Assembly (NCBI RefSeq): GCF_009914755.1
Contig: NC_060928.1
Origin: the human T2T-CHM13v2.0 reference genome, Homo sapiens
Strand: one strand, 5' to 3'
Length of the DNA: 64,000 nt
The position numbers and the translations under genes are program-made. The notes beneath the pieces are model-generated. The model worked only from the letters and a program-made list of their open reading frames with translations, ran no database searches and was not told where the DNA came from. Positions within the stretch are counted from its first letter, which is position 1, and each line of letters begins with the position of its first letter. Positions 1-64,000 of this stretch are shown here, piece by piece.

Positions 1-598
1 TGCCCTTTTTATAAACTAAAAAAAATCCAAATAATATATAAATTAAATAAAATATGAACCACCCCAAACTACCTCACTTTAAAATGTGGAGTAAACATAC
101 TGTTTTCGTAGTGTTTCACTTCTTGGTAGATACGCCTCTGCTGCAGGATGGCTAGGCACAAGGCCTTCCATGTCACAGGACTTGAGCTCAAGTCCTAGCT
201 TCTCTAGATGACAGAGCTTTTGTGATGCTGAGAAGTTTCCTATGCTTTTTCTGAGTGTCAATTAGTCTTAGTGATCAAACGGGACAGCAAAACCTTCTTT
301 ACAACAGGGAGAAGGAAACGACATCATTAACTTTCTCATTAATATTTAGATTACTGTTAGGATATCCAAGTATAAGGGAAATAAGGCAAATTTTTTTCCA
401 TGATTTTGAAACTGACAGAGATTTGATTTTCTAATATAATTTGTTAGAAAATTTTGATATGGACCAGACAAGTAAATATGGCAGACCTACCCTGTTTGTT
501 GTTTGATGATCAAAAAGGAGTTGTTATGACGGAACTAAGACTGATGGATATTACTGGATTTGTTTATATGTTATTTGGCTGAACTTTGAAGGATGTAC

Positions 599-1030
599 AC
601 AGATGTGTAGGTTAGGTGAGTGTGTGTGTCTGCATGGTTCCAGCCTGGGTGAGTGGGTGTGTACAAGAGCACCCTGCAGTAATGGAACAGCGTCCTGTCC
701 GGGGTGGGTTCCCATATTGCTCCCTGAGCTGCCAGGATAGGCTCCAACCACCTGCGGCCTCCACCGAAATAATTAGGTAAGTTATTTGACTTGTTTGTAT
801 TAATCTTTCTTAAACGTATATATAGCTCACATTAATTTCAATGTTTAATGTCAGAAGTGATTTATCTTTATTTAGGAGTTTGATGGTGTTTTTGTGTCCA
901 GAAATTTGCCATAGGACTTAATTCTTGCTTATATCAATTAGCCAATGGTAAAACTGGTTTTGTTATATGTTGTTTTGCTTCAAGTCACAGTTTCCAGAAA
1001 CTATTGATGAAGTTAAGTGAGGATTTACTG
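599..1030 (+). mobile_element. MER6A-like DNA transposon (TcMar-Tigger), left end missing
   Basis: Matches recalled MER6A consensus (gcgtcctgtccggggtgggttccc...tgagctgccaggataggctcc...tatagctcacattaatttcaatgtttaat...). Ends in the Tigger-type terminus gttaagtgaggatttactg followed by TA. Confidence 0.85.
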
Positions 1031-1072
1031 TATTATGTGCCCTCTGATGGAAGTACATACACATCACCATCT

Positions 1073-2050
<978 letters not shown>

Positions 2051-2085
2051 GAGTTTAATATTTCATCAGTTTTAAAAAGTATATA

Positions 2086-2427
2086 CAGTAGTCTCCTTTT
2101 ATCCGTGGTTTTGTTTTCCATGGTTTCAGTTGCCCACCACCAATTGCAACCCCAAAATACTAAGATATTTAGAGACAGAGAGAGAGGGAAAGAGAAAGCG
2201 AGACCATACCCACATAACTTTTATTACAGTATATTATTATAATTGTTCTCTTTTGTTATTAGTTATTGTTGTTAATCTCTTACTGTGCCTAGTTTATAAA
2301 TTAAACTTTTTCATAGGTACATAAGCATTGGAAAAAACAGTATATGTAGGGTTTGCTACTATCCGCAATTTCAGGTGTCCTAGTGGGGGTTTCAGAATGT
2401 ATCCCTGTAGATAAAGGAAGACTGCTG
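2086..2427 (+). mobile_element. MER44A-like MITE (TcMar-Tigger), full length
   Basis: Terminal inverted repeats cagtagtctccttttatcc... / ...gataaaggaagactgctg, with TA on both sides. Internal cacataacttttattacagtatattattataattgttct matches MER44. Confidence 0.9.
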
Positions 2428-3344
2428 TATGCTCATTTCAATAGTTAGTTCTCTAACTATGTTTTTCTGAATATGTGATCTAAATTTGTTGACTCTATCA
2501 CATTCGTAGATTTTAAGCATACTAAAATATTTGGCAGCTATTCCAAGGAGAATATAACAACAAACACTTCATATGACCATCAGACACAATTTTATCCCTA
2601 TACCTGTATATTTACTGTTTCATAAACCTATTTCTAAAAACATTGTTATCTATAAAGAAATATTAAATTTCAACTCCAATTTACAACTGTGCCTAATATA
2701 GTTTGGCTGTAACAAAAAAAGAACATTAAAATTTGCATTTTATGAGTATTCATGACTTGTTTTCAAAATATAATCATACTTGAAGGTGTGAAATGCACCT
2801 TCTATTTATTTTTACCACAAACAAGAAAAAAAACTACCAATATAACAAATGTTAAACACTTTTGAAAAAATCAATTTTTTCTCAAATTTTCATTATGATA
2901 TTATATTAACCCAGAATATGTTAGGGCAATAAAATAAATGAGAAAAACGTCTGGATTTTGGTATATGCCTGTATGCTTAATAAGAGAACCTACAGGGTAG
3001 GATATAGAGACATAGTAAGAAAATACCTTTTATTCTCTCTCTACTAGGCCCTATCCCTGGAATAGCTGTAGACTTTTTTTTTTCAAATGGGATTGTTTTA
3101 CGAACAGTGAAATAGACTCAGTTCAGTATCTCATATCTGCATTTGACACACAGAAAGAAAAATGGTTATCAAAAAATTACAATGGAATGACCCTCATTGC
3201 TAATAAGGAAAGACTTAAAAGCTATATTAGGAAACAGAAATGGCTGAGACTGACCTCTTTCTCCCTAAAAAGCTTATTCAAGTTCTTTTTAAATAAACCT
3301 GTAGGGTTGAATAGCTGATATAACTGATTATCATTTCGTACTCG

Positions 3345-3470
3345 TCCCAGCTGAAGTGCTCTATAAAACAGATCATGAGACGAAGCTTCCTTCACTGCTA
3401 ATAGCTTATTGGGAAGTACAATTCCAGGGAAGTGAAAGTGAAGGAAAAGGGAAGTGATACAAGGAGAAGT
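3345..3470 (-). mobile_element. Old ERVL LTR fragment (LTR16/LTR33-like)
   Basis: aaacagatcatgagacgaag...tagcttattgggaagtacaattccagggaag...gggaagtgatacaagg resembles the reverse complement of an LTR16/33 3' end. Confidence 0.4.
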
Positions 3471-3684
3471 AGGAAAAAATTTCAGCTACTGTCTTTAGGA
3501 ATACAACTACAGAATTTACATAATCTTTTTAAATTTCCTGTTTTGAACCATATTGTATTTAGATACCTAGTAATACTTTCTGTAAGGAAATTATCTTTAT
3601 TCAATTCTATGACTTATAACTTTAATTTTAAATATATTTAAAATGACACATAATAAAGGCAAAAATTGCTTTCCAAACCACACT

Positions 3685-3775
3685 CTTCTAGAATCATCTA
3701 GGGCCCTTGTTAAAAATGCAGGTTTGTAGGGCCTTGTGAGTGTCTTGTTAAGTATGTTCCTTGGAAACCACTGCC
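3685..3775. mobile_element. MER5-like hAT-Charlie fragment
   Basis: tagaatcatctagggcccttgttaaaaatgcagg is a MER5 motif. Confidence 0.45.
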
Positions 3776-4041
3776 CGACATCACCAATTGTTTGTAAACC
3801 CTGTGGTATAATTTAATATAGAGTATACCAATGTACTTGCTGTCAGTGTGAATAATTTTTTTTAAAAAAGATATGCTCATTTTGAAGTCCATCAAATGTT
3901 GGCAAATGTTGAGGGTTATCTGAAGACACTGGGAAGTAATCCATGGTGATCGTTAAAATAGCAAGGTTTCATCAATTATCTGGTATCTATGCTTTGTCAA
4001 AGTTAGAAATGTAGAGATACATTTCTAAATTAAAACTTTTA

Positions 4042-4432
4042 TGTGGGAAGAAAAATTGAAATTCAAGGCTGGTTGGTCTTTGGTATACCCAAAGAACAAA
4101 GAGGAGGTTGGAGGTGTTCTGAAAAAGAGAAATGATACACGCTGCTCTTTGAGAAAGTTCATTGGCACTAGAAAGGTTCTGGGGAGCTAGTAAGCTTCAA
4201 TTGGTGAGTGACAGTGGTGGGCAAAATTAGTCCTAGAGCTGCAGCAAGTTTTTTCAGCAGTTACAGAAAAAATTGGTCCCAGGTTACAACAGGCAGCCTC
4301 AGCATGCGGACTTGTAGAAAATTACACTTTTGGAGCAATGTGATGTTTCTTGAATGCTTTTCCTCCCAGGCTTCTTGATTGTTTTAGTTGGGTATAACAA
4401 GAATGACCCAATTTGTGTGATCAACTTTCACA
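4042..4432 (-). mobile_element. Solo LTR, ERV1/MER4-group-like (exact family uncertain)
   Basis: Reverse complement begins TGTGAAAGTTGATCACACAAATTGGGTCATTCTTGTTATACCCAACTAAAAC and contains CACTCACCAAT...AGTGCCAATGAACTTTCT, typical of an old ERV1 LTR. Confidence 0.7.
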
Positions 4433-6631
4433 GCCTTAAACATTCAAAGCAGCAGAAGCGCACTTTCTCTTTTGCCCACTGCTTTTACACTTGAAGATAT
4501 TTTGGGTAGAACCATTGTTTTGCTGCATTATTGAACAATGTCACTTAGCCTCAAATAATGGAATTAATACCTTCACTCAACAACTCACACCAGGAGGATG
4601 AAGGAGAGAGATAGTAGCCAAAAAGATAAAAGAAGAAACTAAAAAAGAACTTTGACTTAAGAGGAAAAAAAGGTTCAACTTAAGCACACACCCGTGTTCC
4701 AAAATGAAATCAAGCCCAGAACTCGTATTTAAATAAAAATAGCATAGACGTTTCAAAAATGTGAATATTCTCTACTTCTCTACCTCAGACAGGGGAGTGT
4801 GTACATAGTGTAGATAGTATATTTCACTAAGAGAATTACCATGTATTTTATTGATGCACTTAAAAATGAAGGCGATAGACATGAATACCTTGTTAAAAAG
4901 CAAGGTAAAGATATATTTCATATGTTCAATTTTCTATTATCAATTCCTAGTCTGCTCATAATGCCATTTTGGGGTGGGGAGCAAAGGGCATCTGATTCAA
5001 AATCAAACTAATCTCAATTTTTGATAAAATCTAAGGAATTTTATTTTTAAAACATTGAATTAAAGCAAACTTTGGATACTCTGATTTCTCTTGAGGTCAT
5101 AAATCCTCTGCCTTTTTAAGAGATCTATGTGGAGAGGAACAACTCTGGGTCTTAAACGAATTATTGAGGTCTTGTTTTGGAAAGGCTAGATATTTTGTTA
5201 AAAAATATAAGATTTCAAAAAACCTAAAACTTTGGACAATGTTATTTAATCATCAAAAGCAAAACAATATGCATATTTCAGAAATAACACTATATTTTCA
5301 GTCTTACTATTATGTATAAGAAAGAACAATATAAAAATAATGTAATGATTACATTTATTGTTTACATACTCTGAGGAGTATTTAATTGCATCCTAGTAAG
5401 TATATTCTGTCACATGAGAAGCCATAGAAATTGGCATGTTCTGCTGTATCCAATGCCCAAAGGATAATAAAGCATGATAAAATTACACTTAACGAACCCA
5501 ACCTCCTTTTCCAATTATATATGGTTAAGTTAAAATTCAAACTTTAATTTTTGGGAAAGTATAGTTATGGCTTAGATCTAAGGTAGAAATAAAATGACCA
5601 AAGGACTTGGTGCATTTAATATTCTATAACTTTAGAAATGCATCAAAGTGGCAAGCCCAGCATTAAGAGCTATTTGTCACAAAGGGCCTGTGGTTGAAGT
5701 CTGTTGGATCCATCTGTTCTTTCTGAGGCAATATGCAGACGAAAGGTAAGGGGAGTTGCAACATAATTTGTAATATTTGATACATTATAATACATGATAA
5801 ATTATAATATATTAGAAATATAATTTATAGCATTACATCTAGTAAGATAGATGTAAAAGGGAACAGGTAAGTGAAAGGGCAAGGCATAAGTCTTGTATAG
5901 AGTGACAGGTCTGGTACAGTCCTACTACCAAATCTATAACTATAGTATTTTGAATATTTTGCACTATTTCAATGTAGCAGTATTTTAGGTTTGGTTGGCC
6001 TGACTTTACAACAAGATAAAAAATTCCAAGTTTTAACAATGTAGTGACCTACTGTGTTTTAGATGTTGAAATCTATAATTTTCTATCAACATTTTCTACT
6101 AACCTGTAAAAGACATGCCTTAGAATGTGGGAACACACACAAACACATACATACTCACAGACACATACACACGAAGTACAGTAGACCACTGATGATCTCT
6201 GGTGCCACTTCCTGAGATCATTTTGAATGTTCTAATTAAAAAGTGCAAAGTATAATTTTTTGTCATAAATTATACATGCTATGCTATTATATATGCTAAG
6301 CCAAACCTAGCAACAAGGCTGAGTGAAGATGTGGCTCCTGGGTCATATGCTAGGCTTTCTTTCGGCAAATGGACTTGCTCTCCCTCAGTTATGTTACATA
6401 CCTACTCAGATCAGGTCTCAGCAAATGTACAAATTACTATGTCATCAGCCATCTGGATCACTTGGGAATAGTCACATTGGTGAACGCTGTAAGTCATATC
6501 TTAAATACATTATACATAATCCATACCTACAGATTGAGAATGCAAATCTATTTTAATTAAATGATACCTTTAGAGAACCCAGTCTTACACATAAATAACA
6601 TATATTTAGAAGCCATTTATGCTCTACTTTG

Positions 6632-6932
6632 TTTATCTTTTGTTTAGAGGCAGGGTCTTGCCCTATTGCCCAGGCTGTAATGCAGTGATACAATCATAGC
6701 TCACTGTAGTCTCCAACTCCTGGGCCCAAGTGATCCTCCAGCCTCAGCCTCCCAAATAGCTGGGACTATAGGCTTACACCACCATGCTCGGCTATTTAAA
6801 TTTTTTTTTTTTATAGAGATGAAGTTTCATTATGTTGCCCAGGCTGGTCTCAAACTCCTGGACTCAAGTGATCCTCCTGCGTCAGCCTCCGAAAGTGCTG
6901 GGATTACAGGCATGAGCCACTGCACCTGAGCC
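6632..6932 (-). mobile_element. AluJ
   Basis: atcatagctcactgtagtctccaactcctgggcccaagtgatcctcc carries J diagnostics. TSD tgctctactttg (6620-6631 / 6934-6945). Confidence 0.92.
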
Positions 6933-7644
6933 GTGCTCTACTTTGGATAATCTGTTACTATCTTACTGATTTTCTTGTCTTTTGCCCTTCTAGCTGTTTC
7001 TTTAGTCTTGGCAATCACCTTAGAGAGAGAGAAAAAGAGAAAAGATGAAATAAAAACAATTTATTTCAGTTTTTAAAGGTTTGGCAGTGGAGGAGAGAGT
7101 AAAGCTAATATATTAAATATATTTGGGGTTATTTTGGGGAGCTATTTACTAGTTTTATCTCTGAATTCAGGTTTAAATACATTCAACCATAAATTAAAAA
7201 ATAATTGGTGGATAAATCAGGAATTGGTGCAAAATCATTTTTAAGAAGAAAATGTCATTATATAGCAAAGAGGTAGTATGCTGCTTTAAATCCTTATTTT
7301 CCTTGGCAAGCCTAACAAGCAGGGCAGTGCCTGCTGTATTTATGGTAGTGCCATATAATTAGCTGACTCACCTAATAAGACTTCACAGCGCAGCAACAAC
7401 TGCCAGCTTTTTTTGTCCTGTTACTTGGATAGACTCGGTTGAATATACTAATGCACAAAGGGATATCTGGGAATAAACTATTTTTACTTTTCATGTCTAA
7501 GGGCTGATCCTCCTCTTCTAGAAATAAAATTTATTATGTATGTTAAACTATATTCAAATTTGTTTACTATTTTAAGCTTTCATGGATTAGAATCTTGAAG
7601 GTCAGCCCCTTGGGTAGTGACTGAATAAGACATTAACGATGTGA

Positions 7645-8051
<407 letters not shown>

Positions 8052-8874
8052 AGAGGCAGGTCTTAAAACTAGCAACTGGGTGAGAAATCAGTGGGGAGGG
8101 TAGGCTTTGACAAAGTAAGAGATAAAGAGTCTGCTTTCATATTTTAGAAAAACCCAGGGAATGCTGAAAAGCCCATAGGAAAGAAGAAATATGCTGTCAA
8201 GATGTTAGTGAGCCAAGGCCCAGGAGTTTGCTCTCAAAAACAGATGAGAAACTGGACTTAAAATCTGACTGGGAGAAAGTACTTTAGGCAAAACAAACTA
8301 CTCATATACAAAAGGATGGGCTCTGAAGCAGAGAGTGAAGGCAATAGCTTCAAGATCGGTGGATTTAAAACCTAGAAGTATCTTCTCTAAAAGATAAAAG
8401 ATTAAGAAAGGCTTTAAGATAGCTAGAGCAGGAATAAAGTAGTCAAGTGAATGTGATACCACAAGGTTCCAGAAGTTTCCATACTAATAGAAACAGATAC
8501 TAAGTGAAGTTTGAGGGGCCCTCACAATCTGGATAGAAAACTCTTCAAGTAGATCTCAACCTTCAGGCTGGAATATCTTTGCTTAGCTATCCCAGCCAGA
8601 GGACCATAGTGGTTGATTTCAAAAGGAGTTGCAATTATTCTATCTTGTAAATTCTCTCATTGTTAAGTTTTGTCACAGTTTGTTGTTGCTACTTTCTTTC
8701 AGTTACCTAGAAAATGTTTTCTCTGAAAACCTCTATCCATGCCTCAACAGATCGGAGATAAAAAAGGAATCATCTTACAAGATTATCAAGAAAGATAATG
8801 GGCTAGGTGTATCCTTAAAAGGTCATTCAAATGAAATATTAAAATTCTTACTTTTCTGTGTTATTCGGACATGG

Positions 8875-9062
8875 AATAACAATAACAGTTAATGTTTATT
8901 TGGTGCTTACTCTGTATTTGGTACCATTTCAAGAGTTTTATATGCATTATTTGATCTTAAAAAACAACTCTTTGAGGAAGTTACTACTGTCTCCATTTTA
9001 TCAGTGAATGAACAGAGATAGGAAGTCTGGCTCCAAAGCCCACACTCTTAACTATTATGCAA
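8875..9062 (-). mobile_element. MIR
   Basis: aataacagttaatgtttatttggtgcttactctgt...caactctttgaggaag...ccattttatcagtgaatgaac...tctggctccaaagcccacactcttaac. Confidence 0.75.
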
Positions 9063-9262
9063 TATTAGTTGTCAAATGTCTTGAAAAAAAAATCTGTGTA
9101 ATTACTAAAATATTACGCTGGGCTACTTATTAAGGTAAAATTACGTTTCAAAAAAATTAATCCTTTCCAAATGCAATGTTAACTATTCATGATGAAATAT
9201 CAGAACTATCTCTAATACCAATATTTTTATTGGAATAAAATAGGAGGTTAAAGGAAATGTTT

Positions 9263-9347
9263 ATATATATAAATGTGTGTATATATATGTATATACATAT
9301 ATATATACTATGCACACACACACATACATATCTATGTGTATATATAT
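9263..9347. repeat. Compound (TA)n/(CA)n/(TG)n microsatellite
   Basis: Directly visible. Confidence 0.85.
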
Positions 9348-10203
9348 GATTTTTTGCAAGGGCAAAAACCAGATTTTTTTTAAACACATAATCATTAAAT
9401 CTGCAAATATCAAGTTTATCAATTTTTTGTTACAGGAAAAAATAGTTTATTATAAATTCAATGCATAGCATTTTCTGGTTTAGACCTTTCCATTATTGTT
9501 CTGACAGAACAAAGACTATGAGGTTGTCAGAAATAAATTGTTCATTTTGTTTCCTAAATATGTGGCAAAGACATTGTATGTTTTTTGTTTGTTTGCTTGT
9601 TTGTTTGTTTTAGAATAGTTTGAAATGTCTTCAAACCTTTTGACCAACCAAGAAAGCTTTTGCCTGGGCACAGGCTTTATCTTTCTTAGCATTACACTAG
9701 AGATACTAATCCCTCCCAACAATTTCATTATGATTATCGCAATAAAATATAACGATCCATTAAGTCCATGGGGCAGATGTTTATTTATTTATAACCATGC
9801 CTTATTCCACAGAGAATTTAAAGAGGAATAAAAGATTATTTCCTCATTGCATCAAATGAATATCTTTTATTTTGTCTAATGTTGTATTTCTTTTTCTTTA
9901 ATTGGCACTAAATGTTTATTTGCATTCTTTTAATTACTTTTAAGGCATCCATTATTTCTGGATTACATTACTGAACTCTCAATAAATCAATACATAGTTC
10001 TGTATATAATTTTTTCAACATTTTTTCCTTCTTTAATTTGGTTCATTTGTATCTCCCTTTGCTGTTTATTGAGTAGAAATTCTGATTTTTGTAGCAAAGG
10101 GAGAACAAACAAACAACACACAGAATATTCTGTATTTAATGCTGCAATTGTCTCTATGGTTGCAATGTGTAGGTGGGGTGCATTCAAGTGGGCTTGTGGT
10201 ATT

Positions 10204-10236
10204 TGTGTGTGTGTGTGTGTATGTGTGTGTGTGTGT
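10204..10236. repeat. (TG)n microsatellite
   Basis: Directly visible. Confidence 0.95.
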
Positions 10237-10397
10237 TGGAAGAATATATATTGAGGATGATTCCTAATTTTATCACTTTGTTGAGGAACTGAAATTGTGG
10301 CTACACATTCACTCTAAATATTTTGTCTCACAGTCCCCTCCCTTCAACAATTATATACAGTACACTATTTGTTGGAAGCTCAGGAGAAAAAGGGCAT

Positions 10398-10625
10398 TTA
10401 AGAGCATGAGATTTGGTGGCAGACTGACCTAATAGTAGATGGTACCAGTGAGATCTTGAGCAACGTAAATGTTTCAACTGAAAAACGGTAACAATAAAAC
10501 ATTTTTCAGAGTGATGTTGTACTAAATGAAATGATATACATAAAGTAGCCTATAATGACCCATGCACAGTCATAATATCAAATATTTACTGAGCATCTAC
10601 TATGTGCTAGATTATTTTAAGCACT
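10398..10625. mobile_element. MIR (+) followed by a short L2/MIR 3' end (-)
   Basis: ttaagagcatgagatttgg...gatcttgagcaac...aaatgaaatgatatacataaagt, then atttactgagcatctactatgtgctag. Confidence 0.55.
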
Positions 10626-10788
10626 TTTGAAAATATAAGTATTTTGATAAATGTATATCATATATTGTCTTAATAAGATTATATTGTTGTTATATTTCAT
10701 CTTATTGCTAATTTTATTTTTTTAAGAAAACCTTTTTTTGGAAAGAATCGAAACTAAAAACCCAACTATTTAAAAAATGGAAACTTTT

Positions 10789-11075
<287 letters not shown>

Positions 11076-11354
11076 AAAGGAACCTTTTGCCTTACTTCGT
11101 TTGCTAGCTACATTCAAGTCTGCAATTAAGCTCGGTGTTTTGCCTTTCTCAAACTGTGCACAGGTCCTCTTGTTTGTTCCCCTTCTCTCTGTTGCCTAGG
11201 AATACAGCCAAAAACTTGAGTAATAGATGATAGATGGGTCTGTCACTAAGCACATCCTAGTGACATAGATAAGAAGCAAATGCTACAAAATTATAGGTGC
11301 AAACTACAAGTTGTGTTTTAATTGGTTTTAACAAGTACTTATAAGCAGAAGAAC

Positions 11355-11796
11355 TGTGAAAAATCTAACATTTTGTCCTACTTGCAAGCCTGCCAGTCTT
11401 TTGAGTGCTGGGCAAAGACACAATAGTGCTGGGTCAGAGACAATTAACTTTACTACTCACATTAATAGCATTAGCAAGAGTATCATGATTTTCTTGCACT
11501 GATTCCTCAAGCCGCAATTCCCACAGAAAAGCTCAGGTGACACCTACATGCTCAGTGGGTTGCATTAGAAAAGAGGAACGCAGAGCTCAGGAAACATGGA
11601 TATTTTATAATGGCCAGTAAAGATGTCCCTTTGCTTTAGAAAGAGGCACTACCTCTATCCAAGGCTGCAAGCACACCTGCCTTTTGTTTTAGAAGGAGAA
11701 ATGATTTCTATCTTCCAAGGCTGTTCACTATATGAAAAGACAGTCCCAAACAAAAGGCAGTTACTGACTTGCTTGAAAAATGTGCAGAAATGAGAC
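11355..11796 (-). mobile_element. ERVL-class solo LTR (MER54/MER74/LTR53-like)
   Basis: tctatcttccaaggctgttcactata...gacagtcccaaacaaaaggcagt...cttgcttgaaaaatgtgcagaaatgagac is the reverse complement of this LTR group's 5' part. Internal repeated ccaaggctg motif. Confidence 0.65.
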
Positions 11797-11819
11797 GCTG
11801 CTTGAATGTGGACAGCTGA

Positions 11820-12800
11820 CACAGGGACAAGGAGTAAAAATGATTAGGTTTTGAGCTTGACCAACTAGGAAGATAATTATTAGCAGTAGAGAAAAAAAGA
11901 ACAAAGTAGATTTTAGGGCAGATAAGCCATTTTTTAGGTAGGTTGAGTCTGAGATGCCTCCATAAATATAAGTTGAAAATATGAGATTGGAGTTGAGACT
12001 TCAGAAATACATATTTTGAGTAGTTACACTACAGAGGTAAGTCATCAGAGTTCATAAAATTAAAGTGAGAAAAAGAGGCAAGTGAAGAAAAACAAGATGG
12101 CATTGCATGAAGAACTTTCTTAGGAAGGAAGGCAGCAAAGAGGTAAAATTGGAGGTGTAGTCAGAGATGGAAGATGAAAAAGGAAAATAACAATATTTCA
12201 GAAATGAAATGAAAAAGGTCTTTTACTAAGTAATTGGTACTACTACTTGTCAGTTTCAAGTGCTGTAAAAAAAATGGGAAGAACCACACATGTGCACTTT
12301 CAGTACTATGTATTTTATGCTTCAGGGATGCATACCTGTTTAACAAAAGTATGTTTTTTCTCAAAGTGTGTTGAATAGTCCAGAAAAAGATGGAGGTAGA
12401 AGTCAGACTTCAGGAGATAAAGGAACCAGAAAGATCATTGAAGGCTGTGATGGTAGAAAACATTTTGACAAAGAGTTGTGCAATGAGAAAGCTAGGGGTG
12501 GGACAATTAATTTTGAGGGTAACAATTGGGGATTTGAGTAGATTTTTTGCTTCTGTTCTTTAATTGTTTTGTCTTCTTTTTAAAGAAACCAAGAGACTGT
12601 TAATGTAGTAGGAGCAGAGTTTCACAATACAGAGCAGAGAGGGTGTTGGTTGATAAAGAATTGTCTCAAATGAGAGGAAAAGAATGGAGCCAATAACAGA
12701 GATGATGTTTAATTTGGGAAAGGTGGGACATGTTAACATGAGTCCAGAGAACTAAAATGAGCTTATGGCATGCAGATGCTGAAGATGAAGAAAGGAAAGG
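11820..12800 (-). mobile_element. L2 relic (fragmented)
   Basis: Purine-rich, with L2 motifs: ggttttgagcttgaccaactaggaagat, gttgagtctgagatgcct, ggaggtagaagtcagacttcagg. Confidence 0.55.
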
Positions 12801-14658
12801 AAGGAAAAGGAGGAATTTATATTTATTTATTGAATAATCTTGTAAAACTGTTAATCACCCCTTTTTACTGACGATAAGACATAAATGTCAGAGGTGTTTT
12901 GCCTAAAGTAAAAAATTTGATAGTCAAGCTGGGTTTAAAACCATATCAGTCTTACGTCAAAGCATGTTTTAATTGCTGTTGTGTGGTTGTGATTTTAAGG
13001 GAAGAAGAAGAGTTTTATAATGGGTTCTCTGAAAAATAAAATATCAATTAGAAAGAAACAAAACAACTGCTGAGAAGCAGTGAATCCAAGCAGAATCTGA
13101 GTATCATCACTTTTTAGTTAAACTAACCAGTCCAATATCCTGATTTTTCTTTAACAGGCAAAGAATTTTTGAGTCTTTCCCATAGACTGAGTTCTTGTGA
13201 ACTATTTTACAGCAATAATGGCATCCAATCCTATAGATAACAATAACAAAGCTGCAGACCATTTTGTTGCCAGGTTTCTCCTCCAGGGTGGCTTTCCAGC
13301 TAGTTTGTAAACAAATAACTCAGGTGGCCCTGTCATGTTACATTAACTAAAAACCAAGTCTAAAGCACACATATAATAACATATGTGTGTGCAAACTGGC
13401 TTGCTTTCAAATTCCTAAATCATACAATTAAATTTTAAAAATAACTGTATTTGGAAACAAGAAAAAAGTCACTTTGACACCCAACTGATGTATATAAAGG
13501 AGACTGTGCATATGGGTTTTAAAATGAGATGAAAATTGAAATTTGATCTTTGAGATTAAAAACAATGTTATGTAAATCTATTTTTATTTAATTTTTCTGA
13601 AAAATATTGTATTTGCTTTATACCCTCTTGCTATACAAACTTATATTGTTTTGCTTACCCTCTTTTTTTATTCCTCCTACTTTTTCTTAATTTTGATATC
13701 TCTGAATTTAAAGTCTAGAGAATGATTCATCTTCACTAGTTCTATCTTTTCCAGTGCTAGTATTTTTGTTTTTGAGCTGTGGTTTCCCTATCCCATTTTT
13801 GAGATCTCAAACTATAATTTGGTGTCGAGTACCCAGGTATCTTATCTTTAAAGTGAAGACGTAGGCAGCACAAAGGTGCTTTTATTAGAACGTCCACTAG
13901 ATCAGAATGACCAGTGCACAAAATTTATTTTCCTAGCAGACTCACCAAATTTAACCTGGAAGAGAATGTCTGACTCTGTTGAATTTTCTTAGGCAAATAC
14001 AATATTTGAAAGTCACTGAATGTTTCAAACAAAATATAACAACATTCAGATAACAGAACTGTGTTATTGTTCTCATGTGTTTATGCCCAGAAAATAAGCA
14101 GACTGGAGCTTCTCTAAGATTAAAAGTCAAAACAGTATTACAATTCCAGCCCAGATTTGACTATCTAATCATTTAAACCTTAGTATCATCATCATCACCA
14201 CCGTCACTGCATACTCATTAAGTTAAAAAAAATTCCTTTAAAATAAATGGAAAAGAAAATATCTGTGTAAATAGATTAAAGCGATTCCTGCTCACCACTC
14301 CCTTTCTCCCTGGGGCAGGAGACTTGAGCACATCAAAGGAACTCATAGCGTTCTTGGAGTAAGTGTGAAAGCCACCGTGATGAACTAAATGAATGCTTAC
14401 ATCTAAAGAAAGATATAAACATATTACATTAAAAGGTGGCATGACATAATGGTATATCACTGATTAAGAAATGTGAGGCGACTTTCATGTGCCACTGATA
14501 AATCATTATAATTTGACATAGTAGATAATGCCCCTATATTTCATCTGCATACCTGGAAAATGAGGACTTTCAAAACATATTCCTGCCAGTTACAGTCAGG
14601 TATTGCAAAACAAGCATTTAGTGAGCATCTAAACTGAAGCTTAGAACTTCAGTTTTGT

Positions 14659-15022
<364 letters not shown>

Positions 15023-16493
15023 TTAATTGCAATCATATACAGAACAGAAATCATTTCCATAAAATATTTAACCTGCCTGTTACTTCCCCTAAATCTCTCT
15101 GTAGCTGATGCCCCAATTTCACTATTAGCTCTTCAGACTTGGATGTTAAGCACTGTGCCTTCCCCTGGACCTCTCTTTAAATGTCACAGCTATTTCTGGC
15201 AGGTAAGACTATTGCTTTGGTTAGTGTGAACACACACCACTGTGGATCACAAGGCACCTGAGAGAAAAGGCTGCCGAAAGCAGGAAAATAACTCAGAAAA
15301 AAGAAAAAAAAACACATGGTGCTGAAAAATACAACAGATATGCATTTGTATACTTATGATCTAATTTATGTCAGTCATTAAAAGAAAATAAGGTGTTTAG
15401 AAAATACAGTGCTGTCTATGGTTATATTTAATATTGTGACCACTTAATACAAAGCAAAGCATTCTTGCTTGCTCTCATGGAGAGTGCAATTTAGAATTGA
15501 GAGCTCAATTTCTAAGGAGGGTTTATGTACTCTATCTTGAGGCACACCAAGGAGATTGAGTTTACCAGTTTAGAAAGCACTGCCATAATTCAAGTCAGGG
15601 AGAGGGCTGATGGAAGATTTTTAAAAGATTTTAAAAGATCATGAGGGCAAGCTGGCTTTTAACAAAACAAAATATTTCCATGTGGCTTCTGGCTGACTGA
15701 ATTAATAAGGCCCAGAGACTGATCTGAAGGCAAAAGCCTTTATTTTTTATTGCAATGGAGAAAAACTGAACATTATTTGACTATCAGTTGTGAAGTTTAG
15801 TAAAAAGATTTTCACTAATGGGTGGTTTTAATATTTATGAATGTGATGGTTCAGCAAATTTTCTCCAATGTTTTGCAAGACCACTAATTAATAATCATCT
15901 TTACAAATGGAACATGTAATTGTCTGCTACTATTTTTTCTTTGCCAATGCTTAATACTTATTTTGAATACGTTTTATTTTTTTTCTAAATTTCTCTATTT
16001 ATTTCTACCTGAGCATTTCTTAATTTTTTTATTCAGTCCTGTTATTCTCACTGTAGGATTTTTAAAAGCTGGTATATTATATTAAAATCCTTCAACTGTG
16101 AATTCAGCAATGTTTTGAGTTCCAGGGATTCATCTGGCGTTAGGCTGACCTTGTCAAGCATAAACATCAACATTAAAGAAAATATTTAAGAAATGAAAGG
16201 CCTGAATCAAAATAAGAGGTCAAATTTTCCAGGGTGTTTTGTGTCTTGAAAATCTTTCTGCTGTAATTACCTAAAGACTGTGGTTAGATAATTATTGAGG
16301 GACTTTTGCAATTGTCCCTTTTCTCTATATAGATCACCACATTAATTAAACGAGAGTCTCACTGGGAACAGGTTGCTGTTCTGCATCTTTAAGTATTTTT
16401 AGTACTTTATTTTCAAAAGAGAAAAAGAACCACTAAGAAGAAGATTGCTTCTCAGCCAAATTTTCTGATATACAGATATTCTCAAAAGACAAG

Positions 16494-16502
16494 CACACAC
16501 AC

Positions 16503-16537
<35 letters not shown>
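16494..16537. repeat. (CA)n microsatellite
   Basis: About 22 units, one interruption. Confidence 0.95.
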
Positions 16538-16540
<3 letters not shown>

Positions 16541-17039
16541 CAAGGCTCTGGAATGTGCCTTAACAATCTTATTTTTGCACATTTTAAAAGGAGGTCATTA
16601 TGAAATTTGCACATATTTTATGACCTGTAATGTACTTCTCTGATCTGATTTCACTTGAGCTAATAAAAAAATACAAATCAGGTGCTTGCTGTGATCAAGA
16701 TGCTAAAGTTATATTTACACTGCTTCATAAATGTAAGGTGTTAAAGCTTAGTGAGACAAGAAGTAAACTGATAATTGATTAACCAGGGTGCTATACAAAT
16801 CTACCTAGAGGGTGCCTTCCCAGGTTAATGCAATTATGGGAGAAAGATCCTGGCTCCTGGCTACAGAAATGCCAACTAAAGTGTTATCCACCCCATCCTT
16901 CACTTTGGAGGATGCGTTAAGATGACACTGTGCTGTGTCAAAATGAAAATACAAACAAAAGCAAATAAACCGAGTGATAATAAATAAACCGAGTGACTCA
17001 GTTTCCTTATCCATTTTCCAGTTACCTTTTTTTTTTTAG

Positions 17040-17420
17040 GCCAGTCTGCATGTCCACTAGAAGAAAAGGGACCTGGGTTCTTCATCAGCCCATCCTTAGA
17101 TCTTAGTGCACATATGCACCTAGTAAGTGCCGAGCAAATATTCAATGAATGACTGTACCTTTCCTAAGAATTCTTCGTTGATTATCCTTCAACAGAGCTA
17201 ACTTCTCTCCCTATGTGCTCAGTCAAATGCTCTCCCATTGGACTGAGTTCAGCATAAACTGCCATGTTTTGAGATGATTGGTGTAAGCGAATGTCCTCTC
17301 CTGAGTTGCGAGAATCTAAGAGCAGGACAACATCACATGCTTCTCTACTTTCTATAGTTCTTTTGTCCACTGTCTAACAAATAATGCCAAGTGAAAAAGG
17401 GAAAAATGAATGAATAAATT
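17040..17420 (+). mobile_element. Two L2 3'-end fragments
   Basis: tagtaagtgccgagcaaatattcaatgaatga and aaaaatgaatgaataaat are L2-type tails. Confidence 0.5.
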
Positions 17421-17704
17421 TTGTAAGATGCCAATGGAAAAAAACAGAAAATCAAGAGTTACTAAAAAAAACCACTAACTCCATTTAATTGTTTTAGACT
17501 AAGAATCCCTCAGTGATACCTAGCCAAAATTAGGATTCAGATCCAAAATAAAAGATACTGTTGCCCCAAGTAGATATCATAATTTGTTACAATAAGTAAA
17601 AATGTATATTATTCAATACTAAACTGTTATACCACATTTCAAGTTTTTAAAACTTTATCTTCCTTTTATGCATAGATAGTAGTAGAGCATTAAGAACATG
17701 CATG

Positions 17705-17855
17705 GCTATCACCTGAGGTGTTGATTGTAAATTCACATTCCTAGGCTTTGTCTCTTAACTACTGAATCGGAATCTTTGGGAGTGAACTGACAGGAATCTG
17801 AATTTTAAAAATAAGGTCTTCAGGTGATTCTCATGCATCTAAAGATAACTGCTTT
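17705..17855. mobile_element. MER5A/B (hAT-Charlie)
   Basis: atcacctgagg...ctactgaatcggaatctttggg...caggaatctgaattttaa...caggtgattctcatgca. Confidence 0.75.
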
Positions 17856-18540
17856 AATATATAACAAAGAAACCCAAAGAGGGACACTTGAGGATTTTTT
17901 CAATATATCTTCTTTTGCAGAGATTAATAGTGAATGTTGTTTTATCTGCTGTTTAGAATTTTACATATGCATTGGATGATACATCTTCTTTTACTGACAA
18001 AAAGGCTTTTCTCTGGAGAAAATAAAAAGGCAGCTTTCCCTGAGAGCACACACTTCTAGCAAAGCCCCAATCCATATGACTCTAAGACAGAGTGATTTCC
18101 ACCTTCTAGTCCTTACTTTCTTGCAAAAGGGGCTTTCAAATCTCATTACTGATGGTCCCATCTTTTATTACTGGTGTTATCAATGGGATGCTTGCAGCAG
18201 CTTAAGTATGTGGATAAAGAAGGAATGCACAATATACGGTACTGAATATTTTTAAAAAGTGGTCTTTCAGAATGTCTGTATGTGTGGGGGCCCATGCTTA
18301 GGCATATGTGCATGCCAGTGTGTTATTTATGTTGAAACCAATGTTTTACATTAATGGCTGGAATTCCAGAAAAATAAGAAAATATTTGTATTTTCTAAAC
18401 CATTAAAAGTTTAGTGGAACTCATTAATAGTCTGTATCATCTCTCTGTATATTTCAGAAGTACATTTTAAGTGTAACAGCTAGGGGTAAACTTTCATAAC
18501 TGTATGATTTGAACACAAGTACAAGAAATATTCAAGGTTT

Positions 18541-18836
18541 TCTTTTCTTTTTTTTTTTTAGATGAAGTCTCACTCTTATCGCCGTAGCTATAGTGCAATG
18601 GCGCTGTCTCAGCTCACTGCAACCTCCGCCTCCTAGGTTAAAGCAATTCTCCTGCCTCAGCCTCCGTAGTAGCTGGGATTACAGGATCCTGCCACCACAC
18701 CCACTAATTTTTGTATTTTTGGTAGAGAATGGGTTTCACCATGTTGGACAGGCTGGTCATGAACTCCTGACCTCAGTCGATCCACCCGCCTTGGCCTCCC
18801 AAAGTGCTGGATTACAGGTGTCCACCGCGCCTGGCC
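18541..18836 (-). mobile_element. AluS (Sp/Sq-like)
   Basis: Full Alu body with ctcactctt and gtgcaatggcg. TSD aatattcaag (18527-18536 / 18837-18846). Confidence 0.92.
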
Positions 18837-19168
18837 AATATTCAAGTTTACACAGGAAAAAGAATACTTTCTCTGCATAACCTTTACTTATTTACTCATA
18901 AGCCTCTAGTTCTCTCTGGATTTGACTGTAAATCTCAACACATTTCCCAGAAACTAACATCTTCTGGCTGACTTCTATTAAAAATTCAGACAAAGAAAAA
19001 AACTGAATACAATGGAGAGAGATTATAATACTGCTATTCTCCCATTCTCTCTCTCTACAGCATATCACCTCCTCCAAAATCAGTTCATATCTAACTCCTA
19101 GCACATTTTTAGTTAAAAATATACATGCACAAAATATATGTGTAAATACACATGCTGATATCACACAT

Positions 19169-19239
19169 TGTGTGTGTGTGTATATATATATACACAAAAG
19201 CAGATATATATATATACACAAAAGCAGATATATATATAT
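19169..19239. repeat. (TG)n plus 24-bp tandem repeat [(TA)6 CACAAAAGCAGA] x2.5
   Basis: Directly visible. Confidence 0.9.
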
Positions 19240-19326
19240 GCTTTCTTGCAGGTGATAGAATGCTTTTTTGGAGGTGGTTTTGTGGGCCTATGTAATGTCT
19301 CTATTGTTATATTTTAAAAGTTTCTT

Positions 19327-19632
<306 letters not shown>

Positions 19633-19840
19633 AAAAGTTTCTTAGCACTCGTTCTCATGAGAAAAATTGCTGAAAACTTGGCAATAAAGAAACAGAATGA
19701 CTACATGTCCTTTAAATGTTATTTTTAAGGGGCTCAATCAATGACTATGAAGTTATCTAAGATAAAACACCTGATTTTGACATTGCCATTAACTTTTTTA
19801 TTAGAGCCCCCAGATCTACAGGTTATATGTGCAGATGTGC

Positions 19841-19984
19841 AGTGGCTGCTTTATTTCCCTTTTCAAGAGCTTTTCTTATACAGCATCTATCCACTCTCCT
19901 ATAGAGATGAAGTTAACTCCCTTGACAACTATCACTTGTCCCCAATCCCCACCCTTCCACTTGACATACAAACCCAAAGAGATT
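19841..19984 (+). repeat. 144-bp direct repeat, copy 1
   Basis: Aligns without gaps to 20849-20992 with 6 mismatches. Confidence 0.95.
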
Positions 19985-20848
19985 CATGCTCATTTATGCT
20001 CAGTAGAAAACATAATTCCATAGGTTACTGCTATTATTAATCAAATATTTACTAGATTTATATCTATTAGTCAATTCTCTTTAGAATTTCTTTGACTGTT
20101 TCTATAAATCTTTATTCCTCAGATATTCCTTTAAACCAGTCTTACCAGCTTATTGGCTCCACTACTAATTAATTAGTTGGATAAAATCTTTGAAATGTGT
20201 TTATGTTTGTATAAAAACCATCTTCTTTACTTTTCAAAAACTATACTTGAGCACACTGTGAAAAGATAAATTGCTAGGTTCAACTGAGGAACTGAATAAT
20301 TTTTTCCTCTTTTAGTTTTAACATTCTACACAATCTAAATTATTTTAAAACTCAGAAAATGCTTTAAGCTCATATTTATAGACTTCCCAAGTAGTACAAT
20401 CTGTTAACTGAGGTAGGTAAGTAAACGTCCTTGAAAACTTCCATAAATGATGGTGAATAAATTAAAAAGGTGGAAACAATTTTCCAGGTCTCTGAGCCAT
20501 ATTCAATATAATGAATCCTGAATAGGAGTTCAATGAAAAGATTAGGTAGATTTTTTAAAAAAAAACCCATATCCCATGGGATCCTGCTGTAAGGTACTTT
20601 TATAAATTATACTGATTATACTGTCTCTTTCATTTCTCTGTCTATTTGCCATGTGTTATATACTTTGGTGATCTTTGAGAAAGCATTTAACCTATTACAG
20701 GCATTTTTTTCCCCTAAAGTACAAGTAGGTAGGTCAAAAGAACAGCAAGGACAATGTCTATCCACCCAATCTGGTGGCCTCCGAAGGACAAAAGCCAGAG
20801 TTAATCTAAAGCAATCAAGGAGTCTGACCACCATGGAAGCCCTGAGGA

Positions 20849-20992
20849 AGTGGCTGCTGTATTTCCCTTTTCAAGAGCTTTTCGTATACAGCGTCTATCC
20901 ACTCTCCTATAGAGATGAAGTTAACTCCCTAGACAACTATCACCTGTCCCCAATCCCCACCCCTCCACTTGACATACAAACCCAAAGAGATT
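20849..20992 (+). repeat. 144-bp direct repeat, copy 2
   Basis: Aligns without gaps to 19841-19984 with 6 mismatches. Confidence 0.95.
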
Positions 20993-21850
20993 AATTAACA
21001 TTTGTTCCAGGAAGAGACACAGACAAAAACATCCGATATTGGAATATTCCTTCGTGAATAAATACAAAACTTATGGAGAGGGAGGAAGATATTTTGAAAG
21101 GAAAAAAATCATTGGACTTTATTGCTCAAAGCCAAAAGAAATTGTTTTTTGTGGCAAAAGTAAAACAAGGTAATTTTGTACTGTGTGCTGTATTTCTGGC
21201 AATTATCTGTTATCTTAAGAGGCTTATATAGAAAGAACAATTGTACCTACTTTCACAGCATGCTCTGAGGATCTAAGGACCCTCAACAAATAGTTTTCAT
21301 GCTACAAGCAGGCACTTATTTAGGCACAAATAGGATGGGATTCTTTTTTTAACTGTAGTATAAATAATTTTATATAATACAGTTATATAGGCTTTTTTAA
21401 ACAAAATACAGTCAGATTTTAAATCTCTCTATTCTAAGATAGACACTTCACAATTTAAATTCAAGACTCCTTGTTTCTTGAAGACATCTATGAAAGCAAA
21501 TGTTTTTGAGAACTTGGCTGAATCTGAGTCCATTCCGATTAGCAGATTCCACATTCACTTTTGAGCCATGACTTAGAAGCTATCAAGACATTATGTAGCA
21601 ACCTTTTTCTCAGTATTCCAGGAAAATAAAAATGTGCATGCATTAACTCAATAGGTATTCAGATGTTTCCCATTAGTAAGTTGTGACCATGCAATAAAAA
21701 CCATGCTCACCAATATTCCCCAATAAACTTCAAGATTTGTAAGCTCATGCATACCCACATTTATGTTAAAATTTGAAATAATGAAATATTTTTGCATTGT
21801 GAAAAATAGATATATATGCATTTTGTGACCAAAACCATCACCACAGTTCC

Positions 21851-21892
21851 ATTGCTGTTGTTGTTCTTCTTCTTGTTATTATTATTATTATT
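21851..21892. repeat. Compound (TTG)/(TTC)/(TTA) microsatellite
   Basis: Directly visible. Confidence 0.85.
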
Positions 21893-21944
21893 TTTGGTTT
21901 GTTTGTATCTGGCACATTTGGGGTTATAAATCACAAATAACATA

Positions 21945-22290
21945 AGTAAGATAATGTTAATCTCCTTCTTACAAAATCCAATGGCTTCCCACAAGTCTAT
22001 ATATAATATGCAAATTTCTTACTATAGCTTATAAGATCTGGAATAATTTTTCCTATCTCCAGCCTTCACCTCTTCTCACATTCATCATATTCTAGCTAAT
22101 CAGGACTCTTTTATGTCATAAACTATGCTAGATTTGCACACCCTTAAAGCCTTCATATACGAGTTTGTTCTGCCTTGGATACCTCTGTTCCACATTCCCG
22201 AACATTCTCTCTCTCATCACACAGCTGGACCCTTTCACCCTCCTGATCTCAATTGAAATGTGACCTTCCTGTATAAACTTTCCATGAGCT
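21945..22290 (+). mobile_element. L2 relic
   Basis: aaatccaatggcttccca...tatctccagccttcacctc...gttctgccttggatacctct...ctcaattgaaatgtgaccttcct are L2 motifs. Confidence 0.7.
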
Positions 22291-22339
22291 GGCTTGTCTG
22301 ACTGAACCCAAATGGCTAATGGATTTTCTTTCCCGTTAC

Positions 22340-22640
22340 ATGCTCTCTAATTTATGATGCTTTGCTTGGGGGGAAAATGAGAGGTGGGAGTCTGTTTACG
22401 GAACATGGAAGTCCTTTTGCAGAGGTACAAGAGTGGAAATGGCTGTTCCCCAGCCTGGCTCTCTGAGTCAGACCTGACATCCACAGAGAGAGCACTGCAG
22501 TAACTGCAAACGCTTCTGTTTTGATTGTGGTAATTGGAACAATCAGGGCACAAACCGCAAGGTCACTGGCAAGGGTAGCAGCAGGCATGATTCCTCCCTT
22601 AGTAATTTTAAAGCAGCAGATTTCAAAAGGGAAAACCAAG
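22340..22640. promoter_or_regulatory. Candidate enhancer (dense TF motif cluster in unique DNA)
   Basis: TGTTTAC 22393, GGAAGT 22407, TGAGTCA 22464, TGTGGT 22526, AACAAT 22538, AACCGCA 22553, CAAGGTCA 22558. GC content is locally higher. Motif inference only. Confidence 0.4.
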
Positions 22641-25019
22641 CAGATGAAAGTGAGCAGATTTGTTCTTCAGCACATGTGAGATACCCTTGGAGATGCCAAT
22701 AAATCACTGGAGAGACTGTGAAGGAGGCTTAGGCCCTGCAGATGAAGTTAGTGATGGAGGGAAATCGTGTTTATCCTCGGGCTGTCAGGTCTGAAATACC
22801 TGGGTTAAGTAAATGGCCTCTGGGATGGTCACAGTCGGCAATTATTAGCAGTTACAGATCCATCTCTATGCCAAAACAGATAACAGCATCCAGGAATTAT
22901 CCAAAGTCACAAATCAGTGTCAGTGTCTTGTCACTCACCCACGTAGTGCTTTTCCCTTCCTCCTAGTTACTTAATGGATAAGGGCACATTGTCAAATAAA
23001 CAAACAAGTGAGGATAAATGTTGCTCCGAAATTTAAGGTGAATCATTAGTCAGACTTGGTATCGTCATGGAATTTGGTCTGTTTTCTAACTAGCTTTATT
23101 TTAGCACAGCCATAAATCTGGCTGTAATTGTCTTTAACTCCGATGACTCATACATCTAAGCATTTCATTTAACTTTCAACCGTGAAAAATTCCAACTGAT
23201 TTGGCAATATGAATGTGCTCTTACATGCATATGATCATATGATGCTGTCAGTACAACATCTGTTTTTGTTCTTGGGATGTTGATGGACTATCATGAACCA
23301 TCTTATAACTTTCCCAGTCCCCTTTAAGTCCAAGAGGATACAGCTGAGAAGGCAGGTAGAGTTTTTGGTCAGTGGCTAGGTTTTTCCTGAATATCAAACA
23401 AATTGCCTGGTATGAGAATTTAACAGAATATGACCACAATTTTTTTAACAGATTTATCTACTTGAAACATCGCCTCAGTCAATGAAGAAACTTATGTTCT
23501 ATAACTAATAATAAAAGATCATTTGTAACTGAAATATGACAAATTGCTGTTTTAATCATGAGGATTACCATTTAGAACAGCTAGGTAAACATTTACTTTT
23601 TAATCCGGAAATAAGTTAAAGCAAATAATAAAAATTTATATTTAAATCACACAACATGTTTTATCATGAATAATAAATGTTTTTAAAGTTTAAAAATGTA
23701 CTTGTTACCTTGTGGGTATTCCTGAACATGATTAGGATTTTTATTTCTCCAAGTATTTTTATTCACTCACAGAATCAAAATGTCAAGGCTATATAAGTTT
23801 TCATCAAGTGCTAATTTAGCATCTAAGTTTTTATTAATTAATTTGTAAAGGAAATAATAATGAGAGTCAAAGGAAGAAGCATCTCCTGTGGTGAGCTCCA
23901 TTTCCAGATTCCAACGAAACCATTAAAATATTTATGGCACTGAGGCTGAATCAGACGGGTCTTGTGTACTCTCTTGTGTGGCCATATTGTGTAGCAACAG
24001 TGGGTTTCGAATAATAAGATTCAGTCATCCATTTAGACTCCAATTGGAGCTCAGGCAACTTCAATTTGTGATTATAATGATTAACTTCAAAAAGATGCAC
24101 TATTTGTAGACCTATGTTGAAACTTATGCAGTGGAACTAAAAAGCCACCTATTTTTATAATAAAAAGGCACAAATACGCAAATGCAAAAGAAATTCATTG
24201 GAAAATCTTGAACGTTTCAAATATAATTATCACAAATGCAAATATAAAATAACAATATGTTTGTTAATATTATACTTTCATTTAATCAGTTCTTCTAAGT
24301 AAGGCAAATATATGAATTTTTTAATATACAAAAATACCCCCCCAAAACTCCATTAAGTATATCTATATGACCATTGGGTAAGATTTTTTATGATTATTAG
24401 TATGGGAAAATTGTGACTGTTTAGATATATTAAATATATTAAGTAATATATTTAATGATTTAAGATTGTTAAATAATTTATATTAAAATTGAAACCTCAT
24501 TTTGCCAGTATTAAAAATTTCAAAATTTAAATACATATGACACCAATGCATACAATGTTACTTTGTCCTGAACATAAGTTTTAAAAGAATTTAAGTTTAA
24601 ATATTCTCCTAAATGCTTTGTGAGACTTAAGATAAAAAACAGTTCCTCAGAACTCCTGACAAAGGGGGGCAGTAAAGAAGCAAAAAGATTTTTATGGAGT
24701 TCAGGGAAAGCTGAAAGGCCTTTGTGTACATTCCCTATTTTCTAAACAGTAAATGATGGATTGCATTTTAGGCAGACTACAAAATTGCTAAAATTAAATG
24801 TTGGGATGGAAATGTGGAATGCAGAGTTTGCAACCCCCTTTTAATTTAATATTTTCAAAGAATTAAGAGAAATTATTATATTTTATTTTATAAAATATTA
24901 TATTTAAAATTACTCAATTCTAAATGAATGTTATTGCAAACCTAGGCTTATAAGAAGAATGCATTTAGAAGCCCTAGATAACATACAATATAAAAATAAT
25001 ATTTGCAAATTATGCATTT

Positions 25020-25360
<341 letters not shown>

Positions 25361-27337
25361 TAGCATTTTCAATACATTCCCCCCCGTTTGACAAATTTTA
25401 TCTTGCCATTTAGCTAATGGGCAAGCAAAAAATTAAGTGGAATAATTGGACAGAACAATTATCTGGTAACCTAAACAATGGTAACATGAGATAGGTATTT
25501 TATGCATTGTTTGGACTTATAAACTATCTAGTGTTCTAATAATAGACATAATGGTTTATTCAACTAATAGCTACTGTCATCCTTAGAGGTTATTAACAAC
25601 TCAAAGTAGTGAATTACATCCAACTAAAGGGTGCTTTTGTATAGACATTTGTTCTTATTGCTGGTCACTTATTCTTCAAATATCTTTTAGGCACCATTTA
25701 CAAAGATGACCAGAGGTACAAAATCTGCATATATAATAGAAAGAGCCAGGTAGTCATTCAATAAAAGAAGGTATATAGTACCAGGAAAAGATTTTTATCT
25801 TAGCCTAAGGCAGTCTGAATTCTCAAGCCCAAAGCACATAAATTTGTTGGAATTATTTCAATTTCTAGTCACTAAAAATGTGACGCACATTTACACCAGT
25901 GGTTCGGTTGATTACTTCTCTTCAGCCCTAGTCTCTTAAGCACAGGTATACACACTTACAGCAATATCTCTGCATACAATATTTTTGACAGAATGAAAAA
26001 GTTAAAAATATTGATGTTTATTTCAGCGATTCTGAAATGGTTTATAAAAATTCTATGACTATAAGAAATTCATGAGGAATGCAATATATCAGGAAAGAAC
26101 AATGTCATCTTTACATAAAAAGGATGCGTGTCAGTAATTTGAGAGGCTGGAATCTAGTGACAAATGTGTCACTTTTTAAGGTGTGCTTGATTCACAGCTG
26201 ACAGCTTTGATTTGAAATTGCCTTTAAAACAATGTCTATGTATCAGTGCAATGAATTCTAACCAAAAGCTTGTTGGAGCTAACCACAGTACCTATATATT
26301 CAAGATGTTCATGGGAGGAATGGAAGATTTGATATTTAGGCACTGAAGGGTTGCTATGATAGTTATTATACACAATTGAGTTTAAAATGAATATATGTGT
26401 CAGTTCTATTATTAAATGTTATAAAATATGAGGGAATAATAAATGCTATGTAATTTATAAACTACAAGAAAATTTATATCAGGAAACTGCTTATTTCCTA
26501 ATATATGCACTGTCTTCAGTGTCTCCAAAACTGTCAACTCTGCCAATGTGACTAGCAGATGATGAGCAGGCAGTCTGTGTGATATTATCAATTACATAGT
26601 CAGAAATCTGAGTCTTTCTTTCACCTTATGAGCTGTTTAGGAAGAAGGTGTATATGTGTGTAACAGGGAGCAAGAGGAGATTAACTTGTAAGCCATTATC
26701 TGATGCAAAGGCAGACATTTACTAAGTCATCTGTGAAGAGATGGTTCGATAATAGCTAAGCATTCATATAAATCTTCAGGGACTCGAATTCTCTCAAGTG
26801 TGACAGAATACTCCTCTCAACTGCCAGCGCTCCTGTTGTAAAAAATCACATTTGGCAAAGGGCTCTGGTGTTTTGAGTTCTGCTCAGTGACAGGTTTGTT
26901 TTAAATAAGATTAATACTGAGGACAATAAAATGACCTTCAATTAAGACTCCTTTTAAATTTTGTCTACCTGATTTCCACTATGGTTCGTGTCTAGCTGTA
27001 CTCTATCTAAGAATGATCTTTAAAACATTCAGGATTATGAGAGAGATATCTAGGAAGTCATAGGAAATAACCACTATTCAATGCTGTTCTGTACACCATT
27101 AGTAAACCATAAGAGAGGACAAACATTTATCCAAGAAAGAGACTATTACATAGCCACCAGGACCCAATATGGATTCAGCACAATTGAGCAATACATGTAA
27201 CAGATTTGTGGTGAAAAACAGGTGCTGCTCAATTGCTTAGTCTAAAATTCTCCCTCAATTCCTTCCCATCACCTAATTTGTTTGACATCTAGTCTTTTTA
27301 CATTATAATATAGTATATTAAAAAGTTCTTATTATGG

Positions 27338-27617
27338 TTTTTTTTTTTGAGATGGGGTCTCGCTCTGTCGTTCAGGCTGGAGAGTAGGCTCAGTGCAAAC
27401 TCTGCCTCCTGGGTTCATGCCATTCTCCTGCCTCAGCCTCCCGAGTAGCTGGGACTACAGGATCCCGCCACCACGTCTGGGCCAATTTTTTGTATTTTTA
27501 GTAAAGACTGGGTTTCATGGTGTTAGCTAGGATGGTCTCGATCTCCTGACCTCATGATTTGCCCACCTTGGCCTCCCAAAATGCTGAGATTACAGGTGTG
27601 AGCCACCGCGCCTGGCC
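27338..27617 (-). mobile_element. AluY-like with ~15-bp internal deletion
   Basis: ttcatgccattctcc and tgttagctaggatggtctcgatctcc. Lacks gcagtggcgcgatctc. TSD cttattat(g/a)g. Confidence 0.9.
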
Positions 27618-27952
27618 CTTATTATAGAATTTTTGGGCATACATTGCACATTTTTCTAATTGTGCTTCAATAATACCAAACAAGTGGGCAAATGCTTCAC
27701 TGGGCTACATTTGCATCCCTGAGTACAATTTCACATTGGTTTTGGTTTTGTGAATTTTGGAGGAATTTATTTTGAGAGATGCCCCTGGAAATAAATAATG
27801 CTGATGTTTTGGTGTAATTTTATTTATTGCATTAATGGAATATGTAAATACAATCTATCAGCATTAGGCAGAAAATATTTAAGAGATATCAAATTCTTTT
27901 GCCGAGAAAGGTAGTAGTTTGCCAGGAACTACAAGCTTTCTAACTGAACTTT

Positions 27953-28112
27953 TAAAAATAAATTTTAATTTTTAATTTTGATAGATCATCATAGTTGCAC
28001 ATATTTAAGGGCTATCTGTGATATTTTCATACAATACTGCCATGTTTACTGCCACTATTCACAATAGCCACGATATGGAATCAACCTTTGTTCATCAACA
28101 GAAGAGGAGACA
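27953..28112 (-). mobile_element. Short L1MA-type insertion with 5' inversion
   Basis: L1MA 3' terminus on the minus strand (atagttgcacatatttaagggctatctgtgatattttcatac) joined directly to a plus-strand L1 segment (ccatgtttactgccactattcacaatagccacgatatggaatcaacct). Confidence 0.7.
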
Positions 28113-29139
28113 AACCTGACTTTGGTCTGTGCTGGCTGCAGGTTCTGGAGAGCTGTTTGAAGTGACAAGATGGCAAATGAAAGGGTCAGTTGGTTGCCTG
28201 GTGGATTATTCGTCCTCATAACACTTTACCTAGAAATTTTGCCTTTTCTCACAAAACCATAATAATGGACAAACAGCATGAACCTAGATATGCACCCCCA
28301 GTCACTATCGTAAGGTCAAGTTGGTATGAGTCACATAAGTAGAGGACTAGAAGTTTTATCTGAATAGTATTGTCATAGTGGCTAGGAATGAGAGTGAAAA
28401 GTAGACTAGATGTGTGCTTTGATATGGCTTGGAGCAAAAGGTCAGGTATTGGGGCACTTCTGAAATGATATCTATTATTTAGGAACTGGGTCAGGAAAAT
28501 CTATAATTACATTCCTACTGTATTTACATACCATTCATTCCTAAGAGAGCTCTTCCAAAAAAAAAAAAAAAAGAGATGTCAGTGCATAAAAAATAAACTC
28601 CATTTCTTTCTCAAGCCCAAAGTACATAAATCTTGAAATTTTCCAGCTAAAAAATAGGCATATGTTCTAGCATCAGCTTTAATTTATCCCACATTCATTC
28701 TCTGCTACAATAAAGTGACAAAGCCATTCATATTTTATGTTATATCTAATTATCTGTTTTTCAGTTAGATAAATATGCTTTATATCCTAGGTACCATCAG
28801 AATTTCAAAGCTCAGAAAATCACTAATGAGAATGGAAGGAATTAACCATCATGCAAGCAGAAGCATGCGGCTACCATGCTACATTGCTCAGAGTTCATGT
28901 AGCAGTTTAATCAGGGTAGCAGCTGTGCAATGAGCTTTGTTGGAACTGGAGTCTCGCATCCTAAATGTGAAATATCTACTGTTTGAAAGGGTGATAACTT
29001 TATGCCTTGCAAAGAAAACAGTCCTCAAGTGTTATTTTTTAATGAATTAACCCTTTATCTTTCCTCACACCTTTTCTCTTCTTTTTTTTTTTTTTTTTGC
29101 CCTCAGAAGTATTTAAAGGATAATCCCATATGATAACTC

Positions 29140-29216
29140 ACACTGCCTAGCTTCAGTACAATGTCTCATACATTGCAGGCACTCACAAACATTTGTTTAA
29201 TGAATGAATAAGTGAA
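29140..29216 (+). mobile_element. L2 3' end
   Basis: gcaggcactcacaaacatttgtttaatgaatgaataagtgaa. Confidence 0.65.
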
Positions 29217-30707
29217 AGTCCAATGGAAAATTACACTGTTGAATTTACAATGGTTTTAGAGGTACATCTCTAAATTTGTTGATTTATTTAGGATTGTACA
29301 TTGTCACATTTTCACTGCTAAATTTCATATTATTCATTAAAGAAAGGCAGTGTTGGAGAGTTTTATAGTTGACAGATGAATTATCTATAACTTCTAATAT
29401 ACTCAGACATCATGTTTTTCTAGCATGTAACTTTTAAAATATAAACTCTCCAACATTTAAAGTTTTAACACTTTTTAGTAATTTTTTAAGAAATGACAGA
29501 TCAATAGTAGCTTTCCATAAATAAAAGCCTATTAATTTGTATAACATAACAAAATTCAGTGCAACATAAATTCATATAGTACTCCTACAAGAAATCTATA
29601 GGAGTAAAATTATGATTATAAAAATCAACAGACTTAAACAAACAAATAACAGCTTTCAATTAAGTTTATAGATACCAAAGACATTCAACCTTTAACATCC
29701 CACTGTGTAAAATCAAATGGGAAAGGATAAAAGGACCAAAGCTATGGTTAGTAATATAATTGATTGCTGCCCTACCTACAAACTAATTTGTTTTAATATC
29801 TGTGCTAGAACCAGTATGTTACCCCTTTTAACTTTAGCTAAATAATGTTTATACAAACCTTACTATGCAGAGCTATCTTTAACAAGAGCATCCCATTGAG
29901 GAAAAAAGAAAATAGAAAGATATGAAAATTTTCACTTTTTTCTAATACCAACAGATATCACTTTATTGATATTGCATTTCTGTATATAATGACATAGAAT
30001 ATGAGCATTCCCTGTAGTTCAGTTTTACTGACAGTAACATTGCACAAATCATTTTAGGGCTATGTGCTATGCAGAGACATTGTACAGTTAATTGGCATCA
30101 TTAAGTAACATTTTGAAATGATGAGGTGTTCAAATGTAGTAGTTAAAGGCTTGATTGGACATTGCTAAATTGGGTACTAGATCTCTAAAGAGATGGAATT
30201 TACCCCCTAGTAGGCTTTATCCTTTTTCACTTGTCTCAGATTTGGAACTCATTTCTTTTAGGTTGAAAATTTTATGTTCATGTTGGAAACTTAAATTTTA
30301 ACAATTAAAAGATTACTTGAAATGCAATGCTACCCACGGCTGCCTGTCATTTTGGGAGTTTCTTATAGATTCTTTTTAGGGATAAGAATTATGTTAAAAC
30401 CAGATGCTAGAATTGCTTTAATTTTTATTCCCCAATTTCTCATTTCCATTTTGACAAAGAGGCCCAAAACATGAATAGCCTTTTGATCTGTTTTTTTCTC
30501 CCATATCAGTTCCCATGAGACCAGTGACTTCATTCTTTCTGTTATTGCAGGTTTACATTTTGCAGTCATCTTTTATTCTTGCATCACTATCTTCAATCAT
30601 TGTGGCCAATTCTTTCCAGGTCATTCTCAAACCTCCATATCAAAGCTATAGATCAATAACTATCAGAACAAGTTAAACATTAAGATAAAGTTAATCATCT
30701 TTTCTTT

Positions 30708-30910
30708 ATAATAATAACCACCACTGAATTGCAATTGTTATGAGGTATTATGCTAAACACTTTATCAAATCTTATGAAATAGGGGTAATTTTTATTCTCA
30801 TCTCACATGAGAACTTGAGGCACATAAAAATTAAGGCATTTTGCCCCAGGTCTCATGGCTGGCAAGTGGTCTGTCTGACAGTAGAGAGCCAGCTTCAAGC
30901 ACTGTACTAT
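30708..30910 (-). mobile_element. MIR
   Basis: atgctaaacacttta...cttatgaaatagg...gagaacttgaggcaca...ttgccccaggtctcatggctggcaagtgg is the MIR core. Confidence 0.75.
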
Positions 30911-31059
30911 AGGGCCACTGTGTCATGACTATAAACCTTTCATGGCATGGTCTATACATTTGGGCTCTTCAGCTTCAAATTTATCTATCATGCAGGCATG
31001 ACACTAGGTTTTCACTTGCACTGGAAGTCAACTGCTGGAAAATTAGTCTGTAGAAAACC

Positions 31060-31330
31060 GTAGGCCACAGAGTTCCTGAATGTGTTAGTAAGAGGCTTAG
31101 ATTTTATTTTGGATGGGCTGGGAAATAATTGAAGGGTTGTAACAGGGAATGTGCAGAATTGCATTGTGGAGAGATCTAATTGGAGATTGGGGGAAAGATG
31201 AGCAGGCCCTAAACTGTGATAATGTTGGCAAGCTTGAAGGGAGGGACAGAATCAGAAAATATTTGTAAGTGACATCTCTAGGCCCCTGTGATTTACTGGC
31301 TGGAGGATGAGCAGGTGAGAGGTGTTTGTT
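31060..31330 (-). mobile_element. L2 relic
   Basis: taagaggcttagattttattttgg...ttgaagggttgtaacagggaatg...ggccctaaactgtgataatg. Confidence 0.55.
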
Positions 31331-32074
31331 TTGAAAAAAGTGATTTTGAAGAGAGGTCAGAAAAAGATTTTCATTTTTTTACTTCATGTGTTCATGAGTT
31401 GGGGAGTCAGGGTACAGAAGGAAAGACACATGAAGCCAGGGACTGACACAGAGACCAGACACACAGTGGGTGCTTCATGGATAGCTGTTGAATGATTTGT
31501 GAAAATCAGATAGCAGTGGTGAGGGTTTTTATGCAAGTGAAATACAAATGAACTTCTCAAGGTGCCATATCTGAGTTGTGGCTTTGATCTGGTTCCTGAC
31601 TTTGAATTATTTTGTTCCTATGAAGTACAGGACTTTGTAATAAAAATCCACCATACACAAAATCCCCTGGACTTAAGAATATCTCCACAAGTTATAAGAA
31701 TTGAAACTGCTTAGAAGGAACAATTGCTTGTACTCAGCCAGTCATCCTCAGCTGCATGAGTCTCAAAACGGGGGTGGAGAGTGTCTACCTCCTCCAGAAA
31801 AGGTTTTTAGAGCGAAATCAAAGAGACTGCCTCTTCTCCACCAAAATTATTTGTCTTAAGATGGGGACAAGAAACCTGGCACCCAGGAGTAAGGACACAG
31901 ACGTGCTCTCTCATTTTAAGCTGAAGCTGAACTGTCTTGTCCTAAAAACATATGCCCAGACTCTAGAAAAGCTCTCTTAGACAGACTGCTAATTTCTCCA
32001 TTTCTGTCACTTAAGAGGATTTTAGGGACATATAACTTTGAGAATTCCATTCTGCAGCTTTCAGAGGTAATACA

Positions 32075-32290
32075 ATCCAATACTCATAGTGGGCTTACGG
32101 TGTACCCGGCACTTTTCCAAACATTCTACTTGTTATAGCTTCTTTAATTGAGGTACGTATTCTTATCATTCTCCATTTGGGAGATTTGAGAGAGAGGCAA
32201 AGTATGTGCCTTAAGATGACACAGTTGGTGGGTAGGAAAGCAGAACTTTAACATCAGCAGTAAAACCCTGAGACTATTGTTTTAATGTGT
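32075..32290 (-). mobile_element. MIR
   Basis: ggcttacggtgtacccggcact...tgaggtacgtattcttatcattctccattt...tgccttaagatgacacagttggt. Confidence 0.65.
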
Positions 32291-33129
32291 TTAATAAATG
32301 CCCCACTAAGAAACCAGAGCAAATTAAAAGTATGCTGTGTTCTATTAATTTGATACAGGCAGAAGAAATCTAAAAACAGCAAAGAGTGATATTTAAGAAG
32401 AACTCTATTTTAAGTAGTTATAGGACATATGCTTAAACTGAGTGAACTTTTTATGAACTTTTCATCAGAGATTTTTTTTTAATTGTTGTTTTTCTCCTGT
32501 GTCTGTGACTGAATAAATGGCCTCTGTTCACTGGAATGCTTCACATGCTTCCTCTCTCAGTTGTAGGTGTGTTTATTTCTATTCAGACACCAAAGGCCTA
32601 TGGGTATCTGCAAATTAACAGTTTCATTTGCTATTATGTTCCATCATTGTGAAGCAGCACAGGAAATTAACATATCTGTAACCACGCCCTTACTATATAA
32701 TATGAAAGTGTAAATTAAAACATGCCGTGTTCATTAAACTGAGATAAAACCACATTTTGAAAATAAAGTTTAGTAAGTGGATACTTAGTATCACATTGGC
32801 GATACTAAGCTTATGACTTGCTTTTAATATTTGGATTGCAAATAAATTTGGAAGCTAATGTATGGAGTACAATAATAGCGAAAAGCATGGGCTTTGATAT
32901 TAGACATGGCTATGCATCCGAATATCTTATTATTGGATATTCGATTCAAGAACATATCAGAATAGTAATTATGTTGTATTTGATTCAGTGGCTGAGATTG
33001 AAGGGCAACTAACCAACAGAGGAGAAGATATTATTGATTGTTCTAAAGATTTATCCTCCAAAGCTTTCCTTTACCCTATCTTGTTACATCTTTTTTAAAC
33101 AATGCTAATTGTGTCCCTTGTACATATTC

Positions 33130-33345
33130 TTATTCAACTCCTCAGCAAACATCTTCTATGTGACCAACATTCTGAGAGGTGCTGGAGATGCAGGGAAGAG
33201 TAAGATGCTATGCTTGACCTGCAGTATCTTGAAGCTAGTTGGGGCAGCAAACCATTAAGACATTCAGCAGCATAGCTGTTGTCTGCAGAAACAGATGGGG
33301 ATCCAAGGGTTGGAAATAATACAGAGGAGAGATGGATTCATTTGA
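33130..33345 (-). mobile_element. L2 3' part
   Basis: ctcagcaaacatcttctatgtgacc...ggtgctggagatgcagggaagagtaagatg. Confidence 0.55.
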
Positions 33346-33641
33346 AGAGTTCTCTTGTTGCATGCTTAATATAATTAAAGTGCCTAGCCACTAGTAGATG
33401 ACAGTTTTCTAATTTTACACATCATGTAATCCCCTTAGTCTTGAAGATATTGATGGTGTTAATCACTTGAATGCAGTGACATTAATAATTTCTTAGATAA
33501 AAAGTATACTGTTTCCAATCATAAATTCCCTGCCTCCCAGACTCTCTGTGAGCCTCATGTGCATAAGTGGAGGGAAGGACCTGCTGATCTAAGAATACCC
33601 CTAGTGTCAAAGAAGTAAATGGTCAAGTAAGGTTGTCCTAA

Positions 33642-33985
<344 letters not shown>

Positions 33986-34516
33986 GCAGAATCTTTACCT
34001 AGGTTACTGTTGTCCATGTGGGTAACAATCTTGACATCTGAAGTGTTCATTGAATAAAAATTTGTATTGAATATTCTTCTAACAAAATCTGAAAAAAGTA
34101 CAGAGCTATTTTTGAAATGGATGAGAATGTATGGTAATTTAGCTAGTTCATTGTATGTGTCCTGTTTTCAGTTATCATTGCTACTGAATTATTTATCTTT
34201 AGGTGTATAAATTATAGTCAAGATGCTTACAATTGATGAAGGAAGAATGATTTTAAAACACAGAGCAAAATGTTATTTTAAATACAGAAGTCTATTCTTC
34301 TCCTCCATGAATAACTGGCATTCTGTTTCTATTGTATATTAGGTTGAAATATGTGTTTTTGTCATTACCAGTGTTTCCACAGGATAAGACTGAAGGCACA
34401 AGCATTTAATATTTGCTGAAAGCACTTAAACAGAAAAAATATTGGCTAGTGAGATTAAGAATGAAATAAGGTAGACAAATAGCTGGCTGCAAAAGAGACC
34501 TTAAAAAGTTTCTCAG

Positions 34517-34724
34517 AGCCTGGCCAAAATGGCAAAACCCCATCTCTACTAAGAATACAAAAATTAGTGGGGTGTGGTACCATGCACCTGTAATCTCAGC
34601 TACTCAAGAGGCTGAGGCAGGAGAATTGCTTGAACCCAGGAGGCAGAGGTAGGTTGCAGTGAGCCAAGATCATGGCACTGTATTCCAGCCTGGGCAATAG
34701 AGCAAGACTCTGTCTCAAAAAAAG
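34517..34724 (+). mobile_element. 5'-truncated AluS
   Basis: Starts at agcctggccaaaatgg. TSD aaagttt(c/a)tcag on both sides. Confidence 0.9.
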
Positions 34725-36547
34725 AAAGTTTATCAGTCTATTAAGAATATACTTGATTTTTACAAGAAGAATCAATTGCTTTACAAAGTTATTTATCTAA
34801 AATGTATGAATAAAAATGTATAACTATAAACATATCTATAAAACTGGTAAAGATCAAAAGCTCAGGTATCTTTAACTTTCTCTGCTTCTACTATTCACAA
34901 AAATATTTGCTCAGAGACACAGAAACTCATCTTCAAGATTTATTTTTATCTGGGTGGAGTTACAGAGTTGCCTTGGTAACAGCAACTATCACCAAATTAA
35001 GTGTTAAGCACACGTTTTTAAACATTTTTAACATTTTAAAAATGCAGATGCCAAAGGAGAGCAATGTCAGGAGAGAATGTTGTAAACTCCCTTTTTCCCA
35101 CATCTACTTGACATTACAAGGTTTGTACTACTTTCAGAAATTCTCCAGTGTTTAAAAAATGCGTCTATAAACACACATATACACAGAGCACTTCTTATTG
35201 AAGTAATCACCTTAAAAATTATGTAATGCAATGAAAACCACAATGGTTTTCCTACCATTGACTAAGAAAGCAAAGGACCTTTCTTCTGAAAGTGAGGAGG
35301 ACCTCTTGCCTCCTGTCATTTGTGAATAGAACTCTGTAGTCAGAACCAGAGCATTTCTGGCATTTGGTCTAGAATCATTCTGAAGGGCAAGCCTGGTGCT
35401 GTGTTGCTAAGCACAAACAATTTGGTATTTGGCTCCAAAAATATGCTCGAGATTAGTTCTTCCCTCAGCAACAGGCGCTCAGCCAAATAATTTTTAACCA
35501 ACTCTCAGAGCCCAGTATTGCTTGAGCTACTGAGATCCTATTTCAAGTTATTGCTATCAAGATATGGAGGAGAGTGAAATACTGACACTTGTGAGATCCC
35601 AAGACTTACACTAAATCCATACAATTTCTGTCCTGAATTAAAAATTTTTTTAAAAAAGAGATGAAAAGTGTGACATTTCCAAACCACGTAATTGGTTTCT
35701 TTCACCTTAAACTCCAAGTTAGAGAAGTATTTTGTTGTTGTTTGTTTTGTTTTAAAACTAGACTTGGTGGAATACAGAACATAAACATTTTAAACAAAAT
35801 ATTAAACTTCTAGAACAGTGGATCACTTAAAATGAAAACTTTAAGACTTTCCTTAGACTGAGTTTTTTATTCTTAAAAAAAATTAAAAGGAAGTTGAATT
35901 TTATTTCTAAACGGTGCAGGACAAATGAATAAAATACATTTTGCCTCTGTCTTAAACTTAGAACAAATACGCAATCTCTTTAACAGTATGTAAAAATTCA
36001 GTCTTTTCTTTCTTTGGTTTCCAAATTACAATGAAATGAAACATTTTCCTTTTATGTGTAATTAGTGCAGTTTAACTAAGAGTTATGGAGCATCTTTCCA
36101 CCTCATGGTGTATCCATGTAGCTGAATTTCTTCAGCATTTGCTTTTTTAATTTGTATAAGGAGTAACTGTTCCATATCTTAGAAATCTTTGAAATTAGAA
36201 GTTGATCTAATAGCATCTCTAATGTAGTCTCTCCTTGAATTTTAAATATAATAGATATGACCTGTTATTTAAAAGATATAGTGTTTACTGGCATATAACA
36301 GTTGTGTTGAGAATTTTTCATTGAATAAAATATATTTCCCTTGAAATTTTTGTTTTATGGTCATATCTCATAATCCACCTCTGAATCAATGAACACTTGT
36401 ATTGGTGGAGAAAACAAAGATCCTTCAGACAGACTTTCTGTGTGGTATGTTCTTTCTGTTTCTTTTCTAATAACATTAACTTACATTTAAAATTATTATA
36501 ATTCACTCTATTTTCACAAATCATCAAATCATACTCAGATATTTAAA

Positions 36548-37667
36548 AATAAATTTTATTGTATATATTTACAGTAAACAACATGCTGTTATAAGATGAA
36601 TGTATATGGTGAAAAGGTTATTATAGTGACAAAAATTAACACATCCATTGTCTATCTCACGTAGTTACCCACTTTTTCCCCTGTGGCAAGAGCAGCTATA
36701 ATCTACTCAATTAGCAAAAATCCTGAATACAATACACTATTACTAACTATAGTTGTCATCCTGCATGTCAGCTTTTTAGTTCCTCCTACATATCTGCTAC
36801 TTTGTATCCTTAGATCTACATCTCCCAATCTCCTCCCTGCCACCTCACTCATGGTAACCAGTGTGTGGACTGTGTTTTTTGTTTTTTTATTTTGAGACAG
36901 AGTTTTGCTCTTTTGCCCAGGCTGGAGTGAAGTGGCGCCATCTCGGCTCACTGCAACCTATGCCTCCTGAGTTCAAGTGATTCTCCTTTCTCAACTGCCT
37001 GAGTAGCTGGGATTACAGGCACCTGCCACTATGCCCGGCTAATTTTTGTACTTTTAGTAGAAACAGGATTTCACCATGTTGGTCAGGCTGGTCTTGAACT
37101 CCTGACCTCAGGTGATTCACCCACCTCGGCTTCCCAAAGGGCTAGGATTACAGGCGTGAGCTACCACATCCGGCCGGTAACCACTGTTTTATTCTAACTT
37201 TATATTTGAACTTTTTCTTTTTAGATTCCACATATAAGTGAGATTATGCAATTTTGTGTGTGGATGTGTGTTGGACTTATTTCCCACAGCTTAATATCCT
37301 CCAGGTCCATGCATGTTGTGGCAAATGACAGGGTCTTCTCCTTTTTTAAGGCTGAATAATATTCCATTGTATATACATATACCACAGTTTCTTTTATCCA
37401 TTCATGCACCAACACATACCTAGGTGGTTTCCATATCTTGGCTACTGTAAATAATGCTGCAATGAATATAGCAGTGCAGATATCTTTATGAGGTGATGAT
37501 TTTATTTCCTTTGGGTACATCCAGAGGAGGGATTGCTGGGTCTTAGGTAATTCTAATTTTAATTTCTTTAGGAACCTCCGTACTATTGTCCATAATGACT
37601 GCACCAATCTATATTTCCACCAACAATGTACAAGGGTTCCCTTTTCTCTACACACTTATCAACACTT
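36548..37667 (-). mobile_element. L1MA (MA8/MA9-like) 3' end, interrupted by an Alu
   Basis: 3' UTR motifs (ttagattccacatataagtgagattatgc, ttaaggctgaataatattccattgt). ORF 37221-37655 translates to the L1 ORF2 C-terminus (CTAIFIAALFTVAKIWK, MEYYSALKK). Confidence 0.88.
36875..37175 (-). mobile_element. AluS (Sq/Sp-like) nested in L1MA
   Basis: Alu body. TSD ggtaacca(g/c)tgt (36853-36864 / 37176-37187). Confidence 0.92.
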
Positions 37668-37669
37668 AA

Positions 37670-38242
37670 ACTGAACATGTAGACTTTTTCTTTTCATTAT
37701 TCTCTAAACAATATAGTATAAAAACTATTTACATAGAATTTACATTGTATTGGGCATTATCAGTAATCTAGAGATTATTTAAAGCAGCAGTCCCCAACCT
37801 TTCTGGCACCAGGGACTGGTTTTCTGGAAGAAATGTTTCCACGGACAGGGATGGTGAGGGGAAGGGGAATGGTTTTGGGATGATTCAAGCACATTACATT
37901 TATCATTAGATTCTCATAAGGAGCGCACAACCTAGATCCCTCACATGTGCAGTTCACAATAGGGTTCGTGCTCCTATGGCAATCTAATGCCACCACTGAG
38001 CTGACAGGAGGAGGAGCTCAGCTCTTGCTGTGCAGCCTGGTATCGAACAGCCTAACAGGCTATGGACCAGTACTGGTCATGGCCCTGGGGTTGGGGACCC
38101 CTGATTGAAAGTATATGAGAGGATGTGCATAGGTTATATACAAATACTAAGCCATTTTATAACAGGGGCTTAGGAATCTGCAGATTTTAGTACCCAAGGG
38201 AGGTCCTGAAACCAATCCCCTATGGCTACTGAAGGACAACTG
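37670..38242 (+). mobile_element. MER2 (TcMar-Tigger), left end missing, interrupted by MER1B
   Basis: actgaacatgtagactttttc...ctatttacatag...aatctagagattatttaaag resumes as tatatgagaggatgtgcataggttata...ggtcctgaaaccaatcccc...ggacaactg. Confidence 0.88.
37785..38103 (+). mobile_element. MER1B (hAT-Charlie)
   Basis: TIRs cagcagtccccaacc / ggttggggacccctg. 8-bp TSD atttaaag (37777-37784) / attgaaag (38104-38111). Confidence 0.93.
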
Positions 38243-38635
38243 TGTATCATTCTTAACAGAAAAAAACAAAATCTGTTTTGTAAATAAAATTTTTTCATTA
38301 TTATTTCCATTTCACTCTGGAATTTAGTTAGAAATTAAGATTAACAAAATATTAATTGACTACTAAAATGTACCAGCACTAGCAGCACATACCAAAAACT
38401 AATACAAATATTCCAATAATATTAAATAATGATTGCATTTGTATTTCATCTGAGAGTGGTTTATGGTTCTTCCCCATAAGTGGCTGATTTATTGATGGCC
38501 ACTTTTTCTTAACTCCTGGTCTTTCTCACAATCACAGAAAACAGTCCCTTATCACACAAATAAAAAAGTCATCTCACCATTCCTCTGTACCTTTTATCTT
38601 AACAGACTTGTGTTTTGAAATATTATTTATACTAT

Positions 38636-38927
38636 TTTTTAATTTTTTGAGACCGGGTCTTTCTCTGTCACCCAGTCTGGAGTGCAGTGCGCGATCTTGG
38701 CTCACTGCAGCCCCAGCTTCCGGGTTCAAGCAATTCTCCTGCTTCAGTTTCTTGAGTAGCTGGGATTACCAGCGCCCATCACCACACCCAGCTAATTTCT
38801 GTATTTTCAGTAGAGATGGGTTTCACCATGTTGGCTAGGCTTGTCTCTATCCCCTGTCCTCAAGTGATCCCTGCAACTTGACCTCCAAAAGTGCTGGGAT
38901 TATAGGCATGAGCCACCATGCCTGGCC
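38636..38927 (-). mobile_element. Alu (old S or Jb)
   Basis: Alu body. TSD ttatttat(ac/gt)tat. Confidence 0.9.
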
Positions 38928-40729
38928 TTATTTATGTTATATTAACTCTAATAATCACTATGCCACTTTCTGTTGTAATTCTTTAGGCACTTCTTCTTTG
39001 TATGTTTTTAATTAGCATGTAGTTATATAGTTATGTATTTACGTTTAGATATACCTCCAAGTAGCCAATATTCTACATGAAGTGATAAAGGATTTATTTA
39101 TCCCTGAAATTATGAAAAGTCTGCCTTGTTTTTTCTTTCTTGCATTGTGCTACAGTACACACATACACGGACACACGAATGCACACACATGCACACTGGG
39201 TTCTGCTAATTATCATTTCCTTAGTTCCATATCATCCCCCAACCCCTAAGCCACCTGTGTCCATACCAGTCTTCCCACTGCCTACCAGCCCCATGTCAGA
39301 TGACCTCCATCAGTAGTATCTCCATTTATGGTGTCTCGCCTTTCTGACACATAGTAACAAGTGAGGTGTTAAGACTAACAAGAGAAAGAAGGCATTATTC
39401 TTATCTGGCTAGAAAGAAAACAATCAGCAACTTGTCTTTTATTTAAGGGAAGAAGGCTTCACTCTACTATATTTTCAAGATATTCCAAAACTGCAACAGA
39501 CCCTTTCAATTATTTTACTTTCATCTATTACCAAAAAGGCCAACTTTTAGATTGAGGCAATGAAAACTCAGAAACTTTTTTGGAATGACCTTCAGATTTG
39601 AGATGACCACTGTTTCAACAATATTTCAGTTATAATTCTTTCTCTATATTCATTTAGGGAAATTTGATTCTGAAAAATACAAATAGCTTCCTTTCTCCTG
39701 AGCTAGGACTGTATTTAGAAGGGAATAAATTGTAGATTTTATTAAAATTTGATCACATTTTCTTTTTTTGTGCTACGACACAGTAGCAATGTAGATTGAA
39801 GGCTTTTACATGTATTTTTAAAATTGCCATAGAGAATTATTTGTATTAATCATAGATTTCCAAGGCTGCAAAAGCTAAATAGTAAAGCATATAATAATGG
39901 TAGCGTTAATTTGAAAAAAAATTCCAGCTAGCAAAACATGAGTCTAGATGTAGATATCATGTTCAAAAATCACAAAGCAGATTGCCAGCAAAAAATTGAA
40001 CCAAGTTTTTCCCCTTCAGAAAACTAGCTTTATTTAAAAAAATTTCCTAATATTTAAATTGATTCACACGTTTATAACTATACAAGGGTTTCCTTGTTTC
40101 ATCAAAGAAATAAGTATGAATGAGCAGAATGTTTTAGTATAAAAGTTTACAAAGTTTATTCACACTCGGAACAAAGGAATAAGTAGGAAAAAAAGAGCAA
40201 CTAAAAACAAATGAATTCTTTTCCCCATCCCTCTCGTTTGTCTCCAATCAGTTAAATCCTTTTAATGATATATCATAAGTAGCTTCATGCTTTAGTTCAC
40301 ATTGACGATATTCTTATATCTACATCATTAATAATCAAAATAGTCTTTCTGTCTTTAGTTTTGCTGTCTCTAAGTCAGAACTCAATACTGTTGCTCTAAA
40401 ATACAAATGTTAAGATGATTCTTCAGGAGCTTCTCATCACCTGTACTATAATGCTACTAGCATGAGAGCACCCACCTAGCCTTCTTATCTCAAGTCCTGC
40501 CCTGCCACTCTGTACATATATCCCCTCTTTAATTCACCCTTAGACAGAGACAGAGAGGGCCACGCATCTTGCCTTTTCCTGAATTAATATGTGGTTTTTG
40601 CCCCATGCTTTAGCACATGTGAATCCATTTGTCCAGCATGCCTTTGCTCACCTGTGTACAAGAAGAGCTACATAACAGATCAAAAGGAACATCAAAGGCG
40701 CTGGTTCTTAGAGTCTCATGTCCATTCCT

Positions 40730-41143
40730 CCAATTCTCGCCACTTCTGGATGCACTGTTTCTTATGAGCTTCCTTAAATATGCTGTGCCTTTTTGCTTTC
40801 TGCGTATGGGCATCTCCAGTGCCAAAGTAAGAGGAGATTTCTGCAGAATTTCAGGAAGTTAATATCCTAGTGGCAGCTCTCAGACAATGGGAGACAGGAG
40901 CTAATGGCTGTTTCTTCGTTTTGTCCTTCAGGCTGATAATCCAGAAAACCAATCTGCACAATGCTTGAGAAGGTGCAGAGAATTAGAGCCCTCATTGCCC
41001 TCAATGCAGTACCTTTATATTGGCTTTTTCTCCTTATTCATCACATGCTCCTGTTTCCCGAGATTGCCACCCACATATACTACTTGCACCCTACACTATA
41101 TTTCAGGCTCTTCCTTCAGGATAATGAAACCAAGCTAAAGGCA
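40730..41143 (+). mobile_element. LTR16-like ERVL solo LTR
   Basis: caatgggagacaggagc...gagccctcattgccc...ttatattggctttttctcc...tactacttgcaccc...tcaggctcttcc...aaaccaagctaaaggca matches LTR16 motifs. Left boundary approximate. Confidence 0.7.
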
Positions 41144-41637
41144 AAATCCAACTTTTGTTTAACTCATCCTGCTTCTGAGCTCCCAAGATCCCTGAACCTA
41201 CTTCTCTTATATAATTTATTATAGAAAGTTATTTAAGCATGAGATTTCTCTAGTTTATCTTTGAATCTCCACTGTCAATATAGTCTCTGGCCAATGAAAG
41301 CTGTTCAGTTAATGTGTGGTGATTCAATACATGCACTCCTAATTCTCATTTATGAACATTTTGTTAAATCGTGGCCTATAGGAAATAGGCATGTAAAATG
41401 CACCTGTAAGTTTTATAGCACCTAGTACAGAGTGACAGCTCAAAACTATTTGCAGAATGAAAGAAAAAAGGAAGTTGACTCTCCAAAACAATACACATGG
41501 CCAAAGCCTGGAAAAAAGTAATAGTGTCCCAGTGTAACTTCTAGGAGGTGTGAGGAAGAAAGAAAAACAAAATTGGCACCTTTTCCCAGGCTTTAGACTG
41601 AGAGATATTAACTTGGAGAGGGGAAAGCATAGTCTAA

Positions 41638-42084
<447 letters not shown>

Positions 42085-43089
42085 CATATTTTTATTCTTA
42101 AAGAACCAGAACTATATGCATCTAGTGTTCCCCAAGTTTTCTTCTTTGTCTTTTAACATTCCAGGAAAACAGATATTGAGTGTTTTGCTGGATCATGCAT
42201 AGTTCCATATCCTTTTGACCCTCTGTTTGCTGTAGCCAGCTTTGATTCTTTGGATTCATGGTCACCCTATAACATATTCACTAATCCACCAATGAAAGGT
42301 TATGTAATGTATAACAATCAACTCAGGGTTTTCTAATGACAATCTTTATCAATGTTCTATAAGCTTGAAAATTAATTTAATAATTTATACCATTGTGCAT
42401 AAAATATAATAAAAACTTTAATTTAATAACGAAATTCATGCATACTTTTACAAACTTATCAGTCATTCAGAAGTAAATGTGGACTTCAGTTTTGTGGGCA
42501 GGGGTTTACAGAAGTATGTTTTACTAAAGTTTGGAGAAAAGATCAGTATAAAAATATGAAATTATACCAATAGCATTATTAGAAATAGTTAAAAGACAAA
42601 GTTTAAGTATTTTCATAATCATATCACTTTTTAAGTGACTAAACTACTAAAGAAACATTTAGTTAACTCTAAAATATTGTTGTAAAATGTCTATGTGTTT
42701 TGAGGAAAAATACTTTTATTCCATCATAAAATTTTCAACTTAGAGAAACAATTTGTTTACTTGAAAAATTATAATATTTTCAAGTAAAAATGGTTATACT
42801 GACAATTTATTAAAACATAAATAAAAGTTCTTCCCACACTTTGACACATGATTAGAAAAAAAAAGGCAGTAAGATTTTCATACAGAATTCTGGGGTTAAG
42901 TAGAATTCACTTGTGTTTGCTGGTCTAAGATGCAATGGAATTTGGAGGCAATGGGGCTGGATTCTATCAAATCAGACACACGGAAGAGGTTATAACGTGA
43001 GAATTTATATTTTTTCATTTTCTCAGCCCACACTTGAAATAACAATTTGCAAGAGTTTTGCTTTGCTCAATATTAGGCCTGATTAGCTA

Positions 43090-43790
43090 AAATGCTCAAA
43101 TTTCCATTCAATCCTTAAAAACAGATCCACACTTAGTCATTCTTCACACCTCTCTCCCTCGCCCTTTCACACCCAAATTGTTAACTTTTTTCTCTATTCT
43201 CACATTTATAGTCTGGTTCAGACTTCCGTGATCTGTCACTTGCTCTTGTGGTTAAATTTCTGAAGTGAAATTCCTATCTCTAATCTCTTCTCCTATGTAT
43301 GTCATCAGACTTGCAATTTTTTCTAAACCCAAAATGTGTTTTCACTAGTCCCCTGTTAAAAAACTGTCAACACATCCACATTGCCCACTGGCTATAGAGT
43401 TCAATTCAAACTAGAGTCATTCACTACTTGGACAACCAGCTTCCCAGCTCCACCTCTGGGTATTCTTTCTCTTGCCTTCAGAATGGTGTTGAGGATATAA
43501 GGTGAATGCAACAGCCATTGCTCTCAGTGAGCTCATAGTCTAAGTGAGGAGACAGATGAGCAGATCATTATAAAACAAATTGGCAAGTGCAATGACAGAA
43601 GTGTGCATAAGTGCTATGGGAACCAAGAGGAAGGATATATAATAAGCCAGGGAAGGAAGAGAAGATTCAGGGAGACTTACTGGAGGATGAATTGCCCTCA
43701 GAAAGTATTGAAGTGTAGGTAACAGTTGGTTAAGAGAAGCAGAAAGAAGGAAAAGGAGACAGCAGCACAGGGTGCCAAAATAAGAAAAGC
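43090..43790. mobile_element. L2 relics (plus strand ~43090-43470, minus strand ~43480-43790)
   Basis: A pyrimidine-rich L2 body, then ggatataaggtgaatgcaacagccattgctctcagtgagctcatagtctaag...aagtgctatgggaacc...agggagacttactggagga. Confidence 0.65.
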
Positions 43791-43798
43791 CTGGGTAA

Positions 43799-44137
43799 TA
43801 CTGCCAAGAGAAATCTACAATTAAATGCAATTCCCATCAAAATACCACCATCATTCTTCACAGAACTAGAAAAAACAATCCTAAAATTCATATGGAACCA
43901 AAAAAGAGCCCACATAGCCAAAGCAAGATTAAGCAAAAAGAAAAATCTGGAGGCATCACATTACCTGCTTTCAAACTATACTATAAGGCCATAGTCACCA
44001 AAACAGCATGGCACTGGTATAAAAATAGGCACACAGACCAATAAAACAGAATAGAGAACCTAGAAATAAACCCAAATGCTAACAGCCAAGTGATCTTTGA
44101 CAAAGCAAATAAAAACATAAAGTGGGGAAAGGACATT
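43799..44137 (+). mobile_element. Isolated internal L1 ORF2 fragment (L1PB-type)
   Basis: aatgcaattcccatcaaaataccaccatcattcttcacagaactagaaaaaacaatcc...aagtggggaaaggaca. No 3' UTR or poly(A). Confidence 0.9.
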
Positions 44138-45299
44138 CGATGTATTGTATGGGTTACATAAGATCGATTAAGTGGAGATGGAAATTTTACAACTTTTTGT
44201 TGTATATTGTAAACTATTTTTAAATATTAGTGGCAAAAAGACTAATATGGATAAATATTCCCAACAATTTGATATTTGATGTCCCAAACTATTGTGAGAT
44301 TGGTTATAATAAAAAATAGCAAACTACCCTGCTGATTTCCCATGAAGCTTAACCCTCTCTCACATTTCAGAACCAGCCTGACTTAAGCCTCTACATACTT
44401 AAACAGCTTCAAATGCCTATCTGAGACAGCTTTGTAATGGGTCTCTGCCCCTGTTTCTCTGTCCACAAGAGGTACTAATTCACTTCTCTTCAGTTGTTAG
44501 ACCTAGGACACAATAGACACCAAGTTACATTTCTGTTAGGTGCATCTTGGAAGTGCCTGAGAACTGACCACTGGGCACCTACCTTTTTACCTAAGTCTCT
44601 GTTAATGTTGGTCTGTTTACCTGTTAGTAGTGGAGCCTGGTGCATAGAATTATCTCCTTGCCATCTGTGTCCCACAACACATATATAACCCCCTGCATGG
44701 CATATGAGGCCTTTCCTGAGAGGGGTGCTTTTAAGCCAACATTCCAGAGACCTAGTTCCCCTGCCCCAGGTGCCTCAGTTTTTACACCTAGGATGCTATT
44801 TTGAATCTTCTCCTCAATGACAAGTATCTGTACTCACTTAGTTTGGGTCCATGCCACATTCCTGAGGCAACTGAAACCCACCTACTCCTTGATGGCCTTC
44901 CAGGATGCTTGTCTGTACTATAGTGGACCTCCCTTCCTGCCTCACGGATGTCCGTGTGTGTGTGTGTATGTTTGGTTTTTACTGGATTCCTGAGGAAGGC
45001 CTTCCACTGAACTTCATTCATGTGCTTTGCTACCTGTTAGAAAATGTAACCTAATGTAAATGTAAACCTCTGGTGCCTCTAGTTTTACTGACTTATGTTA
45101 TATAAATCTTGGTTCCTGGTTCTTTCTGTTGCCCTGTTATGAGATGTATCACTCTAAGCCAAGCCCAAACACTAAGATAACAAGTGCTAAAGATGACGAA
45201 TATTCTGAAGAGTTTTCAGGACACACAGAATTGTTTGTGGCCAGCACCTCAGTACCAATAACAGATATTTCATGTTATATAGTGGGGTCATTAAGGACT

Positions 45300-50247
<4,948 letters not shown>

Positions 50248-52999
50248 AAAATTATTGTCTATAACACCAATATATTATTTTTATTAATGCATTTCTTTTA
50301 ATGTATTGTTATTTGTCATTAATTAAATTAGTAGTTACACTATTAAGCGATCTGTTGTTATAATTAATTAATTAACCTCCCTTTATCAATTAAATTATAA
50401 AGCCCTGAAGGCAACTGAGTAGAGGCCCAATAAGTGATTGCTGAATTGAAATGCTGAACTGAATTATACTTCATTATATAGAAAGCCTCATATATAGGGC
50501 CTCACATATACCCTTACACAAAATATAAGAATCCACTACAAATCACTTCATCGATTAATCAACTGGCTGTACTTTGTAACAAGGTTTGCACAAATAAAAT
50601 ATCTTTCAGGAAAAGTGTAAAATATATTTCATTAATCTGTGAAAATGCAACTGGAAGTTTTGTGGCTTCCTAGTTTGAACTCCGCCCAAGAAGGCAAAAC
50701 CTTTATAGACCCATAGTTTCCCGTCTAGGTACTGCTCTTTCACACATCTCTAAGTCTGACTAGACACATTGTAACATAAGCTGTGGTCACATGACAGGTA
50801 GGTGTCTCAGTAACAGGCAACACCAGTCATGGAAAAACAAAACTAAGTGTCCAAATGAGTGCAGAATCCTGATTGCAGCTCGCATTTACTCTTAAACAAG
50901 AGGCCCTCTTCTTATATTCTCAGGTAAGTGACTCTGTAATAAGAGGATTGTGTAGCATTTACCTAACAGCTTTACTTTAGGACTGTATACTGTCCTTAGA
51001 TATTTTTAAAACTTTTTATATTTCATTTCTAAATAAGAATATTACAAAAAATTTCCTAACATTTATATAACATAATTCTCAAAGTAGATAGAGCCAAATA
51101 ACTGACTTCTGCTAGTTTTTTTTCCAGATATTTGTCTTTTATGTACATGGCCAGAAACCACTTAGAACTTGCATAAAAACAAGTTAAGAAGCAAAATGTC
51201 AGTTAGTTCCTTTCTCTATCCCAGAGCGCACTGTTTCATTAGGAATTTTTCAATAAAAATAATAATGTAGAAGGTGTGATTTTTACAGTTTTCATGTCTT
51301 GATATATAGTGAAATTGAGCAATGTGAGAATAAGTGTGATCTAGAAAAGAAAAATATCTTTCGATTTGAGAACAGATGGTTAATAATAATCATGACAGTG
51401 ATTCAAGGTTAATGACCTACATGCTAAACTTGTTTTAATTTTTAAAAGCCATTACTAACTGAAAACTCCCTGCTTTAGCTGAACCAACACTTAACAAGTG
51501 TTTTTTAAAGATGTCTTGATACCTTCAGAGAAGTTCTCCTGCTGCTAGTTTTCTCTGGAGCAACAGTGGGAAACCCCAGGTGGTTACTCCTTTGTGAATA
51601 TAAGCATCCACATGAAATTGGTTGTTTCCGCATGCACGGGCAAACATGTTTTGTTATACTAATGTCTGAAGTACAAATTGTTGTAGAATCATTTTATTCC
51701 ATAGACTTCCAAGTCTAATTCTAATACTAACTTCCATCAATAGTTAAATTATTATTTATCTTCTATCCAAAGGCTACCTGAAGGTCCTATCACTTTGGTG
51801 TGAGAAGAATCGGGTAAGACAAAAAGTTAGGCTTGCACCAGTTATCAATAGAACATTAAGAAAGATTTTTAAGAAGGAGAATAGCAGTTCCAGGTTCCAC
51901 ATATTTGATACTTTTCACCAGAAAATAGGAAAGACGGATTGGGTCTGCAATGTATTTTCAAAGTCAAACTTCTATTCCTCTATTTAATGTATTTTTACAG
52001 AGATGACTTGAGAAAACACACATTTCTTTTGAATCTTGATGTATATATTTTTGACGGATCAGACACTCTTACTTGAGCTAGGTGATCTCACATCATTATC
52101 TGTTGCTATGTACTATTGTTTCTGTAGCCAAATGAATGGGCCATTGGCAATCAAGCCAAACAAATTTTGCTTTTACACCCGATTTTAGCATTAATCTACA
52201 GACACGGCTTTTCAATAGTAGAAAAGATATCTCCCATTTTAGTCCAAATTTAAGTATAGTTAAAGCTACATTTTGGGAAAAATGTTTTATCATTTTTTTG
52301 TTCACTTGTGGGATGAAAAGTAGGATTAAACAGTCCATTATCTCTACCTTCTCTAACTGCCTTTACTAAAATTTTAAAATATTTCTTTTGAAGAAACAAA
52401 ACATAATATTTGCCATTAAATCTTAAAAGTATGACAACTAAATGGATGCTAAGACAATTGTGTTTCAACTGTGGGCTTATAAACTCTATTGAGAAACTCA
52501 TTTATGATCATGAGTTTTTTCCAGGATGGACATATAAAGATGGATTTTTAAAACACTGGCCTGGAGAATAGGGAGAGAAGAGGTAATAAAAAAGTATTTA
52601 TATTACTTATATGAGACATATCTTTTTATAATATCTATATTTAAAACATTTTAAAGTATAAATATTTCTGTACTATAATACAATATACAGTATTATAGTT
52701 TATGGTCTGTGATTTACGGTAATTACTGTGGGTCATTTTTTCTGAATTAATTTTATAAGTGAACAAGCAAAGTGACCAAGAGAATGATCTATGATCCAGA
52801 AATAACTTTCAATGATAAAAAACCTGAAGTACAACAAAGAAGTCAGAGGCAGGGCTAGACAAAATGGAACTAAATATACTAAGAAGGTGCAGAAAAAGAA
52901 GAGAAGAGTATGTTGTGGCTTAACCCCATATTTCCCCATGGCAGAAGGACAGAAACTAAATCTGAGGGCAACTCAATAGTAGTCAATAATTATCAGCCA

Positions 53000-53160
53000 A
53001 ATCAATGGATGAATAGGTGGATGGATGAATGCATGGATGAATGTTTGTGCCTGGGAACCCTTCTGTCATCATGCATAAGCAGCCTGAGTCTTAGATAATA
53101 CTATATGACATGCTTTCTTCATGTGAATAAACAGACCTAAAGACAGGCACTAGGAGACCC
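53000..53160 (-). repeat. (TGGA/TGAA)n-like repeat next to an L2-like relic
   Basis: atggatgaataggtggatggatgaatgcatggatgaatg. Confidence 0.5.
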
Positions 53161-53534
53161 TGGGACCACAAAGCTCAGATTGTTATAATAAAAGGAGGGA
53201 AACAAAGCTCCCTGTTGAAGAAAATTTTTGCACACTTGATATACAATATTTCTACTAATGAACAGAGAAAGCTTGACTTGAAAGGACACATTTATATTAG
53301 ATGTCATCCCTATCTAGAGGCCATTACTATCAAGCATCTGTCAGGTAAAGGAGATGAGATGCCTGTAATTTTTTCTTTAAATATTGTTTTTTCTAAGTTG
53401 TGTTGGAAATGGGGAGTTGCAAGTTTGTATTTCCATTGCTTAAAAATAGAAAACAGATGAAGAAGGGAGATATCATCAGCAGAACATAGAAGATTTCATA
53501 ATACGGAGGCTAAAACTCTTAAGAAAAAGCAATA

Positions 53535-53640
53535 TTTATTCTAGTGCCCAACCTACCATGAGAAAGTTGTGCGACTTTGGGCAAGTTATTTAATTCCTCT
53601 GGGTCTGAAGATGAGTCTGCACACAAGAGCCTATAATGAT
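53535..53640 (+). mobile_element. MIR core
   Basis: agttgtgcgactttgggcaagttatttaattcctctgggtct. Confidence 0.65.
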
Positions 53641-55352
53641 CCCTTCCAACACCGGGACTGGCGGGTCTGCAGCCACAGTTACATCTGGAAACTCCACTGG
53701 TGCTTTCGGAGCTTCCCAAGAGTATCAGGAATTCAATATGCAGTCATAAAAAATTTTGGGTCATGTTCTCTAAGTACAACACTGCCATGTGTGTGAAGAG
53801 ATATCTTTATTAAAATTTTTCTTAAGTTGTTCCTTCCTAAAGTAGTGAAAGCTGAGCAGATCTTAGAAATTCATTTAGAATTCATATTACTCAATTACAC
53901 TTGACTATAACACTTAAGAATCTAGTTATTTTCCTTTTGTAGTAAAAATATATTTTATTTGAAATATGTGAATGGTTACTTAGTCATTTTAATCTACATG
54001 AAAAATTTAACCTTAAAGTAACTCTATTTTAAAAATATGAAATGAGACTATCAATCGGTACTTATGAAGCAATGTTTATTCTTCTAATATAGTGTGGGAA
54101 GAGAAATGTAAAAGTCTTGCAACACAAAAGGGATTGTTCTCACAAATCATAGGTTTGTGAGATGGGGTGGCAAAATCTCATTGTTTTTAAAGAACCAAGC
54201 TGTTCTTCATGAGCAAGAACACTGAATTCCCTGGTTTTCTTTTTCTAGTCACTATACCCCTGGCATCATAACACTACTGTCAATCAACTGCATCCAGAAG
54301 GTAGAATAAAATGCCAAGTGATACTTTCGGCAGAATTCCAGAGATTCTCAGATGGTTTTTTCTTTTCCCTCTTAAAAACTGTACCATATGAGTTAGGTTT
54401 ATTTTGAAATGTCCATGAAAAAGAAGTCAGATATTTCTTAAAATTGGCCCCTCTTAGATATTTCTGGGGAAGCTTCATATAATTCCATTTGTTCATGTTA
54501 TTCCTTTTCATCATAAATCAGTCCTCTATAAAGAGCTTCAAATTTTCACTGCCTGATGCTACTGTAAAAATATACCTAATATGTTTGATCGAAAGACAGT
54601 AGTCAATATATTTATTAGGAGAAATACTTTATTCACTAATCTTAAGAAATACTAGAGGAAATCCAGTACAATCTGAAGTTAAAACTAATGATTATTAAAT
54701 GAATGTTACCATTTTATTAAAAATTAATAATAGTAATAAAAAACTACAAAGTACTTTCACATTTCCATTTGACTCTCACAATAACTCTGCTTTTACACAT
54801 AAGCATATATACTTACTTACCTGTATACATGTACACATATTATGTATAATAACCCTCTTACTATATGTAAGATTCAGAGAGGGTAAATAACATGAATAAG
54901 ACCACAGGACTCTTAAATTATGTGCTAGTGATTATAATTCCTACATTATTTCTATAGGATCAGCTGGCTTCACTGATATCAAAAGATTATATATAGTTAT
55001 ATAATTTTATAAAGTTCTGCTAACTTAGTGACTTTATATGCATTTTTCAGGAAACTTGCAAAAACAAGAAGGTGAATAAACTTCGAAATGAGAAGAGTTC
55101 ACTAAGCATAATGCATTTATTTTGCATCAGGATTTTTCAACGTTTTAATTTTTAATTAAAAAATTAAACATTTTTAATAGCCGACATACATCTCCAAAAT
55201 TTACTTCTCCAATCTTTCCAAAAGAATTGATGAAAATGTAAACCAAGATTTAGATGTAAGGATGATCATTATAACATTATAAGAAGCAAAAATTACAGAA
55301 AAACATTGTATTCAAAAACAGGTGTTGATGAAGGTATTTACTTTATTCACAA

Positions 55353-55475
55353 GTAAACTGAAACCAGAGAGATCACATGATTTGGTCACAGGCACAGCAA
55401 CAGGTAGGAGCAGATCTGGGATCCAAATCCATGTTAGCTATCTCCAGACATAGATCTCTCTCCACCAAAACACAC
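55353..55475 (-). mobile_element. MIR
   Basis: aaactgaaaccagagagatcacatgatttggtcacaggcacagc...gcagatctgggatccaaatcca. Confidence 0.65.
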
Positions 55476-55851
55476 TTCAGACCACACTCCAACTATGGGA
55501 CCAATGGTTTGCCCCATTGTTTATTGCCTATGGTAATGGGTTTATGTATAATCGTGACTAAAATCATTATCCTTTTAAATTGAAAGAAAGATGGGATGGG
55601 TGGGTAAATAGATTACAGCAGAACCAAGCAGTAGATTGCTATTTTGCCACACATACCAAATATTAGATAATGAACTTCATATTAAATATCTTCTCTAGGT
55701 CTTTATCTTCATCATAGCTCACAATGTTGTATGATGCTCTGGCAGAAACTAAAAACTATGCTTGTAGAATGTCTCATTTATATGACAACAGAACGACTGA
55801 GTGAAATGGAGCTTAATATTAAGTCTGTTAAGAGGTTAGGGACAAGCCAAA

Positions 55852-55892
55852 GACAGAGTGAGACTCTGTCTCAAAAAAAAAAAAAAAAAAAA
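55852..55892 (+). mobile_element. Alu 3'-terminal stub (21 bp) plus A20
   Basis: gacagagtgagactctgtctc followed by 20 A. No TSD found. Confidence 0.85.
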
Positions 55893-56789
55893 GTAACTCA
55901 GAGATAAATAAAAGTAAGTTCTGAGCTGACATCCATAAATGCTTTGTGGCATTAGATGCTGCTAAGAGTGAATTATTTCCATGAAGCCAAGATCAAGCTG
56001 TTGCACAAGCTGTACATTAATTACTTGAAAAAAATTCCCAGTAGGGCAATGTCTAAATATATTTCCATGAGAATAGTATATATATTTGTTATAAAGGTGA
56101 TGATCTAGCCAAGAGGGTGTCTGACCTCCAAAATATATCCACTAATAAAAAAAATCCAAGGAGCATTTGGATAACAGTGGTTAAAAAAAATTGCAAAACA
56201 GATGGACTTCACATTTTGGGCATGACTACACACGTGGCCAGATCAATCCCAGTGATTCTTCCATGCAAATATGTTAGTGTGATTAGTTGATTGTAGGAAA
56301 TGTGGCATTTGCATTACTAATATGTTTTGTTCTTGTCATGGTTGTAAAAACAGTCTTTACTTAGCAAGTATAAATGTTAGCAAGTATAAATATGTTTAAA
56401 CATAAAAAATAAGACTAAACAAGAATAAAAACTGTTTTTAACTATAATTATCAAGTCTACAACCCAAAAGTCTTTTTCCCATCCTTGACACAATAACATT
56501 CAAACATGATTTTTAATGATCTCGTAGTACATTTATTGCTAAATTGTACTCAAAATAATGTTTCATTTTACTTAAGTGGCACAAGCCCCCTGTAGGTATG
56601 ATTACATTCCGCATACTAATTCTTCTTGAGCTCACTGACAGAAGTGACTATGTCTTCTTATAAAATTTCTATACTCCCATGATCTAGCTTAGTTTCAACC
56701 AAATAAACGGCATTCAGTTTATATTTGCTGAAGGGAAGATAATCTCCTTCTAGTTAGCATCTATCCACACACAGTGCTTAATAACAGAT

Positions 56790-57131
56790 TGTATCAGAGT
56801 TTGCTAGTTGTCCACCAAAATCTGTTCTCCCTTCTTTGTCAGGGCATATGGCTATATACTACAATTTTCTGTCTACCTTGAATAAATTGTGGCTGGTATC
56901 CAAAGGAATGAGAAAGGAAATAATGTATGCTACTTCGAAGTGGGTATGGATGCATCCCCTCAGAAGACGGTGGGGCTGCAACTTGGGAGGAGTCTGGGTT
57001 CCTCAATCTCCCTAAGGGAGAAACTCACCCACCTGCCAAAAACACCTACCATGGACTTATGTGAATGAGAATCAACCTCTACTGTGTTTGAGCATTTTAA
57101 TTGACATTCATTTAACACTATTTAATATACA
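56790..57131 (+). mobile_element. MLT1 (J/I-like) MaLR solo LTR
   Basis: tgtatcagagtttgctagttgtccaccaaaatctgttctcccttc...ggagtctgggttcctcaat...ggacttatgtgaatgagaatcaacctctactgtgtttgagc...aatataca. Confidence 0.75.
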
Positions 57132-57164
57132 GATGTTCAGTAGATGTTCACTAAATGAATTAAG

Positions 57165-57512
57165 TTTTTGTAGTTTGATTTTCTGAAGAATTTGAAACAG
57201 ATCAAATGTATAGAGAAGTTTCAAGAACAGTCAAAGAGTCCCTCTATCCACTTCACCCAGAATTCCTAATTATTAACATTTTACCTCATTTGCTCCCTCT
57301 GCCTAACACATGGATGTATTTGTGCGTGTGTGTGTGTGAGTGTGTGTGTGTGTGTGTGTGCGTGTGTGTGCGTATCTTTTTCCAGCACAATGGTGCATTA
57401 ACCCTAAGTACTTCAGTAAGTACCTCTCTAAAGCAAGGATTCTCTTCTACACTAACACTGTAAAACTGTCACAACCAGGAAGTCAACACTGATAGAACAC
57501 TGCCATCCAAGC
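57165..57512 (-). mobile_element. L1MC-type 3' end with embedded (TG)n at 57320-57373
   Basis: ccacttcacccagaattcctaattattaacattttacctcatttgct...ccctaagtacttcagt...aaggattctcttcta...ccaggaagtcaacactgata. Confidence 0.7.
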
Positions 57513-60285
57513 CAGAGGATGATTAAATTATTATGTGCTTATTGGGTGCTCAATTGGGTGTTCAGCATGACAAGTATCATAACCACCATAATCATCCTGG
57601 CTTTCTCTTTCATCCACCATCTCTGTCTCTCTCTCTTTTCCCTCCTACTTCCTAGGCTGCTGGGCACACTGCCATTGACCTCTGCTTGACATCTCCTTCC
57701 TCCCCCTGTCAGCAGCCTTGCTCAGACATCAACCACCAGTGTTTGCATGTCCCCATGGCAAGAACAAGGGGGAAGGGAGTAGGAGGGAAAATTAGTAAGG
57801 ACAAGGGAAGGTGGATGAATGAATTCATTTTTAATATAATGCTACATGAAAAGAAATGCCAGAAAGTAACATTCTGAAAATCACTGGTAAAAGCATCCCC
57901 AAAGTCTACCTGATATGGACATTTAAATTCATTAAAAATTCTGAGTTTAAGAAAACAGCTAAGAGGTTGAGAAATCAGAGTTGGCTGCCCAACTTACAAT
58001 TCTCCTTGCTGACCAGCATCTTTTGGCTGCCTCTCAAAATAACAGGATAAGGCACACAAAACTGAATTCTTCACTTGGATTAAATCTGAATCTTCCTTCT
58101 CTTATTCCTTTGCTTATAAAATATCTTCCTAGGCTTGAGACAGTCTAGAGACCACCTGAGAACACTGAATGTTCCTTTTGAGTATCCAGTAGCATAACTC
58201 ACATTGTCAACAAGGCCTTACTTACGTGTGCTGAACATTTTTATATTTTTGTATCCTTTATCACAAACCAAACACTGCTTAGTTATAAAATATATGTGTA
58301 AGTCAACATAATTTTTTTTGTCAAAGCAAAGATTTTTCTCCAAAATATAGCTACAGAAGAAAAGGGGCTTATAACAAGTGTATAGTACACATTCAGAAAC
58401 ATTTTGTTTCATGGATGTTTCAGTAAATGCTTCATTTCTATGTAGGAGGTATAAGATTCCTGCTAAAAATACATTCCCTTCCCTGAATATTCACAATAGC
58501 TTGCCAAAAATTCTCACAAATGAATAAAGACAGAACTGATTAACTGTATTAAGTGTCCTACTTAATACAATAATAATTCAGGTTTTAAATAATTTCAACA
58601 TCAGTTCATTATATTAATTAATCTCATAAAAACCTCCCAATTAATGTACTATGTATAAATTTTATCAAGTACTTTGATGAATTAAGAGGAAGGTAAAGGT
58701 TTTCATCAATATCTGCAATAATATTATTAAATTGGGCTAAAAGGAACCAAGACAAATGAAGATATATAAGAAAACTAATCATTATTTTAGACTAAAACAG
58801 GAAAAGAACATAGTTATCTAGGACACTGTCTCCTTAGTTTTTAATGTTTCTTCCCCAGATGGGTTTGCACATCTTTTGCCTGAAAAAAGAACTTATTTCC
58901 ACCACACAAGTTACATTAAATACGTCTTTTAGCTCCTAGGGAGCTGAAAGGCAAGTCCAAAATGAACTTTTTTATTCGTTATGTCATGAAACTATAACAC
59001 TGCATTATTAATACACCTCTAATCAATAAAGCCTAAAAATCCATTCCCAAGAGACCCAGATTTCTCTACCAGTTCTAGTTGTACTAGTTATTCTCAGCGG
59101 TAAGTTTTCCTAGTTCTTAATATTAAAATGAGAGGTCCAGAGGCTCTAGGTGGTGGAGGGGTTGCTAGCTAAAAGGAGGGTGTCCTACAGAAAGGGACAG
59201 AGTCTCCATGAGCAATGCTGGATGGTACCTGTGGTCCAGTTCTTGGCACATGGTGAGTGCTGCCTAAGTCTTGGTGCCCTAGACCTGCAGCAGCAATCGG
59301 CGGGGAAAGGACCATGACTTTGGTGACAAAAGTGATGGCAGAAGAGTGGAAAGAGGTATGAGTGATGACTAAGGACAAAGAAACAAGGGTAGAAGGACAA
59401 TTCCAGCAGCAGCCTATCCGAATAACAAAATCCTTATCTCAGGAAAACCATCTCTGCTATGAATACATACACACACATATATTCATCAGGTATCAATTTA
59501 ATTACTGATTGGAACACTGTAAACTTGTTCAAAATAGAGGTTATTATTCAGTATCTTCAGCTGTCCGGATTCACCATTTTATAGCATGCTCTCTGACATT
59601 AGTGAGAATGAATTGTACTCTACATATTTAGGTAATGGTTTGGTATACAGCTGCTATTAACGATTTGTGTGCTATGCAATATTTGTGGTCTCCTGTCACC
59701 CACCTCAGGAGACACAACTGATGTAAGTGAGACAGCTCAGCATATCCTATGGAAAAATCTCTTATTAAATAAAGGTCAATGATTAAGTAGTATAGTCATT
59801 GAATTAATTTGTTTTCCTTAAGAGGAGCTCTCCTCAGGTCAAAATTAAAGTCAGGGATAGATAAGTCTCTCATACGGTTCCCCCAGTGTGAGAGGAGCAA
59901 GCTGTTGGTTTCCTTTGGTGGCTTTTTTCTTGTCTCAGAAGAATAAATTAATAAATTCTGCATAGCTGTGATTTTGTGTGACAAAAATGAAGAACCTGTG
60001 CCTCTGTTTACAAAGCAATGCAATGGGAATCACCTCCCCTGGTGTCTCTTCCCCATCACCACCACTTTGCCCGCTGAAATGTTCTTAACCCCACCCACCA
60101 TAAAAGGTGATGATAAATTGTTGCTTCAAACTCATGCTGATTGAAATTTTCCAGCTATTTTTAAATAACCCCCACTACTGGATTTCTTGCTTCTATGTTA
60201 TATGACAATGCTTCTTTCAGGTGAAAATGTCCTGGAAACAAGTAATTTTTACCTGGCTACCTTTTTTTTTTTTTTTTTTTTTTTT

Positions 60286-60590
60286 ATAAAGAAAGAAGTT
60301 TAATTGACTCACAGTTCTGCATAGCTGAGGAGGCCTCAGGAAACTTACAATCATAGCAGAAGGGGAAGGGGAAGCAAGGCACACCTCACATGGCAGGAGA
60401 AAGAGAGAGCAAAAGGAAGTGCCATGATTTTAAACCATTAGATCTTATGAGAACTCATTCACTATCATGAGAACAGCATGGAGAAACTACCCCCATGATC
60501 CAATCACCTCCCATAAGGTCCCTCCCTCAACACATGGGGGTTACAATTCAAGATGAGATTTGGGTGGGGACACAAAGCCAAACCGTATCA
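60286..60590 (-). mobile_element. THE1 (THE1D-like)/MSTA MaLR LTR, ending at its poly(A) site with U5 absent
   Basis: Reverse complement starts TGATACGGTTTGGCTTTGTGTCCCCACCCAAATCTCATCTTGAATTGTAA and ends GAGTCAATTAAACTTCTTTCTTTAT followed by poly(A). Confidence 0.9.
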
Positions 60591-60676
60591 CTATGGATGG
60601 TAGTATCAGGGTGCACATACATCTTTTTTTTTTTTCTCTCTGATTTTCTTTTTTTATTTAAATTCTTTTTTTTTAA

Positions 60677-60741
60677 ATTATACTTTAAGTTTTAGGGTAC
60701 ATGTGCACATTGTGCAGGTTAGTTACATATGTATACACGTG
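60677..60741 (-). mobile_element. L1PA2/L1HS pre-Ta-type 3' terminal 65 bp
   Basis: Reverse complement is CACGTGTATACATATGTAACTAACCTGCACAATGTGCACATGTACCCTAAAACTTAAAGTATAAT. Confidence 0.9.
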
Positions 60742-61099
60742 ACCTGGCTACCTTTAAAGATGGATATTGACTCCTCCAAAATGCTTTCACTTGAAAAAAA
60801 AAAGAAGAAAAAAACCTCAAAAATGAGAAGGGCTTTCCGACTTGAGGAAAGCAAATCTTTTTAACTTGCACTAGGAACATCACGACATTTTCTTGCCTCT
60901 TAGATGGTTTGTATTTTGGATGCTTCTGAAGAGAAACAAAGACATATAGAATTTAAACATTATCTGTGTTTATTTGTAGAATACTTATTTTTTGTATTTT
61001 GTTTTTTAAATGAGTATGTCTGATATCTCATACATTTAGAATATTTGTAATAGAATAGCAAATTTCCACCATGGAATCAGTGGAGAGCTATGCAATTTA

Positions 61100-61240
61100 A
61101 CAACTGCAAAGAATCTTAGAGATCCTTAGAGTAACACATCCTCTTATTTACAAATGGGGAAACAGGGTATACGAGTAGAAGTGACTTGCCTAATCCATAA
61201 GCTAGGGGTACAACAGGGTCATTAGGGCCATCCTGTTCAA
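61100..61240 (-). mobile_element. MIR/MIR3
   Basis: cttagagatccttagagtaacacatcctcttatttacaaatggggaaacaggg...agtgacttgcctaa. Confidence 0.65.
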
Positions 61241-61551
61241 TTTCTCCCTGATATGATCCTAGCGATGGAGTACCTACCAACTTTCTTTACAATAGCCCAA
61301 CGTCTAGTATGAGAATCATTCTGTGGACACTCTTCCAAATTGAAACAATCTCCTTGGATTACTCCTGGCACAGCTTATGTATTCTCATAGCCAATCCCCT
61401 GGTCATGACTCTGACACTAGTAGATAAAAAGTATCACTCTAATCTCTTGATCTTTTCATCATGCCTTTATTTTTACACATGCAGTACTCAGAGTCTAAAC
61501 AAACCTTAGCTTGCATTTTCCTCTTAAAAGCCCACCATGGATCTCACAGTT

Positions 61552-61553
<2 letters not shown>

Positions 61554-61586
<33 letters not shown>

Positions 61587-61868
61587 GAGACGGGATCTCA
61601 CTCTGTTGCCAGGCTGGAGTGCAGTGGCACAATCTTGGCTCACTGCAACCTCCGACTCCTTGGTTGTTCAAGTGATTCTCTTGCCTCAGCCTCCCAAATA
61701 GCTGAGATTACAGGCACGCGCCACCAGGCCCAGCTAATTTTTGTATTTTTAGTAGAGACAGCGTTTCACCATGTTGGCCAGGATGGTCTCGATCTCCTGA
61801 CCTCGTGATCCACCCACCTCAGCCTTCCAAAGTGCTGGGATTACAGGCGTGAGCCACCGCGCCCGGCC
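61554..61868 (-). mobile_element. AluSc with (TTG)12 microsatellite tail
   Basis: ctgttgccaggctgg and ggccaggatggtctcgatctc. Degenerate TSD tct(cac/tgt)agtttt. Confidence 0.93.
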
Positions 61869-62190
61869 TCTTGTAGTTTTTAAAATTAAATTTAATCCAA
61901 TAAAACATTTAGTTTGCCTTTATTTGGAATTTGTTATCTATTGTTATATACTCTATTAATACCTCCTCTTCAGCAAGGAAATTTTCTTACATCTGCTTAC
62001 ACGTACATCATTTGTTAGAGCCCCTAAATATTGGTAATGATGATGATGATATTATAGCATGAATTACTTTACGTTGAACATTGGCCTAAGTGCTTTAAAC
62101 ACATTATTTGCCTAGCATTTACAACATTTTTGTAGGTATTATTTGTCACAATTACATTTTCTTGTTCTATGATATAATTTGTTTTGATAT

Positions 62191-62392
62191 CGTATTAGTT
62201 TTCTATTGTTCCCCTACTGAATTACCACAAATTTATTACATTGTGGGATTGTAAGTCTGAAGTCCAATAGGGGTCTCACTAGCCTAAAGTTAAGGTGTCG
62301 GCAGGACTGTGTTCTGTTTTGGAGACTCTAGGAGAAAATCTGTCTCCTTGCCTTTTCCAGCTTCTTGATGCCATTCATAGCTTCTTTCATGA
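62191..62392 (-). mobile_element. MLT1 (B/C/D-like) LTR 3' fragment
   Basis: gtattagttttctattg...aattaccacaaattt...aaggtgtcggcaggactgtgttc...ggagactctaggagaaaatctgtctccttgccttttccagcttct. Confidence 0.8.
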
Positions 62393-62429
62393 TCTGGCAT
62401 CCTATACGTTATACTTATTTTCTGATTAT

Positions 62430-62950
62430 ATTTTGCCTAACCTCTGTGAGATATTAATTATTTGAGGGCAGAGATTTTTATTTGTTTGTTCATAACTATA
62501 TCCAGGTGCCTTAAAATGATGCCTGACACAAAATAGGTACTCAATCAACATAGGTTAATAAATGAATGAGCAAAAAGTTTTATTGTGCATATTAATTGTT
62601 ACCTGGGGGAATATACTCAGACATCTTAAGTCTCATATGTAAACTTGGGGTATTGATATCAACATGCCATTTTGAGGATTAATTGAGGTTATGTCTATAA
62701 ATACCTACTAGCATAGTGTCTAGCACATAGTATGAAAACATTGTATTATTATTATTTATTAAAATGGCATTTTGTTTTCTTTATAGCACCTGACACTATC
62801 CAAATTGCCTTTTCTGTTTCTTTTCTTTTTACTTATTTCTTAATTGTTTCACAAAGGCAGAGTCTTGTATGCTTTGCCTCTATGTCTTTAGTACCTAGAA
62901 TAGTGCCTGTTTAAAAGTAGGAGCTGAATAAATGTTTGCTGAATTAATAT
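62430..62950 (+). mobile_element. L2 3' end / MIR / L2 3' end cluster
   Basis: tgagggcagaga...tgcctgacacaaaataggtactcaa; ctcatatgtaaacttgggg...tgaggattaattgagg...gtctagcacatagt; cctagaatagtgcctg...aataaatgtttgctgaat. Confidence 0.65.
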
Positions 62951-64000
62951 TAATCATGTGTAGGAAAAGAAGCTTGGGAATGTTATTCTACCACCCACAG
63001 CTGTGCCCACTATTATGATGGTTGTTTTGTGTGTTCTTTCTCAAGGATTCACTTTCAGAACTCAAAATGGGGTGTAGGGTGGTGGTGGTGCCAGCAGTGG
63101 GGATGGGAGAAGCTCGATCTCTCCCTACAGTAGAAGTGCTTACTGCTCTATGTGTTCTTCAGCCCTATAAGAACCAATGAAAGCCATCCACACCTCCCTC
63201 GATACTGGACATCCCTACATACTCACAGCAGTCTGCAAAACATATCCAAGGGCCCACTGAGACACTGAAGATGACCCATTGATTTAATACATATTTGCAA
63301 GGCTCTGATTGAGAACCTCTGGACAGGCGCTTATCTAGAGGTTACAGTGTGTGACTAACACGACACAGTTTAGGATTTATGTAACAGGAATATGCTATAG
63401 GGAGAGAAAGAACAGAAGACCTCAGTTGACACGGTGGAATTGGAGTGAGAGAGATTTCCATGAAGCCAAGTAAATAGTATTTTGGAGAGTGAAGGAGGAG
63501 ACATCATCCTTAACTTCAATATTATTATCCTGTGTAGATTCATACTTTGTGTATTTTTTACTTAAGAGAAAAAATAGTAATAATATTCGCTAGGAGAAAC
63601 ACTTTGAAGAAAGAAATAAGTCCAGGAGCCCTGTAATGTACTTTTCCTCTATTTATTTCCCACATAAAATTAAAGCTGTTTTAGTTCTCATCGCATTTAT
63701 CATCTTGAACTCATTTGCCACATTATTTTATTTAAATATTCCTTAACCTACAGAGAGTGGACTTAACTGCTAAAAAGTACTTAATACATGTTCCCAAGGA
63801 ACTGCTTCAATTACCACTGCACAAAGGTTTGTTTGTTTTTAATAATACAGTATTATTACTAGAAGTATCATCAAGTCATGGAATGGTCAAAATATTCTTA
63901 CTTCTATTGCTAGGGTGTTAGAAAGGACTCTGGACTACTTGATGTCTAGATGCAGATAAAAAAAGCAGCTGTTCACTTCACATAAAGTAGCCGCTACTGC

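What the first reader, a model, noticed from the sequence alone, without database searches (positions are those of the whole stretch)
60251..60755. Young L1 3' transduction that carried a THE1 LTR polyadenylated at its own signal
Seen: a perfect 14-bp TSD (acctggctaccttt) brackets 477 bp. On the minus strand it reads: 65 bp of L1 3' end, an A-rich region, 33 bp of unique DNA (GATGTATGTGCACCCTGATACTACCATCCATAG), then a THE1 LTR from its first base TGATAC... to 13 nt past its ATTAAA, then A24. The LTR's U5 is missing exactly at the poly(A) site, and the target matches the L1 endonuclease consensus (cttt/aa). Known: L1 often reads through its weak poly(A) signal and copies 3' flanks. The CACAATGTGCAC and CTTAAAGTATAA variants point to L1PA2 or pre-Ta L1HS (from recalled consensus). 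Inference: an old, immobile MaLR LTR was moved here recently by L1, bringing its U3 promoter/enhancer part to a new locus. A repeat annotation would show this as unrelated adjacent repeats.
Basis: partly seen in the sequence, partly recalled or inferred. Interest (0 to 1): 0.8.

Follow-up and report, generated by a model that had tools for sequence, protein, structure and literature searches.

The report
L1 insertion carrying a copied LTR
A short L1 retrotransposon insertion in the large intron of the SNCA gene dragged along a 338-base piece of chromosome 12 that holds most of an old THE1-type LTR, which is a clean but ordinary example of a well-known copying mechanism.

Summary
A perfect 14-nt target-site duplication (60251-60264, 60742-60755) brackets 477 nt. 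On the minus strand these read: 65 nt of L1 3' end, a 53-nt impure A-rich tract, 33 nt of unique DNA, 305 nt of a THE1-type LTR, then a pure A run.

In this assembly the 338-nt non-L1 part has one other full-length match, chr12:74,548,926-74,549,263, with 5 mismatches and no indels. There the LTR is complete (359 nt, CATAG duplication). The SNCA copy stops 13-16 nt after the LTR's ATTAAA and lacks the last ~51-54 nt.

No L1 lies at chr12. Homology starts exactly at a TTT/AA site, which fits the empty site of a donor L1 that is lost or not fixed.

The 65-nt tail is identical to L1 copies with the GAG trinucleotide (L1PA2 or older), none with ACA or ACG. Divergence gives roughly 7-15 Myr with wide error. 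That is young next to the LTR, but probably not human-specific.

No evidence bears on promoter or enhancer use of the moved LTR. The insertion does form the last 146 nt of an annotated alternative SNCA exon.

The mechanism is textbook, so interest is modest.

The parts
60742..60755 (-). Target-site duplication, the copy at the 5' end of the insertion in L1 sense
   Evidence: Exact 14-nt repeat (family D5; 2 matches, 0.03 expected).
60677..60741 (-). 5'-truncated L1 3' end, 65 nt, of L1PA2-type
   Evidence: It is identical (65 of 65) to 17 other genomic L1 tails among the 40 scored. In one search every informative copy carries GAG, and none carries ACA or ACG. PMC7026601 gives the meaning of the trinucleotide.
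60624..60676 (-). Internal A-rich tract, read as the genomically encoded tail of the donor L1. It holds AATAAA at 60658-60653 and a 15-nt tandem duplication.
   Evidence: 13 of 53 bases are non-A, against 0 of 24 in the terminal run. Tandem Repeats Finder reports period 15 at 60651-60679. A 30-nt stretch of it (60636-60665) is unique in the genome at up to 2 mismatches.
60591..60623 (-). 33 nt of unique chr12 flank, the first part of the transduced sequence
   Evidence: It matches L002 1501-1533 with 1 mismatch. Only chr12 and this site cover it among the 40 scored hits.
60286..60590 (-). THE1-type MaLR LTR from its first base to the cleavage site (U3 and R; U5 absent)
   Evidence: It has 4 mismatches to the chr12 LTR. 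Other family copies are 83-86% identical and run about 50 nt further.
60299..60304 (-). ATTAAA poly(A) signal of the LTR, 13-16 nt before the A run
   Evidence: One search gives the position. The hexamer is present in 6 of 6 other family copies, while the present chr12 copy reads ATTAAC.
60265..60285 (-). Terminal poly(A) tail, 21 A outside the duplication; the pure run is 24 A
   Evidence: T24 at 60262-60285 with 100% matches.
60251..60264 (-). Target-site duplication, the copy after the poly(A) tail
60596..60925 (-). Annotated alternative SNCA exon (from the hub's gene table). Its last 146 nt (60741-60596) are insertion sequence.
   Evidence: The coordinates come from the hub's table, not from a call. 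One search shows the acceptor ...ttctcttcag just before 60925, no GT after 60596, and an in-frame stop inside the L1 tail if the exon is spliced from exon 4. The pre-insertion part, 60756-60990, is single-copy.

Best explanation
This is a single L1 retrotransposition event by target-primed reverse transcription, and it carried a 3' transduction.

A donor L1 of L1PA2 type once sat on chr12 (T2T about 74,548,924, + strand), directly upstream of 33 nt of unique DNA and a solo THE1-type LTR. Transcription ran past the donor's own A-rich end and through the 33 nt and the LTR. The transcript was cleaved and polyadenylated 13-16 nt after the LTR's ATTAAA.

L1 endonuclease nicked the SNCA intron at CCTTT/AAAG. 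Reverse transcription started on the new poly(A) tail and stopped 65 nt into the L1 body, which is severe 5' truncation. Repair left a 14-nt target-site duplication.

What is shown: the anatomy, the source locus, the direction of copying, and the absence of an L1 at the source in this assembly.

What is inferred: that a donor L1 was once present at chr12 and was lost before fixation or still segregates; the L1PA2-era age; and any effect on SNCA.
For: TPRT hallmarks:
- There is an exact 14-nt duplication, a pure A run of 24, a target that fits the endonuclease consensus (consensus from PMC7026601), and a 65-nt L1 tail identical to other genomic copies.

Source locus:
- Of the 40 hits scored (9,915 candidates), only this site and chr12 cover all 338 nt. 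The other 38 are 83-86% identical and end at query position 298-322.
- The alignment has 5 mismatches and 0 indels.

Direction of copying:
- The chr12 LTR is complete (L002 1534-1892) and flanked by CATAG on both sides. The SNCA copy ends in poly(A) after ATTAAA and lacks the last ~51-54 nt, which the other copies also keep.

Donor position:
- Homology begins exactly at ...CAGCTTT/AAGATG. A TTT/AA context makes up only 0.27% of positions in that locus.

The internal tail was genomic, not a fresh poly(A):
- 13 of 53 bases are non-A, against 0 of 24 in the terminal tail of the same insertion.

Read-through is plausible:
- The L1 end here reads GTATAAT followed by TT and A9, with no AATAAA or ATTAAA at the usual place. 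Most identical tails continue AATAAA... or A-runs.

Age:
- 5 differences in 338 nt give 7.4 Myr (2.4-17.3) at 1e-9 per site per year, or 14.8 Myr (4.8-34.5) at 0.5e-9. The rates are assumed from general knowledge.
- All 28 informative tails are of GAG type. PMC7026601 reads GAG as L1PA2 or older.
Against: - No donor L1 exists at chr12 in this assembly. One search gave best local scores of 23-29, against 130 for the positive control.
- No other locus carries the same A-rich tail.
- No sibling insertion carries chr12 flank sequence. The donor is therefore inferred, not seen.
- All 4 differences that can be polarised lie on the chr12 lineage and none on the SNCA copy. For a named lineage P = 0.0625, which is not significant but is lopsided.
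- The present chr12 copy reads ATTAAC, so the signal that was used is no longer in the source. It must have been there at the time; 6 of 6 relatives have it.
- The 65-nt tail does not reach the diagnostic trinucleotide, so the subfamily is assigned only by association.
- The searches score only 40 candidates each and skip very common words, so short or truncated siblings could have been missed.
Confidence: 0.9

Rival explanations
1. The element is a template-switch chimera. L1 reverse transcriptase started on a polyadenylated chr12 transcript that ended in the LTR, reached its 5' end 33 nt upstream of the LTR, and jumped to the poly(A) tail of an L1 mRNA. It copied 65 nt of that before the insertion was completed. 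No donor L1 at chr12 is then needed.
For: No L1 lies at chr12 in this assembly. The order of the parts, with L1 on the 5' side and other RNA on the 3' side within one duplication, is what such a chimera would give.
Against: - The internal A tract is impure (13 of 53 non-A) and holds a 15-nt tandem duplication, while the terminal tail of the same age is pure. An mRNA poly(A) tail should have been pure.
- The chr12 boundary falls exactly on a TTT/AA endonuclease-type site, a context found at 0.27% of positions. A transcription start has no reason to sit there.
Confidence: 0.05
2. The copying took two steps. The chr12 donor first produced a full-length L1 offspring that already carried the spacer and LTR. 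That intermediate, not chr12 itself, was the template for the SNCA copy, re-using the LTR's ATTAAA.
For: All 4 polarised differences lie on the chr12 lineage, so the SNCA copy does not look like a recent copy of today's chr12 sequence. Chains of transductions are known (recalled, not checked here).
Against: No third locus with the spacer and LTR is among the 40 scored hits or. None with the A-rich tail turns up. The 4:0 split is not significant.
Confidence: 0.04
3. The element arose without L1 machinery: either a DNA-level patch captured at a double-strand break, or two independent insertions that happen to lie side by side.
For: None specific. It is considered because the L1 part is only 65 nt.
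Against: One exact 14-nt duplication brackets all the parts. The copy ends in poly(A) 13-16 nt after a poly(A) hexamer. The target fits the endonuclease consensus. There is no second duplication inside the element.
Confidence: 0.01

Closest known systems
L1-mediated 3' transduction (named in PMC7026601, passage; the original descriptions by Moran 1999, Goodier 2000 and Pickeral 2000 are recalled and were not read here)
   Same: The L1 3' end and its own tail are followed by non-L1 genomic sequence and a second poly(A), all inside one target-site duplication. The extra sequence maps to a single other locus. A downstream poly(A) signal was used.
   Different: The source L1 is absent from the source locus in this assembly, leaving an empty site. 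The L1 part is cut down to 65 nt, so the event is close to an 'orphan' transduction. The downstream signal that was used belongs to another, much older retroelement.
Sense-oriented LTR in a gene intron acting through its polyadenylation signal (van de Lagemaat et al. 2006, PMC1794541; passages)
   Same: The moved LTR lies in the same orientation as SNCA. Its ATTAAA demonstrably worked once, in the donor transcript.
   Different: The LTR arrived by L1, not by its own integration, and it lacks U5. The annotated SNCA exon ends at 60596, before the LTR, and not at the LTR's cleavage site near 60286.
Chimeric retrocopies made by template switching of L1 reverse transcriptase (recalled: Buzdin and colleagues; not read here)
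   Same: Two unrelated transcripts' sequences lie head to tail within one duplication, with one terminal poly(A).
   Different: The internal junction here is a degenerate, genomically encoded A-rich tail, and the boundary in the source is an endonuclease-type site.

Membership tests
L1 insertion by target-primed reverse transcription | Flanking target-site duplication | tested here: met
   Exact 14 nt, found twice in the window against 0.03 expected.
L1 insertion by target-primed reverse transcription | Target resembling the endonuclease consensus 5'-TTTTT/AA | tested here: met
   The + strand reads CCTTT/AAAG at the junction. The consensus is from PMC7026601.
L1 insertion by target-primed reverse transcription | 3' poly(A) tail and frequent 5' truncation | tested here: met
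   There is a pure run of 24 A. Only the last 65 nt of L1 are present.
L1 3' transduction | Non-L1 sequence between the L1's own tail and the terminal poly(A), inside the duplication | tested here: met
   338 nt at 60623-60286.
L1 3' transduction | The extra sequence maps to one other locus, where it continues beyond the cleavage point | tested here: met
   chr12:74,548,926-74,549,263 matches at 333 of 338. The LTR runs on about 51-54 nt and the flanks are unique.
L1 3' transduction | A poly(A) signal shortly before the end of the transduced sequence | tested here: met
   ATTAAA at 60304-60299, with the A run 13-16 nt later.
L1 3' transduction | A source L1 directly upstream of the transduced sequence at the source locus | tested here: not met
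   There is no L1 sequence within about 1.5 kb upstream or 1.8 kb downstream in this assembly. Only an endonuclease-type TTT/AA junction marks the start of homology. An empty or lost donor site is compatible with the family, but the donor itself is not seen.
L1PA2 subfamily | GAG rather than ACG or ACA at the 3'UTR trinucleotide (PMC7026601) | not testable with these tools
   The 65-nt remnant does not reach that site.

The indirect evidence comes from the 30 loci examined. A regex read GAG in 20. In 8 more GAG is visible by eye, where the regex failed on neighbouring differences. One locus is this element itself and one is too short. None carries ACA or ACG.

The sample is the 40 scored of 420 candidates, so it is not random.
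THE1-type MaLR LTR | High-copy LTR of about 350-360 nt with a short flanking duplication | tested here: met
   The searches found 9,915 and 12,290 first-look candidates. Scored copies are 83-86% identical over about 358 nt. The chr12 copy is 359 nt, starts with TG, and is flanked by CATAG.
THE1-type MaLR LTR | Match to a curated THE1 model (Dfam or Repbase) | not testable with these tools
No repeat library is available here. [quoted passage not shown]
SNCA intron 4 CT-rich haplotype region | Position hg38 chr4:89821175-89821400 / hg19 90742331-90742559 | tested here: not met
   Searches give these coordinates. Anchored on the TTG repeat, the insertion lies near hg19 chr4:90.7121-90.7126 Mb, about 30 kb away.

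The most novel reading that the evidence does not exclude
The insertion may have been co-opted as the end of a hominid-specific SNCA isoform.

The annotated alternative exon (60925-60596, minus strand) has a good acceptor. SNCA exon 4 ends in phase 0 (...GGC AAG|gt). If exon 4 is spliced to this exon, the frame stays open for 68 codons and stops at a TAA inside the L1 tail. The transcript then ends in the transduced chr12 spacer.

The product would keep residues 1-102 of alpha-synuclein and replace the acidic C-terminus, the part said to protect against aggregation (10.1101/2025.10.13.682119, passages).

The exon comes from the hub's table. Which upstream exon it joins, whether it is the rare 'novel 3' exon in intron 4' of Tseng et al. 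2019 (0-0.3% of reads), and whether it is translated are all unknown.
Probability: 0.1. Interest if true: 0.55.

Novelty: new member of a known kind. Interest (0 to 1): 0.27.

Why it matters
As a mechanism it adds nothing new, since L1 3' transduction is textbook. Its value is as a fully resolved example. The source locus, the direction of copying, the cleavage site and an empty donor site can all be read from one assembly.

The SNCA copy also acts as a dated snapshot of the chr12 LTR. It keeps the ATTAAA that the source has since lost.

It shows how an L1 can place an old LTR, with a poly(A) signal that demonstrably worked, in sense orientation inside a gene. Such LTRs are otherwise depleted in that position (PMC1794541).

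The practical point for SNCA work is that part of an annotated alternative terminal exon in intron 4 is insertion sequence. That includes its possible stop codon and its 3' end. The exon is therefore probably restricted to apes, and primers or probes placed there touch repeat sequence.

Tried and rejected
1. Same as the disease-associated CT-rich haplotype region of SNCA intron 4? No. That region lies about 30 kb away.

2. Serial transduction, with the internal A-rich tract holding a tag from a grandparent locus. A 30-nt stretch of it is unique in the genome at up to 2 mismatches. No other L1 tail shares it; the best match is 89% over A-rich sequence. Part of the tract is a 15-nt tandem duplication. 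This stays unresolved, and no grandparent was found.

3. Sibling insertions from the same donor. None is among the scored hits. Short truncated siblings could have been missed.

4. A spliced read-through from an L1 further upstream on chr12. This is rejected for this assembly, because no copy of the tail exists anywhere else.

5. Rfam families in 59800-61200: none.

6. Coordinates of the 'novel 3' exon in intron 4' (PB.1016.381) in Tseng et al. The one supplement held as text gives only abundances. Figures and other supplements could not be seen, so identity with the exon at 60596-60925 is open.

7. The state of a transcription-factor site in the LTR as a test of the promoter claim. This was dropped. 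The paper's text gives no motif letters, and the site I looked at is the same in chr12 and in most relatives.

8. Print searches:
- SNCA + intron 4 + LINE-1 gave 1 paper, not about this element.
- SNCA + transposable element + exonization gave 5 papers. I opened one, whose 'SNCA' hit was only the word 'SNCAD'; for the other four I saw only titles and abstract openings, which do not mention this element.
- CHM13 + transductions + L1PA2 gave 11 papers, 8 of them listed; I saw the listing only and opened none.
I found no description of this particular insertion. Large transduction catalogues may list it in supplements that I did not open.

Full report
**What is in the sequence**

Searches show the region on both strands. 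ACCTGGCTACCTTT occurs exactly twice in the 64-kb window, at 60251-60264 and 60742-60755 (family D5). With up to one mismatch the expected count was 0.03, and 0 of 100 shuffles reached two matches.

The 477 nt between the copies read as follows on the minus strand:
- 65 nt of L1 3' end (60741-60677)
- a 53-nt A-rich tract with 13 non-A bases (60676-60624)
- 33 nt of unique DNA (60623-60591)
- 305 nt of an LTR that starts TGATAC (60590-60286), with ATTAAA at 60304-60299
- 13 nt further on, an uninterrupted A run

The run is 24 A long. Its last three A belong to the duplication, and its first three could be templated. On the + strand the target reads CCTTT/AAAG. This fits the L1 endonuclease consensus 5'-TTTTT/AA quoted in PMC7026601 (passage).

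**The source locus**

I searched the assembly that holds the window (T2T-CHM13, handle G000) with 60286-60623. Of 40 hits scored out of 9,915 first-look candidates, only two cover all 338 nt: the site itself and chr12:74,548,926-74,549,263. The other 38 are 83-86% identical and end at query position 298-322, which is at or just past the first base of the LTR.

The chr12 alignment has 5 mismatches and no indel. At chr12 (locus L002) the 33 nt and the LTR are contiguous with unique flanks. The LTR is complete (L002 1534-1892, 359 nt) and is flanked on both sides by CATAG, the mark of its own original integration as a solo LTR.

The reverse search, with chr12 sequence plus flanks (40 scored of 12,290 candidates), shows the SNCA copy covering only query 60-402. 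Other family copies run on to about 452. The SNCA copy therefore lacks the last ~51-54 nt, and copying went from chr12 to chr4.

**The donor L1**

There is no L1 at chr12 in this assembly. A 665-nt L1 3' probe taken from a stored locus, and the 118-nt tail of this element, gave local scores of only 23-29 against 3.3-3.7 kb around the site. The same probe scored 130 against the 65-nt L1 tail in the window.

Homology with the SNCA copy starts exactly at ...CAGCTTT/AAGATG. A TTT/AA context makes up 0.27% of positions in that locus. I read this as the empty site of a donor L1 that never reached fixation or has not been sampled.

The internal A-rich tract supports a genomic donor. It is impure (13 of 53 non-A) and holds a 15-nt tandem duplication, whereas the terminal tail of the same insertion is pure (0 of 24). 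The internal tract was therefore copied from DNA and was not added to an mRNA.

That argues against the main rival, a template switch between a chr12 transcript and an L1 mRNA. So does the endonuclease-type boundary at chr12.

No second copy of the tract exists in the genome (up to 2 mismatches). No other L1 shares it. So no parent, grandparent or sibling could be found.

**Why the donor read through**

The L1 end here is GTATAAT followed by TT and nine A. It has no AATAAA or ATTAAA at the usual place. Most identical tails continue with AATAAA... or a plain A run. A weakened signal of its own would favour read-through. Whether the change predates the insertion cannot be told.

**Age and subfamily**

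The 65-nt tail is identical to 17 other genomic copies among the 40 scored of 420 candidates. I examined 30 loci:
- A regular expression read GAG at the diagnostic 3'UTR trinucleotide in 20.
- In 8 more GAG is visible, but the expression failed on neighbouring differences.
- One locus is this element itself.
- One is too short.
- None has ACA or ACG.

PMC7026601 (passages) states that ACA marks Ta, ACG marks pre-Ta, and GAG marks L1PA2 or older. It also states that L1PA2 amplified before the human-chimpanzee split. The remnant itself does not reach that site, and the sample is not random, so the assignment is by association.

Five differences in 338 nt give 7.4 Myr (95% range 2.4-17.3) at 1e-9 per site per year, or 14.8 Myr (4.8-34.5) at 0.5e-9. 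The rates are my assumption. The element is young beside the LTR family, whose copies differ by about 15%. PMC3836709 dates one THE1B copy to 40-75 Myr (passage). But it is probably not human-specific.

**A lopsided detail**

At the four LTR sites where the two copies differ, six other family copies carry the SNCA state (5 of 6, then 6 of 6 three times). All four polarisable changes therefore happened at chr12. One of them turned the ATTAAA that was used into ATTAAC.

The 4:0 split is not significant (P = 0.0625 for a named lineage). It is the only hint that an unseen intermediate copy might exist.

**Relation to SNCA**

The hub's table lists an alternative SNCA exon at 60596-60925 on the same strand as the insertion. 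One search shows a good acceptor (...ttctcttcag) before 60925 and no GT after 60596, so it looks like a terminal exon. Its last 146 nt are insertion sequence. Its first part is single-copy DNA.

I located SNCA exon 4 in a fetched stretch. It ends ...GGC AAG|gt in phase 0. As a check on the placement, reading on into the intron gives 13 more codons. That agrees with the 115-residue product described in 10.1101/2025.10.13.682119 (passages).

If exon 4 joins the alternative exon, the frame runs 68 codons to a TAA inside the L1 tail. Without the insertion a TAA would follow directly after the single target copy, so the insertion changes only the last few codons and the 3' end.

Tseng et al. 2019 (PMC6629766; passages) report one rare isoform with a novel 3' exon in intron 4. 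It makes up 0-0.3% of reads (supplement), and no coordinates are given. I cannot say that it is this exon.

The annotated end at 60596 is not at the LTR's cleavage site. It lies 57 nt after the AATAAA of the internal tract. What sets it is unknown.

**Not the CT-rich haplotype**

The polymorphic CT-rich region of SNCA intron 4 lies at hg38 chr4:89821175-89821400 (PMC11282088), which is hg19 90742331-90742559. The TTG repeat at 61552-61587 can be anchored to hg19 chr4:90713442. On that anchor the insertion lies near hg19 chr4:90.7121-90.7126 Mb, about 30 kb away.

**Comparison and verdict**

This is an L1 3' transduction in every tested respect but one: the source L1 is not seen at the source (see the membership table). 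It differs from the usual case in three ways:
- It is almost an orphan, with only 65 nt of L1.
- It used the poly(A) signal of another, far older retroelement.
- It placed that LTR in sense orientation inside a gene, a position in which such LTRs are depleted (PMC1794541, passages).

All of this lies within the known range of the mechanism. My print searches turned up no description of this particular insertion. For most of those papers I saw only the search listing, and genome-wide catalogues may list the insertion in supplements that I did not open.

I rate it a new member of a known kind. Confidence in the reading is 0.9 and interest is 0.27.

Noticed in passing
window 61552-61587: A perfect (TTG)12 repeat. 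By position it is the polymorphic triplet repeat that Tseng et al. 2019 report in SNCA intron 4 at hg19 chr4:90713442, with alleles of 9, 12 and 15 units. This assembly carries 12.
   Followed up: partly
window 40652-40989: This is the other alternative SNCA exon in the hub's table. With the offset taken from the TTG repeat, it falls on the 'novel 5' start site in intron 4' of Tseng et al. (hg19 chr4:90692548-90693045), to within 6 nt at one end.
   Followed up: partly
L002 1824-1829 (chr12 source LTR): The source LTR now reads ATTAAC where the SNCA copy and 6 of 6 other family copies read ATTAAA. The copy preserves a signal that the original has lost.
   Followed up: yes
L019 (G000:C8:30317572-30320685): An older-looking L1 tail ends in an A-rich tract that contains GAAAATCAGAGA, much like the GAAAATCAGAGAG in the internal tract here. 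This is probably a product of picking the best of 431 candidates, but it was not examined further.
   Followed up: no
L007 (G000:C15:72755749-72759051): In this family copy the LTR is interrupted right after the CTTTCTTT that follows ATTAAA. The interrupting sequence is a T-rich run followed by what looks like an Alu in antisense. That is the same spot where the SNCA copy was cleaved.
   Followed up: no
L002 2130-2430 and 1-720: The chr12 locus holds an Alu-like element with an (AAAAT)n tail downstream of the LTR. Further upstream is a stretch that reads like a decayed coding sequence. Neither was analysed.
   Followed up: no
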